Part shown: positions 1-64,000 of the stretch, one piece after another
Layout of the letters: the number at the start of each line of letters is the position of its first letter
Numbering within the stretch: the stretch's first letter is position 1
Source: a virus
Lineage: Duplodnaviria; Caudoviricetes
DNA: 64,000 nucleotides
Reading direction: 5' to 3' (one strand)
Virus record (IMG/VR): IMGVR_UViG_3300032301_000360
Location: 3,819-67,818 of that record
Program-made: the position numbers and the translations under genes
Notes under the pieces: generated by a model
What the model saw: only the letters and a program-made list of their open reading frames with translations
Told to the model about the DNA's origin: nothing
The model's database searches: none

Positions 1-2
1 CG

Positions 3-1121
3 GAGCGTGATTATGGACGCATCATCAACTATCGTCAGATGGGCAATGACGTGTTCCCTGATCCCGCTACCGCACCTGATGCACATACTGCATATCTGTG
101 GGGCCTGCGTCGCCAGTGCAGAGGACTTATCTTTGATCTTGAGGGTAATGTGATCAGCCCTGGGTTTGAGAAATTTTTCAATGTCTCGGAACGTGAAGAG
201 ACGCTAGTGAATAATCTGCCATTTGATGAACCGCATGTGATCATGGAGAAGCTGGATGGGTCGATGGTGAGGCCCATGCCCTTGGCAGATGGTGGTTACC
301 TGATGTCCACCAAAATGGGGCCCACTGATGTGGCTGCCAATGCTGATCGTTGGGTGCGTGCTCATGATAACTATGACCGCTTCATGCGAGACACTATTGC
401 GCAAGGTCTTATGCCACTGCTGGAATGGTGTTCTAGGCAGAACCGGATCGTGATTGACTACCCTGAAGACCGTCTAGTGCTGCTGGCTGTGCGTGATGTT
501 CGCACGGGTGAATATCTGCCCTTGAACATGATGCTGGAACTGGCTGGCGAGTATGGTGTAGAGACTGTGCGCCGCTATGTGGGCACGCCTGACAGCATGC
601 AGCATCTCATGGAGGAGACCCGTGGCATCCTGGACCAAGAAGGTTGGGTGGTGGCTTGGCCCCATCTGCGAGTCAAGATCAAGGGTGAACAGTATGTGGC
701 TGTGCACCGTGCCAAGGAGGGCATCCTGCGTGAGAACGCAGTTATCGAAATGATGCTGGATGAGAAGCTGGATGATGTCAAGTCGTTCCTGCCTCAGGAA
801 GATCGTGAACACCTGGAGCGGTTTGAGACTGAGTTCTGGCACGGGGTGAATGACACCACGGGTCGCTGGCAGCTGGCTTATGCAGATGTCAAAAGCCAGT
901 TTGGTTCTGATCGTAAGGGCTTTGCACTGGAGTGGGCTTCCAAGTTTGATGGCCACTTGCGTGGCGCCATCTTCAAGGCTTGGGATGATCAGAAGTTTGA
1001 CTTCCATGAGGCTGTGCTACAGGCTGTGCGCAAGGGCACCACCACTCAGGCCAAGACTGATGAGAATAGGTATTTGTGGGGTGATGCCAAGTGGAGCATC
1101 AACTCTATGGGAGATGAATGA
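3..1121 (+). CDS. rnlA: T4 Rnl1-type RNA ligase (5'-truncated by window edge)
   Basis: Motif I EKLDGS, CRGLIFD, KFFNVSE, EGWVV and VKIK ligase motifs. The frame is open back to base 3 (ERDYGRIINYRQ), so the true start lies upstream of the window. Confidence 0.9.
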   Translation, partial: ERDYGRIINYRQMGNDVFPDPATAPDAHTAYLWGLRRQCRGLIFDLEGNVISPGFEKFFNVSEREETLVNNLPFDEPHVIMEKLDGSMVRPMPLADGGYLMSTKMGPTDVAANADRWVRAHDNYDRFMRDTIAQGLMPLLEWCSRQNRIVIDYPEDRLVLLAVRDVRTGEYLPLNMMLELAGEYGVETVRRYVGTPDSMQHLMEETRGILDQEGWVVAWPHLRVKIKGEQYVAVHRAKEGILRENAVIEMMLDEKLDDVKSFLPQEDREHLERFETEFWHGVNDTTGRWQLAYADVKSQFGSDRKGFALEWASKFDGHLRGAIFKAWDDQKFDFHEAVLQAVRKGTTTQAKTDENRYLWGDAKWSINSMGDE

Positions 1122-1327
1122 TGGATAAAGATCAAATTGAAAAGCTTGCTGAACAAGCTGCAGAATATTGTAAGACGCAGCCAAGGGAAATAGCTGGAAC
1201 TATGTGGGAAAGAAAGTTTGCTGAATTGATTATCAAAGAGTGTGCCAAAGTAGCAGATGCTTATTATGATAAAGGCTTTTGTCCAGTAGGTGGATTTGTT
1301 CTTGAACATTTTAATATTAAACCATGA
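1118..1327 (+). CDS. small hypothetical phage protein
   Basis: ATGA overlap with both neighbours; WERKFAELIIKECA-type small phage protein. Confidence 0.7.
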   Translation: MMDKDQIEKLAEQAAEYCKTQPREIAGTMWERKFAELIIKECAKVADAYYDKGFCPVGGFVLEHFNIKP

Positions 1328-1788
1328 AGATGTATATTGCAGTGCTGGAAGATGTACCAGACTTCATCACACCCACCCTGGTGGCTCATGCTGTGCTGGG
1401 TGCGCACCTGGTGCACTCAGGTGATGAGAATTATAATGCATGGCTGAAAGATAGCTTCAAGAAGTGTGTGGTAAGGGTTAACTCAAAAGAGTTTTCCAAG
1501 ATTGCTGCTCTGCCAGGTGTGTATCTGGGTCATGAGAACAAGACCCTGGATGGTATCAAGTCATGCGCAGTGCCTGTGCCTTGTGTGGATGCAGATCTGC
1601 CCAACGTGCTCAAGTTTGCCAAGCTGTGGAAGCCTGTGCAGCCTGAAACTCCACCTGTTAGGCAAGGACAAATTAGTCCAGAGTTTCTAGCAGAGCTGCA
1701 AGCTTATGGTGACTCCCTGGACAAGACTCAGATTAATGAATTCCTGGAATTGTATCGTGACTCTTCAAGCACAGATGATCTTAAATGA
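1324..1788 (+). CDS. peptidyl-tRNA hydrolase 2 (PTH2)-like protein
   Basis: KMYIAV...LVAHA...W...FKKCVVRV pattern resembles the PTH2 family (KMVIVV...QVAHA...W...KIVL). Assigned by eye. Confidence 0.55.
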   Translation: MKMYIAVLEDVPDFITPTLVAHAVLGAHLVHSGDENYNAWLKDSFKKCVVRVNSKEFSKIAALPGVYLGHENKTLDGIKSCAVPVPCVDADLPNVLKFAKLWKPVQPETPPVRQGQISPEFLAELQAYGDSLDKTQINEFLELYRDSSSTDDLK

Positions 1789-2228
1789 CCAAATGCACAT
1801 GTCTTGATAAGGTATGCAAGCGTCCACCCTTCACCTGCACTGGCCTCACACATGACAGTGGATATCCTGCCCAAATGAGATACAACTGGGGATATGCACC
1901 CTGGGTGATTGAGTCTTGGGCAAAACAAAGCAAAGAAACTGGTGCTGATAAGCGTGAAGCTATTATCAAACAGAACATCTTGCAGCACATTAAGAAGTCA
2001 AAAGAGAACAGGATCATGTCTGACATACAAGAAGAATTCAACTACGTGGTGGCCAGGAAGTGGGCACCAGATGACCCTATTACTGACTTGTGCATTTACA
2101 CTTATGGACATCAAATACAAAAAGGCACCCTGGCAGATGCTCAAAGGTTTTTGGAATATGTGCAATCAGGTGCTGATGAAAAGGAAGAGTATCACATTTA
2201 CAAAGTATCTTATGAGAAATTAACATGA
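1785..2228 (+). CDS. hypothetical protein
   Basis: ATGA-coupled ORF in a tight operon. Confidence 0.65.
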   Translation: MTKCTCLDKVCKRPPFTCTGLTHDSGYPAQMRYNWGYAPWVIESWAKQSKETGADKREAIIKQNILQHIKKSKENRIMSDIQEEFNYVVARKWAPDDPITDLCIYTYGHQIQKGTLADAQRFLEYVQSGADEKEEYHIYKVSYEKLT

Positions 2229-2698
2229 CAGAACATCCTACAAAAAACAAAGTGGCTCTTAAGCTAGAGCAGGCTGCTAAGAATTCGCCATATTCCCTGG
2301 AAAAAGACAATTACCAGATGGCTGTTGATGAGATCCGTAGGCTGCAACAGCTGGTGGATGCCTCGCATGAATGCCAAGCAAACAGGCAGGATGCTGCTGC
2401 ATATTGTGAGAAATGTGGTAGATATTTGGGTGAAGGCTGTGGAAAATATGGACCCTACGTGAGGGAGGAGATACCCCCAATAACCACCGACGACATAGGG
2501 GCGCACGGAGACACCCACGGCGGGATATTCTGGGTTCGTGCCACGGACGGCGGATGGCGATCTTCAACCCAGGGCGAGGCTTGTGACGAAATCAAGCGAC
2601 TGCGGGCGGCGTTGAAAAATATATCCACGGGTCTTGCGGTTATAGCCCACAAGCCCAAACCTTCCGCAAAGCCCTCTCACGTGGAGGGGAAGTCATGA
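2225..2698 (+). CDS. hypothetical protein, mosaic (CpG-rich 3' half)
   Basis: ATGA-coupled ORF with a CxxC motif and an abrupt composition change at ~2455. Confidence 0.6.
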   Translation: MTEHPTKNKVALKLEQAAKNSPYSLEKDNYQMAVDEIRRLQQLVDASHECQANRQDAAAYCEKCGRYLGEGCGKYGPYVREEIPPITTDDIGAHGDTHGGIFWVRATDGGWRSSTQGEACDEIKRLRAALKNISTGLAVIAHKPKPSAKPSHVEGKS

Positions 2699-2955
2699 GC
2701 CACACAGCAAAAGACGAAGCTGAGATAGTGAATACTCAGGATGTGGCAGATCTGGGCGAGACTGAAATCAAAGTGTATGACGGTGTAATTTGGCATGCAG
2801 ATGAATCTGATTCATGTGTGAGAATCTTCCGTGGACACATGCAGATCATCAAGGCACCCAAGCGAGACACTCCTTATGAGGAATATTGGCCCACTCCAGA
2901 GCAACTCACATGGATGTTGCAAGTGCTCAACCAAGCGGAAATGTCTCGCTCATGA
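2695..2955 (+). CDS. hypothetical protein
   Basis: ATGA-coupled ORF with GGAGGG Shine-Dalgarno upstream. Confidence 0.7.
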   Translation: MSHTAKDEAEIVNTQDVADLGETEIKVYDGVIWHADESDSCVRIFRGHMQIIKAPKRDTPYEEYWPTPEQLTWMLQVLNQAEMSRS

Positions 2956-3275
2956 GCAGTAAACATGACATGCACACACAATTTGAATCTGACTGGAGAG
3001 CCAGAATTACCAAATACACAACTTTATATCAACAACGCATGAATCATACATACTTGAACGCAGATCTTTTTGTGAATCCAGTCACGAACCTCCAAGAGGA
3101 GAAGATCTCCGTCATGCAGGTGGAGATTGCAGAACCTGATCTGGATGCCATGATCAGACAACTAAAAGATGCAAATTGGCATGTACTTATTCAAAACAAA
3201 TATCCTCACCTGCGTGCAGCTTACCTGGAATATCTCACACTTGTGCACATGACTGTGGATCAAGATTCATTTTGA
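2952..3275 (+). CDS. hypothetical protein
   Basis: ATGA overlap at 2952-2955 gives the likely start (ORF track starts at 2886). Confidence 0.65.
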   Translation: MSSKHDMHTQFESDWRARITKYTTLYQQRMNHTYLNADLFVNPVTNLQEEKISVMQVEIAEPDLDAMIRQLKDANWHVLIQNKYPHLRAAYLEYLTLVHMTVDQDSF

Positions 3276-3299
3276 CACCTGTTTGAGATATGTTATTAT
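3272..3299 (+). promoter_or_regulatory. sigma70-type early promoter
   Basis: TTGACA-16 nt-TATTAT with extended -10 TG, upstream of the AAA ATPase. Confidence 0.75.
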
Positions 3300-3336
3300 A
3301 TGTTCATATTAGTAATTAACACAAGGACCTGATCTC

Positions 3337-4410
3337 ATGTTACGCAATCAAATCCTGGACACCAGTTTCAATACAGAAGGTCATTCCCATGCGGTTGTAA
3401 GCAGTTTAAATCACAAGTTTTGGCAGGAATGCACAGCCTCCGAAGTGGTGAGTGTGCGCTTTGAACTGGACACCAAAGGCACAGAGCTGGAAATGTTCCA
3501 CAAGATCAAGCAAGTGTGTTTGAATTTGTTTCCCCAAACACTAACACAGGGCAACTTTATTGGTTCCAGTGAGTTTTACGTACAAGCAGGAAATTTGGTG
3601 CTTGTGCAAGTCCGAAATGGATCTTATCGCAAAAACCGTTCAGGTATCTGTGAGTATGCCATTGACATCATGGGCGATGAAGTTAATGTGCATACAGTGC
3701 AGGCACAAATTGAACACATCATGCGCAGCAAAAAATTGGTAAAGATCAGTTGGCATTATCTGACCAATCGTGGCACAGACTCTGCCAGTTTGCATGTGAC
3801 TGGACTCAACCAGCATATCCGTGATGAGTACTATCCTTGGTTCAAGCAGGGCGTGGCTGAATTTATTAAAAGTTACTTTGACAACCCTGCTGCTGTGTTG
3901 GTGCTGTATGGCCCACCTGGCACAGGCAAGACCAGTTTCTTGCGCCACCTGTTGCTCACGCAGGGCGTGAATGCCATGGTCACATATGATGACAAGGTAC
4001 TAAACAAGGATGAGTTTTTTGTGAACTATCTGACTGATCAAGATCATGATGCACTCATTGTGGAAGATGCAGATGTGTTTCTGGCACCGCGTGAAGATGG
4101 TGAAAACACACTCATGAGCAAGTTCTTGAACGTGAGCGATGGACTCATTAAGATCATGAACAAAAAAATGATCTTTACCACCAACATCACACAGCTAAAC
4201 AAGATTGATGCAGCCCTTCTACGCCCTGGTCGTTGCTTTGACGCAGTGGAATTTCGTGAGTTGACACCTGTAGAAGCTGCATGTGCTGCCCAGGCAGCAG
4301 GGCAACCTGAACAAGATTGGGGCTCACAACGTGCATGGAGTTTGGCTCAGCTGTTTAATGTGGGGGAACAGTCTAGTCCCACCAACCGGTTCCGTATGGG
4401 GTTTAGCTAA
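3337..4410 (+). CDS. AAA+ ATPase
   Basis: Walker A GPPGTGKT, Walker B LIVED, sensor TTN, arginine finger LLRPGR. Confidence 0.9.
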   Translation: MLRNQILDTSFNTEGHSHAVVSSLNHKFWQECTASEVVSVRFELDTKGTELEMFHKIKQVCLNLFPQTLTQGNFIGSSEFYVQAGNLVLVQVRNGSYRKNRSGICEYAIDIMGDEVNVHTVQAQIEHIMRSKKLVKISWHYLTNRGTDSASLHVTGLNQHIRDEYYPWFKQGVAEFIKSYFDNPAAVLVLYGPPGTGKTSFLRHLLLTQGVNAMVTYDDKVLNKDEFFVNYLTDQDHDALIVEDADVFLAPREDGENTLMSKFLNVSDGLIKIMNKKMIFTTNITQLNKIDAALLRPGRCFDAVEFRELTPVEAACAAQAAGQPEQDWGSQRAWSLAQLFNVGEQSSPTNRFRMGFS

Positions 4411-4435
4411 TGCATGATCATACACAGGTAATCAC

Positions 4436-4639
4436 ATGCCCGTGGGATTAAAGGTAATGATTGATGAAAATAGACCCATGGCTTTCTGGGACAAATTTTT
4501 GGATGCACAGGAATCCCATGAGAACATGGATAAAATATTGGCCAGATGGGGTGCACACACCAATTGGGACGATTGGTCAGATCCAGTATGGTTTACTGAC
4601 CAAGAGTGCCTGGCTGCCTTTTTATTAGCATGGTCATGA
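4436..4639 (+). CDS. small hypothetical protein
   Basis: CAGG SD upstream; C-terminal FxDxxxxxxFLLxW pattern typical of small jumbo-phage proteins. Confidence 0.6.
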   Translation: MPVGLKVMIDENRPMAFWDKFLDAQESHENMDKILARWGAHTNWDDWSDPVWFTDQECLAAFLLAWS

Positions 4640-4866
4640 ATAACCCATATAACCCTGGTGTGGTGGTATACACAGTGATGAAAACCCAGGAGTCTCAAGT
4701 ATAAAGCGGAGCACTGGAAAAAAGGAAAATCTACTAATCACAGACAAATATGATGAGCCATCAGGGTAGTTGTGGGACTACCATTAATGTCCTATGTCCA
4801 ACACCTACAAATACTCATTCAAGCATGAGGATCATTCTGCATGGTTTATACTAACATTTTGTTAGA

Positions 4867-6408
4867 TCAGTCACGTGCTTTTTTGGCCCTGCCCAATGCC
4901 TGAACATCTTTAACAGTGGGGTCGCGCACATCACGAGCGCCTGCTTTCACAATCTTACCCACTTTTTTGTCTCTGATTGCTTTCTCTGCCTTAGCAGGTG
5001 TTGCAAATGAGTCTCCTGTCATTTTGTCCACAATCTCACCATCTTTGGTCATCTCAAAACGCTCATCACCTGCCAATTCTTTTAATACTTTACCCATTTC
5101 CACAATATTACGGAATACAGGCTTACCTGAAGGATCTTCCACCTTCAAACGTGCCTTCACCAGCACACGATCAGGTTTGCCTGCTTCATGTACAACCACT
5201 GTGGGTGTTTGTAATGAACTTGAACTGGTCTTGATGCTGCATTCCAGGTCCACATCCTTCAACTGTTTTTCCAAATTTTGAAAGTTTAACTGGTCATATC
5301 CCGCAATAGTGGGTGCATTTTTGAGGGCCACCAACACCACGTCATTTTCTGCACCTCTAGCAAAATGTTGGATACCACGGGCCAAGTTGATGACAAAGTT
5401 GGCTTCTTTACTTGCACTGGCTGCTTTCAGTTCTGTGCTGATTTGATCCTTGACCCAGAAATATGCTGCACTGGCTGCCTCCACTGGCGAGCCAGTGTCC
5501 CATTCCCTTTGTATGGATACTGGTAGTGAAACACCAAACAGTGTGTGCATGAATTCTTTTATGCTGTCAAAGCTGGTACCATACTTTTGACCAAATTGTT
5601 CCACATCAGATGCTTTCAAGCTAATGTTCAGCTTGACTGGCTTGCCATCAATCTTGACCCTCACATCCACCTTGGTGCCAGTTTGTTCACTCATACCATC
5701 ACTTATGATTTCCACAACATTGGAATCGGGGTCATTCAGGATGTGGTCAATTTGATTTTGTACCTGTTTATTCTTGTTACTGAACAATTGTGCGCTCTTG
5801 AGAGCACCAATATACCCTGATCTGTCCTCACTCATGAGTGCATCCATGCTCAGCTTGTCCAGTTTGATTAACAGTTTTACTTTGTTACCATCCACAGTTT
5901 TGGTATATGTGGCCTTTCCAATGGGTGCCTTCCTGCCCTGCTGAATATATTCCAGTTTGCCGCCTTGTGTGTTGTGCTTGATAGCATCCAGAATCTTAAT
6001 AATGTGCTGTTCTCTCACAGGTTTATTGTTGATAAACCTGGCTGTGAGTGCCACCCCCAATAGGCCTTCTGCCAAGTTACCCACATTGTAGCCCTTTGCA
6101 CCGGCGCCACCACCAAACTCAGTGGTCTTCTTCAAATTGCCAATGGCCATGGTTCGACCGTCCAGCGTGCGTATCTGAATCTTGCTGATCTTTTCTCCAG
6201 CCAACAACCTATCAAAGACTTCTTTTAATTCATCATGTGTTTTAGGGTCAATTAATATCTGTTCGCCTGTGCGTTCCACAGTGAACGGAGTTTGTTCCTG
6301 TACCATGTTCAGGAACTTTTGTATACGCCAAGGTCGTTTAACTAATGCACTTGCATCCAGCCCTGATTCCATAATTGTGTGTGATGCGGTTAACTGCTGT
6401 ATTCTCAT
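4867..6408 (-). CDS. PD-(D/E)xK restriction-endonuclease-like protein, probably head-packaged
   Basis: GNLAEG...KVDV...ISLK arrangement; N-terminal TIME leader; TATAAATA late promoter upstream. Confidence 0.5.
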   Translation of the reverse strand: MRIQQLTASHTIMESGLDASALVKRPWRIQKFLNMVQEQTPFTVERTGEQILIDPKTHDELKEVFDRLLAGEKISKIQIRTLDGRTMAIGNLKKTTEFGGGAGAKGYNVGNLAEGLLGVALTARFINNKPVREQHIIKILDAIKHNTQGGKLEYIQQGRKAPIGKATYTKTVDGNKVKLLIKLDKLSMDALMSEDRSGYIGALKSAQLFSNKNKQVQNQIDHILNDPDSNVVEIISDGMSEQTGTKVDVRVKIDGKPVKLNISLKASDVEQFGQKYGTSFDSIKEFMHTLFGVSLPVSIQREWDTGSPVEAASAAYFWVKDQISTELKAASASKEANFVINLARGIQHFARGAENDVVLVALKNAPTIAGYDQLNFQNLEKQLKDVDLECSIKTSSSSLQTPTVVVHEAGKPDRVLVKARLKVEDPSGKPVFRNIVEMGKVLKELAGDERFEMTKDGEIVDKMTGDSFATPAKAEKAIRDKKVGKIVKAGARDVRDPTVKDVQALGRAKKARD

Positions 6409-6461
6409 GTGTGGATCCCTTGTCTTAGTTATACAGTATGTAAAGTAACTAAATGTGAAAA

Positions 6462-6473
6462 TATTTATAAATA
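6462..6473. promoter_or_regulatory. back-to-back T4-type late promoters
   Basis: Perfect palindrome TATTTATAAATA, giving TATAAATA on both strands between divergent genes. Confidence 0.7.
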
Positions 6474-6506
6474 GGCGTAAGGCATGCGTTATGTGGAGGC
6501 TCTACA

Positions 6507-6710
6507 GTGTGGTTCATCAAAACAATTACCTTGGTCATAATGCTGTTTGGTATCTTCTGGATTAGTGGGTATATGGCCACTTGGGTGTTCAAGCTAACTG
6601 GTTGTATTTGGTCTGGTTCAGCTATATTTGGGGTTCTTATGGTGACCAGTGGACTAAGCCTTGCACTCACAGAATCTTGGGCATGGTTAATTGACCTTAT
6701 TGGTTACTAG
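6507..6710 (+). CDS. small membrane protein (two predicted TM helices)
   Basis: 67 aa, two hydrophobic stretches, GGAGG SD upstream. Confidence 0.55.
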   Translation: MWFIKTITLVIMLFGIFWISGYMATWVFKLTGCIWSGSAIFGVLMVTSGLSLALTESWAWLIDLIGY

Positions 6711-6735
6711 TATGAGACCAATCTTCACATATAAG

Positions 6736-6763
6736 TTGACTGTAATGTGTAATCTGCTATGCT
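6736..6763 (+). promoter_or_regulatory. sigma70-type early promoter
   Basis: TTGACT-16 nt-TATGCT with extended TG, 6 nt before the ATG at 6770. Confidence 0.65.
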
Positions 6764-6769
6764 ATATGG

Positions 6770-7888
6770 ATGGAAATTCAATTACACAGTTTAATTTTGT
6801 TATGCGGGCCTGACTTCTCCGTGAAACATACATGGGCCCAGAATAACTTCTGTGCACATGAAATAGTAACACATGCACATGTTTCACACACATTAACTGG
6901 TCATAAAACCAGTACCATCAACAGATCTGAAATACGTGAAGAGATAAAACATCAGGTGCGGCTCAGACTCAGCCTAGGTCAACAAGTTGTGTTAATCCTG
7001 GATCATACATCTCACGTGGATGTACATCCGTGGGCAGATTTATGTGACAGTCTGGGCGCCAACATGTATGTAGTGCTATTCAATCAAAAACTTACAACCA
7101 GTTGTGTACCCTGTATACGTGCAGAACAAGTGCAGTTTACTAAACTGTGTGTGCAAAAAATACTTGCTGTGGGAGATGTGCATGGAGATTATAATGCCAT
7201 GAAAATGGCTTATGATCATGCACAAAGAAATAACTTGCATGTGGTTTGGTTGGGGGATGTTGTGGATTATGGTGATCACAATCTGAAATGTGTGCATTTG
7301 GCTTACCAGAGTGTGAAAAACAGACAGGCACACATGATTTGGGGTAATCATGAGAGAAAGATTGGTAAGTGGTTGGATGCTCACATGGGCTCACAATACA
7401 GAGGCAGAATGAGTGAAGCCAACCAGAAAACCATAAGAGAAATTGACAGCCTGGCTCCTCACCGCCAACAGCGGTTCCTGAGTGCTTGGAAATTCTTAGA
7501 GCAAGCAAGCTATCAAGTATTGCATTTGGGCGCATGGACATTCACCCATGGAGCCATTCATCCAGATGCAGGGCAGCGGAATTCACACAGATTGCACGGT
7601 GTTGCTGGGGAGTGGGCATACTTTGGCGAGGTTCACAACCAAACACCAAACACAGAGGGTTATCCGCAACGATGCTGGAATTGGGTGGACCAATTACCCC
7701 CAAATGCTAAAGTGGTGGTGGGGCATGATTGGGTAGATCGCACACACATGCAAGTGACTGTGAAAACAGGCATCCAAGGTGCACAAGTATGGTGTGTGGA
7801 CACAGGCTCCAGTAAAGGCGGTCATTTGAGTGCACTGGAAATTGATTTAAACACAAATAAATGGGAGACTAAGGTGTTCACACCTTAA
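6770..7888 (+). CDS. Pnkp-like protein: degenerate kinase module plus calcineurin-type metallophosphoesterase
   Basis: GDVHG, GDVVDYG, GNHE, THG and GHD phosphoesterase motifs; N-terminal LILLCGPDFSVKHT occupies the position of the Pnkp P-loop. Confidence 0.8.
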   Translation: MEIQLHSLILLCGPDFSVKHTWAQNNFCAHEIVTHAHVSHTLTGHKTSTINRSEIREEIKHQVRLRLSLGQQVVLILDHTSHVDVHPWADLCDSLGANMYVVLFNQKLTTSCVPCIRAEQVQFTKLCVQKILAVGDVHGDYNAMKMAYDHAQRNNLHVVWLGDVVDYGDHNLKCVHLAYQSVKNRQAHMIWGNHERKIGKWLDAHMGSQYRGRMSEANQKTIREIDSLAPHRQQRFLSAWKFLEQASYQVLHLGAWTFTHGAIHPDAGQRNSHRLHGVAGEWAYFGEVHNQTPNTEGYPQRCWNWVDQLPPNAKVVVGHDWVDRTHMQVTVKTGIQGAQVWCVDTGSSKGGHLSALEIDLNTNKWETKVFTP

Positions 7889-7898
7889 ACATTTACGC

Positions 7899-8471
7899 AT
7901 GAGCCACACATTAATCTTGAACAAAGACTACACACCGTTGGCTGTTGCTCCGTTGAGCACAATTAATTGGAAAGAAGCTGTAAAATTGGTTTATCTTAAC
8001 CAAGTGGATGTACTTGAGTATTATGACAATTGGTTTGTGCATAGTCCCAGTGTGACCATTCAGATGCCCAGTGTGTTGGTGAGCAGGACATATGTGAAAA
8101 CTTCCCGGAGTATCAAGTTTAATAAGACCAATCTGTGTATTAGAGATGATTTCTCCTGTCAATATTGTCAAAAGAAGCTAGAGCAGAAGCTACTCACTGT
8201 GGACCATGTACAACCCAGGTCCAAGGGAGGTAAAACCAATTGGAACAACGTTTGTTGCGCCTGTTCCAGGTGTAACACTCACAAAGCCAACCGTGTTGAT
8301 TGGAAACCCATCAGAGAGCCACACAAGCCCACTTATGGGGAATTGTTGGTCAAGGTCAAAAACATGCCTCTACAAATTCCTGATGAGAAATGGGCACCAT
8401 ACTTGGGGTGGCCCCCTCATTTGGTGCATGTGAAGAAAAACCCTTATAATATTATTGACTACAACGATTAA
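7899..8471 (+). CDS. HNH endonuclease (McrA/HNH_5-like, zinc-binding)
   Basis: CQYC...TVDHVQPRSKGG...NVCCACSRCN. Confidence 0.9.
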   Translation: MSHTLILNKDYTPLAVAPLSTINWKEAVKLVYLNQVDVLEYYDNWFVHSPSVTIQMPSVLVSRTYVKTSRSIKFNKTNLCIRDDFSCQYCQKKLEQKLLTVDHVQPRSKGGKTNWNNVCCACSRCNTHKANRVDWKPIREPHKPTYGELLVKVKNMPLQIPDEKWAPYLGWPPHLVHVKKNPYNIIDYND

Positions 8472-8513
8472 TCTGACTAAAGTCAATTATAAATTAAACT
8501 TGAGGGTATAAAA

Positions 8514-8711
8514 ATGGATACCACTTCCCCTTCACAGGGTATCAGTCTGCAAGATCTACAAAACGTGTTGGTTGTGATTGATCTTGCATGCTCCAGAGGG
8601 GCAATTCGTGCCCCTGAACTCACCACAGTGGGTCAGTTGTATGATAGAATTCAAAAATTTGTGCAGCAAAGCACACCAAACGCCACACAGGAAGGATCAC
8701 AAGATGTTTGA
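8514..8711 (+). CDS. small hypothetical protein
   Basis: GAGG SD; 65-aa helical ORF overlapping the next start. Confidence 0.65.
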   Translation: MDTTSPSQGISLQDLQNVLVVIDLACSRGAIRAPELTTVGQLYDRIQKFVQQSTPNATQEGSQDV

Positions 8712-9417
8712 AGGTATGTTAAAACACACTGGAATTTTAAATAATACAGGTAAGAATGTGGTGGTAGCCTTCATGCGTCTGCCAGAAGATGCAGACCATG
8801 CACTAGTTATTGACACAGATGCACTGCCTGACATGTTCAACGAGTCACTGCGTAAGGTTGTGGAAAGTGTGGAAGGACAGAATGCTAAGAATTTAGCAGA
8901 TGTGTTGGCCCGCCGCATGAGCCCAGATGGTTCAAACACCACCATGCTACAGAAGTTTCACATGGCCAATCGTCTCATGAAGACACCTGTTAATAATGTG
9001 ACCATGACGCCCAAGAGGGGTGTCAGGTGGCCCTTGACTGATGTGATTGCTGCAATGGAATCGGACACAAGTGCTCCACAAGGATTTGATGATTTGGATC
9101 CAGAGACCAAGGCATCAATTGCAGCTGAAGTTAAAAAGTTTAACATGCATGCTCACAACACAGAAGGCGAGACTGTATCAGGTGTAAAGGGTGATGCTAG
9201 GGCACTGCTGGAAATGGCCCAACTGCTGGAATCAGACGCTCAGAGCAAGAGAGAGCAAGCCTACCGTATGGACCCTGGTTTGCGTCCCAAGCAAGTTAAA
9301 ATGACACCAGTCACTGAGACTGTCCAACAAGATGATTTGACCATGTCAACAGGATTTGATAGTGGACAACAGCCTGTGCGTACCAAACGAGCTACAAAAA
9401 AAGCAGCTGGGGGATAA
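8704..9417 (+). CDS. hypothetical protein
   Basis: Likely start MFEGMLKHTG at 8704 with GGAAGG SD (ORF track starts at 8578). Confidence 0.7.
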   Translation: MFEGMLKHTGILNNTGKNVVVAFMRLPEDADHALVIDTDALPDMFNESLRKVVESVEGQNAKNLADVLARRMSPDGSNTTMLQKFHMANRLMKTPVNNVTMTPKRGVRWPLTDVIAAMESDTSAPQGFDDLDPETKASIAAEVKKFNMHAHNTEGETVSGVKGDARALLEMAQLLESDAQSKREQAYRMDPGLRPKQVKMTPVTETVQQDDLTMSTGFDSGQQPVRTKRATKKAAGG

Positions 9418-9469
9418 GCATTTAGGACCTCACCCTGTTAAATATGGTTATATCAGGGTGAGGTTCCAA

Positions 9470-9841
9470 ATGGCCAAACGTAAAACTCCTGAGGATCTAG
9501 AATGGGAACAGATCTTCAGTGCACTACAATTCGATACAGAACCTGATCCCAAGTACATAAAACAGGCAGTAGTGGAAACTAAAACAGGTAAAAAGTTCAA
9601 ACTGAACGGAACCGAATTCCACCATGTGATGGCTCAAGAGCGTGAAATGGACCCAGAACATGCAGCCATTGTGAGCTGTAAAATCACATTAGATTTTAAC
9701 AAGATCAAAACAGATGTAAACCGTTTTGCACATGCTCATTTAGTAAAGAGTGCCAAGCGCCATGCATATAGTAAAGCACAACTCAAAAGCAGACGCATAT
9801 TAGCCAAAGCATGTGCAAAGCCTCCTGTCAATCCTGGTTGA
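9470..9841 (+). CDS. hypothetical protein
   Basis: GAGG SD before ATG 9470; TAAATA late-promoter motif at 9439-9444. Confidence 0.65.
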   Translation: MAKRKTPEDLEWEQIFSALQFDTEPDPKYIKQAVVETKTGKKFKLNGTEFHHVMAQEREMDPEHAAIVSCKITLDFNKIKTDVNRFAHAHLVKSAKRHAYSKAQLKSRRILAKACAKPPVNPG

Positions 9842-9893
9842 CTTAGCATGGAATTCCGCTCAAACTACCTGATATGAAAGGGAGTTTGAGCGA

Positions 9894-10823
9894 ATGACGC
9901 ATTGGAGTGAAGTTGAACAGAGTTCAGCATATGTGAAGGTGCTAGACCATGGATTTGTGGGTCTAGTGGATGTTATGGGTGATGATTCCTCCATTGTGCA
10001 GGCTGCCAGAACATCTTATGGCAAAGGCACCAAGTCAGTTAGCGAAGATCGCGGTCTGATCAGATACCTAATGAGAAATTTTCACACTTCGGTTTTTGAA
10101 ATGATTGAGTTCAAGTTCCACATCAAGCTGCCCATTTTTGTGATGCGCCAGCATGTGAGACATCGCACAGCCAACCTGAATGAATACTCTGGTCGATATT
10201 CAGTAATGACTGATGAGTTTTATATTCCTGAGCAACACCGTCTGCAATCACAAAGTGTGCTAAACAAGCAGGGTAGCGGTGCACAACTGGGCGGTGCAGA
10301 GCTGGAGGCAGTTCATGATCTGATCAAACACATGAGCACAGAAAGTTATAAGTCATATCTGGCACTGATTAATGATCCACAATCTGAAGATTATTGGCCT
10401 ATTGACGGTCGCCAAGGCCTAAGCCGTGAACTGAGCAGAATCATCCTGCCCCAGAACAACTACACAGAATGCTACTGGAAGATTGATCTCAAGAATCTGT
10501 TGCACTATATCAGGTTGCGAGCAGATTCACATGCCCAGTGGGAAATTCAAGAGTTTGCAAGAGCCCTGGCTCAGTTTGTTAAGGCACAGTGCCCTATTGC
10601 GTTTGAAGCATTTGAAGACTACATGGAACACAGCATGACCATCAGCAGGCTGGAAAAGAACCTCTTGCAGGATGTGATCAAGAGCAGTAATCAAGCTGGC
10701 ATAAGCTTTGAGGAATGTTATTATATTATGAAGCAATCAGCTGATAATCTTGCTGTAACATACGGCATGAGCAAGAGAGAGCTCACAGAATTTGAAACTC
10801 AGTGGCAGCTTACTGCATCATGA
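9894..10823 (+). CDS. thyX: flavin-dependent thymidylate synthase ThyX
   Basis: VLDHGFV, AARTSY, HTSVFE, RQHVRHRTANLNEYSGRY, HAQWEI motifs. Confidence 0.95.
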   Translation: MTHWSEVEQSSAYVKVLDHGFVGLVDVMGDDSSIVQAARTSYGKGTKSVSEDRGLIRYLMRNFHTSVFEMIEFKFHIKLPIFVMRQHVRHRTANLNEYSGRYSVMTDEFYIPEQHRLQSQSVLNKQGSGAQLGGAELEAVHDLIKHMSTESYKSYLALINDPQSEDYWPIDGRQGLSRELSRIILPQNNYTECYWKIDLKNLLHYIRLRADSHAQWEIQEFARALAQFVKAQCPIAFEAFEDYMEHSMTISRLEKNLLQDVIKSSNQAGISFEECYYIMKQSADNLAVTYGMSKRELTEFETQWQLTAS

Positions 10824-11177
10824 CTTTATGCTGAGCGCTGCCTGTTGACGTTTTAGTTCTAGTTGATGATACTCTGAATCTGACAAACTTGTGTTTACAC
10901 CCAGGTGTTGTTGTCTTAAATGACGCAATACCTGCCAGTCTGTATTCTGCAAGAATGCTTTGGCTTGTGCATTCTGCGCAGCTTGTTCCTGAGTTCGTAA
11001 TACATGATCAGGCATAGCCTTTACTGAGCTGTCCAGGACGTCAAAATAATGTGTACGATCGTTCAGTTGTTTGGCTTGATCTTGTGTAATCTTAACCACC
11101 TGTACTGTGGAGGGTACATGGGGTTCATAATTCAAAACTGATACAACTGTGTTGTTTTCAATGCATACGTATGTCAT
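10818..11177 (-). CDS. tail fibre assembly chaperone-like protein
   Basis: FLQNTDWQVLR...ELKRQ motif; directly downstream of the fibre genes. Confidence 0.65.
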   Translation of the reverse strand: MTYVCIENNTVVSVLNYEPHVPSTVQVVKITQDQAKQLNDRTHYFDVLDSSVKAMPDHVLRTQEQAAQNAQAKAFLQNTDWQVLRHLRQQHLGVNTSLSDSEYHQLELKRQQAALSIKS

Positions 11178-11179
11178 TT

Positions 11180-12463
11180 TTATTTCCAAATTGCCAAAAA
11201 GTGTGCTGAAGGAGGTAAGCGTTGTTCGGTGTTTAGTATTGTGACCCTCACTCTGTCTGACAATACTGCGAAATCACATGTTAGTGTATCATTAATGTCC
11301 ACAGTACCGTCAAAGTAAATGTATGCAATACTGGGTATAAAAGCGATCAAATTGGACATCACCTTGCCCACTGGTGGGTACACATCAAAGTAATTATTAG
11401 TAGGATAGGTAGTTTGCAGTCTGCCATATGCAAACACCAAGTTATCCACATACTGTTTGGTGGCTGCATGTAATGCAGCTGATGGGTCAGCGTTCAAGGT
11501 AAGAGTACCTGTCATGGTATCTCCTGCTTTGTTAACAGGTGTATAAGGTAACCTGGCCACATTCAATGTGCCTGTGCTCACATTTGAGGCATTCAAATAA
11601 TATGCAGGCAATTGACCTCCCAATTGTGATGCATTACTAGCTGATGTGGCAGTTGAGGACAGTCCATAAATGTTTGTAGCATAAATGTCTTTAAATGGTA
11701 AACCAGAAGAACCCAGACTCACGTTAGTATTCAAAGGAGTGTTGGATTGATCCAATCTCATCCATGAGGCAGCTGGTATGCCGCCTAAATTTAAACTGTT
11801 TGTGGCTGTTGTGGCTTGTGCAACCACGCCTTGCAATACAAATCCAGGTTCCATGTTGAGACCAGCTCTTATCACAGTGGGTGTGAATCCTGGTATTGCG
11901 CCTGAATTGGTAATAAATGACTCACCGCTCCATACAGCTATCACATTACCTTGCACACTCATCCTAATAATACTGTGATCAGTACCGTTCTCGTCTGCCA
12001 CTTTAAAAACTTGAGAGTCAGTATATGATATTTCGGTGCCTGGCACAGGTACAGGATCACTTAGATCACTTGCACCCATGGGACTTAACAGTTTCCATGT
12101 AGCAGTGTTATCATACACAAACAGTTGTTTTTTACTCAAATTATAAAACAATTGGCCCACTTGAGCCACAGGTGGAAATTGGGTGCCTGTTATGGTTTTA
12201 CCAGTATTGATCCATGACCCGCCGTTCCACACCTTTAACTCTTGGTTGGAACTGTCATACCAAACTTGTCCTTGTATGGGGTTAAGAGGTGGTGTAGCTC
12301 CATAGAAGTGTTGCAGCATCCACACCAAGTTTTCCACAACCACTTCACCATAAGGTTTGTAATCGCGTCCAGGCAACCTCAGACTGGTGGCTGTATTATT
12401 AACAGTTTTGTCGTTGATGCCCACCAGTTGGGAACCATTGTAGTTGTTTATGATATACACCAT
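11180..12463 (-). CDS. tail fibre protein (paralog 1)
   Basis: N-terminal LRLPGRDYxxYGE...ENLV...GQVWYD anchor; TGTLTL.ADP..ALHAATKQYVD fibre repeat; H34/gp53-like C-terminal module. Confidence 0.8.
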   Translation of the reverse strand: MVYIINNYNGSQLVGINDKTVNNTATSLRLPGRDYKPYGEVVVENLVWMLQHFYGATPPLNPIQGQVWYDSSNQELKVWNGGSWINTGKTITGTQFPPVAQVGQLFYNLSKKQLFVYDNTATWKLLSPMGASDLSDPVPVPGTEISYTDSQVFKVADENGTDHSIIRMSVQGNVIAVWSGESFITNSGAIPGFTPTVIRAGLNMEPGFVLQGVVAQATTATNSLNLGGIPAASWMRLDQSNTPLNTNVSLGSSGLPFKDIYATNIYGLSSTATSASNASQLGGQLPAYYLNASNVSTGTLNVARLPYTPVNKAGDTMTGTLTLNADPSAALHAATKQYVDNLVFAYGRLQTTYPTNNYFDVYPPVGKVMSNLIAFIPSIAYIYFDGTVDINDTLTCDFAVLSDRVRVTILNTEQRLPPSAHFLAIWK

Positions 12464-12518
12464 GTGAGAAGCCCTTATGTGCACGCACCTTTTGTATATT
12501 TAGATGATCCACACTCTG

Positions 12519-13904
12519 TTACCTGTATGCTCTCACTCTCATGCTCCAATTATCAGCAGTGAGCACCATGGAGGTGCCATTTGTTTGCACATACACACCT
12601 GGGCTATCTGAACCCACATAGATGAAAACCTGTGTGGTAGTTTTCTTAATGGCTACGCCATTGTTTGCAGTTATAGAGTTAGCACCTGGACTGATCTCTA
12701 TTACATCATCAATCACATAACCACCTTCTGGTACTATGTTGATTAAATCCACAGTAACAAATCTGGGCAAACCACCCAAGCTGTGTGTGAGTGGATAAAC
12801 ACCATTTGCAGCAATAATAAATCTACCACTTTCATAAACATTTAATAATAAACTGTCCACATATTGTTTAGTTGCAGCATGTAAGGCTGTTGTGGGGTTT
12901 GCAGACAAGGTGAGCATGCCTGTCATGGCATCACCAGCTTTATTAAGGGGAGCATATGGTAGTCTGCTCACACTCAGTGTGCCTGAGGTAATATTAGTGG
13001 CATTCTGGTAGTAGGATGCCGCTTGTCCATTTAGCTGGGTGGAATTGGTGGCTAGTGTGGCTGTCGCAGCCAATGTGGCGGTGTCTGCTAATATGGCGTT
13101 AGTGGCTTTGCCCACAAACTGGGTAGCATACACTTTAGTATAAACTTTACTACTGCTGCCCAAACTTCTCAAATTATTAGCATCTGGTTCATTACTCAGA
13201 TCCACACGCATGTATTTGTTGGGTGGTAGACCACCAAGTGCATTACTGTTGTCACTAACAATTGCTCTGCTTGCTGTGCCCACTATATTAAAGTTGTTGC
13301 GCAGATTTATTCCAGGCTGGATGGGATCTGTAAAATTGGTTATATTGGAATTGAAACTTTCGTTAGATATAATGGCCACCAATATGCCCTTAATCACCAA
13401 TCTCCATATGGTTCTGGGTGTATTGGTGACATCCCGTATTTGCACAACTTCCCAAGCACTGTGTGGTGGCACACTGGTGTTGGGGGGATCTATGTCATTA
13501 AATGCACCCTGAGGGGCTAATAGTAAGAATTTATTTGCTGTTGCATCCCACACAAACATTTGACGCTGTGTGGTGTTATAAAACAGTTCCCCCATGCTGC
13601 CTGTCTCAGGTGTATCAGGCCCAGATTGCGGAGTACCCACTGGCAGCCATGTTTGTGTGCCACCATTATAAACCTTCACCAACTTGAAGTTAGTGTCATA
13701 CCAAGTTTGGCCTGATATGGGGTTACTGGGTGGTATTCCTTGTGCAAAGTTTTGTAGCATGTACACCATGTTTTCCACCATGGTTTCTCCATATGGACGA
13801 TAGTCTCTGCCTGGAAGCTTGATGCTGATGGCAGAAATGTTCAAGGTGCGATCTTGCACATTGACCAATGGTGTACCGTCGTAATTGTTGATCAAATATG
13901 CCAT
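12519..13904 (-). CDS. tail fibre protein (paralog 2)
   Basis: Same anchor domain and HAATKQYVD repeat as 11180-12463, different C-terminal tip; AAGGA SD. Confidence 0.8.
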   Translation of the reverse strand: MAYLINNYDGTPLVNVQDRTLNISAISIKLPGRDYRPYGETMVENMVYMLQNFAQGIPPSNPISGQTWYDTNFKLVKVYNGGTQTWLPVGTPQSGPDTPETGSMGELFYNTTQRQMFVWDATANKFLLLAPQGAFNDIDPPNTSVPPHSAWEVVQIRDVTNTPRTIWRLVIKGILVAIISNESFNSNITNFTDPIQPGINLRNNFNIVGTASRAIVSDNSNALGGLPPNKYMRVDLSNEPDANNLRSLGSSSKVYTKVYATQFVGKATNAILADTATLAATATLATNSTQLNGQAASYYQNATNITSGTLSVSRLPYAPLNKAGDAMTGMLTLSANPTTALHAATKQYVDSLLLNVYESGRFIIAANGVYPLTHSLGGLPRFVTVDLINIVPEGGYVIDDVIEISPGANSITANNGVAIKKTTTQVFIYVGSDSPGVYVQTNGTSMVLTADNWSMRVRAYR

Positions 13905-13914
13905 CATCGCATCC

Positions 13915-14502
13915 TTAAACTGTTTGCACTCTGAGAGTGTACACCACTTCAATTTCTCTGTTCAGACTCTTTTGCACAGGATTGTGCACCAGATGGGTTA
14001 TGAGTAACCCTTCATTCAGATTTGCTGCGCGGGTCTTTAAACCCAGCTCGTTAAAGATGTATGGGCTGTTCACGTCTGTTGCAGTATCAAAAGCATCTTG
14101 TCCAGCAGGTTCAGCAGCACTCAACAAGCATGTGATAATGATATCTGTATATAATGTGCCTGGCAGATGGCTGACACGTATGAAGTTATTGTTGGGATCT
14201 GTGTTCAACGGACTAAGATTATTGATCACCTTGTAGTATGTTTGGTTATACAATTGAGCATCTGAACCCACCACATTGGGAGGCAGGTAGCTCACAGTGC
14301 CTGTGCCACTCACCACAGCAGCACCATTCCCAAACACCATCTCATGAATATAACCTTCGGGTTGATAGGCTGCACCAGCAGCAAGTGCCACACTAAAATT
14401 TTCGTAATTTATGGCATTAAGTTGAGATACAAACACTTCTTGTGTGTGTGGATCTCTGATCCGCACATGACCCACGATCTTGTGCAAAGGGGTTTCCATC
14501 AT
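13915..14502 (-). CDS. baseplate/fibre-attachment structural protein
   Basis: GHVRIRD...NAINYEN...FGNG...FNELGL...LITHLVHNPVQKSLNREIEVVYTL; position within the baseplate block. Confidence 0.65.
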   Translation of the reverse strand: MMETPLHKIVGHVRIRDPHTQEVFVSQLNAINYENFSVALAAGAAYQPEGYIHEMVFGNGAAVVSGTGTVSYLPPNVVGSDAQLYNQTYYKVINNLSPLNTDPNNNFIRVSHLPGTLYTDIIITCLLSAAEPAGQDAFDTATDVNSPYIFNELGLKTRAANLNEGLLITHLVHNPVQKSLNREIEVVYTLRVQTV

Positions 14503-14505
14503 GTG

Positions 14506-14652
14506 TTAGCTTCCTCTTTTGTTAACAAGTGTTTGTTTGGTTTGTGCATCACGGATGACCACATGACTGCTCACAATCAGTGTTTGTTCTTCCAGGTTGT
14601 GGTTGGTGGGGGCAGTAGTGACCCCCTCCTTGTTTGTTGCGTTTAAAATCAT
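14506..14652 (-). CDS. 48-aa structural mini-protein (not in ORF track)
   Basis: Hand translation MILNATNKEGVTTAPTNHNLEEQTLIVSSHVVIRDAQTKQTLVNKRGS; exactly fills the gap; HVVIRD echoes the HVRIRD N-terminus of the next gene. Confidence 0.6.
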   Translation of the reverse strand: MILNATNKEGVTTAPTNHNLEEQTLIVSSHVVIRDAQTKQTLVNKRGS

Positions 14653-14659
14653 GTGTTAT

Positions 14660-17600
14660 TTACCTGTGTCTGGTGCCTGGCTCTGCAATCAGGAACGCAG
14701 TTTGTGGTTCAGCAGAGTATTGAATCCCCTGATCACCGTATGGCCAAATATAACCAGCTGGAATCTCCTGATTCATACTAGCATCCTGAACCCATGTGCC
14801 TGATTTGTGGCTCACTGAACCACTTGAGATACTGTTTATGATGTTAATCATGCACACATTACGATCCCCAGGTGGTGGGGTATAATTGACCAGATCTGTT
14901 TTTATGAACTTGATGTAGGTACCAGGTACCACACTGGGTGGATCTTTTATGATGTTATAGTGTACCCCTTTCACTTGTTCCAGGCCATTTACTTTCACAA
15001 TAGGGGAAGCAAACTCAGTAACATATAGTGTGGTTTCTCCATCACCGTTATGGAACTCTGTGACCAAATCACTAAAGATTCCTGTGCTAGTGCCCATGGA
15101 ACCTCTACGCAACCCACTCAGCTTTACACGGTTCGGAAAAACCTCATTAGCATCAGGTTCTGCCACAGTATACTCAATTCTTTCTGAATTGACCCAAATT
15201 ACACCAGGATTCTGCACGGTGGCCACAGGTAGCTTGGCACCATCCTGTACCCAGATGTGATCCTCCTGCCAAGTTATTGTATCAGTCAACTTTGTATATC
15301 TGCTATCACTCAGTCTGTAGAACTTGGTATCACCATATATGTTCTCAAACATTCTGAACGCCACATGTGGTTTTACTGGTTCACTAACCACATAATACAT
15401 GAGAACTTTTGTCCCTGATGTGTGTACTGTGTGGAATTTCACCTGCACTTGATCTGCAACTTGTACAAATGTATAGTCCCAGACCTCAGATTGTTTTATA
15501 CCATTCACGTACACTTGTACTGATCCAAAGTCGCTAGGCATCCTGCTCAACACATACATTGCAGGAGATGTACCTGTAAATCTGTCTTGTGCCCATTTCA
15601 CACTGCTGTCCTCCTGAAAGGTGATCACTTGTACCTGATCAGCACCAGATAGTACACCTGACTGGAATACTGCCTGTTCATCTGTAATCACATAATCCAG
15701 GTTGGGAGTAACTGTGTCCACAATTTGAATTAGTATGTCACTGAGTGCAGCAGGGGTATACTCAACATCAAATTTAATTTGTGAAGTGGTGGGGAATGTG
15801 TATGAAAAGTTGGCTTGTAAAACACCATTTATCCAAACTTTCACCATGGTGTCCGGATCAGACACTGTGGTGTTCAGATTCCATTCAGTTTGAACCCCGT
15901 CTCCTTGAAATCTACGATACTCAGGGCCGCGGATGAGTATGCCGTTTACAAACACCTGGCTGTTTAACCCTTGTGGTGCAGAGTACAGAGGGGCATATTC
16001 CAGATCATAGGATAGATTGGGTAAATCCAATACTAGTGTTTGAACCCTCTTCAAGCTGAACAGACTGCTGTTGAACACACTTGCGATCACCACGTCGCCC
16101 ACTTGAGGTATAAAGTCCAACACAATATTGCGTGGATCTCCAGAGTCCACACCCCAGGAAATAGTTGTGGCCCCATTGTATGTAACCCATACTGTGCCCA
16201 CATTAGCAGGGTTATTCAATTGAATTCCGGATGTTGCGCCGTCACCATGCAAAGTAACTTGTTGTTGAATGTGTGCTGGAGTCATGTTCAGTTGTATATT
16301 CACACCTTCGCTTACACCACCACCCGCTGCAATCACGCTCATCTGGGTCAAAGTTTGTGGATCTTGTGCATATATGCCTCGTTTACTCATAAACACTTGT
16401 GCAGCTCCCCAAACAGGCACCAGCTCAGCCTGCATCCCCAATCCAGCAGTAAACCAATCATCTATGCCCACACTCAAGTTGGTGTAGTAGCCTGCTTGAA
16501 CAATCTCAAGTTGGTCAATCACGCCTCTTAGGCCAGCTTGATTTTTGATTTGTGTGACTTGCAAAATGAGTGTTTGTGTGCCTGTGCCATACTTGTACAA
16601 CAATTTATCACCCACTGCATAGTTTTGACCACCCTGCACAATTGAGATAGCCACAGCCTTTACAGCAGTAACAGCAGCTTGAGCAAGCTCACCTGTGGGT
16701 ATGGACCCTGTCAATGTGATCAGGTCAAACAATTGATATCCTGAGCCCGGATTAGCTACAGCCACAGTGCCCACACCCTTGCTGGCCCCTCCCCAACCCA
16801 GTTGTTGTATGTTCACCTTGCCCACAGCAGGCGCATTCACAAACACCACTTGGGGATATTGATAATTAATCACATAATCTGCTGTGACACCATGAGTTTT
16901 GAGTTCACCGTTTACAAACACCCACAGTTGTTGATCTTCTGTTATGGGTGCCGGGAGTGCAAAGTGAGTGCGTACACCATCACTGTCAAATACCTGATTG
17001 TGCATGATGCCTTGACCACCAGTTCCAGCTGTATACACATCATATATGAGATTGGTTCTGGGCCAAACCATCACAAGCTCCTCAGGATGGCCACCTTCCA
17101 GATGGGGTCTGTTCAAACCAGCACCATCAATTGTGGTATCTAACAATGTGGCCAATGCAGGATTGAATGTTTCGCCCTTTTCTATAACCCACACATTGGG
17201 TCTGGGCTGCACAGGATGTCCAGGCGCAACTGTGAACTTGATTTGATCACCGCTCCATCTTACTGTGACACTGGCTTGGATACCTGTGCCACCCATAACA
17301 GGCAATACTCCCATAACAGGGGCAACCAGATACACCCCAGGCTCTTCCAGAGAGATCGAAGTTATGGCTCCCAGTGTGGTTACGCCGGTCACTCTAAATT
17401 TGGCTTGTGAAACATATTGACCACCCTGTGCAATCAGTATGTCGTTCATGGAATAACCTAATCCTTTATTGCTTACTAATACTTGACTGATCTGATTGCG
17501 TATGATCCAATCTTGTGGAGTGAACACTTTCCTACCATCCACCCACACTTGTAGTTCTGTGGGTTGCTGAGGAGGTTGTCTTAACATGAACTGGGTTTCA

Positions 17601-20600
17601 GTATTATTACCCACAAACAATTGATATTTGAGATTTTGTCCGCTGTTTACATTCATATCAGAATCAGTGTCTTGTTGATTAGTATAGTCCCAACCTTTTA
17701 CATCATCCCACGCATTGGCATCCCATGCATCTGAAGTCAAAAATTGCTTGCCACTCAAACTGGTCAGTTTACTTTCGCAGCCGCTTATGAGGCCTGGAGC
17801 CTGCGCTGAAGGCATATCTCCTGTGGGCATGTAGGAGTCAGATATACGTTGTGCTGCACCTGTGGGCGCTTGCCAGGCCACAGTTTTCCAGTCTTGCATG
17901 GTGTTAGTGTTGGACACCTTCTGGTACCATACCCATGTCTGCACTTGGTCCACGTACACTCGCACTGTGTATCCCACACCCACAGGTTTGTTAATAATGT
18001 TTAACACTTGTGTTATATCATAAATGGTGTTTGCAATCTCACCCTCATACTCAAGACCCCATGTGATGAAATCCCAATTGGCAAGTCCTGAACTCTGCAA
18101 CTGATTGCGAGTCATTAGTGTGTAACCGGGGGCTTGTACCTGGATCAATGTGCCCACTGGGATATTATTATTCAGTATTATTCCTAGCCATGCGCTCAAA
18201 CTATTACAAGTTATATCCACTTGAGTGGATGGTGAATACCCTGGAGAATAATACACTTCAGGTGCACATGCAACTCTGTCATAAATCATTCGGGTGCGCA
18301 TCTGTCTCACCAACTGAGGGTTCAACACATGATTCTGATACCATGCCGTGTATCTGGCATCTGTTTGCAAAATAACTGCATCTGCAGGAACTTGTTCATG
18401 CAGTATTCTCACGCCCTGGTTAACATCTGCAAAAGGTGGCTTATCAAAATCTGAATACACTCCTGTGTATGTTTCAGATGCTTTACGCCAATCCACAAAT
18501 GATCTCACCTTCACATGGTAAGGCTTTATTTCATTCACATATGCAATAAGTGAATTTATATTATTCTCAGTGTACAATTCAGTGGGTGCTAGAACTTCTG
18601 CAAAGCCACGCAAGTTGATGAAACTGGTTTTGAATGCCCAATCCACAAACCGTTGTTCTGCAAACACCTGATTCACGAGCGCAAACATCAATTGATTGGG
18701 CTCATTCACGGAACTATCAATTTTCAATAAGCCTTGTGTGCCCAAAGCATTGACCCACAATCCTTTCCAGATCTGTTCAAACTCCCTGCGAGTGTCATAT
18801 TCAGCGCCCAGGATCTCAACACCAAAGCCTTGTGCACCAAATCCCAAATTATTTGCAGCATAGTTCCACAGATTGTCTTTGAGTGTCAATGTGCCAGACT
18901 GCTTGCCTACCAATCTCCATGTTTTGGATGCAGGCTGCACACAATCATATAAAGCCCATGTATTGTTGCCTGTGTTTAATACTTTGACCACATCTCCTGT
19001 GACAAAGGCCAAAAAGGCATCTCTGTCTGCAAGTGTTTCAAATTCATAATCCCACAGAGAGCTAGAATTGTACCCTGAATAATACCAATCTGTGATATCC
19101 CAAGTATTTTGTGTACGATAAGTTTGGCTTTGGTACAACTGCCATTCTGCTTGTGAGGCTCCCACATTCTGCCATGTCCATATGGTCCATTTGTTCATGT
19201 TGGTGACATCTGCGCCCACCAACACCCTGCTACCAAATGGCAGGGTGTAATCCAGATCATAAAGTGCAGCCATGTTGTCCACTCTGCTGACCCACAAGGG
19301 TTGGGCCACACCTTGTTGCCACACAATCTGATCCATGTCCAGCAGTTGCACGCTGGGATTGGTCTGATTCCATGTGGTGCCAGCCTGCGTTACACCATGA
19401 GTAACTGAAACCTGTAAGTTGGTCCAAATTTGACCAGGGGTACTAAGATCTGATACTCGTTGTACACACCAACTTAATAATGTGTCACTTGCAATCACTT
19501 GGTCCTGGGAATACAGTTTGCGTATAGTGGGGCCAGCAGTGGAATTCCCTTGGGACAGTAAGATGTAAACACCTATTTCAGATTTAATTGATTGAGACAT
19601 CAAATAAATCTTTTCATTGACAGTTATTTCCCTGCTGTCCACAATCAAGGGACCAGGTGTTATGATAACAGGATCTTTATCCTGCTCGATCAATAGTGGT
19701 ATATTATTATTAACTATCACAACTCCGGCGTCCACCACCATATAAATGCCATTCTCAGCTGATGGATCATGTGCGGGAATAACAGGGGACAGTGCATTGG
19801 TCAATTCATTCTGATTCTTGATCAGAATGGTTTGGCCTGGTCTAAGCACCACACCATCCAACACAAGTGACCCAGGCTGCGCACTCAACAACTGTGACAC
19901 ACCTGTGTCATTATCCAGTTGTAGATACGCATTCAATCTACCAGATGTGCCATCTGTTTCCTCATAAGGAGTAGTAGCAACTATCACTGCATCATGTATG
20001 TTTGTGGATGCAGGCTCGGGTTCCTCACTTTGAAAGTAGGGCAGCCAGCTTTGACGGCCAGGATCACTCAAGGGTGGCTGTGTGCTTGCGCCCAAGAACT
20101 GATTAACCAGTTGCACCACAGTGCGTCTGCTTTGTACTTGGTCCACAAACGTGCCCTGTCTGGGTCTGATCAGTACGCCTTGTGATTGCAACTGCCTAAG
20201 TGTGGGATCCGGTAATGGATTACCATATGCATCATATTCATACAAACTGGCACCCAGTTTGTTCCACAGCCAGTCAGGTGGTGAACTTCTGGGATCATTT
20301 TGTGCAATCAGGTCAAATTCTCTGTGCACCGTTTCCACATCATATTTGTTAAACCATTTGGTCTGCCATACTGTTTGCGTGCCATTAAGATAAGGCCCCA
20401 CATTGCCTATGAGTGTTTGTTTGTCACTAATAGGTGCCCACCAAACGATACCCAAGTTTTCAGGTGCTGCTAAGGAGGTGGCAATCACACTGGTGCTAAT
20501 TTGTCTGTTTGCTGTGGCAGGCACTGTGGTGCCATTCTGTGTCCAAAAGTAATAAATGGTTTGCAACTGGCCAGTGGCTGTCTGTTGCAGTCTGCTCACA

Positions 20601-23600
20601 TAGGGCGGGTTGGCTTGTTTGATTTCACCGGAAGCGATACCAGGGGAGCCAATTGATGTGAGGTCTGCGCCCGAGCGTACAAGATTTTGCCATGATGCAG
20701 GCGGCACAGGGCTTCGTACCCATTCATAAACGTCAATACTTGTGCCTGGCGCAATTCTGCCCCAGTTTTGGCGGCGTTGATTATCTGATCCAGTTTCATA
20801 ATCCAGGTACCTTGTTGTGCTCAGATCCCACCATACTTGACCCACTTGTGCTTCCCCCCATGCCTGGGGAGCATTCACTCCATATGTGAATGTGGGGTCC
20901 ACAGTGTATTGTGCAGGATCATATGCAGTTTTATATGTTATTTCTGCGTCTATGTTGCCAGGTATTCTGTTTTTTACAGGATCCCATAGTGCTACTATTT
21001 GTAGGGTTTGCAGTGATGTTAAGTCATACAGTCTGCTTTCTTGTATGTAACTCAAATCAGTTTTATAATTTTCTGTTCTGTACTCAAACCAGTTCCTGCC
21101 GCTGCTGATATAGATTTCCCAAGGGGTTGTGGCATCACCGTCAATCCATGTCAAATCTCCAGATTGGTAACCCTGCGGTGGTGTGGACTGATTTCTAGCG
21201 ATGAGAGTGGGGAACCTCATACTGAAATACTGCCATACTGTGCCACCTGAACCTGTGCCGGTGGTGCTCATGCCAATTACAAACGTGGTGTTATCCCACA
21301 CTGTGATAACTTCAAATGTGTCATTGATGTTAACACCAGCGTTGACCACACCATATATGACCACCATGTCCCCTTCTTTCAAGCCATGATCCTTGGTGCT
21401 TGTCACAATAGTTTGGGTGTTGTCTCTTGCATTGGGTTGTGTGCTGAGAACACTCCATGCACATGCACACAGCTTGTACACATTCCATCCACGTTTGGGA
21501 TCAATATACTGCCACACTCGTTGACCTGGCTTGATCATGCTCACAGTAGGGTCTGCCAGCACTTGTGACCTTATGCGGGCATATAATGATTTCAACTCAG
21601 CTTTATCTACAGCAGTGTAATTTACATCTTCCCTGATCACAGGACCAGCAGTAGGCAAATCACTCTTTAAACTACCATATGAAGTTCGCAGCTTGAACTC
21701 GGACAAATCACCATAGCTGTTGACAATTCTTACATCATTTTTCACAATAGTAACTTGATTATCACTTAATGGATCACTGTCTTCATTGCTCAGCAATGCG
21801 ACTAGTTGTGGATTGCTAGTCACTTGATCTTGTGGTAGTATTACATCCAAATTGTTCAAGTCTTGGTCATATCCATATTGACCTGCTCTGAATGCCCACT
21901 CCTCAAAATAGTAAAACTCTTGTTCAGGTTGGACCACTTGTGTGTTCCTGAGCAGTGCATCTATGCTCACACTAGTACCCTTTTGGTGGATCATGCCTTG
22001 ATAAAACTGGAATTCCGCACTGTTGTCCAGTAACAGATTGGTCAAGTAGGTTCGGGGTTGATATGCAACTTGATGCTGAGCCAAAAGTTGTAAATTGCGT
22101 GGTAGGGCCTGACTTATGGAACTGGTTTGTTTATTTTGATCAAATGGTATGCTTAAATCAATTTCAAATATCTTCCTCAAGTCATCCACAGTTTTTTCTA
22201 GGTTGGGGATAATTCTGTTGTTCACCACCAGATTATTCCCCAGCTGACTCACACTTTGTGTGACCAAATAACCTGGGGCTTGCATCCTGCCCTTCCAATC
22301 TAGAGTTCTATACCCAAACAGTTTGAATCTTGCCTGACGTTGATTGAGTACAGGATCATAGACCAAATCCCCAAACACTGTTTTGTTGTTGAATATGAGT
22401 GCATGTTCCAGACTGGTCGTATAAAGTCTGATCCCGTAAATGCCTTGGTCATTGAGCACTTTGATACTGATGTCATCCTCTATTCGCAAAAAGTCCAAAT
22501 TGGCCAAGCTGATAGGATTTCCCAGTCTATCCAAAACACTGTGAGTACCTTGCACCAAACCACCAATGTGTTGAATGATACCAAAATCAGTCTTGAACTT
22601 GCACAAGGTGGCAGCTGGACTGAGAGTCATATAGGTGCCCGCAGCCCAAGGACCCTGGCTCCAATACAAGAACTCTCTAGCACTCAGACTCCAGTTACGT
22701 GGGCGGCTGGCTGTGGAATCATATTCATCAAACTGCCATCCTGCCGCTTCCTGTGCTCTGCCCAAGCTGATCAGGAAGTCATACACCTGTTGGCGAGTTT
22801 GAAAAACAGTACCATAGGGCACAATATCTGTTTTGTTGAGTCCCTGTTTGTATTCTGTAACTTGTTGGTTTTCCACAACCACAGTTTGCTTGGCACCTGT
22901 GATGCGGCTGGGTATGATTTCAAAATAAGGATCTCTAGCATCATAACCAATCACTCGCCAACCCTGATTGCGCCCCAAGAATTCCACCAACACACCAGTG
23001 TACACATATTCTTTAATGCTGGCACTCCTCAACAGCTGACAGATCACATCTTCTTGGGGCAACAACAAGTTGTCTGTGTTGCTGAGTCCAAATGAATCCA
23101 CCAATGTTCTGATGTTTTGTCCATCTGTAAAACCACCCATTTTGTGGATGAGGTTCACACCTGCCCCTCTGATCAGATTACCCAAATACGTTGTGACACT
23201 TCGACTGTCAGACACCAGCTTCTCACTGATCCAGTGTTGAATACCACAACTGCCATGGTAAGTTTCTGTGCTGTTTAAGCTGGGGATCAGGTTGGGATTC
23301 TCTCTGTGCATCACACACGATATGACAGGTGTGCGTGTGAGTGTGTTACTTAGCACTCGTTGTGAATATGTTTGATCCTCAAACAACTCAATCTGTCTGA
23401 CTCCATCCCACAAATATTCCACAAATGCAGCAGGTCTCATCAAATATGCCCATTGTGACCAAAGCTGATCAGCATCCACGCTGGTGAGCCACACATTTTC
23501 CATGGGACTTCTGTCACCAAACTTCCAATCTGCCGCAGCTTGTGATTGAGAGGGCAGCTGAGTTATAATCCCAGCATCAAACGGTGCTAGTAATTGTCCT

Positions 23601-26600
23601 GCATCATTCACAGGCACATATTTGCTCAATCCTGGTCTGGCCCAGTCCACATGTGTGCCAGCTCTATCACCCTGGCGAATCACACCTGCCTCCAGGTCTT
23701 GCCATAATTTTAGGTTGCCACGAGTATATGGTGCAGTACCATACTCACTGTCCCACCAGGTTGGCTTCTGACTAAAGCCCAGCATTCTCCAAGGTGATGC
23801 ATGAGGTTGATCTGTGTCATAATAATAAAAATAGATACCTCTCCATGAACCAGGCAACGATTGTTGGTCTTGGTCTCTTGAGCTGCCATAATTCCATGAG
23901 AAAGGATCACTTATGTCAAACGTGGTGTTCCTGAGAGCATCCACTTGATTCATGGTGAGCCATCTGTTCCAAGCAGGTGCTTGCAATGTGGTAACGTCTG
24001 ACCTAGTGTAACTGGTAACACGAAACTTACCACTAAGTTGTGTTCGCACATCCAGGTCAGGCACATGATCCTCCATGGAATACTTCACAGGTAGGCTGCC
24101 ATATTGCAATTGTTCAAACAGTAGCCAAGCTTTAGCTACAGGATGAGTCAATTCTGACACATTTGTGGTCACACCTTGTGTGTTCAAAATCTGTCCCATG
24201 GGTTCATTATTGTAGTCACTCAGCACGCACAATGCTCCATTGTGGCATCTTAGTGTGAGAGGTGAGCCAGGCTGGCTTAAATCATAAAAAACTGTGGGCA
24301 CGTATGCACTCCATGCCCCCAATCTGGTAGCACTTGCAGGTACCCATGTGGGGTTCACACTCTGTTGTGAACAGTATGCCCCCAAGCTCAAATCAAATCC
24401 TGAATTGACCCATGCACTAGCCCTAGTCTTGCCCAGATTGATTTGGCGCAGTGCCCTGTCCAACCACAGTTGTGGATTATCCGAACCAGTGAGTGCTTGG
24501 TTATTATACACATTCCAAAGCGCATTTATAAATTTGTTATAAAAGCGCAAGTATTCTGTTTGACTCCACTGCATGGCCACCATGGGATCAGTCACACTCT
24601 GACTACCCTCAAAAGATTGACTTTGATCAATACCATTCAATGCCATCAATTTGAGCATGCTGGCTCTGTGCTGTAGAATCACTGTGCCTCTGCCCAACTG
24701 TTTGGGTGAATCTCTCCAGTTGTTGGCACCACTTGCTGTGCCTGTGAATCCTGTTTGATTGCGGATAACGCTTTGGCCGTGGGGCAGCATGTCTGCTAAC
24801 ATGAATTGTGTTACAACTTGATTGTCCGGGTTGGCTTGCAAATTGACAGGAATTTCAAAATATCCATCACGAACCTGATTGTGCACTCCCGCCCATGTGC
24901 CCACTTTAATAACAGTCTGCGCAGCAGGTTTTTCTTTCAATTGAATTGTGTTATTCAGCACTGTATACTGAGTTTCATTCAATAACGTGCCACCCACCTG
25001 AACAATAATATTGGGTGTACCTGTTTGTGTAAGCGCAGGCATTTGATCAATTGCAAATATGGTTTCATTATTTGTGACCACATATTCATTTATCACATAT
25101 TGTTTTGTTAATTGATCACTCAAAAACCAATTATTCACATACTGTGTTTGATCTGAAAATGTTTGCTGCCAATAATAGTAACCAGGAACTACAACTAGAT
25201 CTGTATTTTGATAATATGTTACTTGTATCTGTGTACAAGTAACATCAAACACATAATTACGAGCACTTGCAGAATCCACATCTGGCGAAAATCCCAGCAC
25301 AGGATCCACAGGCAATGCCGTGTTCTGCCTGTAGCTGAGCAAACTGCTTCCTGCAAAGTTACTGTTAGGATATGAAACTGGATCTGCTAAATTTGTACCC
25401 ACAGAGTCAAACAGCTCAAACAATGGGGCTTGGTTTATGGTGGCCACATACTCTTGTGAATCTGGGAGCCAATTGGGTAGTAACTGTCTGCTTTGGCCTC
25501 TCACCCATTTTGTGCCTGTGAAATACCAATTGGTGCTTACATTTTCATAATAGGGCTCATTTAGGCCTGTGTCGTTGGGTTTATTTCCTTGTAATATAAA
25601 AATTACACTTCCAGGTGCGCACAATCCAGACTCTGATGTGATATCTGTGATCAGACTTAGTGTGACTTTTCCATCCACTCTCACACCACTCACTTGATAC
25701 AGTCTGTTGTTCAAATTGGTATCTGTAAGATTGGTAAACAACACGATTTGTCCATCGTCCAATCTCACATTGTCCACTAACACATTTGTTTGTCCAATCA
25801 CACTGTCCAAGTTGGTACGTTTTGTGTCTACTAAATTGACATTGGTCAGGAATTGAGTACCAAAGTTCCACAATGGGATAGAATGATCAAATTCCAATAT
25901 GGGACGTTGTGCAGTAATAATAGTACTGTAACTCTGATCTGTTTTACTGATCACCAACACCTGTTTGTGGAACCATCTGTTTGTTTGACTCCACGGATTA
26001 CCATTTGGGCTGCCTCGGGCTATTGTCACATATGCAGGTGTTTCATTTAACCCTGCACTGTCCCAGGTGGTGCTGTCCCAGGCTGGTGGAGAATCCCATG
26101 CCAAGTTGGGTTGTGTGAATTCTGGCACTAATCTGATGCGTGTACCCACACCTTCTACAACATATACTTGGGATCGAATCTGGACGTTTATGTCTTGTGT
26201 AAACTGTACTCGTAAACCTGATGTGAACACAACTGTGGCGTTATCTTCTTGTACACCACTGATTGCAAATTTGATGTGACCCTCGTATGTGTATGTGCTT
26301 CCAGTTTGGATTTGTGCACAATTGGTCTCACTCATCAGCTGAATCAATTGGGGTCCTGTGGCCATCCACACATATTGAGTGTAATTGATCAGTTTGTCCA
26401 TGTCCACAGGGAGCCCGTAACTGTAATATTCACCTGTAAACAGTCTGTTATGGTCATTAACCAGTGCACCCTGCCATCTGAGCTTGTTAATCAGATCATC
26501 ATACGCCAACACATGGGTGATCTGATTGTTCTGTGTGTTGCGACTCACCATACCGGGTTCCACCTGGTAGTTCAGTCTGTCTGGAGTTGATTCAGGGACC

Positions 26601-26773
26601 CGGGCATCAAGGTTGGGATTATATGTGCTCAACAGTTGGCCCACATATGCATTCACATATTCCACTCTATCTGGCTGGAACATGTTGTCTGCTGTGGCTG
26701 CAAAGAACTTCTTCAACACATCTGTTTGTAATACTTCAGGTAGGAATTCACTAATTCTGCGAGTTTCACTCAT
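14660..26773 (-). CDS. giant (4037 aa) baseplate wedge/tail structural protein
   Basis: Uninterrupted 12.1-kb ORF directly after the gp6-like gene; repeated GDG..T.F.L beta-modules; C-terminal YINEIKPYHVK wedge-like motif. Confidence 0.8.
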   Translation of the reverse strand: MSETRRISEFLPEVLQTDVLKKFFAATADNMFQPDRVEYVNAYVGQLLSTYNPNLDARVPESTPDRLNYQVEPGMVSRNTQNNQITHVLAYDDLINKLRWQGALVNDHNRLFTGEYYSYGLPVDMDKLINYTQYVWMATGPQLIQLMSETNCAQIQTGSTYTYEGHIKFAISGVQEDNATVVFTSGLRVQFTQDINVQIRSQVYVVEGVGTRIRLVPEFTQPNLAWDSPPAWDSTTWDSAGLNETPAYVTIARGSPNGNPWSQTNRWFHKQVLVISKTDQSYSTIITAQRPILEFDHSIPLWNFGTQFLTNVNLVDTKRTNLDSVIGQTNVLVDNVRLDDGQIVLFTNLTDTNLNNRLYQVSGVRVDGKVTLSLITDITSESGLCAPGSVIFILQGNKPNDTGLNEPYYENVSTNWYFTGTKWVRGQSRQLLPNWLPDSQEYVATINQAPLFELFDSVGTNLADPVSYPNSNFAGSSLLSYRQNTALPVDPVLGFSPDVDSASARNYVFDVTCTQIQVTYYQNTDLVVVPGYYYWQQTFSDQTQYVNNWFLSDQLTKQYVINEYVVTNNETIFAIDQMPALTQTGTPNIIVQVGGTLLNETQYTVLNNTIQLKEKPAAQTVIKVGTWAGVHNQVRDGYFEIPVNLQANPDNQVVTQFMLADMLPHGQSVIRNQTGFTGTASGANNWRDSPKQLGRGTVILQHRASMLKLMALNGIDQSQSFEGSQSVTDPMVAMQWSQTEYLRFYNKFINALWNVYNNQALTGSDNPQLWLDRALRQINLGKTRASAWVNSGFDLSLGAYCSQQSVNPTWVPASATRLGAWSAYVPTVFYDLSQPGSPLTLRCHNGALCVLSDYNNEPMGQILNTQGVTTNVSELTHPVAKAWLLFEQLQYGSLPVKYSMEDHVPDLDVRTQLSGKFRVTSYTRSDVTTLQAPAWNRWLTMNQVDALRNTTFDISDPFSWNYGSSRDQDQQSLPGSWRGIYFYYYDTDQPHASPWRMLGFSQKPTWWDSEYGTAPYTRGNLKLWQDLEAGVIRQGDRAGTHVDWARPGLSKYVPVNDAGQLLAPFDAGIITQLPSQSQAAADWKFGDRSPMENVWLTSVDADQLWSQWAYLMRPAAFVEYLWDGVRQIELFEDQTYSQRVLSNTLTRTPVISCVMHRENPNLIPSLNSTETYHGSCGIQHWISEKLVSDSRSVTTYLGNLIRGAGVNLIHKMGGFTDGQNIRTLVDSFGLSNTDNLLLPQEDVICQLLRSASIKEYVYTGVLVEFLGRNQGWRVIGYDARDPYFEIIPSRITGAKQTVVVENQQVTEYKQGLNKTDIVPYGTVFQTRQQVYDFLISLGRAQEAAGWQFDEYDSTASRPRNWSLSAREFLYWSQGPWAAGTYMTLSPAATLCKFKTDFGIIQHIGGLVQGTHSVLDRLGNPISLANLDFLRIEDDISIKVLNDQGIYGIRLYTTSLEHALIFNNKTVFGDLVYDPVLNQRQARFKLFGYRTLDWKGRMQAPGYLVTQSVSQLGNNLVVNNRIIPNLEKTVDDLRKIFEIDLSIPFDQNKQTSSISQALPRNLQLLAQHQVAYQPRTYLTNLLLDNSAEFQFYQGMIHQKGTSVSIDALLRNTQVVQPEQEFYYFEEWAFRAGQYGYDQDLNNLDVILPQDQVTSNPQLVALLSNEDSDPLSDNQVTIVKNDVRIVNSYGDLSEFKLRTSYGSLKSDLPTAGPVIREDVNYTAVDKAELKSLYARIRSQVLADPTVSMIKPGQRVWQYIDPKRGWNVYKLCACAWSVLSTQPNARDNTQTIVTSTKDHGLKEGDMVVIYGVVNAGVNINDTFEVITVWDNTTFVIGMSTTGTGSGGTVWQYFSMRFPTLIARNQSTPPQGYQSGDLTWIDGDATTPWEIYISSGRNWFEYRTENYKTDLSYIQESRLYDLTSLQTLQIVALWDPVKNRIPGNIDAEITYKTAYDPAQYTVDPTFTYGVNAPQAWGEAQVGQVWWDLSTTRYLDYETGSDNQRRQNWGRIAPGTSIDVYEWVRSPVPPASWQNLVRSGADLTSIGSPGIASGEIKQANPPYVSRLQQTATGQLQTIYYFWTQNGTTVPATANRQISTSVIATSLAAPENLGIVWWAPISDKQTLIGNVGPYLNGTQTVWQTKWFNKYDVETVHREFDLIAQNDPRSSPPDWLWNKLGASLYEYDAYGNPLPDPTLRQLQSQGVLIRPRQGTFVDQVQSRRTVVQLVNQFLGASTQPPLSDPGRQSWLPYFQSEEPEPASTNIHDAVIVATTPYEETDGTSGRLNAYLQLDNDTGVSQLLSAQPGSLVLDGVVLRPGQTILIKNQNELTNALSPVIPAHDPSAENGIYMVVDAGVVIVNNNIPLLIEQDKDPVIITPGPLIVDSREITVNEKIYLMSQSIKSEIGVYILLSQGNSTAGPTIRKLYSQDQVIASDTLLSWCVQRVSDLSTPGQIWTNLQVSVTHGVTQAGTTWNQTNPSVQLLDMDQIVWQQGVAQPLWVSRVDNMAALYDLDYTLPFGSRVLVGADVTNMNKWTIWTWQNVGASQAEWQLYQSQTYRTQNTWDITDWYYSGYNSSSLWDYEFETLADRDAFLAFVTGDVVKVLNTGNNTWALYDCVQPASKTWRLVGKQSGTLTLKDNLWNYAANNLGFGAQGFGVEILGAEYDTRREFEQIWKGLWVNALGTQGLLKIDSSVNEPNQLMFALVNQVFAEQRFVDWAFKTSFINLRGFAEVLAPTELYTENNINSLIAYVNEIKPYHVKVRSFVDWRKASETYTGVYSDFDKPPFADVNQGVRILHEQVPADAVILQTDARYTAWYQNHVLNPQLVRQMRTRMIYDRVACAPEVYYSPGYSPSTQVDITCNSLSAWLGIILNNNIPVGTLIQVQAPGYTLMTRNQLQSSGLANWDFITWGLEYEGEIANTIYDITQVLNIINKPVGVGYTVRVYVDQVQTWVWYQKVSNTNTMQDWKTVAWQAPTGAAQRISDSYMPTGDMPSAQAPGLISGCESKLTSLSGKQFLTSDAWDANAWDDVKGWDYTNQQDTDSDMNVNSGQNLKYQLFVGNNTETQFMLRQPPQQPTELQVWVDGRKVFTPQDWIIRNQISQVLVSNKGLGYSMNDILIAQGGQYVSQAKFRVTGVTTLGAITSISLEEPGVYLVAPVMGVLPVMGGTGIQASVTVRWSGDQIKFTVAPGHPVQPRPNVWVIEKGETFNPALATLLDTTIDGAGLNRPHLEGGHPEELVMVWPRTNLIYDVYTAGTGGQGIMHNQVFDSDGVRTHFALPAPITEDQQLWVFVNGELKTHGVTADYVINYQYPQVVFVNAPAVGKVNIQQLGWGGASKGVGTVAVANPGSGYQLFDLITLTGSIPTGELAQAAVTAVKAVAISIVQGGQNYAVGDKLLYKYGTGTQTLILQVTQIKNQAGLRGVIDQLEIVQAGYYTNLSVGIDDWFTAGLGMQAELVPVWGAAQVFMSKRGIYAQDPQTLTQMSVIAAGGGVSEGVNIQLNMTPAHIQQQVTLHGDGATSGIQLNNPANVGTVWVTYNGATTISWGVDSGDPRNIVLDFIPQVGDVVIASVFNSSLFSLKRVQTLVLDLPNLSYDLEYAPLYSAPQGLNSQVFVNGILIRGPEYRRFQGDGVQTEWNLNTTVSDPDTMVKVWINGVLQANFSYTFPTTSQIKFDVEYTPAALSDILIQIVDTVTPNLDYVITDEQAVFQSGVLSGADQVQVITFQEDSSVKWAQDRFTGTSPAMYVLSRMPSDFGSVQVYVNGIKQSEVWDYTFVQVADQVQVKFHTVHTSGTKVLMYYVVSEPVKPHVAFRMFENIYGDTKFYRLSDSRYTKLTDTITWQEDHIWVQDGAKLPVATVQNPGVIWVNSERIEYTVAEPDANEVFPNRVKLSGLRRGSMGTSTGIFSDLVTEFHNGDGETTLYVTEFASPIVKVNGLEQVKGVHYNIIKDPPSVVPGTYIKFIKTDLVNYTPPPGDRNVCMINIINSISSGSVSHKSGTWVQDASMNQEIPAGYIWPYGDQGIQYSAEPQTAFLIAEPGTRHR

Positions 26774-26774
26774 G

Positions 26775-29700
26775 TTATCTGTCCATTCTCAATTCAGCAG
26801 GAGTAAGATTGGCCACCACTTGTACGTCTGTGACCCTGGCTGCACTCAAAAATAACTCATCTGGTGCACAACTTATTTCAAACAAGTCCCCAAATTGGCT
26901 TGTGCCGTTAGTGGGCACAATAACCACAGTGCTCACTAAAGTGGCCATTTGTTGATGGATAAATGCCACCAATTCTGTAAAGTAAAAGCTTTGACCAAAA
27001 CTCCAGTTTGCAATATCAAAATATGTGTCCACAGCCTGAATCACTCTGCTCTTTATTTCACTGTCTGTGATACTGGAACCAGAAATTTTTATCACCTTGA
27101 ATATGCATCTGAGTTCAGGCATTGCCTGATCCCCAAATAACAGTTTATACTTGACTGGATGCCAAATCATTTGATCAGTCATCATTTTATATTTGTTAAA
27201 CTCCTGAAAGGTTTGTCGTAAATCTTCAGGATAAGGGGGCATGGGCTCAGGGTCTTGTGGTCTGCCCTTGGTGATCCAGTTTCTCATATTTGTGTCATAT
27301 GAGCTGGTGAGCACATACATGTCTATAACATTTTGTACAGCAGGATCTATTCTGCGTTCTCTGCTTGCATAATGCTGCCAACAGTAGTTTATGGAATTTC
27401 TGCCTGTGCGTGCTTTGTATTCTGTGCTCACATCCAGCCAAGCTTGTGGTGCCTGTGCCTTATATTTCAAAAACACATTTGCGTTTATCACATAAATCAC
27501 ATCTGCATTCTTATATGTGTTTATTGTGCTCTGCGCCGTGGCTGATGGTACTTGATTGAGCAGATTGTATGTGGCTTTGATTTGAGTGGGCTTCCAGTAT
27601 TGATAACCTGACTCAATTATCTTTTGCCAAAACACCAACTGTGTACTGCTAACCAACTTGTCAAATGCTTCCGGATCATCTATGATATTGTCCTGGTTGT
27701 TGTCATAAAATTGCAATTGTACCTGATTGGGCTCTTGGTACCCGTCTGTGTATTGTGTTTGTGATTGCAGCAGCCAGCGTTGGTCTTCAGGTAATGCTGA
27801 ATCGTTTATGTCTTTGTTATACCTAAGGATTCTGATCTGATCTCTTTGGCTAGTGAGTGTGAGTGCATCCACAACTGGTGTGGAATTCACAAAGTAAAAC
27901 TTTACGTCACTCACACTTTCAAACATGTAACTGAGACTGCGCATGGTGACAACCCAGCCTTGGTTGGCTTTAAACAGGAATTGCAACAACCAACTTGCAT
28001 CCAAGTTGGCCTGAGTTGTGTCTCCCTGATTATCCAGACTGAAGTCAGCATCAATGGCTAAATCCACATTGTCTATTATTTTCCATGTGAGTGTGGATTG
28101 GTCATATCTCATTCCAAAGTTTTTACGGCTGTTTAGTGCAGTTGTGAGAGCACTTGTCTCTGCATCTGTGAGTGAAACACGCAAAGGAGGAATGGACACC
28201 CATGCAGGGGAACCTGTGATCACAGACTTACTCAAGAGCACACTAAAGACTCCCAATTGGTCTGTGGATTCATTCACAATGGCTGCCCAGTTACCATATG
28301 GCGCCTGTGCCTGAGTTTCTCCTGGGTTACCAAATGCCACCAAACTGCCTGTTGTGAGGCCCTTGGACAAATCTGGCAGAAACACATTCACAAACTCACC
28401 TTGACTGGCATTGGGCACACTACCACCAGTCACCTTCCATGTGGTGTTCACATTAAACTTTGGAAATTCGCTCAGATAAAAATTACGTAATCCAGGGTTA
28501 ATGGCTTGTCCTTGTTTTGTGCCTGCGAGTAATGGTTGTATACGATTTTGAATAATCTGATTGGTGTTTAAATTGCCTGCAAGAGGAATGTTGATGGTTT
28601 GGCTTGTGTAGTCTTTGTACATGATACCATCATCACTAAACACTTTGGTGTTAGAGTATTCACCTGTGGGATCAGTTAACTCCAGGTATCTGCTTTGTCC
28701 GCTGTACACCCTGTTCACAGCTCTCAGTTTAAGAGCTTGGCTGTTTTGTAGTGGGAACAGATTGTAGTCTTCACCGTTCACCATTCTGTTTTGTGTGTAA
28801 AACACAGCAGGTGCCCTAGCACGTATGGAGTCTGTGGTCTCCCTGCTCAAACTGTTAGCCACAGGGTATGTGAGGCCAAATGTGAGATTCAAGCTGTATG
28901 TGTTGTTAGTAGTGTCCACATACCCCAGAGTTAACGCTTGGCCCTGTATATCCTGTGGTTGAATGGTGTATGTGAGGTTGTTGCTGGTGCGATAATACAC
29001 ACGTATTCTGCCAGTGGGAATATTACCAAAATTTCCATCACCAAATCTGATGCTGATGGCATCTTGACCATTCAAATCTCTTGTGACCACTTGGTAAATG
29101 TCTCTGGTCAGTCTGTTCACATTATTGTACACCAAGTTACTGGCAAATATGGCAGGTACTTTTGTCCAATCCAGTGTGGGTATGCCTGTGTCTGTGACAG
29201 ATTGTACCCATACATCTGATTGGTTAACATTAATGGCTGTCAAATCTATAACTCTGTTAGGTATAGCAGAGTCCAGAATAAAGTCTGCATAAGCCAAGAT
29301 GCCTTGCTTGAACAACACAAAAAATCCTGTGTTAGCACTTGCATTACCGTTTCCATCATTTCTGTACAACATGCTCCAGTTGTTGAACACATTGGGGGTC
29401 TTTTCTTTATAGTAGCCAGAAAAGTTACCTGTGAGTGTGCTTAAAGTAGATTCAGTGTCAAAGTCTGAATTGCAAAATTCAAACTGCATGGCGGTGCCGG
29501 ACACCGTAGAGTTAAATGCGTAAGATAATGTGCTGGTGTTAGTGTTGTTCAGATCATATCTTTCTGCCAGCACTGTGCCAATCTGTGTACTCTTGACAGG
29601 ATCACCAAATGGGTTGGTGTTCACAAACGCAGCATTTAACACCAACACGAACTGCTCCAGCCAATCAGGATTGTTGGCATCGTTCCACAGCACCAGTTGA

Positions 29701-30116
29701 TTACTCAAGTTTTTACCATTGGAATCAAATATGGGTTGGCTGGTTCGCACACTTTGTAATTTGACCAGCCCTTGACTGGTCAAACATCTGCGAGGAGTGT
29801 AGCTCAAATAACGTGCCAGTCTGAACACACTCTCTCTACGAGTGGCGGTGTCCATGAAATTCTCTCGCACATTCAGATCCATTCTGAATGCCAGACTGCC
29901 TGCTAGGTAGGCCAACATTTCGATAATGGCCACAAACTCTGAGCTTTCAATCCAGTCGTTGAAGTCTTCTGGGTAGTTGACCCTCAGATAATCCACAAGG
30001 GCCTGGCGCACTGTATCATAATCATACGCGGAAAAATTTATGAAGTTGAATGCTTGGTATATTACCTGCCAGTCTTGACCGGCGAACAATCTGTTTTGTC
30101 TTAAGGTTTCACTCAT
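26775..30116 (-). CDS. gp6: baseplate wedge subunit, T4 gp6-like
   Basis: DYDTVRQAL...DFNDWIESSE...ENFMDTA.RRESV; IRFGDG.FG.IP; ETTDSIR.RAP...QNRMVNGEDY. Confidence 0.85.
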   Translation of the reverse strand: MSETLRQNRLFAGQDWQVIYQAFNFINFSAYDYDTVRQALVDYLRVNYPEDFNDWIESSEFVAIIEMLAYLAGSLAFRMDLNVRENFMDTATRRESVFRLARYLSYTPRRCLTSQGLVKLQSVRTSQPIFDSNGKNLSNQLVLWNDANNPDWLEQFVLVLNAAFVNTNPFGDPVKSTQIGTVLAERYDLNNTNTSTLSYAFNSTVSGTAMQFEFCNSDFDTESTLSTLTGNFSGYYKEKTPNVFNNWSMLYRNDGNGNASANTGFFVLFKQGILAYADFILDSAIPNRVIDLTAINVNQSDVWVQSVTDTGIPTLDWTKVPAIFASNLVYNNVNRLTRDIYQVVTRDLNGQDAISIRFGDGNFGNIPTGRIRVYYRTSNNLTYTIQPQDIQGQALTLGYVDTTNNTYSLNLTFGLTYPVANSLSRETTDSIRARAPAVFYTQNRMVNGEDYNLFPLQNSQALKLRAVNRVYSGQSRYLELTDPTGEYSNTKVFSDDGIMYKDYTSQTINIPLAGNLNTNQIIQNRIQPLLAGTKQGQAINPGLRNFYLSEFPKFNVNTTWKVTGGSVPNASQGEFVNVFLPDLSKGLTTGSLVAFGNPGETQAQAPYGNWAAIVNESTDQLGVFSVLLSKSVITGSPAWVSIPPLRVSLTDAETSALTTALNSRKNFGMRYDQSTLTWKIIDNVDLAIDADFSLDNQGDTTQANLDASWLLQFLFKANQGWVVTMRSLSYMFESVSDVKFYFVNSTPVVDALTLTSQRDQIRILRYNKDINDSALPEDQRWLLQSQTQYTDGYQEPNQVQLQFYDNNQDNIIDDPEAFDKLVSSTQLVFWQKIIESGYQYWKPTQIKATYNLLNQVPSATAQSTINTYKNADVIYVINANVFLKYKAQAPQAWLDVSTEYKARTGRNSINYCWQHYASRERRIDPAVQNVIDMYVLTSSYDTNMRNWITKGRPQDPEPMPPYPEDLRQTFQEFNKYKMMTDQMIWHPVKYKLLFGDQAMPELRCIFKVIKISGSSITDSEIKSRVIQAVDTYFDIANWSFGQSFYFTELVAFIHQQMATLVSTVVIVPTNGTSQFGDLFEISCAPDELFLSAARVTDVQVVANLTPAELRMDR

Positions 30117-30508
30117 GGGTTGCTACTTTCCACATTACGACGGTCAAAATCCACACTAAATGCATCCACAAAATTAAAAGGAGCATAAAACAAATTCATT
30201 TGCAATTGAATGCCATGGTCTAATTCCACCAAGTTGATGCTTTGTAATTGCACCCTATTGTCTGTTTGCACTATGGAGGTGGCATCTTCCACTATCAACG
30301 TGACCACATCTGTGGTCATGGGCTCAAACAAAAGGTCCCAAATTATGCTACCAAAATCAGGTCTCATGACCCGTTCTCCTTTACGAGTATAAAAGTGGTT
30401 GACCAGATCTCTTTTGATCAATTCCAGGTCTGTCCATTGTGTTTGTTTAATGCTGGCATCCACGCTGCTGTAGCCAACAAATATTCGGGTTCTGGGTGTA
30501 TTTGCCAT
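30113..30508 (-). CDS. gp25: baseplate wedge gp25-like protein
   Basis: DLELIKRDL.NHF.TRKGERVM.PDFGS.IWDLLFEP. Confidence 0.9.
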   Translation of the reverse strand: MANTPRTRIFVGYSSVDASIKQTQWTDLELIKRDLVNHFYTRKGERVMRPDFGSIIWDLLFEPMTTDVVTLIVEDATSIVQTDNRVQLQSINLVELDHGIQLQMNLFYAPFNFVDAFSVDFDRRNVESSNP

Positions 30509-30515
30509 GTGTGAA

Positions 30516-30521
30516 TATTTA
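30516..30521 (-). promoter_or_regulatory. late promoter TAAATA
   Basis: TAAATA 7 nt upstream of the gp25 ATG, heading the 20-kb baseplate operon. Confidence 0.6.
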
Positions 30522-30556
30522 GCTTGAGTAATATGTACAGTTTTTAATCAGATTCA

Positions 30557-31066
30557 TTGACTATTCACACTGTGGTCACTCAAACTGTGATCATGGAAAA
30601 AAGTCATTTATCATACTGCGACATTCACACACATGTGAAAATGTTGGCGTTAAAAATTCAGGCCAGTAACTGGATGCCCTCAGTTATTGTGGGAGTGAGC
30701 AGGGGTGGCATGTTGCCTGCCACATTACTCAGCCATTCATGGCGATTACCCATGAAGGCATTAAATGTGAGTTTGCGAGACAATGCTAAATTACAACCTG
30801 ACCATGCTGTCTGGTTGGAAGAACTAGTCCAGTCCGGTAAACGGGTACTGGTTATGGATGATATCAACGACAGCGGCGCCACCATCCATTGGATCAAACA
30901 AGATTGGCAAAATCGTGTTCCTTCTGCAAGCTTCTCTGACCATGTGCGTTTTGCAGTGTTATTAAACAAATCCACTAGTACTGAATCACCAGAATATGTG
31001 GCCAAGGAAATATCAACAGAAAAGCTGGAAACTTGGTGGATATTTCCTTGGGAACATCTGGAGTGA
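30557..31066 (+). CDS. type I phosphoribosyltransferase (xanthine/guanine PRT-like)
   Basis: IVGVSRGG and PRPP-binding VLVMDDINDSGAT, C-terminal WWIFPWE; ATG start may be at 30593. Confidence 0.85.
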   Translation: MTIHTVVTQTVIMEKSHLSYCDIHTHVKMLALKIQASNWMPSVIVGVSRGGMLPATLLSHSWRLPMKALNVSLRDNAKLQPDHAVWLEELVQSGKRVLVMDDINDSGATIHWIKQDWQNRVPSASFSDHVRFAVLLNKSTSTESPEYVAKEISTEKLETWWIFPWEHLE

Positions 31067-31107
31067 TCTTTCTACCACAGTGAAATGGGTGTGGCATGTT
31101 TTTTGGC

Positions 31108-31135
31108 TTGACATGAGTGCCACATGTGTTATCCT
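31108..31135 (+). promoter_or_regulatory. sigma70-type early promoter
   Basis: TTGACA-16 nt-TATCCT with extended TG; -35 flanked by the inverted repeat TGTGGCA/TGCCACA. Confidence 0.7.
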
Positions 31136-31161
31136 GCACTCATACAAACAGGAGTATGCCC

Positions 31162-31314
31162 ATGAGCCATGAAGATCAGCTGATTGACATGTGTGACTCC
31201 CTGAAAATTGCGCTGGATATCAACTACTTGCGCGGCACAGTCACAATGGGCCGCAAGAAGTTCCAGAGTGTGGAAGCCGCACTCACACATGTGCAACACA
31301 TGAAATCACGTTGA
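31162..31314 (+). CDS. small early hypothetical protein
   Basis: Own promoter and AGGAG SD. Confidence 0.6.
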   Translation: MSHEDQLIDMCDSLKIALDINYLRGTVTMGRKKFQSVEAALTHVQHMKSR

Positions 31315-31328
31315 CCTGAAAATAGGGG

Positions 31329-31356
31329 TTGACTACCTGAATGATCATGTTACACT
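31329..31356 (+). promoter_or_regulatory. sigma70-type early promoter
   Basis: TTGACT-16 nt-TACACT with extended TG. Confidence 0.7.
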
Positions 31357-31382
31357 GCAAATCCAAACAAGGAGCGTGCATC

Positions 31383-31574
31383 ATGTCCTACAAAATCCAG
31401 CTCAGCCCTGCCCAAATCCATGCCATCTGCGCTGCCCTGGAGCAGACGCCTCCTCAGCCCAATCCTGCGCATGATGAAAACACTCGCCAGGAAGTGGACA
31501 TGCTCTTGCATATGTTTCAAGCCACCCTTAAAGAGCCAGAAAGTGCCCACATGCTGCATGGGTTTACCCTGTAG
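31383..31574 (+). CDS. small early hypothetical protein
   Basis: Own promoter and AAGGAG SD. Confidence 0.65.
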   Translation: MSYKIQLSPAQIHAICAALEQTPPQPNPAHDENTRQEVDMLLHMFQATLKEPESAHMLHGFTL

Positions 31575-31641
31575 CATGCCTATTATTTGCGTATCCAAGC
31601 AAAATACAGCTTGGATACGCTATCCTAATCTCTAAAAAGTC

Positions 31642-31669
31642 TTGACTAGTCCGTGTAGTGTGTTATACT
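31642..31669 (+). promoter_or_regulatory. sigma70-type early promoter
   Basis: TTGACT-16 nt-TATACT with extended TG. Confidence 0.75.
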
Positions 31670-31693
31670 GCCCACATGAACAAGGAGAGCAAC

Positions 31694-32419
31694 ATGCAGA
31701 ACTGGTGTGTGGATCCTCAAGGTACTACGGCTGAACGAATGATAATGTCTTTGGCAGGGGTTTGTAACGGCGCTGCCACATGGGATGGCGCTGGGTTCAA
31801 CAAGCTGGATACGGCATTTGGCCACAGCCTGGCTGAACGTGCCCAGCAAGGGCGTGCTTGGACAGAGAAGCAAGCCAAGGTTGCACTGTCCTTAATTGCG
31901 AAATATCGCCGCCAACTTGGGGGCGAAGCTGTGATCCGCACCTGGATGGAACGCCCTGTGTTTGCCATGATGCCGTTGAGCGATGCAGAACGCAAGCAAA
32001 AGGCAGTGGGTTTACGCAAGGTCACCAGCGAGGACAAGACTGCTGTTTTCACTTTCCCCTACGATGCTGGACTGGTGGCCGCGCTCAAGGGACTCCGTGG
32101 GGAGCACAAGGGCCAAAAGTATTGGAGCAGCTGGGACGGCGCTCACAAGCGTTGGACCGTGCCGGTGAATGAATCCAGCATTCAGCAGATCATGACCTTG
32201 GCACGCGACTATGAGTTTGAAATCGAAGAACGTTTTGAAACCTATTACAGCCGGGTAATGGTCAAGCTGGAATCTGTGCAGGGGGCGGCTGAGGAGAGCC
32301 GGGTGGTCACCACCCTGGGTTACGAACAGGCAGTGGCAGTGAATGATGGCATGATCACCATCACACACACAGATGCCAGTGTGCTGGCTGAATTCCAGGA
32401 AGCTCTTGCCAAACTGTGA
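31694..32419 (+). CDS. HARP-domain protein (helicase partner)
   Basis: DGAGFNKLD...WTEKQ N-terminal module plus FTFPYDAGLVAALK...WDGAHKRWTVP HARP-like motif; AAGGAG SD. Confidence 0.65.
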   Translation: MQNWCVDPQGTTAERMIMSLAGVCNGAATWDGAGFNKLDTAFGHSLAERAQQGRAWTEKQAKVALSLIAKYRRQLGGEAVIRTWMERPVFAMMPLSDAERKQKAVGLRKVTSEDKTAVFTFPYDAGLVAALKGLRGEHKGQKYWSSWDGAHKRWTVPVNESSIQQIMTLARDYEFEIEERFETYYSRVMVKLESVQGAAEESRVVTTLGYEQAVAVNDGMITITHTDASVLAEFQEALAKL

Positions 32420-32420
32420 T

Positions 32421-32450
32421 AGTGTGGCAGAAATGCCACACTTTTCCTTT
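32421..32450 (+). terminator. intrinsic terminator
   Basis: AGTGTGGCA-GAAA-TGCCACACT 9-bp stem with GNRA loop, followed by TTTCCTTT. Confidence 0.8.
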
Positions 32451-32460
32451 GAAAAATTGG

Positions 32461-32489
32461 TTGACAGGGTCCACCACTAGTGCTATAGT
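32461..32489 (+). promoter_or_regulatory. sigma70-type early promoter
   Basis: TTGACA-17 nt-TATAGT with extended TG, before GAGGAG SD of the helicase. Confidence 0.8.
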
Positions 32490-32515
32490 GTGCTCACAAG
32501 ACGAGGAGACTGTGA

Positions 32516-34111
32516 ATGTTGGAATTTACTGCTAGCCCTGCTCGTGTTCGTGAAGCCACCAAGTTGGCCTATCGTTATGGCATCCAGATGAACCAGGGCG
32601 TGAGTGACTACTGGCGCAGCCTGCCTCGTGCTGCAACCATTCCTGGGTTTGCATTCACCCTCAAGCCCTACCAGGCTGAGGGTGTGGCCCACTTGGAAAA
32701 GTGGGACGGTAATGCACTGATTGGTGACGAGCCGGGACTTGGAAAAACCGCAACTGTGATGGCCTACGCCCACAAGCACCGTCGTTTCCCCATGCTGGCT
32801 GTGCTGCCCAAGACGCTGATCCTCAACTGGCGCCGTGAGCTCACGCTCATGCTAGGCACTCAGCTGAGTGTGCTGGTAGTGGGCTTTGTACCCAGCAAGC
32901 AGCGTCAGGCCCAGCTCAAGGCGCAGTATCCCCATGTCACGTTCAGCAAGATGCCGCTGCCAGGCTTTGACGTGACCCTGATCAACTATGACATAGTGGC
33001 CCGCAACCAACAGTGCCTGGAAGATGTGGGTTATGACTACGTGGTGGTGGACGAGAGCCACAAGGTAAAATCAATATCAGCGCAACGGACCAAGGCGATA
33101 ATTCGTCTTGTCACAGGCCGTGAAGAAGTCAAGGGCAAGCGGAACGAGTGGCGTGTGCTGCATGCAGGTGTTCGCAGTGTCACGTTCATGACTGGTACCC
33201 CTATCCTAGCCAAGCCAGTAGAGCTCTGGACCACCGTGAACACACTGGCTTCCTGGGTGCCCCAGTTCAACACTTTCTTCAAGTTCGCCAGCCAATATTG
33301 CAATGCCCATAAGACCCAGTTTGGTTGGGACTTCAATGGTGCCAGCAATGAAGCTGAACTGCATCGCCTGCTGACTGATACCATAATGATCCGGCGACGC
33401 AAGGATCAGGTGCTCCAGGAACTTCCTGCCAAGATGTATACCACTCTTCCACTCATGTTTGATCGTGCCGCCTACGATAAGGTGGCTCAGGCATTTGAGC
33501 ATACAATTGATTGGAAGGCTGGCATGGAGGCACTTGTGCGGCACGGTGGTAATGTGCCCAAGAGCGATGAGGCTATTGTGGCCATCCAAAAGCTGCGGGA
33601 AATCGCTGCCTATAGCAAGATTGATAGCGCAGTGGAGTGGATCTCCGACTTTGTGGAGGGCGGACAGAAGCTGGTGGTGTTTGCGCATCATCGCAACATG
33701 ATCCTCAAGATCAAGGCGGGCGTGGAAGCGCATCCTGACTTTGAGGGCAAGGTGGTCACCATCATGGGTGGTGTAAGCCTGGACGAGCGCAATGCTGCTG
33801 TGGAGAGCTTCCAGAACGATGCAGCTACCAAGCTGATCATCATCAGCCACAGTGCCGGAGGTTATGGTATCACTCTCACCGCTGCTAGCACGGTGGCATT
33901 TGTTGAGCTGCCCTGGGGGCCTGCTGATATGCAACAGTGTGAAGATCGTGTGCACCGCATTGGTCAAACTGCCGGCGTGAACGTGATTGTGCTGGCTGCT
34001 GAGGGTACAATTGAGGAGTCAATTGCAGACATGATCATGAGTAAGGCACAGATTGTGAATAATGTGGTGGATGGTGGTCAGGTTCCCAATAGTGTCACTA
34101 TTGGGATCTGA
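32516..34111 (+). CDS. SNF2-family (SMARCAL1/HARP-type) helicase-like ATPase
   Basis: GDEPGLGKT, VVDESH, MTGTP, LVVFAHH, QCEDRVHRIGQ. Confidence 0.9.
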   Translation: MLEFTASPARVREATKLAYRYGIQMNQGVSDYWRSLPRAATIPGFAFTLKPYQAEGVAHLEKWDGNALIGDEPGLGKTATVMAYAHKHRRFPMLAVLPKTLILNWRRELTLMLGTQLSVLVVGFVPSKQRQAQLKAQYPHVTFSKMPLPGFDVTLINYDIVARNQQCLEDVGYDYVVVDESHKVKSISAQRTKAIIRLVTGREEVKGKRNEWRVLHAGVRSVTFMTGTPILAKPVELWTTVNTLASWVPQFNTFFKFASQYCNAHKTQFGWDFNGASNEAELHRLLTDTIMIRRRKDQVLQELPAKMYTTLPLMFDRAAYDKVAQAFEHTIDWKAGMEALVRHGGNVPKSDEAIVAIQKLREIAAYSKIDSAVEWISDFVEGGQKLVVFAHHRNMILKIKAGVEAHPDFEGKVVTIMGGVSLDERNAAVESFQNDAATKLIIISHSAGGYGITLTAASTVAFVELPWGPADMQQCEDRVHRIGQTAGVNVIVLAAEGTIEESIADMIMSKAQIVNNVVDGGQVPNSVTIGI

Positions 34112-34118
34112 TTTTAGA

Positions 34119-34146
34119 TTGACATACTGTTCAAGCTAGCTATTAT
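34119..34146 (+). promoter_or_regulatory. sigma70-type early promoter
   Basis: TTGACA-16 nt-TATTAT. Confidence 0.65.
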
Positions 34147-34149
34147 GGA

Positions 34150-34371
34150 GTGATGAACATACATAATTCAACCATGATACAAGAGCTGCAACAACCCAGT
34201 GCGAAATGGAAGACTGATCAACTATTAAATCGTTTACTTGAGCAGGCCACACTAGAGGCTGAACGCATAATGGCAGAATACCAGCACCGTGTGGCTGTTG
34301 ACCCTCATACCCCACATCCTTTCCAAATTTTAGATCAACAAATGGACAACATATTGCGTGCTGTTAAATGA
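34150..34371 (+). CDS. small hypothetical protein
   Basis: 73-aa ORF directly after a promoter. Confidence 0.55.
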   Translation: MMNIHNSTMIQELQQPSAKWKTDQLLNRLLEQATLEAERIMAEYQHRVAVDPHTPHPFQILDQQMDNILRAVK

Positions 34372-34474
34372 AATGACACCACAAAGCGCATGTGAGGAAT
34401 TCCACCATGCCGTGAGATCAGTTTATGCTGGCATGGAGTTGAATTAACCACCTGTATTTGCATTAAATAGGATC

Positions 34475-35794
34475 ATGAGCCAGACCTTATCCAGATGTGC
34501 AAATGTGCAATTGAGTGTGAATTTACCCAAATTTGAATGTACTGACGACATCATGGGTAACTTTGGTAACCTGACAGATTTTGGCAGAGGATTAGGCAGC
34601 ATACCTGGTCAGCTGGGCAGCATTGTGGACTGTGTGACTGATGATCTACGGCAACAAATTGAAGAGGCTGTAGAGCCCTATTTGAAAACTACCAGAGCCA
34701 TAATGAAAGCTATCAATAAAACTGTGCCTGATCCAATATTTGATACAGTTGAGGCTCCAGAATTTGAATTTGAATTGAAAATTAGAGCTTTGTGGACAGA
34801 GTTCAAATTAGTCCTGTTTGACCTACTTATAAGCATATTAAAAAAAATTCTACCATTAGAGCTTATAGAGAGATTACTCAATATACCCATACCCTTCCTA
34901 CCAGAGCGCAAGGTAATAGATGTTTTATCAGCAGAGGGTAGAGGAAAAATAGCACAATCTGTGGCTGACAGAGTGGATGGTATTACGGAAGAATTAGGTA
35001 TGCCTTGGGATTTGACATTCACAGGAAAGTTAACGTTAAAGAGTAAAGACTTTGCAGCACAGAACATCCTTAACAGAATATATTCAGAAATCAGTAAGAT
35101 ACTCAGTCGTGGCATTTGGAATTTATTGAACTTGATTCCCAACATAAGTGAGGCAATAAAAAAGATTTGGCAAGCCCTAAAGTTACCTTTCCTGCCTGAC
35201 TTCTTTGAACTAGATTTTGAGGCACTTTTTGACAGCATTTGGGAAGGTGTGGTGGAGGAATTTGATAATGCTGTAGATCGAATGAAGGCAATGATTGAGC
35301 GCATTCTGGAATTCAATGTGTTGAACCTGCTCAAATCAATACTGGGTCCGTTTTGGGATGCCATAAAAAAACTTTGGACATTTGGTAGCACTGTGGGCGA
35401 AATGCTCAAGTTACAGGAAGAAGCCCCTCCCACTGAACCCCCCAACGAAAACGAAGAGGGAGGAGCAGAGGAATCTACTACACCTCCCAGAGAATGGAAT
35501 CTCACCCTACCTGAGATCAACTTCAGCAGGATCATGCAAGCAGTCCAGGATCTGTTTGACAGACTGCCCACCCTAATATTTGAGCTGTGGCTGCAATTGA
35601 TCAAGCCCTTCCTGGATGCAATCAAAAAGATCTTGGCTCCCATAGAAGAGTTGTTGAAGTTGATACCCTTCACATTCTGCTCATTCATCAATTTGGCAGC
35701 CAAACCCATATTGAGTCTGGGCAGCCTGGTGAGAGATATTCTGCCACCAGGCATCACCATCAACACTGTGAATCCTCCACCCTTATTGACCTAG
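34475..35794 (+). CDS. late amphipathic-helical hypothetical protein (probably virion-associated)
   Basis: TAAATA 5 nt before the ATG; Leu/Ile/Trp-rich helices; convergent with gp5. Confidence 0.7.
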   Translation: MSQTLSRCANVQLSVNLPKFECTDDIMGNFGNLTDFGRGLGSIPGQLGSIVDCVTDDLRQQIEEAVEPYLKTTRAIMKAINKTVPDPIFDTVEAPEFEFELKIRALWTEFKLVLFDLLISILKKILPLELIERLLNIPIPFLPERKVIDVLSAEGRGKIAQSVADRVDGITEELGMPWDLTFTGKLTLKSKDFAAQNILNRIYSEISKILSRGIWNLLNLIPNISEAIKKIWQALKLPFLPDFFELDFEALFDSIWEGVVEEFDNAVDRMKAMIERILEFNVLNLLKSILGPFWDAIKKLWTFGSTVGEMLKLQEEAPPTEPPNENEEGGAEESTTPPREWNLTLPEINFSRIMQAVQDLFDRLPTLIFELWLQLIKPFLDAIKKILAPIEELLKLIPFTFCSFINLAAKPILSLGSLVRDILPPGITINTVNPPPLLT

Positions 35795-35795
35795 A

Positions 35796-38700
35796 TCAAG
35801 TATCTTGTATTCGGACACCAAACCTGGTGTCCACATGCACAAATGTGGAATATTGGATGGTGTTCAAGTTCAGCTGACGAGCCACCTGTATCAATGCAGC
35901 AGGATTCACATTAGCTGTGCTGATGTCCAGTGCTTGTCCTTTAATGTGATAACTCTTTGTAGCTCCACCCACGCTGCTATTATATTCAGGTGATCTGTAT
36001 CCACTTATAACGGTCAAGGGGGTGTTCAATAACTGACCCAACTTATTTCCAGCTGTGAGAGTGTTGTCCAGGATCTTTTTATAACCATCTGGGTTGCTGG
36101 CATTGTTGACCACACTGTTTGCAAATCTCAAATATGGATACTTGCCCGGGTCCATGGCCACTGCCCCAGAAACATCGCCTCCCCCGCCGCCACGAGATCT
36201 CACACTAAGCGGCATCTCTGCTCTCACTTCTCCTGCAAACTTCATGGCGTTAGCTCTACGGCGACTGATCAAATCCAGTCTGACTTCCCCACAGGCTTCA
36301 CGCCATGCCATGATTTCCCTGGGCACATGATCATACTTTTTGTCAGTTATCAATTTGGGTATTTCGCTACTCTGGAACTTTTCTGCGCCAATGTTGAATG
36401 CAAAGTCCACCAACGCATCAAATTGCTGTTGTGTGATGGGGTTGGTTATGCTGGTCTTGATCAAACTCACAATGGGCTCCAGATCCTTCTTGAGCAGTGT
36501 TTCTGCCTGTGCAGGTGTGATGCCTGAGGCAATGGTGACAGATTCACTACCCACTTGAATCACACCTGCCTGCTTTTCTGCTTCTGAAATCACATGACCA
36601 TATCCAATCATGTTTTTACCTTCACAAACATTCTGAAACATCTGACCAGGTAGTTCGGAAGGTCTGGGTCCTGCCAAGGTTTCAAAGCTTTTGATATCAG
36701 TAAGACCTGAGTCACTCAATACATATTCTTGTGCAGGTTTGAATTCCCATCTGGGTGTGGGATCTTGCACATACACAGGCACACCCGCGTCAGTATATCT
36801 GACACCCACATATCTCTGTGGACGCTCATTTGTCACTGGCGGTGTGGCTGGAGTCTGTGGATTGGCAGGATTATTGTTTGGTTGAGCCACACTTGCCTGT
36901 CCAGCTGCCAATCCTCGTGCATATGTGGACGCAAATGATGCGCCTGTGCCTCTATTACTGGCTTCAATACCACCACTCAAACTGGTCCAAGTTTTACTAA
37001 GTGCCCTACTAACTTCTTGCAACTTTCCAGCTTGTAAGTCAGCTAGCAAATTACCACCTGTTCTGTCTGTGTAGTCCTGTTGAGCCAAGTACCAAGCTGC
37101 ACGATCTTGATTCATGGGACTAAAATCATTCAATCCATATTGAGATGCAATACGGTCCCAAGTGCCTTGGATAAACTGGTATCTACCAGCAGCAGAACTG
37201 GTTTTCCCAGCATTGGGCCCACTAACAATGGGCACATTTATTCTGGGATGATCTCTGAAATCAGTTATGGGATTATTTGCGGCGGATGTACCTCTAGCAT
37301 TGTTATAAATCACATTGTACCTGCTATCACTTTCAGGTTGTGCAATCGCATCCAGTAGTCCTCTGCCCTCTGGTGGTATCTGCAGATAGATTCCATTACG
37401 TTGATTACCACCGCCTGGCACTACCGCACTTGCAAACACGGTGGTGTTAGCACTACCCACACTGACCTCAGCCCCTTGTCCCACCCAGCCCATACACTGG
37501 AAGGGTGAACTTTGACCCACGTCAATAGCACCCACTCTGAGTTGTTCCACAATTGCAGCCTGTCTCACAATGGTGTTTGTGCCAGTGTATCCTGGACTTG
37601 CTATAAATCGAGCAGGAGCAGGTTCTGCACTGGGGGCATGACCCACAATGGTGTTAATGATTCGGGTTTGTGATCCGCCACCCACTCTGTTGTCTGTATC
37701 TTGTACTATTATGCCTATAACCGCAGGCTGTTGTGCCACAACACCCAGTTTGAACCGCTCTTCAGCTTGGTTGGCTCCCAGGGCTGCAGGCGCAAAGGCT
37801 GCGCCGCCTGCGGCAGGCACTACTCTGGCATTTATTATGCTTTTGGGTCCTATCACCACAATGGGCCCACCTTTGATGTTCACATTAGCTTCTTGGGCTT
37901 CCAGATTGAGTGTGCCTTTCTGGGCCCTCAGGTTGGCTTGATCACCAGCATCCAGGTTGAGTTTACCATCAGATTTAACATTGAGTGTTTGTGCGCTTTG
38001 TATGTTCACATCCTTGCCACTCTTTATGTTGAGATTTTGTTCTGCTTGTGTGAACAGAAACGACCCTGACTTGATGTGAAATGATCCATCCATGCTTTGT
38101 AATTTGAACTCATGGGTGGCAAATTGTTCTATGTTTTGCTTGGCTGTGATCTTCACATTATTCCAAGCCAACAAATTATAATCGCCACCAGCACGGTCAT
38201 AAATGTCAAAGTTGGCTTGGCGAAATATTCTGTTTGCGCATATATCAAACATGTGACCATTACTCACACGGTGAGTTTCACCTTCACTTGTATGAAACAT
38301 GCTGCCTTTACTGTACAAATTCATGGTGGCCACACTGCTTATTTTGGTATCGGCACCACTGCGCATGTTTAAATTGGAGCCAGCATTGATGTTCACATTA
38401 GCATCAGCATGTATGTTGAAGTCTCCTTTGCTTCTCATGCTGATGGCGCCTTCACCATAAACCTCTATGTTGCCAGAACCATGTAACTCTATTCTGCTTT
38501 TTCCTGTGCCTGTCATGATCACAATCACATCACGATCATTGTGCATGATGATCTGCTGATTGTTTTTGGTGGCCAGTCTGATCTGCGTGTCACCTGTTTG
38601 ATCGCTCATGACCAATCTGTTTGAACCAGGGGTGCTTATACCATACACATCATAACTGTTGTGCAGTCCCCATGTGCTGGGACCCAACACAGGCAGGTTG

Positions 38701-39434
38701 GCTGTGCCTGAAGCTGTTTGTGCTGCTGCCACTTGGGGCATGGGTCCACCAGCAGGGGATGGTGGTGCTGGGGTGCTGGTGCCCACTGCGGGTTGCTTGA
38801 CGGTGTCTTCGCCTTCTTTAGTATCAGTTGTAGGTTCAAAACGATACTGACTGCCACCTATGCCCTCTCCATAAGTTGCAGTTAAATTGGGATTGGCTAC
38901 ACCTGAACCTGGGCCAGGTGTTGTTGTGGGATTTTGGACTCCTGCTGTGGAATTTTGACCCAAGTTTGAAAGTGCTGTGGTGCGAGTGAGCCCAAACACA
39001 CTGACTTCGCCTTTGCTGGGACTATTTCCTGGGGAGCTCACAGCACTTCTGCGTCTGGTGCTCTGATACAAGTTCGCAAACCAGATGCCTCTGTTAGGAT
39101 CCCCATTTATGAACATGCACAGTACTTCATTGTCTATGTCCGGGGTGACAAATCTCATGCCATACGCTGTCTGTCCGCTGCTAGAATTAGGGGTCAGATT
39201 CCTCACTGGAGTAGCTCCACCAAAAGGTGTGGCATAGTCCACTATGATCCAATTTTCTCTACGATCAGGACCACATAGCTCTGGAATCCACACCAGCAGG
39301 CGATCCATGAAAGTTACGTCCTTATTATCCTTGACAAATCCGCAATAACATTTGTCCCATGTGGATCTTAATCCATCTACGTCCAGATTGTATTGTTTAG
39401 GTAGATGTGTACTCTGTTTGGATAATGTTACCAT
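35796..39434 (-). CDS. gp5: gp5-like baseplate hub/spike with three peptidoglycan-hydrolase domains
   Basis: OB-fold RLLVWIPEL...YATPFGG...[13 protein letters not shown]; beta-helix repeats; lambda-R-like (PES...SSAAGRYQF), T4/GH24-like (IGYGH...[15 protein letters not shown]) and peptidase M15 (SGYRS...[10 protein letters not shown]...FVHVD) domains. Confidence 0.85.
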
Positions 39435-39454
39435 TTATGCTTCTCTATTCATGA

Positions 39455-42400
39455 TTATCTGCCAGGTATGACTGCATTCCTGAGAGCTAAATTTTCTTGC
39501 CTTCTTGCTTCTAGATACGATGTGTGGACACCACCAATTCGTGTCTCTGCCTCTCGGGTAGTCAAACGATCTTCAGGACGCAGAGCACTAGGATCTCTAA
39601 GTCCACGTTCCCCGGATGGATCCACGCCGCTGTCAGGAGCTCTTCCTCTACCCCCCACAAAGTTCTCATTCCTTGTTTGTGCTAAAAGAGTCTCATTATC
39701 TGCGTTAATTTGTGCTTGACGACTGTTGGCACTTATGGAGGCACCGTTTGCTGAAGGGGATACTGAAACATCAGTTGCATCTTGGCTACGCTGTATGTTA
39801 GCAGGGCTGGCGTTAGGATTTTGTTTAGCAGTATTAGCTGGTGTTTGACCTGTAGAGTCTGCTTGTCCAGGCTGTGTTGTGGGCACTTGTTGAGGCTGAG
39901 TTGCATTCACCGCAGTTCTGTCTGCTGCTCTCAATTGATCCACATTGATTAGCACATCTCTAAAAGCTTTAAGCCTTTGAGTAAACTTTCCTGACTTAAA
40001 TTCATGCATGCACTCTATTACAGTGTAAACACCGTAAAAGAATGTACTACCGTCATTAAGATCCATAAAGCCTGTATTTTCCTTGGGTGGTGATCCTGCT
40101 CTAAACTTTAACAGTATGTTGGCATCCTGATCATGTTTGTCCACCAAACCTGCTCTGCTGAAAGAGGTAGTGCCTGCGTTACCTGCTGTGGGCACGCCCA
40201 GCCTGTCTGGTAGGGAACCACCGGATCTTAATGTTTCCAGAAATCCCAATAACTCCTGTGTGCGTTCCAGATCTGTTATGCCCAACCAATAAGGATCTCC
40301 TCTTATTTCCAAATCAATTTCCAAAAGGTGTTGACCAGGCCTGTCATAAATTTGACTCAAGATGCTGGTCACCATGGGTCGTGTGCCTGCTGATTGTGTG
40401 GGAGTGCCGCCTTGCTCGTTACCTCCACCAGCCTCTATAACAGTGGATCTGGCAAAAGAGTTCTGGACGTCTCTGGGATCTGCATAATAACTTAACTCCA
40501 ACATATTGTTTCTAATAGCTAGGTTGATGTCTTCCACAAACTCGCGGGTAGCAGCTCTGGCTGCGTTTTGTGTTGCCACACGTTGACTAATATCTCTTAA
40601 TGTTGCGGCTTCTGCACCTGTGTTTGCTACACGTGCTAACAGTGTTCTCAATTGTTCATCAACTTCAAAGGGCACTATACTCTGCTTTGCTATTCTTTCC
40701 AATCTTTTTTCGGCTTCTGCTCTGGCAGTTAATAATCCAGATGCTCGTCTAGCCAGATCTTCTTCATCGTTATTTCTATCTGAATTCAAACTGCTTAATT
40801 GAGTGCTAATTGTTTGTAACTGCTGTGTGGCTTGTGTCTGTGCTTGTCCCAATTGGCCCACAGGAATTTCGCCAGTCAGATTGGGATCATTTGGACTAAC
40901 CCTATTTGAACTAGCATAAGTCATGGGAGTGGTAACCTGCAACAGTGGCTGAGATATAATATGCATCTGATTAAACTTGATGTCACAAGTGATTATCTCT
41001 GTATTCAATCCTGTATAAAAGTAATCGTACCTTTTTTTCAGATTCTTTGCAACCTCTTGCATGCGACTCTGTTGCAGGTTGGGGTCTGATTGCACAGCCT
41101 GTCCATACTGACTAGTGGGCACAGGTCTGTTACTTCTTTTAAGTCTAATAAAGAAGGTAAACTCTCGCACATAATCATTAGTGAGCAGATCCCAACCCAC
41201 ATTTCTGGTCACACATTCAATCGCAGGTATTTTGATTAATCCTCCTTCGTCCATGTTCTGTATGAAAAAGTTTGGATTTTTCAAACTGGCTAACAGGTCA
41301 TCCACTAGGGCGCTCACACTTATGCCTCTGCTCACCAAGATTTCTCCAGTTGAACTTTGTGGCACCGTAAAACTGTTCCTTCTGGAATTAGCTGTGGGCA
41401 CAAAGTTAATTTCCTCTTTGGCTAGATCAGGTTCCACAATAAACTTGTATATCATTAAGGGTAGTTTATGACCAGTTATGTTCTTTTCTCTTAGCTCCAC
41501 ATACATGGTGCTAATTTTATCACCTAAATTTCTAAAAAAGGTACCCACTCTGTTGTCACCGTATGCAACTCCAAATTGGCGATCTGCCTCTGCGCCCGTA
41601 ACTTCAATACGATGACTTTGAGGTAAAATCTGATAAGCGTCTCGAAAACCCAGATTGCCTTTCACACCCGCCTGTACGTCATATTTGGTGCCCACGTCTG
41701 TGAGCTGTGCATCAAATTCTGTTATTAATAACTGATATACTTTGGTAAGCTTTTGACTACCTGAGGGTGTGTATAGACTACCATCTTGCTTGATGTATCT
41801 GAATTCCATTTGTAGCAGAAAGGGTGCCAGTCTCCAATTGCGTACACCTAATGCCTGACTGGCCTGGAACATTTTGTCAGGCAGTGTGAGGCTGTAGGGC
41901 TCTGTGATCTGGATACGCAAGCCAGTGGTCATGTTGCTGCGGTTTCGGAAGTTGGCGCTGATAGCATCTGTGATTTCCACATCCCCTATAGCAAATCCTG
42001 TGGTTACACCAGTCTCAGCAATCACAATCTTTCTGATTTTGTTGGTCAAAAAGTTGTCCAACAAATTGGGATCTTCAGCATCCAGGTCATTTATCATGCA
42101 CAACTTGAACACATATGCCACACGATCATATTGATTATGAGGATTGGGTTCAAATTCCAGTCTAAGCGAACCCAATTGCGCACTAGTAGTGGCTGCTCCT
42201 ACAGGACCAGTAGGTCCGCCACCTGGAGTTAGGGGAGATGTTGCAGGGGTTTGATTAGCAGTTGCTGATGATGCTTGTTGTTGTACCGTTGCAGGCGTTG
42301 TGGCAGAACTACCTGTGGGGGTAGGACCTGCAGCCACATCAGGGATGGTGGGTACACTTGGTGGAGCAGCAGGTTCTGGAGGAGATACAGGTGACTCCGG

Positions 42401-42883
42401 CGGGGCTGGCTGAATGGGAGCAGTAGGTTCAGGCGGGGGTCCAGGCACAGGAGGAGGAGGCACAGGCACAGGCGGGGGCCCAGGCACAGGCGGGGGCCCA
42501 GGCACAGGTGGCTGAGGGGGTGGATTTGTTGGTATTCCAGGTGTTGGCACCACCACAGGGGCAGGTGGCTGAGTTGTTGGACTTTGGGGCGCAGCAGGTA
42601 ATGCAACTGCGGAGGGGGCAGCAGGTGCACTGGGGATAGTCTGCACATGATGTTCCCCAGATTCTAAAATTTCATCTGCTTGTTGGGTAGTTGTAGTGTC
42701 TGCTCGTCTAGCACTCACAAAAACATCAATCATTGAAGAGGCTCTGTGCTCCCTGGTTACTCTTTCCAAGATAGCAGCTTCTGCAGGAGTGGGTGGCCGT
42801 TGCTGTTCACGTGCCAGTCTTTGTTGAATGGCTTCAGCAGCTATTCTTTGCCCATCCCCCGGTCTGTAACCTTGGCCACTCAT
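39455..42883 (-). CDS. baseplate hub-associated tail protein with Pro-rich N-terminal linker
   Basis: Located between gp53-like and gp5 genes; EIRGDPYWL...FYGVYTVI...F.SGKFTQRL hub-like C-terminal motifs. Confidence 0.65.
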   Translation of the reverse strand: MSGQGYRPGDGQRIAAEAIQQRLAREQQRPPTPAEAAILERVTREHRASSMIDVFVSARRADTTTTQQADEILESGEHHVQTIPSAPAAPSAVALPAAPQSPTTQPPAPVVVPTPGIPTNPPPQPPVPGPPPVPGPPPVPVPPPPVPGPPPEPTAPIQPAPPESPVSPPEPAAPPSVPTIPDVAAGPTPTGSSATTPATVQQQASSATANQTPATSPLTPGGGPTGPVGAATTSAQLGSLRLEFEPNPHNQYDRVAYVFKLCMINDLDAEDPNLLDNFLTNKIRKIVIAETGVTTGFAIGDVEITDAISANFRNRSNMTTGLRIQITEPYSLTLPDKMFQASQALGVRNWRLAPFLLQMEFRYIKQDGSLYTPSGSQKLTKVYQLLITEFDAQLTDVGTKYDVQAGVKGNLGFRDAYQILPQSHRIEVTGAEADRQFGVAYGDNRVGTFFRNLGDKISTMYVELREKNITGHKLPLMIYKFIVEPDLAKEEINFVPTANSRRNSFTVPQSSTGEILVSRGISVSALVDDLLASLKNPNFFIQNMDEGGLIKIPAIECVTRNVGWDLLTNDYVREFTFFIRLKRSNRPVPTSQYGQAVQSDPNLQQSRMQEVAKNLKKRYDYFYTGLNTEIITCDIKFNQMHIISQPLLQVTTPMTYASSNRVSPNDPNLTGEIPVGQLGQAQTQATQQLQTISTQLSSLNSDRNNDEEDLARRASGLLTARAEAEKRLERIAKQSIVPFEVDEQLRTLLARVANTGAEAATLRDISQRVATQNAARAATREFVEDINLAIRNNMLELSYYADPRDVQNSFARSTVIEAGGGNEQGGTPTQSAGTRPMVTSILSQIYDRPGQHLLEIDLEIRGDPYWLGITDLERTQELLGFLETLRSGGSLPDRLGVPTAGNAGTTSFSRAGLVDKHDQDANILLKFRAGSPPKENTGFMDLNDGSTFFYGVYTVIECMHEFKSGKFTQRLKAFRDVLINVDQLRAADRTAVNATQPQQVPTTQPGQADSTGQTPANTAKQNPNASPANIQRSQDATDVSVSPSANGASISANSRQAQINADNETLLAQTRNENFVGGRGRAPDSGVDPSGERGLRDPSALRPEDRLTTREAETRIGGVHTSYLEARRQENLALRNAVIPGR
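42463..42508 (-). repeat. 18-nt tandem repeat encoding GPPPVP
   Basis: CAGGCACAGGCGGGGGCC x2.5 on the plus strand, with degenerate copies nearby. Confidence 0.85.
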
Positions 42884-43182
42884 TATAAGTATCCTTGCAA
42901 TTGATCTTTACTTGCAAATCTGATTTCCATGCCTGGTATCAGATCATAGATGGGATCCTTGATTACATCTGGATTTAACATGGTAAACACCCACCACAAT
43001 CTGGGAGTGCCATATAAATCTTGGCTGAGTAGATCTGGTCTGTGTTTGTATCTGTTTTCCAACACAAGTATGCCATCTGACAAACTTGGTGCTACGGATG
43101 GTGGATTCCAGATGTCCAAGTAAGTGCTGGTTTGTGGTGTTTGGTAATACGGTGAGGATTTGTTATAAGTGGCCCTCATCAC
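42883..43182 (-). CDS. gp53: baseplate wedge gp53/LysM-like protein
   Basis: YKHRPDLLSQDLYGTPRLWWVF...DPIYD. Confidence 0.8.
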   Translation of the reverse strand: MMRATYNKSSPYYQTPQTSTYLDIWNPPSVAPSLSDGILVLENRYKHRPDLLSQDLYGTPRLWWVFTMLNPDVIKDPIYDLIPGMEIRFASKDQLQGYL

Positions 43183-44120
43183 ACAAAGTCCTTCTGGTTA
43201 CTAGCACCATTGATGTATGCAGGCAGGTTAAATCTCTTCCTAAGCTCATCTGGAGTGTGTTGTATGGTCATGTTACATGTAATTTTGAACATGCTGGGCA
43301 ACCACACTGTATAGCTTTGTGGAGAGCTGGAAACTGTGCCTGGCACCGCAGCAATGGCAGCTCTTGCAGGTAACACAAGTCTTTGTATGGCAGGAGTACC
43401 TGGACCATCGTTAGATGCTGGCGCAGCTTCCTGTAACACTATCTCTGGTCTAGCTCTTAGACCAGGTGTGCCCGCTGACGTGGTCAGATTCACACCACTC
43501 ACTGTGACCTGCACATAATCCACATCTTGGGGGAATTCCACGTTAAAATCTTTTACTATCACAGGCACATCCTTGAACATGAATGCACCATATGCATTAA
43601 ACAACAACACAGGCGGTGGTGTACCTGCTTGTGGGTCTGTTTCCCCAAAGTTCATTTTGGCCATGGTTCTCAGAAAGTGGATGGCTGCAAGCGCATATGC
43701 ACCTTCCTGTTGGTTCTGCACAGTAAACTCACCAGTAACTCCTATGTTAACGGCAGGAGTTCTACTATAGATATGAAAGTCTTGATTGGCATGGGTCACC
43801 TCAACTGATCCATATGTGATAGGATGCTGATAGCTGATGCTGGGAGTATATGGCCACACAAGACCACCACGTGACTTGAGTGGCAATAGCAAACCGTTAC
43901 CATACACTCTGTTAGCGGCAGCAGCCTTGGGTCGTAAACTGACCATTCTATCTTCAGCGTTTTGATTTTTGTAGTTGGTGCCAGCAGTGGCACCCAGACC
44001 AAATCCACCAAATGAGGTGCGAGGCAGCACAGCATTGGCGATAGTACCCAATGCATTTCTGCCCAGTGCACCCCCAATATTTCCTGTATTAAATCCACCA
44101 AATCGTGGCATTAGCTTCAC
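43179..44120 (-). CDS. tail tube initiator/baseplate (gp48/gp54-like) protein
   Basis: GLVWPYTP.I...THANQ.FH.Y...FLRTM.KM.FG...PPPVLLFNAYG...F.DVPVIV; carries an Ala/Pro-rich insertion. Confidence 0.65.
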   Translation of the reverse strand: MKLMPRFGGFNTGNIGGALGRNALGTIANAVLPRTSFGGFGLGATAGTNYKNQNAEDRMVSLRPKAAAANRVYGNGLLLPLKSRGGLVWPYTPSISYQHPITYGSVEVTHANQDFHIYSRTPAVNIGVTGEFTVQNQQEGAYALAAIHFLRTMAKMNFGETDPQAGTPPPVLLFNAYGAFMFKDVPVIVKDFNVEFPQDVDYVQVTVSGVNLTTSAGTPGLRARPEIVLQEAAPASNDGPGTPAIQRLVLPARAAIAAVPGTVSSSPQSYTVWLPSMFKITCNMTIQHTPDELRKRFNLPAYINGASNQKDFV

Positions 44121-44185
44121 CCATGTGTTGAGATATTGTTAATATTTATGGGCACAATTTCACATGATTTTAAGTAAATATGAAC

Positions 44186-44992
44186 ATGAAATTAACAGAA
44201 TTCACACACAATACACTCTTGCAAGAGGGTGGTAACATTTTTAAGACTCCCACAGGCACAAGTGCTACTACAAAGATTGACCGTGCAGACATTTTGCCCA
44301 CACTTCGCATTTTGGAACCAGCATTGCAGATCCCCTTGGTAGTGAATGTGTTGGGTAGTGCAGGAAAGAAAGCTATAAGCGGGGACATTGACATAAGTGT
44401 GGATCCTGAGCAGATCACTAAAGACAAGCTGATCCACAAACTCACTCAGTGGGTGCATGATGTTTATCAAGTGGATGGTGCTGCATGGGTTAAAAAGAGT
44501 GGCATCAGTGTGCACTTCAAGATGCCCATTAGAAACGATCCTAAAAAGGGATTTTGTCAAATTGACTTTATGTTTCACGGTGGCGGAGATCCTGAAACTG
44601 AGTGGATGAAGTTCAGCATGTACAGCGCAGGAGACGCAAGTGCATACTCTGGTGCTGATCGCAACATGCTCATGAGTTCAATTGCCAAGGCACAAGGAGT
44701 CAAATACAGCTGGCAGAAAGGTCTCATACGCAGAGAAGATGAAAGTTTGATCAGCAGAGATCCTGATCAGATTGCTAAAAAATTGCTGGGACCTCAGTTT
44801 GACCATACCGCACTATTGAGTGTGGAAACCATTCAGCATGCACTTGATCAAAGACCAGAGATCAAAGTCAAGTTAGAGCAGCTGGCTCACTCGCTGGAAC
44901 GGGATACCACACCTGAAGGTGTACAGATAAAACCTGGTCAAATGAGGGTCAACCAGGAAGAGGCTGATCGCATCCGTAGGTTGGTGCCTTAG
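44186..44992 (+). CDS. Pol-beta superfamily nucleotidyltransferase, probably head-packaged
   Basis: LGSAGKK..SGDIDI (GS...DxD) plus third Asp in QIDFM; TAAATA 5 nt before ATG 44186; LLQE leader. Confidence 0.75.
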   Translation: MKLTEFTHNTLLQEGGNIFKTPTGTSATTKIDRADILPTLRILEPALQIPLVVNVLGSAGKKAISGDIDISVDPEQITKDKLIHKLTQWVHDVYQVDGAAWVKKSGISVHFKMPIRNDPKKGFCQIDFMFHGGGDPETEWMKFSMYSAGDASAYSGADRNMLMSSIAKAQGVKYSWQKGLIRREDESLISRDPDQIAKKLLGPQFDHTALLSVETIQHALDQRPEIKVKLEQLAHSLERDTTPEGVQIKPGQMRVNQEEADRIRRLVP

Positions 44993-47229
44993 TTGGTTTT
45001 GGCTGCATAATTAGGGTCAACAGCATCTGCCTCAATCCAGTCAAACACCAGGTCAAAGTCTGGCAACAATGTGGGCAAGGGTAGGTTTGCATGCCAGTTG
45101 TATGACACACTCACATGTGGAATATAATTGGCAAACTTGTGATTTATGCCAGAGCGGATCAAATGGGCATGCATACTCATGCACTGTGGGGAATCCAGTT
45201 TCAACACCAAGCTACTGTTGCCCAACACTTCCCAACTCACAGGCTTGGTGATCACATGTGTTTCTGTGTTGTTAAGTTTGAATAGATAGGGTTCTGGTCT
45301 CATGGTGCTGATCAAAGTCAAGTGCATGTGTTCCGGATTCATGCATGGTATGCCATGTTGTGCACACCATTCTGATAGCTTGTGAGCATGAGTTTGATTC
45401 ATGTGTAACATGACTATGGTGCCCAAATCACTTCGTGTGGACTCTTGCATGGGGTTAAGCATCATGCCATTTCTAACTTGTGTGTATAAATCTTGAGCCA
45501 GCTCATCCGACAGACCCACTGCTGCTTTAAATTTACTAAAGTCCCCTTGTGTGGCCAACTTTCTGACCAAAGTCCCTGAAATACCTTGCACACCTTTGGC
45601 ATTTGGATCTCTTTTACCAGCACTGACCATCTTCCAGGTCACAGGCTCTCTTTTATATTTGGTGCGAATGGCTTCACTGTTCCAACTAGTAAGCATTTTG
45701 GCAAATAATGGCACATCAGGTTCGCCAGCCACCATGGTGATGTCTCTGTAGCCTTGATTATACAACCAATCCATGGCCAACAAGGGTGTCTTAATAGATT
45801 CAAACTGTGCACCTGATGCTAGGTGACTGGCATATGCAGGTATTATGGACTTGACAAATTTCATCTTAGTGTGCCAATCTAGCGGATTCTCCACAGGCTC
45901 CTGCTTGTGACTTAAGAAAATCCAGTAATCATCATTACCTGCCTCGGCAGCCACCTTGTCCATGAGCTTTTTATGCCCTCTTGTGGGTGGGTTCATTCTA
46001 CCAAATGCAAACACCACTCTGTGAGGAGAATGTGACTCTGCAGAATCTGCTGTTTGCTCAGTGAGGGTTGCATCCTTTTTCATGAACTGTGCACGGTTAA
46101 CCAACTTGATGATGCCTTCAGGTGTCACACTCACAAAGCCTTCATGCCCAGGTACATCATGCAAATCAGCCTTCACTTTGTCACCCACAGTGGCATCCAT
46201 CTGCTGCTTGAGATCCAGTTTGATATCCACCAACAGTTGCACCATTTGCCACACTGTGTTGTAGGCCACCACATGCTGTTCAATCCATGTTAGCATGTTT
46301 TCACGTGCCTTCTGGGTCACTTTGGCCTTTTCACTCATTATGTATTGGAAAAACTGTTCACTAGCATGGCTGAAATCTGTATCCCCTTCTCCCGCTTTGT
46401 GAGCCAAAAAGCTTTTCATCACCATGGGCAGACCTTTTATCTGCCTGTCGCTCAGGCTAACAGGATTTAGGAATTCATTAACCTGAGCACCTTTACTCTG
46501 TATCAACTGTTGTAGTTTTTTCTTTAAGCCTGCATCCAGCTCAAATGGTTGTGCAAACTGCATTTCATGTGGCACAACCACCACTTGGGTAGTGCTTTTG
46601 ATGCCCAGTTCCCCAGGGTCTCGTAATGCTTGTGGCTCTGCATCTTGTGGTGAATCGTACATGCTGTGAAACACAATACCCACTTGGCTCATGCCAATCT
46701 GTTTACCCAAATCGCTTGACACAGGCACTTGATATTTGATCTTGTTGGGTTGGAACACATATGCACCATGTTGTTCCGGTGGTGTGTGAGTCCACAACAG
46801 ATCACCTTGCACAAACCCCTTCAAACTGTGGGGTATAACCTGCTTGAGTAGGGGATACAGTTGTGCAATCTTATGGGCATATGACTGTCTGGCTGCTTTA
46901 GCTTGTGGAGTGTCCAGCTTGATCCTGCGATTCAGGATCATGCGAGCCAGATCTTGAGCATTTGTGGTCAAACCATCATACCCTTTTGCACTAAAGCCAG
47001 CTTTGTCAGTGAGCATGAATTCACCAGCTCGCCAGCCAGCCACAAGTGCGGGGCTGCCATCCCATTTTATACTCACTTGTTCAGGACGTTGTGCACTCAG
47101 CTCTAAGATCTTCAATGCTTGTTGAGCACCTTTAGCCCCTGCATCCCAGATTAGATCTTCTGGGTGCTCAATTCTGGCTTTAACTTCCAGCAGTAGTTCA
47201 CGCGATTCAAACAAGTGCGATAATTTCAT
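44989..47229 (-). CDS. tri-domain protein: ligase-like covalent NTase + HIGH-family cytidylyltransferase + 2H phosphodiesterase (Acb1-like)
   Basis: KWDGS...QGDLL...EGFV...KLVNR; FGRMNPPTRGH; HLTLIS...PHVSV. Likely start MKLSHLFE at 47229, with TAAATA at 47264-47269 (minus strand). Confidence 0.7.
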   Translation of the reverse strand: MKLSHLFESRELLLEVKARIEHPEDLIWDAGAKGAQQALKILELSAQRPEQVSIKWDGSPALVAGWRAGEFMLTDKAGFSAKGYDGLTTNAQDLARMILNRRIKLDTPQAKAARQSYAHKIAQLYPLLKQVIPHSLKGFVQGDLLWTHTPPEQHGAYVFQPNKIKYQVPVSSDLGKQIGMSQVGIVFHSMYDSPQDAEPQALRDPGELGIKSTTQVVVVPHEMQFAQPFELDAGLKKKLQQLIQSKGAQVNEFLNPVSLSDRQIKGLPMVMKSFLAHKAGEGDTDFSHASEQFFQYIMSEKAKVTQKARENMLTWIEQHVVAYNTVWQMVQLLVDIKLDLKQQMDATVGDKVKADLHDVPGHEGFVSVTPEGIIKLVNRAQFMKKDATLTEQTADSAESHSPHRVVFAFGRMNPPTRGHKKLMDKVAAEAGNDDYWIFLSHKQEPVENPLDWHTKMKFVKSIIPAYASHLASGAQFESIKTPLLAMDWLYNQGYRDITMVAGEPDVPLFAKMLTSWNSEAIRTKYKREPVTWKMVSAGKRDPNAKGVQGISGTLVRKLATQGDFSKFKAAVGLSDELAQDLYTQVRNGMMLNPMQESTRSDLGTIVMLHMNQTHAHKLSEWCAQHGIPCMNPEHMHLTLISTMRPEPYLFKLNNTETHVITKPVSWEVLGNSSLVLKLDSPQCMSMHAHLIRSGINHKFANYIPHVSVSYNWHANLPLPTLLPDFDLVFDWIEADAVDPNYAAKTN

Positions 47230-47345
47230 AAGATGGGTCCACAGAATTTTGATATGTGTATTATATTTAACTAATGCATGTGACCATTTTGACAATGAAA
47301 ATTCCGGTACACACACTTGACTTAACTTTAACTAATAGCAGGCAA

Positions 47346-48185
47346 ATGAGCATATCACCCGCACCCAAGATCAAATACCTCACCAATAAAGATTTGTTGG
47401 CCGCCATTCATGAGAGTAAAAACACATATTGTGAATTTGATCATGTGAAATTTAGTCGCTATGACCTGATAGTGAGCAGTCTGGAAGGTGTCACAACAGA
47501 AATGTTAGAGGCAGCCAGAGCCAAAAGACTGTCAGACACCCTGACTGAAGCCAAAAAGGACAAAAAGGCACCACCACCCAATTTGAGTGTGGATGACTTT
47601 CCCTTAGATGAGATTGTGGTACGTCGCATGACTTTTGAACACATACCATTCAATGTACTAAAATTTGACAAAGCAAAAACACCCAGTGAGCGTCATATCA
47701 GATGCCCATTTCCACCCTTCAAACATTATGTGTGCAGAAATGGTGCATGGACGTGTGTGGGACAAAGTCATTCCCGGAATGGTGAATTTTGTATCACACA
47801 TGGCAAAGTGACCAACAGATTGGGGGCCATGTGGATGAAGTTGGTGGACAGATATGGTCATCGTGGTAACTGGAGAGGTTATTCCTATCTGGAAGAGATG
47901 AAAGCACAATCCTTGCTGCAATTAAGTCAAGTGGGTTTACAGTTTGATGAGAGTAAAAGTTTGAATCCATTCTCATATTATACAAGTGTGGTGAGCACTT
48001 CATTCCTCAAGATACTCACCACAGAAAAGAAAAGTCAAACTATCAGAGATGACTTGTTGATCATGCACAATCACATGCCCAGCCACACACGTCAAACTGA
48101 AGACTCCATGACCCAGAGGCAAACCATGGAGGGTCCTGGAGATACAGATCCCACATTACTGGGTGCCACACCCACAGGCGCATGA
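47346..48185 (+). CDS. gp55: late transcription sigma factor, T4 gp55-like
   Basis: YLTNKDLL..I..SK; NWRGYSYLEEM...QFDESKS.NPFSYYT; upstream of gp47/gp46 as in T4-like phages. Confidence 0.85.
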   Translation: MSISPAPKIKYLTNKDLLAAIHESKNTYCEFDHVKFSRYDLIVSSLEGVTTEMLEAARAKRLSDTLTEAKKDKKAPPPNLSVDDFPLDEIVVRRMTFEHIPFNVLKFDKAKTPSERHIRCPFPPFKHYVCRNGAWTCVGQSHSRNGEFCITHGKVTNRLGAMWMKLVDRYGHRGNWRGYSYLEEMKAQSLLQLSQVGLQFDESKSLNPFSYYTSVVSTSFLKILTTEKKSQTIRDDLLIMHNHMPSHTRQTEDSMTQRQTMEGPGDTDPTLLGATPTGA

Positions 48186-48266
48186 CCATATCCTTATGAT
48201 GTACCTGTTGATTTAACCCATGTGAGACCCTTATAATCACATATACTCAAGGGTGACTTCACAATC

Positions 48267-49331
48267 ATGCAAATAACCACAAATGCTATCACAAACACTG
48301 TGCCAGCAATGGATCTTTCTCAAGTGGATCTAACCCACACTGTGGTGATGACCGATCTACATCTAGGTTTGAAAAACAATAGCAAGCAACACAACGAATG
48401 GTGTGTGCAATTCATTCAGTACATGATTGAACAAGCCCAAGCTGAAAACATTAAAACCTGTTTGTTTTTGGGCGATTGGAGCCATAATAGAAGTTCAGTG
48501 AGCGTGGTCACACTCAATTACAGCTTGCAATGCTTGCGAATGTTGAGTGAAGCTTTTGATAATGTGATCATGATCTTGGGCAATCATGATTTGTATTTCA
48601 GAGACAAGCTGGACATGCACTCTATTCCGTATGTGCAGGAATTTAACAACATTCACTTGATTACAGAAATCACCACACAAGGTGACTGTGTGTTTGTGCC
48701 CTGGCTGGTGGGTGATCAATGGAAGCAGATTCCCAAAATCAAGCAGCCATACATGTTGTGTCATGCAGAAATTGCACGCTTCAAGATGAACGCCATGGTG
48801 GAATTGCCTGATCATGGTGGGTTAAATTCGGATCACTTTAAAAATCAGGAACTTGTGATAAGCGGACATTTCCATAAGCGTCAACGCAAGGGCAAAGTGT
48901 TGTACATGGGTAATGCTTTTCCTCACAATTATTCAGATGTGCATGATGATGATCGTGGTTTCATGTTCTGGCAGCCTGGTTCAGAACCTGTGTTCCATGC
49001 ATGGCCAGGAGCACCCAAATATCGCACATGGGAATTAAGCCAGGTACTCATGAATCCCACCACATATATTGATGATCACACATTTGTGAAGATCAATGTG
49101 GATGTCAACATGAATTATGAAGACTTAAACTTTGTTAAAGAGTTGTTTGAACAAGAACTTCAAGCCCTGGATGTCACATGGGTGCACGCAAAACAAGGTG
49201 CAGACACAGAGTTCACAGATGAGGACATACAGTTTGAAAGTGTGGACCAAATTGTACTGGATCACTTGAATGCCATTGAGAGTGTCACCATGGATCGCCA
49301 GCTATTAACCCAAATCTATCAGAGCATTTGA
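48267..49331 (+). CDS. gp47: recombination endonuclease subunit, gp47/Mre11/SbcD
   Basis: DLHLG, GDW, GNHD, HAE, SGHFH phosphoesterase motifs. Confidence 0.93.
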   Translation: MQITTNAITNTVPAMDLSQVDLTHTVVMTDLHLGLKNNSKQHNEWCVQFIQYMIEQAQAENIKTCLFLGDWSHNRSSVSVVTLNYSLQCLRMLSEAFDNVIMILGNHDLYFRDKLDMHSIPYVQEFNNIHLITEITTQGDCVFVPWLVGDQWKQIPKIKQPYMLCHAEIARFKMNAMVELPDHGGLNSDHFKNQELVISGHFHKRQRKGKVLYMGNAFPHNYSDVHDDDRGFMFWQPGSEPVFHAWPGAPKYRTWELSQVLMNPTTYIDDHTFVKINVDVNMNYEDLNFVKELFEQELQALDVTWVHAKQGADTEFTDEDIQFESVDQIVLDHLNAIESVTMDRQLLTQIYQSI

Positions 49332-51106
49332 GCATGATCAACTTTAAATCCTTAACCATTAAGAACTTCCTTTCTGTAGGTGCAGTAACTCAGTCTGTGG
49401 ATTTTACTAGCACAGGTATCACTCTTGTGTTAGGTGAAAACTTGGACCTGGGTGGTAACGGCTCACGTAATGGTGTGGGAAAAACTGTGATCTTTAATGC
49501 ACTGTCGTATGCATTGTTTGGTCAAGCCATCACCAACATTAAGCGAGACAACCTGATCAACACCATCAACAAGAAAAACATGGTGGTGAGTGTGGAGTTT
49601 GATATCAATGGGCAGGTTTATCACATTGAGCGAGGCCGTAAGCCCAACTTTTTCAAGTATGTGGTGGGTGACAAAATGGTGGACACTCAAGGCGCAGATG
49701 AAGCACAGGGTGAGAACAAAGAGACACAAAAAGAAATCGACACAGTGTTGGGTCTTACTCACACCATGTTCAAGCATATTGTGTGTTTGAACACTTATAC
49801 AGAACCATTTTTGCAAATGGGTTCCGGAAAACAACGAGAAATTATTGAAGAGCTGTTGGGAATCACATTACTCAGTCAGAAGGCAGAAAACCTCAAAGAG
49901 TTGATCAAAGTCACAAAGACCAAGATTGAACAAGAAGAGTTTCAGATTCACACCATCAAAAACAGCAACCAGCGTATCCAAAACACCATTCAAGACCTGG
50001 AAAAGAAGATCCTCACATGGGATAACAATCATGACACAGAGTTGTCTGGATTGATGCAAGCCATACAAGAATTGAGCAACTTGGATGTGGTTAACGAAAT
50101 TTCAGCACACAAACAAAATCAACTCAGATCAGAAAAGCAAGCCCAAGCACAAATCTTGAAGAGAGAACTTGCAAGCAGGCAGACAGTGTTGACTCAGTTG
50201 GAAAAGAATCAAAATCGGCTATTGCGTGAATATGCACAATTGCAATCACACACATGCCCCATGTGTGGCAGTCACATGCATGATGCAAAACAGGACCAAC
50301 TCACTTCACAGATGGAACAGGAGATCACACAACAAGATGCACAAATCCAGGAACTTGCGCCTCAAGTTGCAGAGTTTACTCATGCATTACAGGAACTCAC
50401 CCAAGAGTTGACAGATCAGCCTGTACAAGACACTTGGTATCAAACACTGGAACAGGCATATGATCATCGCAACAGCTTGCAACAGTTGGAAAAAGAGGTC
50501 ATCAAGCTCACACAGCAACTGAACCCGTATCAGGATCAAAAACAAAACCTCACAAACACCCTACAAGATATCACATATGATGAACTCAATCAGCTACAAA
50601 CACTCAAGGACCATCAAGAATTTCTGCTCAGACTGTTGGTGAACAAAGACTCTTTTATACGCAAAAAGATTATTGATCAAAACTTGGCCTATCTGAATCA
50701 CAGGCTCACAGAGTATCTGAATGTGTTAAGCATTCAACATGATGTTCAGTTTGTGAATGACCTGAGTGTGCAGATCAATTACATGGGTCAGGACATGGAC
50801 TTTGCACAGTTGAGCAGAGGCGAGAGCACCAGAGTGATCCTGGCACTTTCATGGTCATTCAGAGACATCTGGGAAAACATGAACACCAGCTTGAACTTCA
50901 TGGGTGTGGATGAGCTGATTGATGTGGGACTGGATGCCACAGGTGTGGAAAAGAGCATGGAAGTGCTCAAGACTTTTAGCAGAGATCGTCAAAAGCATGT
51001 GATGCTGATCAGTCATCGTGACGAGCTCTTGCCGCGTGTGGATCGCGTACTCACAGTGGTCAAGGAGGATTCATTTACCAGGCTGCAAACAGACTGGGAA
51101 TCATGA
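49328..51106 (+). CDS. gp46: recombination ATPase subunit, gp46/Rad50/SbcC
   Basis: NGVGKT Walker A, CPMC zinc hook, LSRGE signature, DELID Walker B, ISH. Confidence 0.95.
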   Translation: MSMINFKSLTIKNFLSVGAVTQSVDFTSTGITLVLGENLDLGGNGSRNGVGKTVIFNALSYALFGQAITNIKRDNLINTINKKNMVVSVEFDINGQVYHIERGRKPNFFKYVVGDKMVDTQGADEAQGENKETQKEIDTVLGLTHTMFKHIVCLNTYTEPFLQMGSGKQREIIEELLGITLLSQKAENLKELIKVTKTKIEQEEFQIHTIKNSNQRIQNTIQDLEKKILTWDNNHDTELSGLMQAIQELSNLDVVNEISAHKQNQLRSEKQAQAQILKRELASRQTVLTQLEKNQNRLLREYAQLQSHTCPMCGSHMHDAKQDQLTSQMEQEITQQDAQIQELAPQVAEFTHALQELTQELTDQPVQDTWYQTLEQAYDHRNSLQQLEKEVIKLTQQLNPYQDQKQNLTNTLQDITYDELNQLQTLKDHQEFLLRLLVNKDSFIRKKIIDQNLAYLNHRLTEYLNVLSIQHDVQFVNDLSVQINYMGQDMDFAQLSRGESTRVILALSWSFRDIWENMNTSLNFMGVDELIDVGLDATGVEKSMEVLKTFSRDRQKHVMLISHRDELLPRVDRVLTVVKEDSFTRLQTDWES

Positions 51107-51511
51107 ATCTGACTGGGTGCGTTTGAGGATCTGTTGTTTGTTGTTTTCAAATAATGTTTCAAACTCACACCACACATATGAAAAATATCTGGTGTGATTG
51201 GCCACCTGTAAGGCAGGTAGCCATTTTGCATCAAAACATGCCCATGTGCCCTTGTGGTTGATTCGCACCACCACAAACCACATGTCACCTTCATCTACTG
51301 TGACCAATGTTTGTTTGATCCATGTGTCCAGTTGAAGAATGGGTGCATTACCACTCAGCTTCTCAAAGGGGAACGACTTATAAAACTTACTCTCAATCAC
51401 CAGCTTGTGCATGTGACTGGGTGGAATAATGTCACTCTTGAAATAGTTGATCTGTTGGGCATCCATGCCACTCTTGCGATGAGCGTTTGACCCTCCCAGA
51501 AACGCACCTGA
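51101..51511 (-). pseudogene. C-terminal part of the resident Holliday-junction resolvase, disrupted by insertion
   Basis: The frame extends upstream of the tracked ATG as SGAFLGGSNAHRKSG-MDAQQINYFKSDIIPP...IESKFY (D...ExK); in-frame TAG at 51530-51532 upstream, so the N-terminus is missing here. Confidence 0.75.
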
Positions 51512-51530
51512 ATAATTTATTGCTGCCGCC

Positions 51531-51538
51531 TATAAATA
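51531..51538 (+). promoter_or_regulatory. T4-type late promoter TATAAATA
   Basis: Exact consensus; second TAAATA at 51543-51548; AGGAGG SD before ATG 51567. Confidence 0.75.
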
Positions 51539-51566
51539 CACCTAAATAAATGTTTAGGAGGTAGTA

Positions 51567-52400
51567 ATGAATTATTCAAAGATATATAACAGGTTGATTG
51601 AATCTGCTCAAACCAGATTTGGTCCAGTATCATCATATACTGAAGTCCATCATATCCTTCCACGATGCATAGGTGGTAATGATAATGCATCCAACCTTGT
51701 GGTATTAACACCAGAAGAGCATTATGTGGCCCACCTGTTGTTAATGAAGATGCATCCAGATAATACAAAGCTTGTTTATGCTGCATTTATGATGACTGTA
51801 GGAAAACACAGAAATAATAAATTATACGGATGGTTGAAACGTAAGAGATTTGAAAATCCTATGCCACTCTCCACTAGACTCAAAATTAAGGAGAAGAGAG
51901 CTCTTCAAGTAATGAGTCCCAGGTCTGAGGAAACCAAACAAAAGATGAGGGGACCTAATCCAAAAAAGGCTAGGAAAGGTGAGCTCAATGGATTTTATGG
52001 CAAGAAGCACAGTGCGGAAACTTTGGCTATTCTAGCAGTCAAATGTCCTAACCCAGGTTTAAAAAGAGGACCAGATACCATTCAAAAACTAAAAGACTCG
52101 TTTACTGATGAGCGTAGAGCTGAGGCATCTCGACGTTTAACAGAAAGGAATAAAAACATAACTGAAGAGCACAGACAAGCTACCAGGAATTCAAATATTC
52201 GAAGAGGGATAGAGAAACAAAAGACTAAAATGCGTGCCAATCTGCCTCTATATAAGAGCATATTTGAAAACCTAACAGCTGGATATGAGGTTAAGCATAT
52301 AGCAAAACACCTTGAAGTTGACTATGCATTAGTGTGGAATATTAAGACTAAATGGGAGTATTACTTGATAGCATTTAAGGAAGTTTGTGATGAACAGTAA
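51567..52400 (+). CDS. HNH homing endonuclease with NUMOD3-type DNA-binding motifs
   Basis: YTEVHHILPRCIGG.D.ASNLV.LT.EEH.VAH.LL; later FYGKKHSAET. Confidence 0.9.
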   Translation: MNYSKIYNRLIESAQTRFGPVSSYTEVHHILPRCIGGNDNASNLVVLTPEEHYVAHLLLMKMHPDNTKLVYAAFMMTVGKHRNNKLYGWLKRKRFENPMPLSTRLKIKEKRALQVMSPRSEETKQKMRGPNPKKARKGELNGFYGKKHSAETLAILAVKCPNPGLKRGPDTIQKLKDSFTDERRAEASRRLTERNKNITEEHRQATRNSNIRRGIEKQKTKMRANLPLYKSIFENLTAGYEVKHIAKHLEVDYALVWNIKTKWEYYLIAFKEVCDEQ

Positions 52401-52878
52401 AAATAAGGGGAATACTTACGAAAGAAAGATATCAAATTTACTCTCAGGTAGATTTAAAACCCTGTTAAACGAGGACAAAGGATTCAGACGCAATCCTGAT
52501 AGTGGCAGCTATTTCGGAGGCAGCAATTCTACCAAATTGCAAACACATAATTTGGATTATGCAGTATTTGGCGATATAATTTGTCCCAAAAATTTCAAAT
52601 TCACTATAGAGTGCAAGCACTATAAGTCCCCTCCATCATTTAAATCCATAGTCGAACAAAAAGTAACAAGTTGGGATGGATGGATTGATCAAGCACTACA
52701 GGACGCAGCTAGTGCTAAAAAACATCCTATGATACTGATCAAATACAACAATGTTGATGACTTTGTCATGCTACAAGAGCCATTGGCGACAGGAAACCTT
52801 ATTCTAACATACAAAGGATTTCATTTGTATAAAATTGGGGAATTATTGGTACAACCGGACAGCTACTTTTTCGAATGA
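52387..52878 (+). CDS. Holliday-junction resolvase-like PD-(D/E)xK nuclease (cassette-borne copy)
   Basis: SKNKGNTYER...RRNPDSGSYFGGSN...GDIICP...IECKHY...WI.QA. Confidence 0.8.
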   Translation: MMNSKNKGNTYERKISNLLSGRFKTLLNEDKGFRRNPDSGSYFGGSNSTKLQTHNLDYAVFGDIICPKNFKFTIECKHYKSPPSFKSIVEQKVTSWDGWIDQALQDAASAKKHPMILIKYNNVDDFVMLQEPLATGNLILTYKGFHLYKIGELLVQPDSYFFE

Positions 52879-52960
52879 ACTTGGCACCAAACAGTTCTGT
52901 GAGAAATTTGGCTATCTTGAGTTCGCCCATGTTACCTTTGCTCTTACCTTTTGAAGGCAT
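52871..52960 (-). pseudogene. N-terminal part of the resident resolvase (not in ORF track)
   Basis: Hand translation MPSKGKSKGNMGELKIAKFLTELFGAKFIR, homologous to SKNKGNTYERKIS...FRR of the cassette copy; CAGG SD upstream. Confidence 0.8.
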
Positions 52961-53060
52961 GATGTGATGTACCTGTGTGAAATATATGGTGTCATAGTTA
53001 TCTAATCGATTGACGCTGCATATGCGAATACCCTAGCATGATTCAGTAAGGACGTCACAC

Positions 53061-53774
53061 ATGCATTATAAACCCAGATTCAGAAACAGCAGCTTCACCG
53101 TGTGGGTGGAACCAGCAGATCAGCTACGCCTAAAACAATTCGCACAACATGAGCTGGTGTTTTACAACACCATAATTGAAGCCATGGAAAGTCGCACCAG
53201 GGCATTCAGCAAACAAGTTGCAGAAGCCACAGATGCACAAATACAGATCATGTGCGACTCTATGATCACAAAACAACTGCCGGCCTCAGGTGCTTTGCCA
53301 GACTGGATGCAATTTGTCACACAGCAAATTCTCAAGCCCAAGTTAGCAGTGCTGCCTGAATGCAAGCACATGATGACACGCAGCCTCATGCAGTTTTTTA
53401 GAGAACAAGCTGTCATCTTAAAAGATCCCATCAATAACGATAAATTGGAAATCAGCTACAAAGTGGCTCCCCAAAATCTCAGCAAACTGGATTCCACCAC
53501 CAAGCGACATTTACAGATACCCAGATCTTGTGTGAGGGTACAATGGGATCCTGCACAGGAAGTCAGTTTGATTCACACACAATTGACCACCATGCCATTA
53601 AAAGTTCCCAATGTGAACCTTAATGAAAATGAGGGTTGGCATCTCATGGTGGTGCGCCAGGAACCAGGTCGGTATGTGCCACCTGACACGCCCTGGATGG
53701 TGGAATTCAAACAAACACACAATCAATACTTGATCAAACTCACGGACGCAGGATCAAACAGGCCCACCATGTGA
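53061..53774 (+). CDS. TnpB/Cas12-like recognition lobe only (WED-REC-WED), no RuvC
   Basis: RNSSFTVWVEP...VFYN...QFFR...LMVVRQEPG...W parallels TnpB RNKAFVVRLYP...FVYN...NFFR...NVTVRR..EG; the ORF ends where the RuvC-I GxDxG motif would begin; AAGGA SD. Alignment by eye against recalled TnpB sequence. Confidence 0.6.
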   Translation: MHYKPRFRNSSFTVWVEPADQLRLKQFAQHELVFYNTIIEAMESRTRAFSKQVAEATDAQIQIMCDSMITKQLPASGALPDWMQFVTQQILKPKLAVLPECKHMMTRSLMQFFREQAVILKDPINNDKLEISYKVAPQNLSKLDSTTKRHLQIPRSCVRVQWDPAQEVSLIHTQLTTMPLKVPNVNLNENEGWHLMVVRQEPGRYVPPDTPWMVEFKQTHNQYLIKLTDAGSNRPTM

Positions 53775-53789
53775 TCTGATCAGATCACA

Positions 53790-54190
53790 AACTCAGACCA
53801 TACCAGCTCAGAATGGCAGTACACTGCCTGTGTCCGATCTCCGCGAAGGGAGGTAAACCACATGGAGGAAGTTGTTAGCTCACCTCCGCTGGACAAGCTA
53901 ACAGAAAGGAAGAGACCTCTCACAGGCTGCTGTGATGTTTCTACATGTGATCGCCACAGCTCAAGGGTGGTCAACATGTGCAGGGGTCATTGACCCCTAA
54001 CCGAGTAGGGTTGTGACGTAGTCACGTAATGCCCAGAAGCGAGCTTGTTGTGGGGGAATGTAGGTACTCTGCCCCCACGATCTATCTGGATCACAAGCGA
54101 CTTGAGCTAGGCGGACACCTCATCGAAAGGCCGTTAAAAAACACTTCTCCCCTCACCGGGGAGAAGTGTGGCTCCGTCCTATCGAAATGG
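53790..54190 (+). ncRNA. putative large structured ncRNA (omega-RNA-like or new class)
   Basis: At least 8 helices found by eye, nested, including an H-type pseudoknot; no credible ORF; strand inferred from the upstream gene; ends approximate. Confidence 0.6.
54135..54169 (-). terminator. intrinsic terminator for the gp26/gp51-like transcript
   Basis: Perfect 12-bp stem ACACTTCTCCCC/GGGGAGAAGTGT with 5-nt loop, followed on the minus strand by a U-tract (plus-strand A-run 54136-54141). Confidence 0.75.
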
Positions 54191-54192
54191 AT

Positions 54193-54372
54193 TTACTTCT
54201 TAGGGGTTTTATATGCATCAGCTTGGGCCTGAAAATGAGTATTAATCTGTTCATTTAGATGCGTTAATTGTGCCATAGAAATCGAATACGCATCAATATA
54301 TGATATGCCCCCATTCATGTAATAAACCACATGACATATATCTTGTTCTATTTGCTTTATTGCCCGCTCCAT
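54193..54372 (-). CDS. gp51-like baseplate hub assembly protein (possibly the -1 frameshift extension of the gp26-like gene; not in ORF track)
   Basis: Hand translation MERAIKQIEQDICHVVYYMNGGISYIDAYSISMAQLTHLNEQINTHFQAQADAYKTPKK; the frame is open back across the gp26-like stop to 54441. Confidence 0.7.
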   Translation of the reverse strand: MERAIKQIEQDICHVVYYMNGGISYIDAYSISMAQLTHLNEQINTHFQAQADAYKTPKK

Positions 54373-54419
54373 GTCTGAAAGTAATTTGGTTATGTCCTCT
54401 GCATTACCTGATAGGAGCG

Positions 54420-55256
54420 TTAGTCGAAAAAATTTGTTGGGTCAAAATCTAACTCCTGTTCCCATTCATTACTGCATGACTCACACAATAAGGTAGTTTT
54501 ATTCATTATACCGCTGTTATTGATATCTTTTATTTTTGAACTAATTGCATCAGCTTCTCTTTTGGTTAAACTTAGCACAAATTCTTTTATGAATCCTTCC
54601 TCTTCCACGACTTGTCCACTGGATTGTATTTGTACAGACACCACACTCATGGTTACCAAATCCAGAAGTCTGGAACTTATCCTTTGCACAATTTTGGTTA
54701 TTTCTATAGCCTGCTGTTCTGTGTCCAGATCTGTTTGACTATTCAGTACCTTACCTGCTTTGGACTCTTCAATTTCATTTAATAGACTTAAATGTCGCTG
54801 TTTGAAGTTAAATGGTCGCACTCTAACGACATATTCATCATTTATTAATACACTTGGGTCATTTTCTGTTTTTGTTTGGGTATCTAACATATCTGTTAAG
54901 TTGAACATAAAGCTCTGAGCTTTTTTACATGCTGGACATTCTCCTTCCCATTCCCACCGTGAACCATTTGTGGCTGCTCTGATAGCCACAAATAATGCAT
55001 TAATGTCAGGTTCAACTAGCATGCTTGAATCAGTTATATCAGGTACGCAGCTTTGAATAATTTGAACCATGGTTTCCCCATTGAGTAGGGCATCAGGTGT
55101 TTTTAAAAGAATTTGATCTCTAACTGTGAGAGCATAAACGGCTACTTCTTTGTTAATACTGGTTTTAACTGAATCAGGGGGGTAGAATTGAAGCTGGCTG
55201 GGTAAGCTACAATAAAGCTTGGGTACTCTATGTTTGGCCATTAATGGGTTTTGCAT
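54420..55256 (-). CDS. gp26: baseplate hub assembly chaperone, T4 gp26-like
   Basis: NPL...R.PKLY..LPS...YP; LKTPDALLNG; D...L.VAIR.AT.G; CPAC and CESC zinc pairs; TAAATA at 55278-55283 (minus strand). Confidence 0.8.
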   Translation of the reverse strand: MQNPLMAKHRVPKLYCSLPSQLQFYPPDSVKTSINKEVAVYALTVRDQILLKTPDALLNGETMVQIIQSCVPDITDSSMLVEPDINALFVAIRAATNGSRWEWEGECPACKKAQSFMFNLTDMLDTQTKTENDPSVLINDEYVVRVRPFNFKQRHLSLLNEIEESKAGKVLNSQTDLDTEQQAIEITKIVQRISSRLLDLVTMSVVSVQIQSSGQVVEEEGFIKEFVLSLTKREADAISSKIKDINNSGIMNKTTLLCESCSNEWEQELDFDPTNFFD

Positions 55257-55323
55257 GTGTTATCCTTCAATAAGCATTATTTAATACGTTTAAATACATG
55301 TGAATCTTTTTTAGAGAAGAAAT

Positions 55324-57579
55324 ATGGATACTATCAAAGTTGACAGGGACCAGAGTGATAGTTGGGCCCAAGAAAGAACCTTGAAAGACCTACTTAGGGC
55401 AGCAGAATCTAATAATAGCATATTAAAAGCAGTTGCAAAAGCTAGGAATATTGATTTAACTGGTATTGGGCAGTTAGACAGCGCCGCCAGCGGCGCTGCG
55501 AGTAGTGTAACCACTTTAGTGAGAGGTGTTGATCAAGGAACCAAGGCCGTAAGATCATACGAACAGGCTGTATATGATTTGCAACGTAAGACTGACAGAT
55601 TTTCTAGAGGAATAGCAGACGGTGCTAGAGGTTTAAAACAGGCTCCCAATATAGCTGATGCTATCACTAATGCAGGCAGGGGAATAGCTAATTTTGGGGA
55701 TACTTTGGCTGCCGTGGGGGGCAGAGGCAGAGGGGCTGGTCTTGCTAGAGGATTGGGTGCAGCCACAAGGATGGCAGGTGCATTAGCTATTACTAGCGGA
55801 GCAGTAATAGGCAGATTTATTGAAGCAGGCGATGTCTTCCGGGACATGATAGGTTCAGGTGTTATTTTTGATGGCACTATTAGTGGCATGATTCAATCTG
55901 TGCGTAGCACTGGTATGAGTTTGGAAAGTGCAGGACAGCTAATACAAAGTCATAGTGAAGCCATATTGATCACAGGGGAACAGAGATTTTTTAACACTGT
56001 GAATGCAATGCAGGGCACATTCAACAGAATGGGTTTAGATGCGACCAGAGGGGCTGAAGCTTTAGCAAATTTGACAGAAGAGCAACGACTGAGTGGTAGT
56101 TTATTCATGACTACTGAAGATCAACGTATTGCTGCCAACACTACCATGTTAAATCAAATGCAAGCTCAAGCCAGATTGACTGGTGTTAGCCTTAGGCGTC
56201 AGCAAACTGAGCAGCAAGCTTTGGCACGTAGAGAAAAGGTAAGGATACTGGAGGCTGGTATGAGTGGACCAGAACGTGATACGTTTATAGCCCAGCGATC
56301 AGCTTACTTGAATATGGGGATTAGTGCTGACATAATAGAAGAAGCATTTATTGAAGCCAGAACTGGAACTAGATCACAACAAGGAGGATTTGCTCAAAAT
56401 ATACTGGGTACAGAATATAACAGATTAATTCAACAAATTAGAACAGGAGAAGCTGCAGGTGGTTTGGATCAGCGTGAAGCTGTGGCAGCCGCGACTGAAA
56501 GGTTCAGGTCCCAAAATGAAACATTATTAACTCGTGGTCAAAGCCCCTTTGCTACATTTGGCAGATCTGCAGTGGTAGGCCTGATGGAAGCAGGCAGACC
56601 TCTCACGGGACCTCCAGGTCAGGAAGCAGAGACCCAAGCAAGACGAGACCAGTTTGTAAGAGCACTAGAGGGTCAAACCATGTTAGCAGACAGTACTGTG
56701 AAATTATATGAGATGCAGGATAGTGTTGGAAAAATTATGGGCAGAATAGAAGGTACTCTAGCTAAACTTGCAGAACCTGCTGTGGCGCTCTTTGCGACTA
56801 ATATGGCTGCTGCGGCCACAAGAGTGGCAGACTTTTTAATGGGTCGGGAGGGTGTAACTTTAGATCAAATGCTAGTAAGTATGGGCATAGCTATGGGGGC
56901 AGAAGGTGCTAGGAATGCAGAAGTGGGTGCTGCCCTGATAGCTTTGGCAGGCGGTGGTATTTTAGCAAGTAGGCAGGCAGCTGGAGCAGGCGGTGGAGGT
57001 GGCGGTGGAGGTGGCGGTGGAGGTGGCGGGGGTGGTGGAGGAATACCACCTGTTGTAGCGGGTTTTGGTCGTGGAGTAGCTGGTGCAGTTGGTTCTGCAA
57101 TAGGTATAGAACAGCTTGTAAGTGCGTATACCGCATGGACACAAGGAAACTATTTGGAAGCTGCTGGACATTTAGGAGTGGCTGCGGCAAGGAATTCACC
57201 TGCGGGAAGAGTATTGGGTATAGCAGATTTTTTAACGGAGTTGGCTACAGGTAGAGGTTTAGTTGCCAGAACAACAGGTATATTTGGGGGGGATGCTAGT
57301 GTACGAGGTCAAGAGGCTGCTACACAGGCAGCTGCGGCGGCGCAACTAAGTGCGCCTGGACGAACTCCTTTGCCTGCAATACCCCCAACAGGATCTTTGA
57401 CACCAGAACAGAGAGTAGCCCTAGATGCTCAGATCCAAACTATTGTAACCCGGATAGGTGAGTTACAGGCTTCAGGGGCAGATGCTAGAAACCGAGAGCT
57501 ATTAGAACTACAACGTGAAAGCAATGAACTTCAACGAAGATTATTAAATGAGATACGTGGTGTAAGAAATAATCAATAA
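55324..57579 (+). CDS. tape-measure-like (T4 gp29-like) protein
   Basis: 751-aa Ala/Gly/Gln-rich helical ORF with hydrophobic segments, divergent from the gp26-like gene and upstream of the portal; TAAATA at 55291-55296. Confidence 0.65.
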   Translation: MDTIKVDRDQSDSWAQERTLKDLLRAAESNNSILKAVAKARNIDLTGIGQLDSAASGAASSVTTLVRGVDQGTKAVRSYEQAVYDLQRKTDRFSRGIADGARGLKQAPNIADAITNAGRGIANFGDTLAAVGGRGRGAGLARGLGAATRMAGALAITSGAVIGRFIEAGDVFRDMIGSGVIFDGTISGMIQSVRSTGMSLESAGQLIQSHSEAILITGEQRFFNTVNAMQGTFNRMGLDATRGAEALANLTEEQRLSGSLFMTTEDQRIAANTTMLNQMQAQARLTGVSLRRQQTEQQALARREKVRILEAGMSGPERDTFIAQRSAYLNMGISADIIEEAFIEARTGTRSQQGGFAQNILGTEYNRLIQQIRTGEAAGGLDQREAVAAATERFRSQNETLLTRGQSPFATFGRSAVVGLMEAGRPLTGPPGQEAETQARRDQFVRALEGQTMLADSTVKLYEMQDSVGKIMGRIEGTLAKLAEPAVALFATNMAAAATRVADFLMGREGVTLDQMLVSMGIAMGAEGARNAEVGAALIALAGGGILASRQAAGAGGGGGGGGGGGGGGGGGGIPPVVAGFGRGVAGAVGSAIGIEQLVSAYTAWTQGNYLEAAGHLGVAAARNSPAGRVLGIADFLTELATGRGLVARTTGIFGGDASVRGQEAATQAAAAAQLSAPGRTPLPAIPPTGSLTPEQRVALDAQIQTIVTRIGELQASGADARNRELLELQRESNELQRRLLNEIRGVRNNQ
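56989..57042 (+). repeat. poly-glycine tract (18 Gly)
   Basis: GGCGGTGGAGGT x3 plus 18 degenerate nt. Confidence 0.9.
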
Positions 57580-57644
57580 ATTTCATTCCAGTATATAACA
57601 ACATGTAAATACCCTAGTAAACACACAGGATAACACACCCTCCC

Positions 57645-60254
57645 ATGGCCTGGCGCAAATATTTCACCACAGTACCCAGTCAAGCTCAAATCAGCAGAAA
57701 ACTGGAACAACATAACAGAGAAAACGGCAAGGCTGGCACCAGCCACAAGTTCAGCAGCTACCTGCCCGAAGTGTATGCGGGTGCACCCAACAGAATTGAA
57801 CGTTATGTGCAATATGACCAGGCAGATCTGGACTCAGAAATCAACAGATCCTTGGACACCATTGCAGAATTCTGCACACAGAACGCAGATGACGATGCCC
57901 CCTCACCATTCAGATTGATCTATCGTGAAGATCTCACAGAAACAGAAAATGATCTGTTGCAGGACAGCCTCACACAATGGTGCAGAATTAACAGATTCAA
58001 CCAACGCATTTTCCGCACCTTCAGAAACACCATCAAGTATGGTGATCAATTTTTCATAAGAGATCCTGAAACCTTTGAGCTGCTGTGGGTGGATGCAGCC
58101 AAGGTGGAAAAGATTGTGGTGAATGAAGCTGAGGGCAAGGCTGTGGAACAGTATGTGATCAAAGACCTAGACTTCAACTTGCAAAGTTTAACAGCCACCA
58201 ATCCCATGGTGCATGACAATTATTCTTTCCCAGGTGGATATCCCAGATCAAGTAACCCATCAGCAGGTGCTGGCAACATCAATTATGGTCAGCCCACCAC
58301 ACCAGGTGGCCGCACCAGCCGTTTTTATAATCCCACCAACTCCATGGCTGTGGATGCCACCCATGTGGTGCATTTGAGTTTAAGCGAAGGCATGGATCAT
58401 TATTGGCCCTTTGGTTTAAGCATTCTGGAAGCTGTGTATAAAACATACAAGCAGAAAGATTTGTTGGAAGACTGTATTCTGATTTATCGCATTGTGAGAG
58501 CACCAGAACGCCGTGTGTTTTACATTGACGTGGGTCAGCTACAGGGCCAGCGAGCCATGGCTTATGTGGAAAGAGTCAAGAACGAAATCTATCAGCGCCG
58601 TCTGCCCAACAGGTGTTTGGGTTTGGACACAAAGATTTATCTGCTAGACGGTAGACTGATACCACTCAGACAGATCATTCTGGAACATGAATCTGGTAAG
58701 ACAAACTGGGTGTATAGCTGCTGTCCACAAACTGGTAACATAGTGCCAGGTCTGATCACCTGGGCAGGCGAGACACGCTCACAAACGCAGGTAGTCCGAC
58801 TCACTCTGGATAATGGTCAAACCATAGTGTGCACTCCTGATCACAAGTTCCCCATACTGGGCAAGGGATTTGTGGAAGCTCAGAATCTACAACTGGGAGA
58901 AAGCTTCATACCTGCCTACTTCAGACAAGAGCATGTGACTCAGTCCAAACAGCCCAAAAACAAGTATGAACAAGTGTTTGATCCTGCCACCAAACAGTGG
59001 AAGTTTGTGCACAGAATGGTGGCTGAGTTCTTCCATGACTTTGAGGGAGATGCCAGACTGGTTCAAGAGCACACACATGTGGAGAAATATGCTAACCTGC
59101 CCAAACAAACTGTGCATCATAGAGACTTCAACCGATTCAACAATAATCCAGACAATCTTGCATGGATGAACAGCAAGGACCACATCTGCTATCATGCTGA
59201 TCAAGGGCAAGCCTGGCAGCAGGCCTTCACACAGGCTAACCCTTGTACAACCAAAGTGAAGTTTGGTCCTGATCTGGTAAAAAACCTGCTCAAGCATGAA
59301 GGATTTCCCACATATGATGACTTCCTCCAGAAAGAGCCCCACTTGAATCACAAGCTTGTGAGCGTGGAATGGTTGGATACACCTTGTGACACAGGCACCA
59401 TAACTGTGGACGGTGATGAGATCTGGCACAACTATCACACCTTTGCAATTGAAGGGGGCATCTTCACTAAAAACAGTGGGGGCGGAACCAGCATCATAGA
59501 CACAGCCTACAACCCCATCAGCATCACAGAAGATTTCTTCTTGGCCACCAACACAGAACAGCGTGGCACCAGAATTGAAAGTTTGGCTGGGGGAGAGGCA
59601 TTGGGCACCATAGATGACTTGAAATATTTCAACAACAAGCTCATGCGCGGCTTGGGCATTCCCAGTAGCTATCTGCCATCAGGGCCAGATGATGGCACAG
59701 CAGTGTACAATGATGGTAAAGTGGGTACTGCATTCATTCAGGAATATCGCTTCAACAAATACTGCCAACGTTTGCAAAACAGTGTGGTGCACATTTTTGA
59801 TCGCGAATTCAAACTGTTCCTCAAACACAGAGGCATCACAGGCATCACAGCAGACATGTTTGAATTGGCATTCAATCCGCCGCAATCGTTCAGCGAATAT
59901 CGCAAGATGGCCATAGATGCAGAACGTGCCAACTTGTTCAACACTGTGATGGGTGGAGATGCTGTCAAATACTTGAGTAAAAGATGGGCCATGGAAAAAT
60001 ATCTGGGACTTACTCCTGCTGATATTGTAGAAAATGAAAAACAATGGAAGGAAGAGAATGCCAAAAGAGTGCAGGACAAGACTGGCACCACTGTCATGGA
60101 TGACAACATGATGGGATTGGGAGCAGTGGGGGTGAAGCCAAATCCCATGGTGGATCAGTTGCCTCCAGCTGAGATGCCAGGATTGCCACCACAAGCAGCT
60201 CCCTCCATGGAACCTGCTGCTGTGCCTCCTCCTGAAAATGCACCAGGTTTATAA
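57645..60254 (+). CDS. gp20: portal vertex protein, T4 gp20-like, containing an intein
   Basis: R.ERY.QYD..D.DSEI..SLD.IAEF; LLED.ILIYRIVRAPERRVFYIDVG; EDFF; RG.RIE.L.GG..LG.IDDLKYF..KL.RGL.IP.SYL; TAAATA at 57606-57611. Confidence 0.95.
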   Translation: MAWRKYFTTVPSQAQISRKLEQHNRENGKAGTSHKFSSYLPEVYAGAPNRIERYVQYDQADLDSEINRSLDTIAEFCTQNADDDAPSPFRLIYREDLTETENDLLQDSLTQWCRINRFNQRIFRTFRNTIKYGDQFFIRDPETFELLWVDAAKVEKIVVNEAEGKAVEQYVIKDLDFNLQSLTATNPMVHDNYSFPGGYPRSSNPSAGAGNINYGQPTTPGGRTSRFYNPTNSMAVDATHVVHLSLSEGMDHYWPFGLSILEAVYKTYKQKDLLEDCILIYRIVRAPERRVFYIDVGQLQGQRAMAYVERVKNEIYQRRLPNRCLGLDTKIYLLDGRLIPLRQIILEHESGKTNWVYSCCPQTGNIVPGLITWAGETRSQTQVVRLTLDNGQTIVCTPDHKFPILGKGFVEAQNLQLGESFIPAYFRQEHVTQSKQPKNKYEQVFDPATKQWKFVHRMVAEFFHDFEGDARLVQEHTHVEKYANLPKQTVHHRDFNRFNNNPDNLAWMNSKDHICYHADQGQAWQQAFTQANPCTTKVKFGPDLVKNLLKHEGFPTYDDFLQKEPHLNHKLVSVEWLDTPCDTGTITVDGDEIWHNYHTFAIEGGIFTKNSGGGTSIIDTAYNPISITEDFFLATNTEQRGTRIESLAGGEALGTIDDLKYFNNKLMRGLGIPSSYLPSGPDDGTAVYNDGKVGTAFIQEYRFNKYCQRLQNSVVHIFDREFKLFLKHRGITGITADMFELAFNPPQSFSEYRKMAIDAERANLFNTVMGGDAVKYLSKRWAMEKYLGLTPADIVENEKQWKEENAKRVQDKTGTTVMDDNMMGLGAVGVKPNPMVDQLPPAEMPGLPPQAAPSMEPAAVPPPENAPGL
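58614..59474 (+). mobile_element. intein (287 aa) with HNH-type endonuclease
   Basis: Starts CLGLDTKIYLLDG; block B TPDHKF; ends HTFAIEGGIFTKN followed by Ser+1; internal VHRMVAEFF...VHHRDFNRFNNNPDNL; excision restores RRLPNR-SGGG. Confidence 0.92.
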
Positions 60255-60288
60255 ACACACATGAAACCAGATAGATAAATAGCTGAAC

Positions 60289-62061
60289 ATGACATTCAAC
60301 ATACGCAAAAGCAATCAGGATCTGTTGGTTAGCATACCTGATGGAAAAAATGACACATCCAGATCCAGTTTAATCTTGTTTGGTAGAAATTTCGCATCAT
60401 GGGGCACAGCCATCAATGAGAACATGGTGCACATCATGGAGCACTTTGCAAATCAAACTCCTCCACTGAACCCGCTTCGTGGACAGTTGTGGTATGACAC
60501 CATAAACAAAGAAATGAAAGTTTATGAAGATGGGGTGTGGACACTGCTAAATGCAGCCAGTTTGCAAAACATTGCAGAGAGTGTGGTACCCAACAGACTG
60601 TATGTGAGTAAAAAAGGGTCAGATGGTAATTCAGGCCTATCCTGGTTTTCCGCAAAACGCACCATAAAGGCAGCATGCTCTGCTGCAGAACGTTTGATCA
60701 CACTGGGTCAAATGGAAGATCAGCATGTGACCATTTTGGTGGCTAGTGGAGACTACACCGAGCAAAATCCTGTCACTGTGCCTGAAGGTGTAAGCATTAT
60801 TGGTGACAATTTGAGATCAGTCACTGTGCGACCACAGAATGTCACCAGTGATGTATTCCTGCTGGAAAGCCAAACTTACATTTATGGACTGACTGTGAGA
60901 GATCACAGACTGCAACCATCTGCACTAGACATCACTCCCACTATTCCCAAGTACAATGCAGATAACAGTGGACAGAATCTGCCCAGAAACACCACGCAAA
61001 CAGGATTTGCATTTGGTTTTAAGCCAGGTGCCCTGATCAGAGTGAGTCCTTATATCCAGAACTGTTCCAGTATATCAGGTGATCCTGGCACCAGCTCAGG
61101 TGCATTTCCAGGTGGCGGTGGAGTGTTGGTGAATGGTGATGTGATCAATTCAGCCAGCAGAATCCACTCCATTGTGGTGGATGCCTTCACACAGATCAAT
61201 CTGGGTGGTATTGGAGTCAAAGTGGTGGGCCGAGGCTACATGCAGCTGGTGAGCTTCTTTGTGAACTTCTGCCAGTTTGGTTTGTTGTGTGTGGATGGTG
61301 GCCATGTGACTGCCCTAAACTCCAACTGTAGCTTTGGTAACTATTCACTCTGGAGCGAGGGATTCAGATATCTGCAAAACCCACCACAAGATGGTTTGCC
61401 AGGTGCCATCAATCAATCCTGGCCCAGTTCTGATTCTGATCTCAAGCCCGTTAATCAGATTCCCAATGGTAACACATTCGAATTCATAACTCCTGAAAAT
61501 TATCAGGCACAGCCAGACCAGATTCCAGATCTCTCAGTGGAAGTGCTATTACCCAATGGTAATATAGACACGTCATACAGAATACAGTCTGTTGTAAAAG
61601 GCGTTTTGAATAACAGCGTGATAAAACTAAGGACTGCCCCTCCTGACGGAAGCGTGCTCACAATTCGCACCAAGTTTGGTAGCCTGATTGAAGCATCTGG
61701 TTACACCATGAGCTACACTGGTGCTGGATTGAACTACAGCAGATTAAGCCCCAGTCAGGATGGTGTGGGTAAGGCAGATCCCAACAAATACACCATCACC
61801 TTCCCAGACAATCCAGATGACCTTGTGAGACCCACATACAGTAGCGCCAGAATTTATCACACCACCACAGATGAAAGCGGTGACTTTTATGTGGGCGTTG
61901 TTACACCGGGTATTATTAATAACGACGGTTCGCAAAGAGCAGGCAGACCCTCATTCAGAATCAATCAACGCAAGGGAGCCATTGACGGTAGAGCCTTTTA
62001 CCAAAGCATATTTGGTTTCATGGCCCCGTTTGTGCTAGCTCTGACCAGAAGAGGTAAATGA
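60289..62061 (+). CDS. tail fibre/tailspike with shared anchor domain and pectin-lyase-like beta-helix
   Basis: LILFGRNF..WG...NEN.VH..E.FA...P.NP..GQLWYD anchor; LYVSKKGSDGNSG...ASGDYTE.NP.TVPEGVSIIGDNLR; PYIQNCS; TAAATA 7 nt before the ATG. Confidence 0.75.
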   Translation: MTFNIRKSNQDLLVSIPDGKNDTSRSSLILFGRNFASWGTAINENMVHIMEHFANQTPPLNPLRGQLWYDTINKEMKVYEDGVWTLLNAASLQNIAESVVPNRLYVSKKGSDGNSGLSWFSAKRTIKAACSAAERLITLGQMEDQHVTILVASGDYTEQNPVTVPEGVSIIGDNLRSVTVRPQNVTSDVFLLESQTYIYGLTVRDHRLQPSALDITPTIPKYNADNSGQNLPRNTTQTGFAFGFKPGALIRVSPYIQNCSSISGDPGTSSGAFPGGGGVLVNGDVINSASRIHSIVVDAFTQINLGGIGVKVVGRGYMQLVSFFVNFCQFGLLCVDGGHVTALNSNCSFGNYSLWSEGFRYLQNPPQDGLPGAINQSWPSSDSDLKPVNQIPNGNTFEFITPENYQAQPDQIPDLSVEVLLPNGNIDTSYRIQSVVKGVLNNSVIKLRTAPPDGSVLTIRTKFGSLIEASGYTMSYTGAGLNYSRLSPSQDGVGKADPNKYTITFPDNPDDLVRPTYSSARIYHTTTDESGDFYVGVVTPGIINNDGSQRAGRPSFRINQRKGAIDGRAFYQSIFGFMAPFVLALTRRGK

Positions 62062-62088
62062 CATGACACTTAACGCAGGAGCACACAC

Positions 62089-62553
62089 ATGGTAGCGCCC
62101 ATATTCAGATTCAGAAATGTTAAAGTTAGATTGGACACCAACGCAGCCACATTCATTTATGGTGTGGTAGCATTAGCATTAGCACCTAATTCCACCTATC
62201 CAGACAGGGTCTTAGCATCAGATGTAGAACCAGCTGAGGTCAGCTCAGTTCTACTCACTGTGCAAGTGAGTAACAGAACCTCTGAAGTCATTATACCACC
62301 TGCTACAGCGGTTATTCCCACAACCATACCCATTAGTGCATACATTTACAAGGCTAACACTGCATCGTTTGTACTTGCTGATGCTAGGACATTGGTGGAA
62401 GATTATCCTCTGCTTGCAAAGAATGCATTTGACCCACTGAGTGGTAACTTGGTGATGGCAGACGGGGATCAGTTGTGGATTACTGCTGGTACTGCAAATG
62501 TTTGCGATGTGGTTGTGAGCATTCTGGAAATTGCCAACGCCACAGCTACCTAA
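62089..62553 (+). CDS. virion structural protein (hypothetical)
   Basis: AGGAG SD; beta-rich with C-terminal DVVVSILE; within the fibre cluster. Confidence 0.65.
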   Translation: MVAPIFRFRNVKVRLDTNAATFIYGVVALALAPNSTYPDRVLASDVEPAEVSSVLLTVQVSNRTSEVIIPPATAVIPTTIPISAYIYKANTASFVLADARTLVEDYPLLAKNAFDPLSGNLVMADGDQLWITAGTANVCDVVVSILEIANATAT

Positions 62554-62580
62554 AACGAGACAAATTGAATGGTGATATGA

Positions 62581-63900
62581 ATGCCCAGGTTACTTGATAC
62601 AAGACTGATAGGTCTAGACATTAGTGATGTCACTAGCAGAGAATATCCTCCTGCTATTCAGGGGCAGGTGCTCCAGGTAAAGTTGGATGCAAATGGCGAA
62701 AAAAGTATGGGTCTGGGGTCTGGCACAGACTACAATTATCTAAGCCTGGATGCAGAATCCGAAAGATCTGGCATCAGTCTACAACAGTTTTTGTGTACAG
62801 TTTGGCAGGATATAACTCCCAAAAACTCACTAAATGTCAATTTATTTGGCGCCATATATGGAACCACTTATGCTGCTGGTATATTTTATCTTGTGGGGGC
62901 AGATGGCACAACCCCAACTGCTAATGCCAAGATCATGTATGGTCGTGTGGATAACATAACTGGTTCACCCATTGTGGAAACGTCGTTTGAAAACATGGCT
63001 ACCACGCCATTTAATGGTCCAGTGTATGGTGTCACTTATGGTGACGGTAAACTTTTGGCATGTGGTGCTAATGGCAAAATTGCGGTTCTGCGCACAACAG
63101 GATGGGAAGCCTGTAACATGCCAGATGGCTCTGAGCTATATTATATCTATCGTATAGCTTATGGGCATCGTAAAGGTTGGGTTGCTGTGGGAACTGCAAC
63201 TTCTAACTCCTTTGGGGCAGGAATAACTCTGTATAGTCAGGATGGAGAAACATGGAGTATAGGCACCCCGGCATTGGGTGTAGGTGACGGCAATGCTATC
63301 TATGGTGTGGCTTACGGTGGGGCTATTGGTGAAGAAATGTTTGTAGCAGTAGGCGGCATTGTTACACCATCACCTACCACTCCCACCAACCATATTGCTT
63401 ACAGCTATGACGGAATAAATTGGACTCTGAGTACCACACATTCATCCAGGTTGAGAAGGGCACATTATAGTGCATGCTTCGGTAATGGAAGATGGTTGGT
63501 GGGCACCCAAGGTCCACAAGTGGGAGGAGATCCCACAGTATCCAACATGATCACCAGCACAAGTGGTATCACATGGGAATCTGTGCCCATATCCAATAGT
63601 GGAACTGCAGACAACAGTATACAAACTGTATCTTACGGTAATGGTATGTTTATCTCAGGGGGCCCCTACATATATGGCAGCGTGAGTGGACTGGAAAGTG
63701 CAATCTTGTTTCAACCTGGGGTTGGGCTAGTAGCCACAGGCGCCTCTTGTTATGGCAATGGTATATTCCTTGTGGGCAGCAGAGACGGTAAGCTGGTGCG
63801 CAGCAGTGTGATAAATGAGATTGGTTTAGGTCCACCAGGTCCTCCGGGTAGAGACGGCACAAATGGTACCAACGGTACTCCCGGTACTCCCGGTACTACC
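62581..63900 (+). CDS. beta-propeller plus collagen-like fibre protein (incomplete; not in ORF track)
   Basis: Hand translation open from ATG 62581 with repeated YG(N/D)G..VAVG and S.DG..W motifs; 8 Gly-X-Y triplets at 63829-63900; no stop before the window end. Confidence 0.8.
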
Positions 63901-64000
63901 TGGGCCAGGGCTTTCCCGACACAGACGGCCCGCAGGTCATCAAGGACGCGGCAATCGCAGCAATTACTGACGGTCGCGGTAATCAATACCCGCCCGTACA
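63898..64000 (+). other. foreign fragment of a bacterial class I/II aminotransferase (probable chimeric contig end)
   Basis: Frame starting at 63900 reads LGQGFPDTDGPQVIKDAAIAAITDGRGNQYPP, the DapC-type N-terminal motif; abrupt GC and CpG jump. Confidence 0.75.

Follow-up and report, generated by a model that had tools for sequence, protein, structure and literature searches.

A probable homing cassette interrupts a putative junction-resolving nuclease gene of a giant phage and carries a diverged version of its own

Analysis of a 64-kb stretch of DNA (here called the window) from an uncultured freshwater giant phage revealed that the phage's own putative junction-resolving nuclease gene, res1, is interrupted by a cassette inserted backwards. 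The inverted element has destroyed res1, of which a 29-codon N-terminal stump and a start-less C-terminal stump remain. The cassette itself encodes an HNH endonuclease and a complete, diverged nuclease of the res1 family (res2). We consider it highly probable that the insert is a free-standing HNH homing element which breaks the conserved res1 gene and brings a diverged replacement with it, with no intron or intein involved. To our knowledge, homing endonucleases have been thought safe within coding sequence only by way of an intron, an intein, or a target split into two working halves. Breaking the target and bringing a complete, diverged substitute would be a fourth solution in phages.

res1 is a minus-strand gene of the PDDEXK_15 (Hjc-like) family, and the break lies at codons 29 to 33. 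Its left neighbor is a convergent gp46-like Rad50/SbcC ATPase gene (49328..51106, plus strand; AAA_23 E value of 1e-15, with SMC_N and a Rad50 zinc hook), the 3′ end of which overlaps that of res1 by 6 nt. The C-terminal remnant (codons 34 to 169; 51101..51511, minus strand) matches positions 32 to 109 of PF24608, begins with SGAFLGGSN, retains the D...E-S-K residues, and is still an open frame. At the junction it lacks a start codon (SGAF is preceded by six codons and then TAG), and its sole in-frame Met is residue 21 of the fragment, a Leu in lineage L093. The N-terminal remnant (codons 1 to 29; 52875..52960, minus strand) matches PF24608 positions 2 to 28, has its translation start at 52960, and includes the helix bearing the catalytic E13; its frame continues down to 52799 through 24 junk codons, which lie antisense to the 3′ end of res2. 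Host homology on this side stops at 52875, two bases beyond GAKF, and the I-R of “GAKFIR” represents codons spanning the junction, to which the cassette contributes some of the bases. The two fragments match PF24608 with E values of 2.7e-6 and 7.6e-4, which bears out an earlier note on this DNA that had described a minus-strand resolvase split between GAKFIR and SGAFLGGSN (51511). That note had also placed the break at a conserved R-x-P-x-S-G motif, and in this regard it was correct: F28, R30, V31, P32, S34, and G35 are invariant in all 35 intact homologs, and the insertion point falls in the most conserved motif among them. The residues E13, D60, E73, and K75 are likewise invariant among res1 relatives.

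Both halves derive from a single intact gene. A relative, L084, whose flanks are 95 to 96% identical in nucleotide sequence and whose gp46 is 99% identical in amino acid sequence, was found by BLAST and alignment to carry an unbroken res1 of 169 amino acids, i.e., the empty allele; the window matches it at 87% over codons 1 to 30 and at 96% over codons 34 to 169. Moreover, in two metagenome runs (X2 and X3), contigs bridging the empty site occur alongside contigs across the cassette. The bridging contigs jump from 51513 to 52875, skipping 1,361 nt, with the 11 letters TAGGCACCCTC between. The uninterrupted allele for which the earlier note proposed a search occurs both in L084 and in these runs. 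Elsewhere, L177 and L178 are empty and L091, L092, L093, and L179 are filled. Six cassette lineages (the window, L179, L005, L091, L092, and L093) agree on the insertion point to within 1 nt, and a seventh, L094, which has kept the N-terminal remnant alone, is compatible with the same point. Differences from L084 cluster close to the junctions: the window has 17 of them within the 100 nt on the left side and 4 within the 20 nt on the right, compared with roughly 1 to 2 per 50 nt further out; judged from this alignment, the difference-rich tract looks co-conversion-like. Megablast of positions 49300 to 54400 found no near relatives in the phage GenBank collection, where the protein-level matches are distant homologs only.

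The alignment to L084, the bridging contigs, and the block of identity shared with L179 together delimit the cassette at 51513..52874 (plus strand; left edge at 51513/4). It is 1,361 to 1,362 nt long and stands in place of 11 to 12 nt of the empty allele, corresponding to the R30-V31-P32-N33 codons. The AT-rich, opposite-strand insert of 1.36 kb that the earlier note had reported is readily recognized by its G+C content (34 to 42%, against 43 to 50% in the flanks). It is organized as a two-gene operon with overlapping frames, the HNH gene coming first and the start of res2 overlapping its end by 11 nt. Upstream of the HNH gene, a TATAAATA box (51531..51538, plus strand) lies 28 nt 5′ of the start and is followed by AGGAGG. 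This box looks like a T4 late promoter and is a candidate signal; it is present at the same position in five of the six cassette lineages compared, L093 having TATGAATA instead. TATAAATA is not enriched in the 64-kb window, where its three occurrences are reached in 17 of 100 shuffles.

The first gene of the operon (51567..52400, plus strand) encodes a protein of 277 amino acids, which the earlier note took to be an HNH/NUMOD3 endonuclease. This assignment agrees with a NUMOD3 match above the Pfam cutoff (E value of 6e-7) and a match to PHROG 655, “homing endonuclease” (E value of 4.5e-51); the Pfam HNH match itself (E value of 0.011) lies below the curated cutoff. The catalytic beta-beta-alpha-metal motif is present, with E26, H28, H29, N43, H52, and H56 invariant in 16 homologs. 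A PDB sequence search with the protein alone gave no match, but a profile of its homologs matches the HNH modules of McrA and Cas8f-HNH (at the level of the module only), and profile positions 137 to 178 match the DNA-binding domain of I-TevI (1i3j; E value of 0.002). The protein thus has the modular NUMOD-type DNA-binding region of the free-standing phage Mob and I-HmuI-like HNH class. Between cassettes, the gene has a dN/dS of about 0.1, indicative of purifying selection. Given the intact residues, this ratio, and the PHROG 655 match, the endonuclease looks active.

The second gene, res2 (52390..52878, plus strand), is a complete PDDEXK_15 (Hjc-like) nuclease gene (PF24608 E value of 2.9e-25), the TGA stop codon of which consists of host bases. 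It is 35% identical to res1, in keeping with the complete, diverged resolvase of the same family that the earlier note had seen in the insert, and belongs to a different deep branch of that family. Among its relatives, E11, D62, E74, and K76 are invariant, and its dN/dS of 0.02 to 0.12 again indicates purifying selection. Its AlphaFold2 model (pLDDT of 85.5) has archaeal Hjc/Hje proteins as its best eight rows in VIA-align (Z scores of 8 to 9.5), led by 1gef_B (Z of 9.5 and rmsd of 2.7 over 102 aligned residues), while the Foldseek E value is just 2e-3; a PDB search with the res2 profile gave no match. We found no junction-cleavage assay for the PDDEXK_15 family in the literature. Based on the predicted fold, the PHROG 244 and GenBank names, and the adjacency to gp46/gp47, we regard res1 and res2 as putative resolvases.

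The cassette and its surroundings have different histories. L179, a 79-kb contig from another study, carries a cassette 98.8% identical to that of the window (16 mismatches in 1,362 nt), whereas its flanks are 70 to 75% (left) and 48 to 60% (right) identical, and the step in identity lies exactly at the cassette ends. Similarly, L091 and L093 are far apart in their host parts (59% amino acid identity in gp46, with saturated dS, and 61% in the res1 C stump), in contrast to 88% in the HNH protein (dS of 0.70) and 87% in res2 (dS of 0.51). Mapped onto the gp46 host tree, filled and empty alleles are intermingled and require at least four changes; in the nuclease tree, a check that the earlier note had suggested, the cassette copies all fall into one clade (support of 97/98) on a deep branch other than that of res1. 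In the comparisons of identity and dS, the remnants track the host and the carried res2 copy tracks the element. These sequence comparisons indicate that the cassette is actively spreading and point to recent horizontal transfer. One unusual aspect is that the transfer between the window and L179 took place across flanks only 60 to 75% identical and with no visible co-conversion, which is not typical of homology-driven repair. Short conserved motif sequences may have been the sole homology, or unsampled intermediate hosts may lie between the two.

What is left of res1 is decaying. In L092 and in L094/L087, the C stump has been wholly deleted while HNH and res2 are retained, and its loss in two lineages indicates that the remnants are dispensable. 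L091 and L092 are the only closely related pair that probably share one insertion by descent, and of these it is L092 that lacks the C stump. In five lineages (the window, L005, L091, L093, and L179), the frame of the C stump remains open over about 135 codons. We read this persistence as a sign of recent insertion, although retained function would also fit. We also considered whether the gp46-HNH-res2 arrangement of L087/L094 might be an ancestral free-standing form, and rejected this because L094 has a 27-codon antisense res1-like N stump at the res2 end. Such remnants are peculiar to the cassette loci; in a check on the idea that the nuclease gene is flipped by cassettes of this kind, none was found beside 70 other nuclease loci, and weak same-strand matches in L113 and L122 (E values of 0.3 to 0.5) are not significant.

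Taken together, the empty allele, the near-identical unit in distant flanks, the common insertion site, and the loss of stumps argue for the splicing-free homing cassette with its own replacement that the earlier note had put forward. In a mixed infection, the HNH enzyme would nick or cut empty res1 alleles at the F-x-R-V-P-N-S-G codons, and repair would copy the cassette, with the donor's flanking res1 stumps serving as homology arms. res2 would presumably be spared from cutting, because its DNA at the site homologous to the target is very different (21 of 51 positions identical). If res2 then assumes the role of the broken gene, insertion would be cheap for the phage, and plain deletion of the cassette would leave the phage without this nuclease. 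However, the record from which the window comes represents only about 16% of a genome, and a further intact nuclease gene may lie elsewhere; the “dependence” of the phage on its cassette is accordingly something that we infer. Over time, the stumps would be deleted, yielding gp46, HNH, and res2 in that order, with the orientation of the nuclease gene flipped.

Other explanations for the locus deserve consideration. Ordinary homologous recombination might spread the cassette, with the HNH protein a passenger that is inactive or aimed elsewhere (e.g., at the gp46 region). The common insertion point could then be a single ancient accident that was passed around, and the fact that the cassette res2 genes form one clade means that the insertion itself may have occurred only once; the gp46-nuclease junction also attracts accessory genes in general. 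However, the HNH gene is under purifying selection, with its catalytic residues kept in every lineage, and the site is the target's most conserved motif, as is typical of homing sites. Furthermore, the host tree has filled alleles scattered among empty ones, and the identity step falls within a few nucleotides of the cassette ends between backgrounds 48 to 75% identical; two crossovers, both at cassette ends, are not expected from random recombination. We therefore regard this explanation as unlikely. Less likely still is that res1 has become a gene in pieces, the two polypeptides of which reassemble into an active nuclease, with res2 an extra passenger. Between them, the stumps do retain the catalytic residues (E13 on the N-terminal side and D60, E73, and K75 on the C-terminal side), and the C stump is uninterrupted in five lineages at 54 to 76% amino acid identity, with pairwise dN/dS values of 0.08 to 0.21, although function and recent insertion give the same signal in this measure. 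Such low values are to be expected of stumps that follow each host's own allele and that belonged to whole genes until a short time ago. Moreover, the invariant R30-V31-P32 codons are deleted, the window's C stump has no junction start codon and only the in-frame Met that is Leu in L093, and the C stump is gone altogether from L092 and L094/L087, where HNH and res2 stay.

We attach very little probability to removal of the insert at the RNA or protein level (by a group I or II intron, an intein, or ribosomal bypass), such that res1 would be made whole. It is true that FIR would be joined to SGAF in frame, but the product would lack V31-P32-N33, and the replacement of 11 to 12 nt of the empty allele means that this was not a clean insertion. 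The earlier note held that there was no room for a self-splicing core, and indeed non-coding sequence makes up no more than about 53 nt of the insert, the two ORFs run antisense to res1, and a permissive Rfam scan (E ≤ 1, both strands of 50500 to 53500) returned no match. Nor is there space for intein blocks, given 24 junk codons after the N stump and 6 before the C stump.

Returning to the homing cassette, it shares features with several known systems. In T4-type intronless homing, free-standing endonucleases act on neighboring genes, as with SegF/gene 56, SegG/gene 32, SegB/tRNA cluster, and MobE/nrdB (PMC2988022). As in those cases, a free-standing phage HNH or GIY-YIG endonuclease gene with its own expression signals shows presence/absence polymorphism among relatives, break repair would co-convert neighboring sequence, and the target gene's neighboring allele travels with the endonuclease (“marker exclusion”). 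However, the T4 elements are intergenic and convert the recipient to a collinear homologous allele, whereas here the element sits inverted inside the target's reading frame, breaks the target for good, and brings a whole xenolog that, at 35% identity, is unable to recombine with it. Split but functional genes, such as Aeh1 nrdA/mobE, T4 gene 39-60/mobA, and Aeromonas phage 25 gene 43 (PMC2988022), likewise have a free-standing endonuclease gene in a conserved, critical part of an enzyme, with no intron or intein. The two parts of those genes persist, are translated, and come together again; at the present locus, conserved codons are missing, the C half is start-less and in some lineages deleted, so that the two halves do not have their own translation signals in all carriers, and a complete substitute is supplied.

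Other parallels are elements that carry a replacement. The mORFs of fungal mitochondria (Allomyces and Glomus) carry a foreign C-terminal part of atp6, atp9, cox2, or nad3 (PMC3630166), and the WHO elements of yeast swap in a new 3′ end for FBA1 whenever they home (PMC7282813). Like these, the window's cassette carries its own copy of the displaced sequence, diverged from the native one and presumed uncut, so that host function would survive and the native piece becomes a decaying remnant; here, res1 remnants lie on both sides. However, mORF and WHO elements supply just the 3′ portion, joined in frame without a change of orientation, to give a hybrid gene, whereas the phage cassette substitutes for the entire gene with a separate, inverted one that has its own candidate signals, and leaves two remnants. 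The endonuclease class also differs (HNH, as opposed to LAGLIDADG/GIY-YIG or the intein-derived WHO enzymes). Since res2 lies on the opposite strand and forms no hybrid with the remaining native part, the cassette works like an mORF or WHO element yet belongs to neither family. In the “HEG islands” of ICP1-like phages, endonuclease genes bracket essential cargo genes (PMC10448857). There too, an endonuclease and an adjacent core gene form one exchange unit, and the edges of recombined segments coincide with nuclease genes, although neither a broken resident copy nor inverted insertion into the target has been described. The locus connects T4-type intronless homing with the replacement-carrying mORF and WHO elements, and the natural evidence is unusually clean, comprising a base-exact empty site, both alleles in one sample, a near-identical cassette in a distant background, and several stages of decay. 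It also offers a testable enzyme/target pair, namely, the HNH protein and the R-V-P-N-S-G codons.

More broadly, the locus suggests a concrete mechanism by which core recombination genes of giant phages could be inverted and displaced by non-orthologous ones. Beside gp46, the orientation of the Hjc-like nuclease gene changes at least 5 to 8 times on the host tree, and the window, L092, and L094 appear to capture one such flip at successive points, from an intact convergent gene, through a broken gene with an inverted cassette, to loss of the stumps. If so, the last stage would be loss of the endonuclease, leaving a co-directional foreign gene, and many of the co-directional copies that now pass for “native” would be relics of earlier homing. 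That cassettes of this kind generally drive xenologous gene displacement and orientation flips in giant phages is a speculative possibility that we hold to be rather unlikely; at other loci, the genes between gp46 and the nuclease gene are mostly accessory genes and not endonucleases. On a practical level, short “hypothetical” ORFs annotated beside endonuclease genes may be the stumps of displaced genes.

The sequence comparisons support reading the insert as a splicing-free homing element that breaks the resident Hjc-like nuclease gene (res1) and supplies a diverged replacement. res1 lies on the minus strand in two pieces: an N-terminal piece of 29 codons, running from 52960, matches positions 2 to 28 of Pfam PF24608, and a C-terminal piece of 136 codons (51511 to 51101) matches positions 32 to 109. 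The plus-strand cassette between them carries a TATAAATA box (51531 to 51538), a gene with HNH and NUMOD3 domains (51567 to 52400), and a complete PF24608 gene, res2 (52390 to 52878; E 2.9e-25). The first 11 nt of res2 lie within the 3′ end of the HNH gene, and the res2 stop codon, judging from the alignment of the window with the related-phage contig L084, is built from host bases. The G+C content is 34 to 42% in the insert versus 43 to 50% outside it. The earlier note had described a minus-strand resolvase gene split by an AT-rich, opposite-strand insert holding an HNH/NUMOD3 endonuclease gene and a complete nuclease gene of the same family, and these domain matches and base compositions bear it out. 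The TATAAATA box, which is kept in five of the six cassettes printed, is a candidate late promoter. It is not enriched within the window, where the only other copies are two that overlap on opposite strands as a palindrome (6462 to 6473).

The uninterrupted allele that the earlier note had proposed looking for in relatives is present in L084, which is 95 to 96% identical to the window on both flanks (99% at the amino acid level in gp46) and holds an unbroken, 169-aa res1 reading ...SKFMR-VPN-SGAFLGG.... In the alignment, window positions 51513/4 to 52874 stand in place of 11 to 12 nt of this empty allele, a segment that begins with the third base of codon 29 and takes in most of codon 33. The N-terminal piece had been read as ending in GAKFIR; the split at this point stands, while the final I-R consists of junction codons and is not the native end. 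Among 35 intact res1 homologs (47 to 92% identical), residues F28, R30, V31, P32, S34, G35, G39, G40, and N42 are invariant. The cassette therefore sits within the most conserved motif of res1, a location typical of homing elements, and R30, P32, S34, and G35 correspond to the R-x-P-x-S-G motif at which the split had been placed. In six lineages the insertion point varies by no more than 1 nt, with ...AAR-TTC-A(T) of the host preceding the cassette and (T/C)-TCN-GGN... following it, and L094, in which only the N remnant is left, is consistent with a common insertion point.

Four independent lines of sequence evidence agree that the cassette is mobile. Contigs from the metagenome runs X2 and X3 include both an empty form (an exact skip from 51513 to 52875, with 11 empty-allele letters between) and a filled form (pieces reading across the cassette); therefore, the two alleles coexist in one sample series. 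L179, a 79-kb contig from a different study, has a cassette that departs from that of the window at 16 of 1,362 nt (98.8% identity). Next to it, identity drops to 70 to 75% in the res1 C piece and to 48 to 60% on the far side of the N piece, the drop coinciding with the cassette ends. Between L091 and L093, host genes are saturated (gp46, 59% amino acid identity; res1 C piece, 61%), and the cassette genes are 87 to 88% identical, with a dS of 0.5 to 0.7. In the res1-bearing clade of the gp46 tree, the filled loci (the window, L005, L093, L179, L091, and L092) interleave with the empty ones (L084, L177, and L178), such that at least four changes of state are needed, and the nuclease tree unites all carried copies in a single clade (support, 97/98). 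Relative to L084, the window also has 17 differences in the 100 nt beside the left junction and 4 in the 20 nt beside the right one, against a background of 1 to 2 differences per 50 nt further away; this excess looks like a short co-converted tract imported with the cassette.

An assembly artefact was excluded because the same architecture is found in seven independent assemblies. We also rejected an intron or intein: a permissive Rfam scan found no intron on either strand, the insert ORFs are antisense to res1 and leave only ca. 53 nt of noncoding sequence, intein blocks would not fit, and the product of joining the res1 pieces would be without the invariant residues. The remark that there was no room for a self-splicing core thus holds, and splicing-free homing into a conserved target, as first proposed, agrees with the empty allele, the fixed site, the horizontal spread, and the absence of an intron match. 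Nor is res2 a duplicate of res1. The two are only 35% identical and fall into two deep clades of the family tree; on this phylogeny, res2 is a xenolog, in keeping with its earlier description as a diverged resolvase of the same family. An AlphaFold model of res2 (pLDDT, 85.5) is closest to the archaeal Hjc/Hje junction resolvases (Z, 8 to 9.5; 1gef_B, root mean square deviation of 2.7 over 102 residues), so "resolvase" is a reasonable name for its predicted function.

At the junction, the C piece of the window lacks a start codon, and its sole in-frame Met is Leu in L093. In L092 the piece is deleted to ca. 45 nt; it is also deleted in L094 and L087, where the gp46 stop is directly followed by the cassette and only a 27-codon N stump persists, antisense, at the res2 end. 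These deletions indicate that the stumps are dispensable, while the HNH gene (dN/dS, ca. 0.1) and res2 (0.02 to 0.12) are under purifying selection. The C piece is still open in five lineages. Since the stumps follow the allele of the host that carries them, we take this to reflect a recent insertion.

Sequence comparison thus documents the element, its site, its spread, the selection on its genes, and stump decay. As to mechanism, during mixed infection the HNH enzyme would nick or cut the empty allele near codons 28 to 35, and repair of the break would copy the cassette from a filled genome, with the stumps serving as homology (or, for donors of the L092/L094 type, gp46 in place of the left stump). 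Where the flanks are just 60 to 75% identical, transfer left no visible co-conversion (window versus L179), and short conserved motif sequences are perhaps the sole usable homology. res2 presumably takes over the nuclease function of the broken gene and is predicted to escape cutting, since only 21 of 51 positions at its homologous site (12 of 24 in the center) agree with the target DNA.

As in T4 intronless homing (PMC2988022), a free-standing endonuclease is co-inherited with a resistant allele, the resistance being predicted for the cassette. The self-compensating logic is shared with fungal mitochondrial mORFs (PMC3630166) and yeast WHO elements (PMC7282813), both of which bring along a substitute for the 3′ end of whichever gene they enter. 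Unlike these, the cassette puts a separate, inverted xenolog with its own putative expression signals in place of the entire gene, leaves two stumps, and resides in a phage; it is a whole-protein-gene, inverted version of the replacement-carrying design. The res1 halves are not maintained, which sets the cassette apart from genes in pieces (Aeh1 nrdA). We found no phage description of such a design in the literature searched, the coverage of which is incomplete, and we do not claim priority.

The window derives from a 67.8-kb IMG/VR record (completeness, ca. 16%), and the runs containing it are freshwater or aquatic metagenomes. Its gene order (gp47/gp46 recombination nuclease, PDDEXK_15 nuclease, 237-aa ORF, gp26-like baseplate gene) recurs in dozens of contigs from uncultured giant phages and in Agrobacterium phage Atu_ph07 (490 kb). 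At the gp46 3′ end (51013 to 51063) there are 19 differences from L084 in 50 nt, the remaining alignment being 96% identical; the cluster possibly represents a small, independent patch of recombination. After the 237-aa ORF, a G+C-richer (ca. 52%) noncoding stretch (53780 to 54190) is conserved in L084, and ca. 550 nt of noncoding sequence occupies the equivalent position in L096 (4520 to 5070).

Several endonuclease genes use the gp46-nuclease locus as a landing pad. L005 has a second endonuclease-like gene (plus strand, 3591 to 4517; 308 aa) between gp46 and the res1 C stump, encoding three NUMOD3 repeats and a GIY-YIG-like N terminus, and L129 encodes a NUMOD3 protein at a similar place (1474 to 2190). 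In L102, L125, L151, L162, L164, and L166, the space between gp46 and the nuclease gene is occupied by accessory genes of various kinds (Dam-type methyltransferase, radical-SAM, PurF-like amidotransferase, and glutamine-synthetase-like). In ca. 57 giant-phage loci (L099 to L176, L095, L096, and L003), the Hjc-like nuclease gene is codirectional or convergent with gp46, its orientation requiring a minimum of 5 to 8 changes when mapped on the gp46 tree and of 3 to 5 on that of the nuclease. Stumps beside nuclease genes were found at the cassette loci only. In Atu_ph07, the intact 164-aa nuclease gene (L003, 4001 to 4495; MF403008.1, 470312 to 470806) is not annotated as one gene in GenBank, where three short, overlapping "hypothetical protein" features appear instead.

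Follow-up and report, generated by a model that had tools for sequence, protein, structure and literature searches.

The guide RNAs of TnpB, TldR and Cas12f lie downstream of their own genes and on the same strand, and TldRs have retained RNA-guided binding after the decay of RuvC (10.1101/2023.11.30.569447; PMC10691335). In the TldR guide RNA, a scaffold of ~100 nt is joined to a guide of 9-16 nt, for which target sites in promoters can be identified (10.1101/2023.11.30.569447). TldRs are described as keeping the overall bilobed fold, with RuvC decayed or C-terminally truncated. Natural nuclease-dead binders are also found in dCas12f and Cas12k. Here we describe a locus of T4-like jumbo phages that can be compared with these systems: a gene for a 237-aa protein, whose predicted fold resembles the recognition lobe of TnpB and Cas12f, is followed by a large structured RNA. 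The TnpB derivatives in the literature that we searched are RuvC-mutated or C-terminally truncated; none lacks the whole lobe and none comes from T4-like jumbo phages, and the same search returned no description of such an RNA-protein pair.

Results

Genome context of the locus

The window, by which we mean the whole 64-kb stretch of DNA analysed here, is part of a 67.8-kb IMG/VR virus record with an estimated completeness of 16%. The source virus is a T4-like jumbo phage, and related phage contigs extend to 271-341 kb. The RNA is sited in a 418-nt gap between the 237-aa ORF and a convergent ORF of 59 aa (Table 1), and in all loci its position is fixed and syntenic, with a resolvase on one side and baseplate genes on the other. 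Judged by gp46, the closest isolates are Sinorhizobium phage Phosso and the Pseudomonas PA5oct group (43-44% amino-acid identity); HMM, nhmmer and whole-record searches found neither the ORF nor the RNA in Pseudomonas phage PA5oct and Sinorhizobium phage Phosso. Among 50,697 GenBank phages, there was no match to the region by blastn or megablast, and none by tblastn to the ORF or to a distant member of its family. The RNA motif pair was likewise absent from 185,579 bacterial and archaeal species genomes.

Table 1. Features of the locus and its surroundings, in coordinates of the window
Feature	Position	Strand	Basis or remark
gp47/gp46-like recombination genes	48267-51106
Putative sigma70-like promoter (TTGACG, 18 nt, TAGCAT)	53010..53039	+	consensus scan
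AAGGA Shine-Dalgarno	about 53049	+
237-aa ORF ("half-TnpB" by predicted fold)	53061..53774	+	AF2 model, Foldseek, VIA-align
Variable leader ahead of the RNA core: 8-bp palindrome TGTGATCTGATCAGATCACA that overlaps the ORF stop codon	53771..53790	+	read from sequence
RNA 5' domain	53796..53910	+	covariation
Conserved single-stranded GACCAUA (DNA GACCATA)	53796-53802	+
P1	53803-07/53888-92	+	encloses hairpin 53815-19/53824-28, stem 53829-32/53859-62 and S1
Hairpin	53815-19/53824-28	+
Stem, with 53837-42/53849-54 inside	53829-32/53859-62	+
Pseudoknot 1	S1 53864-68/53883-87; S2 53873-79/53897-903	+
Middle hairpins region	53911..53979	+	helices 7-9
Two-part stem	53911-16/53937-42 and 53920-23/53932-35	+
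Long hairpin, whose loop 53958-65 enters pseudoknot 2	53943-55/53966-79	+
Pseudoknot 2	loop 53958-65 (AGCUCAAG) with 54101-08 (CUUGAGCU)	+	helix 10
Central domain, between the strands of pseudoknot 2	53983..54100	+	helices 11-16
Hairpin, then invariant CUAACCGAGUAGGG	53983-87/53993-97	+
Stem around variable hairpin 54013-17/54021-25	54008-10/54032-34	+
Stem around 54050-56/54072-78 and 54079-82/54089-92	54043-47/54094-98	+
Conserved 15-nt loop AAUGUAGGUACUCUG	within 54050-56/54072-78	+
RNA 3' domain	54116..54192	+	helices 17, 18
12-bp hairpin	54141-52/54158-69	+	between two repeat-motif copies
Direct-repeat motifs	CCUCAUCGAAAGG 54118-30; CCUAUCGAAAUGG 54178-90	+
Same 12-bp hairpin, then TTTTTT; intrinsic-terminator-like, for convergent baseplate genes	54136..54169	-
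Variable sequence 3' of the scaffold, candidate guide position	54193..54225	+	tail comparison
59-aa ORF, convergent to the 237-aa ORF	54193-54372	-
Baseplate-hub gene	54420-55256	-
gp20 portal gene with intein	57645-60254

Homologs, covariation and strand

A first-pass annotation, with pairings found by eye, had proposed a multi-domain RNA fold at 53790-54190. On either strand, the gap has a far more stable predicted fold than shuffled sequence (z = -4.5). Since the folding of a single sequence decides no more than this, homologs were collected: homologous intergenic regions were taken from 18 other phage contigs, giving an alignment of 19 sequences (A6) with 54-92% nucleotide identity to the window. 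RNA-motif scans of viral and metagenome contigs, with the conserved motifs of the central domain as retrieval probes, supplied more distant copies, which were verified by nhmmer. The relatives of the 237-aa ORF are 46-81% identical to it, and their contigs share the synteny and, where the contig reaches that far, a noncoding gap of ~430 nt. At nine main-clade loci the RNA has 82-92% nucleotide identity to the window and the protein, in the six searched, 59-65% identity; in this clade the RNA has changed less than the protein encoded beside it.

RNAalifold on A6 showed compensatory changes at 43 of 78 predicted pairs. The model that we tested was assembled by hand and has 111 pairs in 18 helices, including two pseudoknots; as controls, the 3' partners were slid by 1-3 columns, and 500 shuffles were run. 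Over the 19 loci, 94.9% of the cells are paired in the model versus 36-47% in the slid controls, double-sided changes occur at 63 pairs versus 14-21, and the covariation score is 0.405 versus 0.089 or less; none of the 500 shuffles attained any of the observed measures. The comparison confirms that positions 53796-54192 of the plus strand encode a real structured RNA of ~395 nt, as the annotation had supposed. Conservation of the RNA stops at about 54192.

The strand is given by the wobble pairs. There are 126 G.U cells versus 17 A.C cells, and this excess identifies the folded molecule as the plus strand and as an RNA, not a symmetric DNA feature; the same asymmetry rules out a minus-strand RNA or a DNA structure. 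A protein-coding reading was rejected as well, as no common open frame runs across the element in the 19 loci and the ATG at 53862 is unconserved. So was a decayed TnpB pseudogene, in view of the strong structural selection on the region and of an empty six-frame search with PF01385.

Anatomy of the RNA

In the 5' domain, P1 covaries at 2 pairs (CCAGC/GCUGG to UCGGC/GCCGA). The loop of S1 pairs with a segment outside P1, forming pseudoknot 1, and S2 covaries at 5 pairs. The H-type pseudoknot proposed in the first-pass annotation is thus upheld with its S1 unchanged and its second stem, drawn there as 53873-80/53896-903, trimmed at one end; the small hairpin enclosed by P1 had also been drawn as it stands in the covariation-supported model. 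A covariance model of the 5' domain (R1) scores 133.5 bits in the window. On a shallow alignment, RNAalifold had paired the 5' end with 54104-15 in a closing helix; on the deeper alignment that helix is only 57% paired, and it is P1 that covaries. Just upstream, where the leader lies in the window, other loci have a different small hairpin, GAGACCATCTC.

Covariation continues through the middle hairpins, at 5 of the 6 pairs of helix 7, 1 of 4 in helix 8 and 12 of 13 in helix 9. Pseudoknot 2 (helix 10) shows double changes at 6 of its 8 pairs, with variants such as AGCUCUAG/CUAGAGC, AGCUCCAG/CUGGAGC and UCUUGUG/CACAAGA. This helix had already been seen in the single sequence, as a long-range helix enclosing the central domain; it is a second pseudoknot, its 5' strand being the loop of the long hairpin. 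Within the central domain, helix 14 covaries at 5 of 5 pairs. Here the variable hairpin was recovered exactly as first drawn, 53982-89/53991-98 is retained in its core, and 54043-48/54093-98 loses one pair and still encloses the helix proposed inside it. Two other helices from the annotation were discarded: 53929-34/53955-60 is 76% paired, has zero compensatory changes and competes with supported helices, and 54108-15/54173-81 is 49% paired.

The imperfect repeat noticed at 54118 and 54178 is real and has a third copy at 53897-53908, inside the 5' domain. Because the repeats of the 3' domain change in parallel (A to G, U to A), pairing between them is only partly supported. On the minus strand, the stem 54169-54141 gives a GC-rich hairpin with a T-run, as in an intrinsic terminator; the corresponding plus-strand A-run is kept in most homologs, not all.

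Comparison with known RNA families agreed with the annotation, which had recognised no tRNA, tmRNA, RNase P or group I/II hallmarks and had suggested an undescribed noncoding RNA to be checked by cmscan and by covariation in homologs. Rfam 15 at gathering thresholds gave no hits in the whole window; at E<=10 with lax filters, the region 53500-54500 gave only three chance-level hits, of which the one inside the RNA was UPD-PKib (15.9 bits versus a gathering score of 39). ARAGORN found neither a tRNA nor a tmRNA, and the Rfam searches showed no similarity to known omega-RNA or sgRNA families. The RNA is a new structured family with two pseudoknots, and this is well supported independently of any TnpB-type reading of the locus.

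Predicted fold of the 237-aa protein

The AlphaFold2 model of the 237-aa ORF, built from a 17-sequence alignment, has a pLDDT of 78 and a pTM of 0.76 and runs from a single beta-strand through a helical bundle to a beta-barrel. A Foldseek search of the PDB returned almost only Cas12f, Cas12k, TnpB, Cas12g/m/n and Fanzor, with probabilities up to 1.00. VIA-align gave Z-scores of 10.1-10.7 with 160-170 residues aligned: model residues 5-219 map to TnpB 1-173 or Cas12f 1-208, and the alignment stops where RuvC begins. In a second VIA-align run against 48,161 PDB representatives, the top 25 belonged without exception to Cas12, TnpB or Fanzor (Z 10.3-6.4); the highest-scoring unrelated match, a helical protein, reached Z 6.3 over only 88 residues. 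Matches in BFVD included TnpB/Fanzor transposases of giant viruses, together with two viral proteins of 269-280 aa that are uncharacterised. The predicted structure shows the superfamily feature of a WED beta-barrel interrupted by a helical REC domain. The best reading of the model is that the protein is a stand-alone WED+REC lobe of TnpB/Cas12f, with neither RuvC nor zinc-finger. The first-pass annotation had remarked that TnpB omega-RNAs also contain a pseudoknot, and the predicted fold of the upstream gene product bears this analogy out.

The RuvC D-E-D triad and the TNB/zinc-finger insertion are absent, and the chain stops at residue 237, the point at which RuvC would start. A profile search of 1.84 billion representatives yielded 179 related clusters, and among the 150 listed none exceeds 345 aa; homologs of 605-2000 aa were sought and none was found. 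Six-frame searches of the 67.8-kb record gave nothing for PF01385 (OrfB_IS605 RuvC) and no Y1 transposase/TnpA. The ORF could be assigned to no Pfam family, and TnpB-related Pfam families had no match at E<=1 in the ORF or in 52 members of its family, PHROGs and the ESM Atlas returned nothing for the protein, and a profile search of PDB sequences with it returned nothing relevant. Of additional note, the protein has no sequence-level link to TnpB, and its fold is a prediction.

Linkage of gene and RNA

The RNA core begins ~22 nt after the stop codon of the ORF in the window and a few tens of bases after it elsewhere, on the same strand in the 19 loci, so that the RNA lies as an omega-RNA does, on the same strand and 3' of the protein gene. 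All complete loci in which the protein is at least 38% identical have the RNA directly downstream and co-oriented. Synteny persists in more distant homologs, at 29% and 23% identity, and no ORF follows directly on the gene there: in locus L084 the ORF-free sequence runs for about 0.7 kb up to the end of the contig and is strongly structured (z = -5.6), and in locus L097 the gap measures 885 nt. R1 gave no detection downstream of the most distant protein homologs; there, either the RNA is too diverged to be recognised or a different sequence has taken its place. The association of gene and RNA could also be mere synteny within one phage lineage.

Homology with phages of 96% and 80% identity spans the ORF and the RNA, stops at 54188-54193 and resumes at 57606; this breakpoint at the 3' end of the RNA indicates that the gene and the RNA are passed on together, as a unit. 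A promoter-like TTGAYN-17/18-TAKCAT is found at the same place before the ORF in most of 12 aligned loci (it is less clear in L013, L085 and L084), and no conserved promoter is evident across the aligned loci before the RNA itself. Taken together, these two observations suggest a single early transcript, in which the gene and the RNA would be transcribed together from the sigma70-like promoter.

Beyond the scaffold, the tails differ among loci, even where the RNAs are 92-96% identical. The tail from 54193, which in the window runs into the 3' end of the 59-aa ORF on the minus strand, is the only unstructured variable stretch of a size sufficient for a guide. Its sequence had no match within the 64-kb window (11-16-mers, up to 2 mismatches) or across the collected loci. 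In a TnpB-like layout, a guide, if there is one, would lie in this tail.

Discussion

Proposed mechanism and its alternatives

Based on our findings, we propose that the half-TnpB protein and the ~395-nt RNA form a nuclease-free ribonucleoprotein with the RNA as its cognate scaffold, a reading that we consider fairly probable. The RNA would be the counterpart of the TnpB omega-RNA or the Cas12f sgRNA and would act as the scaffold for the 237-aa protein; being oversized, it may stand in structurally for the protein half that is missing. Judging by TldR, dCas12f and Cas12k, such a particle would bind its nucleic-acid target without cutting it; which target is bound would depend on the variable stretch that begins at 54193, just 3' of the scaffold. 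Since the guide RNA is downstream on the same strand in TnpB, Cas12f and TldR, and since dead derivatives still bind, a ribonucleoprotein is the most economical reading of the locus. In solved TnpB and Cas12f complexes, much of the scaffold binding comes from the RuvC lobe. The absence of this lobe here counts against the ribonucleoprotein.

The proposal can be carried further, to a possibility that we hold only tentatively and would sooner doubt than assume. The pair may be a minimal RNA-directed machine in which the ~395-nt RNA replaces the whole RuvC lobe: a programmable binder, expressed early by lytic jumbo phages, that silences the DNA of the host or of rival phages or recruits a nuclease in trans, its guide being the exchangeable sequence 3' of the scaffold, at the homology breakpoints.

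The same data can be read in other ways. The RNA may act by itself, as a ribozyme or as a large "ornate" phage RNA like GOLLD or ROOL, and be a mere neighbour of the half-TnpB gene. Its fold, large and multi-domain, contains two pseudoknots as well as long single-stranded motifs that are invariant, which would suit such a molecule, as would its conservation above that of the adjacent protein, its lack of likeness to known guide-RNA families and the fact that neither a guide nor a target was found in the window and the collected loci. An independent RNA, however, would hardly be expected always right behind the ORF and co-oriented with it, with no promoter of its own conserved across clades and with gene and RNA inherited as a single block; moreover, a protein that consists of an RNA/DNA-gripping fold, as predicted, and has no other domain needs a nucleic-acid partner. 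On balance, we think an autonomous RNA unlikely, while giving it some weight. A function in cis can be imagined from the hairpin at the 3' end, which with its T-run makes a good minus-strand terminator, and from the complementarity of the RNA 3' domain to the end of the convergent transcript: the element would be a 3' UTR that stabilises or regulates the ORF mRNA and terminates, or is antisense to, the baseplate transcripts, without a role in trans. But a terminator explains only about 30 of the 395 nt, several homologs lack the T-run while the hairpin persists and covaries, and 18 helices, two pseudoknots and invariant loops exceed what a stabilising UTR needs, which makes this explanation improbable.

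Phages encode RNA mimics of CRISPR repeats, and the protein and RNA could together be an anti-defence decoy: by imitating the recognition lobe and the guide RNA of type V CRISPR or TnpB systems in the host, it would poison those systems. A putative early promoter of the sigma70 type and a protein that is, by its predicted fold, the nuclease-less half of a Cas12-like protein are what such a decoy might have. We nevertheless see little chance for it, as the family is broad and holds a fixed core position, unlike typical accessory anti-defence genes, and the RNA is unlike any known repeat or tracrRNA in Rfam. Least credible to us, and very improbable, is an element acting at the DNA level through single-stranded hairpins, such as a replication origin, a recombination hotspot or a packaging signal. 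It would fit the adjoining recombination genes gp46/gp47 and resolvase, and the homology with related phages that breaks exactly at the 3' end; it is opposed by the asymmetry of G.U and A.C cells, by the compensatory changes that maintain the pseudoknots and by the absence of iterons and AT-rich unwinding features.

Whatever becomes of the TnpB reading, the RNA family merits a covariance model and an Rfam entry. If the ribonucleoprotein that we propose is a working particle, no known TnpB/Cas12-type system would have a smaller protein component than its 237 aa, nor a larger share of RNA. It would then show to what extent RNA can substitute for protein in RNA-guided machinery, and it would extend the series from TnpB to TldR and dCas12f as far as complete loss of the nuclease lobe. 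For a widespread clade of uncultivated T4-like jumbo phages, with 179 related protein clusters, it would mean a conserved early function that has so far been unstudied.

Comparison with known systems

Large, multi-domain, pseudoknotted noncoding RNAs of phage DNA have been described before as GOLLD, ROOL and HEARO/IscB omega-RNA, and in this respect the present RNA is like them. It differs in having no cmscan match to them and in being tied to a half-TnpB gene, not to tRNA clusters or IscB.

With TnpB and omega-RNA (reRNA) of IS200/IS605 elements, the likeness concerns both partners. The predicted WED+REC lobe superposes on residues 1-173 of TnpB, including ISDra2 TnpB (PDB 8H1J, 8EXA, 8EX9), with Z 10.1-10.6, and omega-RNA is likewise a structured, pseudoknotted RNA on the same strand and on the 3' side of the gene. 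Unlike TnpB, the phage pair has no RuvC or zinc-finger lobe, either in the protein or in the six-frame search of the record, and the phage locus has neither TnpA nor transposon ends, being fixed and syntenic in a phage core region. Unlike omega-RNA, the phage RNA starts after the stop codon, shows no sequence or Rfam similarity to it and has no defined guide.

The best structural matches (Z about 10) are Cas12f, dCas12f-sigmaE and Cas12k with their sgRNAs (PDB 8DZJ, 8HR5, 9N9C, 8AXB), and in all of these, too, the tendency is for a protein of small size to be paired with a guide-RNA scaffold that is large and pseudoknotted. In contrast to them, the phage locus lacks a CRISPR array, having only the short direct-repeat motif in three copies, and lacks the RuvC lobe; and, in contrast to dCas12f and Cas12k, no sigma-factor or Tn7-like partner genes lie nearby.

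TldR (Wiegand et al., 10.1101/2023.11.30.569447; Xiao et al., 10.64898/2026.09.22.753285) resembles the pair as an immobile, domesticated, nuclease-free derivative of TnpB with an RNA downstream; some TldRs are phage-borne, and in both cases binding without cutting is likely. The differences are again in both partners. Judging from its model, the phage protein has the recognition lobe only, whereas TldRs are bilobed. Mature TldR scaffolds measure roughly 100 nt (10.1101/2023.11.30.569447) and the phage RNA, at ~395 nt, about four times as much, and no target was found for it in the window and the collected loci. The carriers, too, are lytic T4-like jumbo phages, not prophages. The pair stands outside the systems closest to it, TnpB with its omega-RNA, TldR and Cas12f/dCas12f/Cas12k, in nuclease lobe, sequence homology and transposon context, and no guide could be defined for it in the window and the collected loci; it resembles them in the predicted fold of the recognition lobe, the layout of gene and RNA and the pseudoknotted scaffold.

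Repeated elements and the 3' edge of the RNA

The 3' end of the structured RNA that follows the half-TnpB ORF coincides exactly with one breakpoint (54193) of a hypervariable cassette; the other breakpoint (57606) lies just ahead of the portal gene. Between them, DNA similarity is undetectable with two related phage loci, L049, which is 96% identical on both flanks, and L094 (80%). At 54189-54192 and in homologs, CGRAAU is directly followed by GGAU in roughly two out of three loci, and because of this the conserved RNA scaffold may be 4 nt longer on its 3' side than the alignment core.

The RNA also carries three copies of a short motif. Between clades, the second and third copies undergo parallel changes (AUCGAAA to AUCGGAA and to AACGAAA), of which only part keep the pairing between the copies. 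The motif resembles a recognition site present in several copies, or else what is left of former repeat units.

In the 12-bp hairpin of the 3' domain, the loop of the window (TCACC, 54153-54157) is the exact inverse of that in the related locus L002 (GGTGA, 4213-4217), the two phages being 95% identical. This is consistent with a palindrome flipped by recombination. Upstream of the RNA, a perfect palindrome may be where the transcript is processed or attenuated between the half-TnpB ORF and the RNA. Its site has a 5-nt expansion in L002, and in other clades its position is taken by a different small hairpin, GAGACCAUCUC.

Features in and around the RNA
Feature	Position	Remarks
Shortened PDDEXK_15 ORF	51101-51466	minus strand
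Homing-endonuclease gene	51567-52400	NUMOD3; PHROG 655
Full PDDEXK_15 resolvase-like gene	52387-52878	plus strand
Perfect 8-bp palindrome	53771-53790	overlaps half-TnpB stop codon
Motif CUNANNGAAAGG / CUAUCGAAAUGG, three copies	53897-53908, 54118-54130, 54178-54190	
Hypervariable cassette	54194-57605	59-aa gp51-like ORF, baseplate-hub gene, 751-aa ORF
gp20 portal gene with intein	57645-60254	Pfam Intein_splicing and HNH_3 matches

Flanking genes and related phages

At 51101-52878, the homing-endonuclease gene and the full PDDEXK_15 gene adjoin the shortened ORF. The insert is common to the window and three related loci (L008, L010, L011); four others (L002, L004, L007, L009) are without it and have a single intact minus-strand resolvase gene. 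The portal-gene intein contains an HNH-type endonuclease domain (Pfam).

In the nearest isolates by gp46, the syntenic position between resolvase and baseplate hub is a 2.2-kb stretch annotated with tiny hypothetical ORFs only (Pseudomonas phage PA5oct, L086, NC_071039.1, 8018-10206) or an unannotated 1-kb gap adjoining an RNase HI gene (Sinorhizobium phage Phosso, L087, PV764938.1, 8414-9427). Neither interval gave an HMM match to the half-TnpB ORF or the RNA. Both may harbor other large RNAs.
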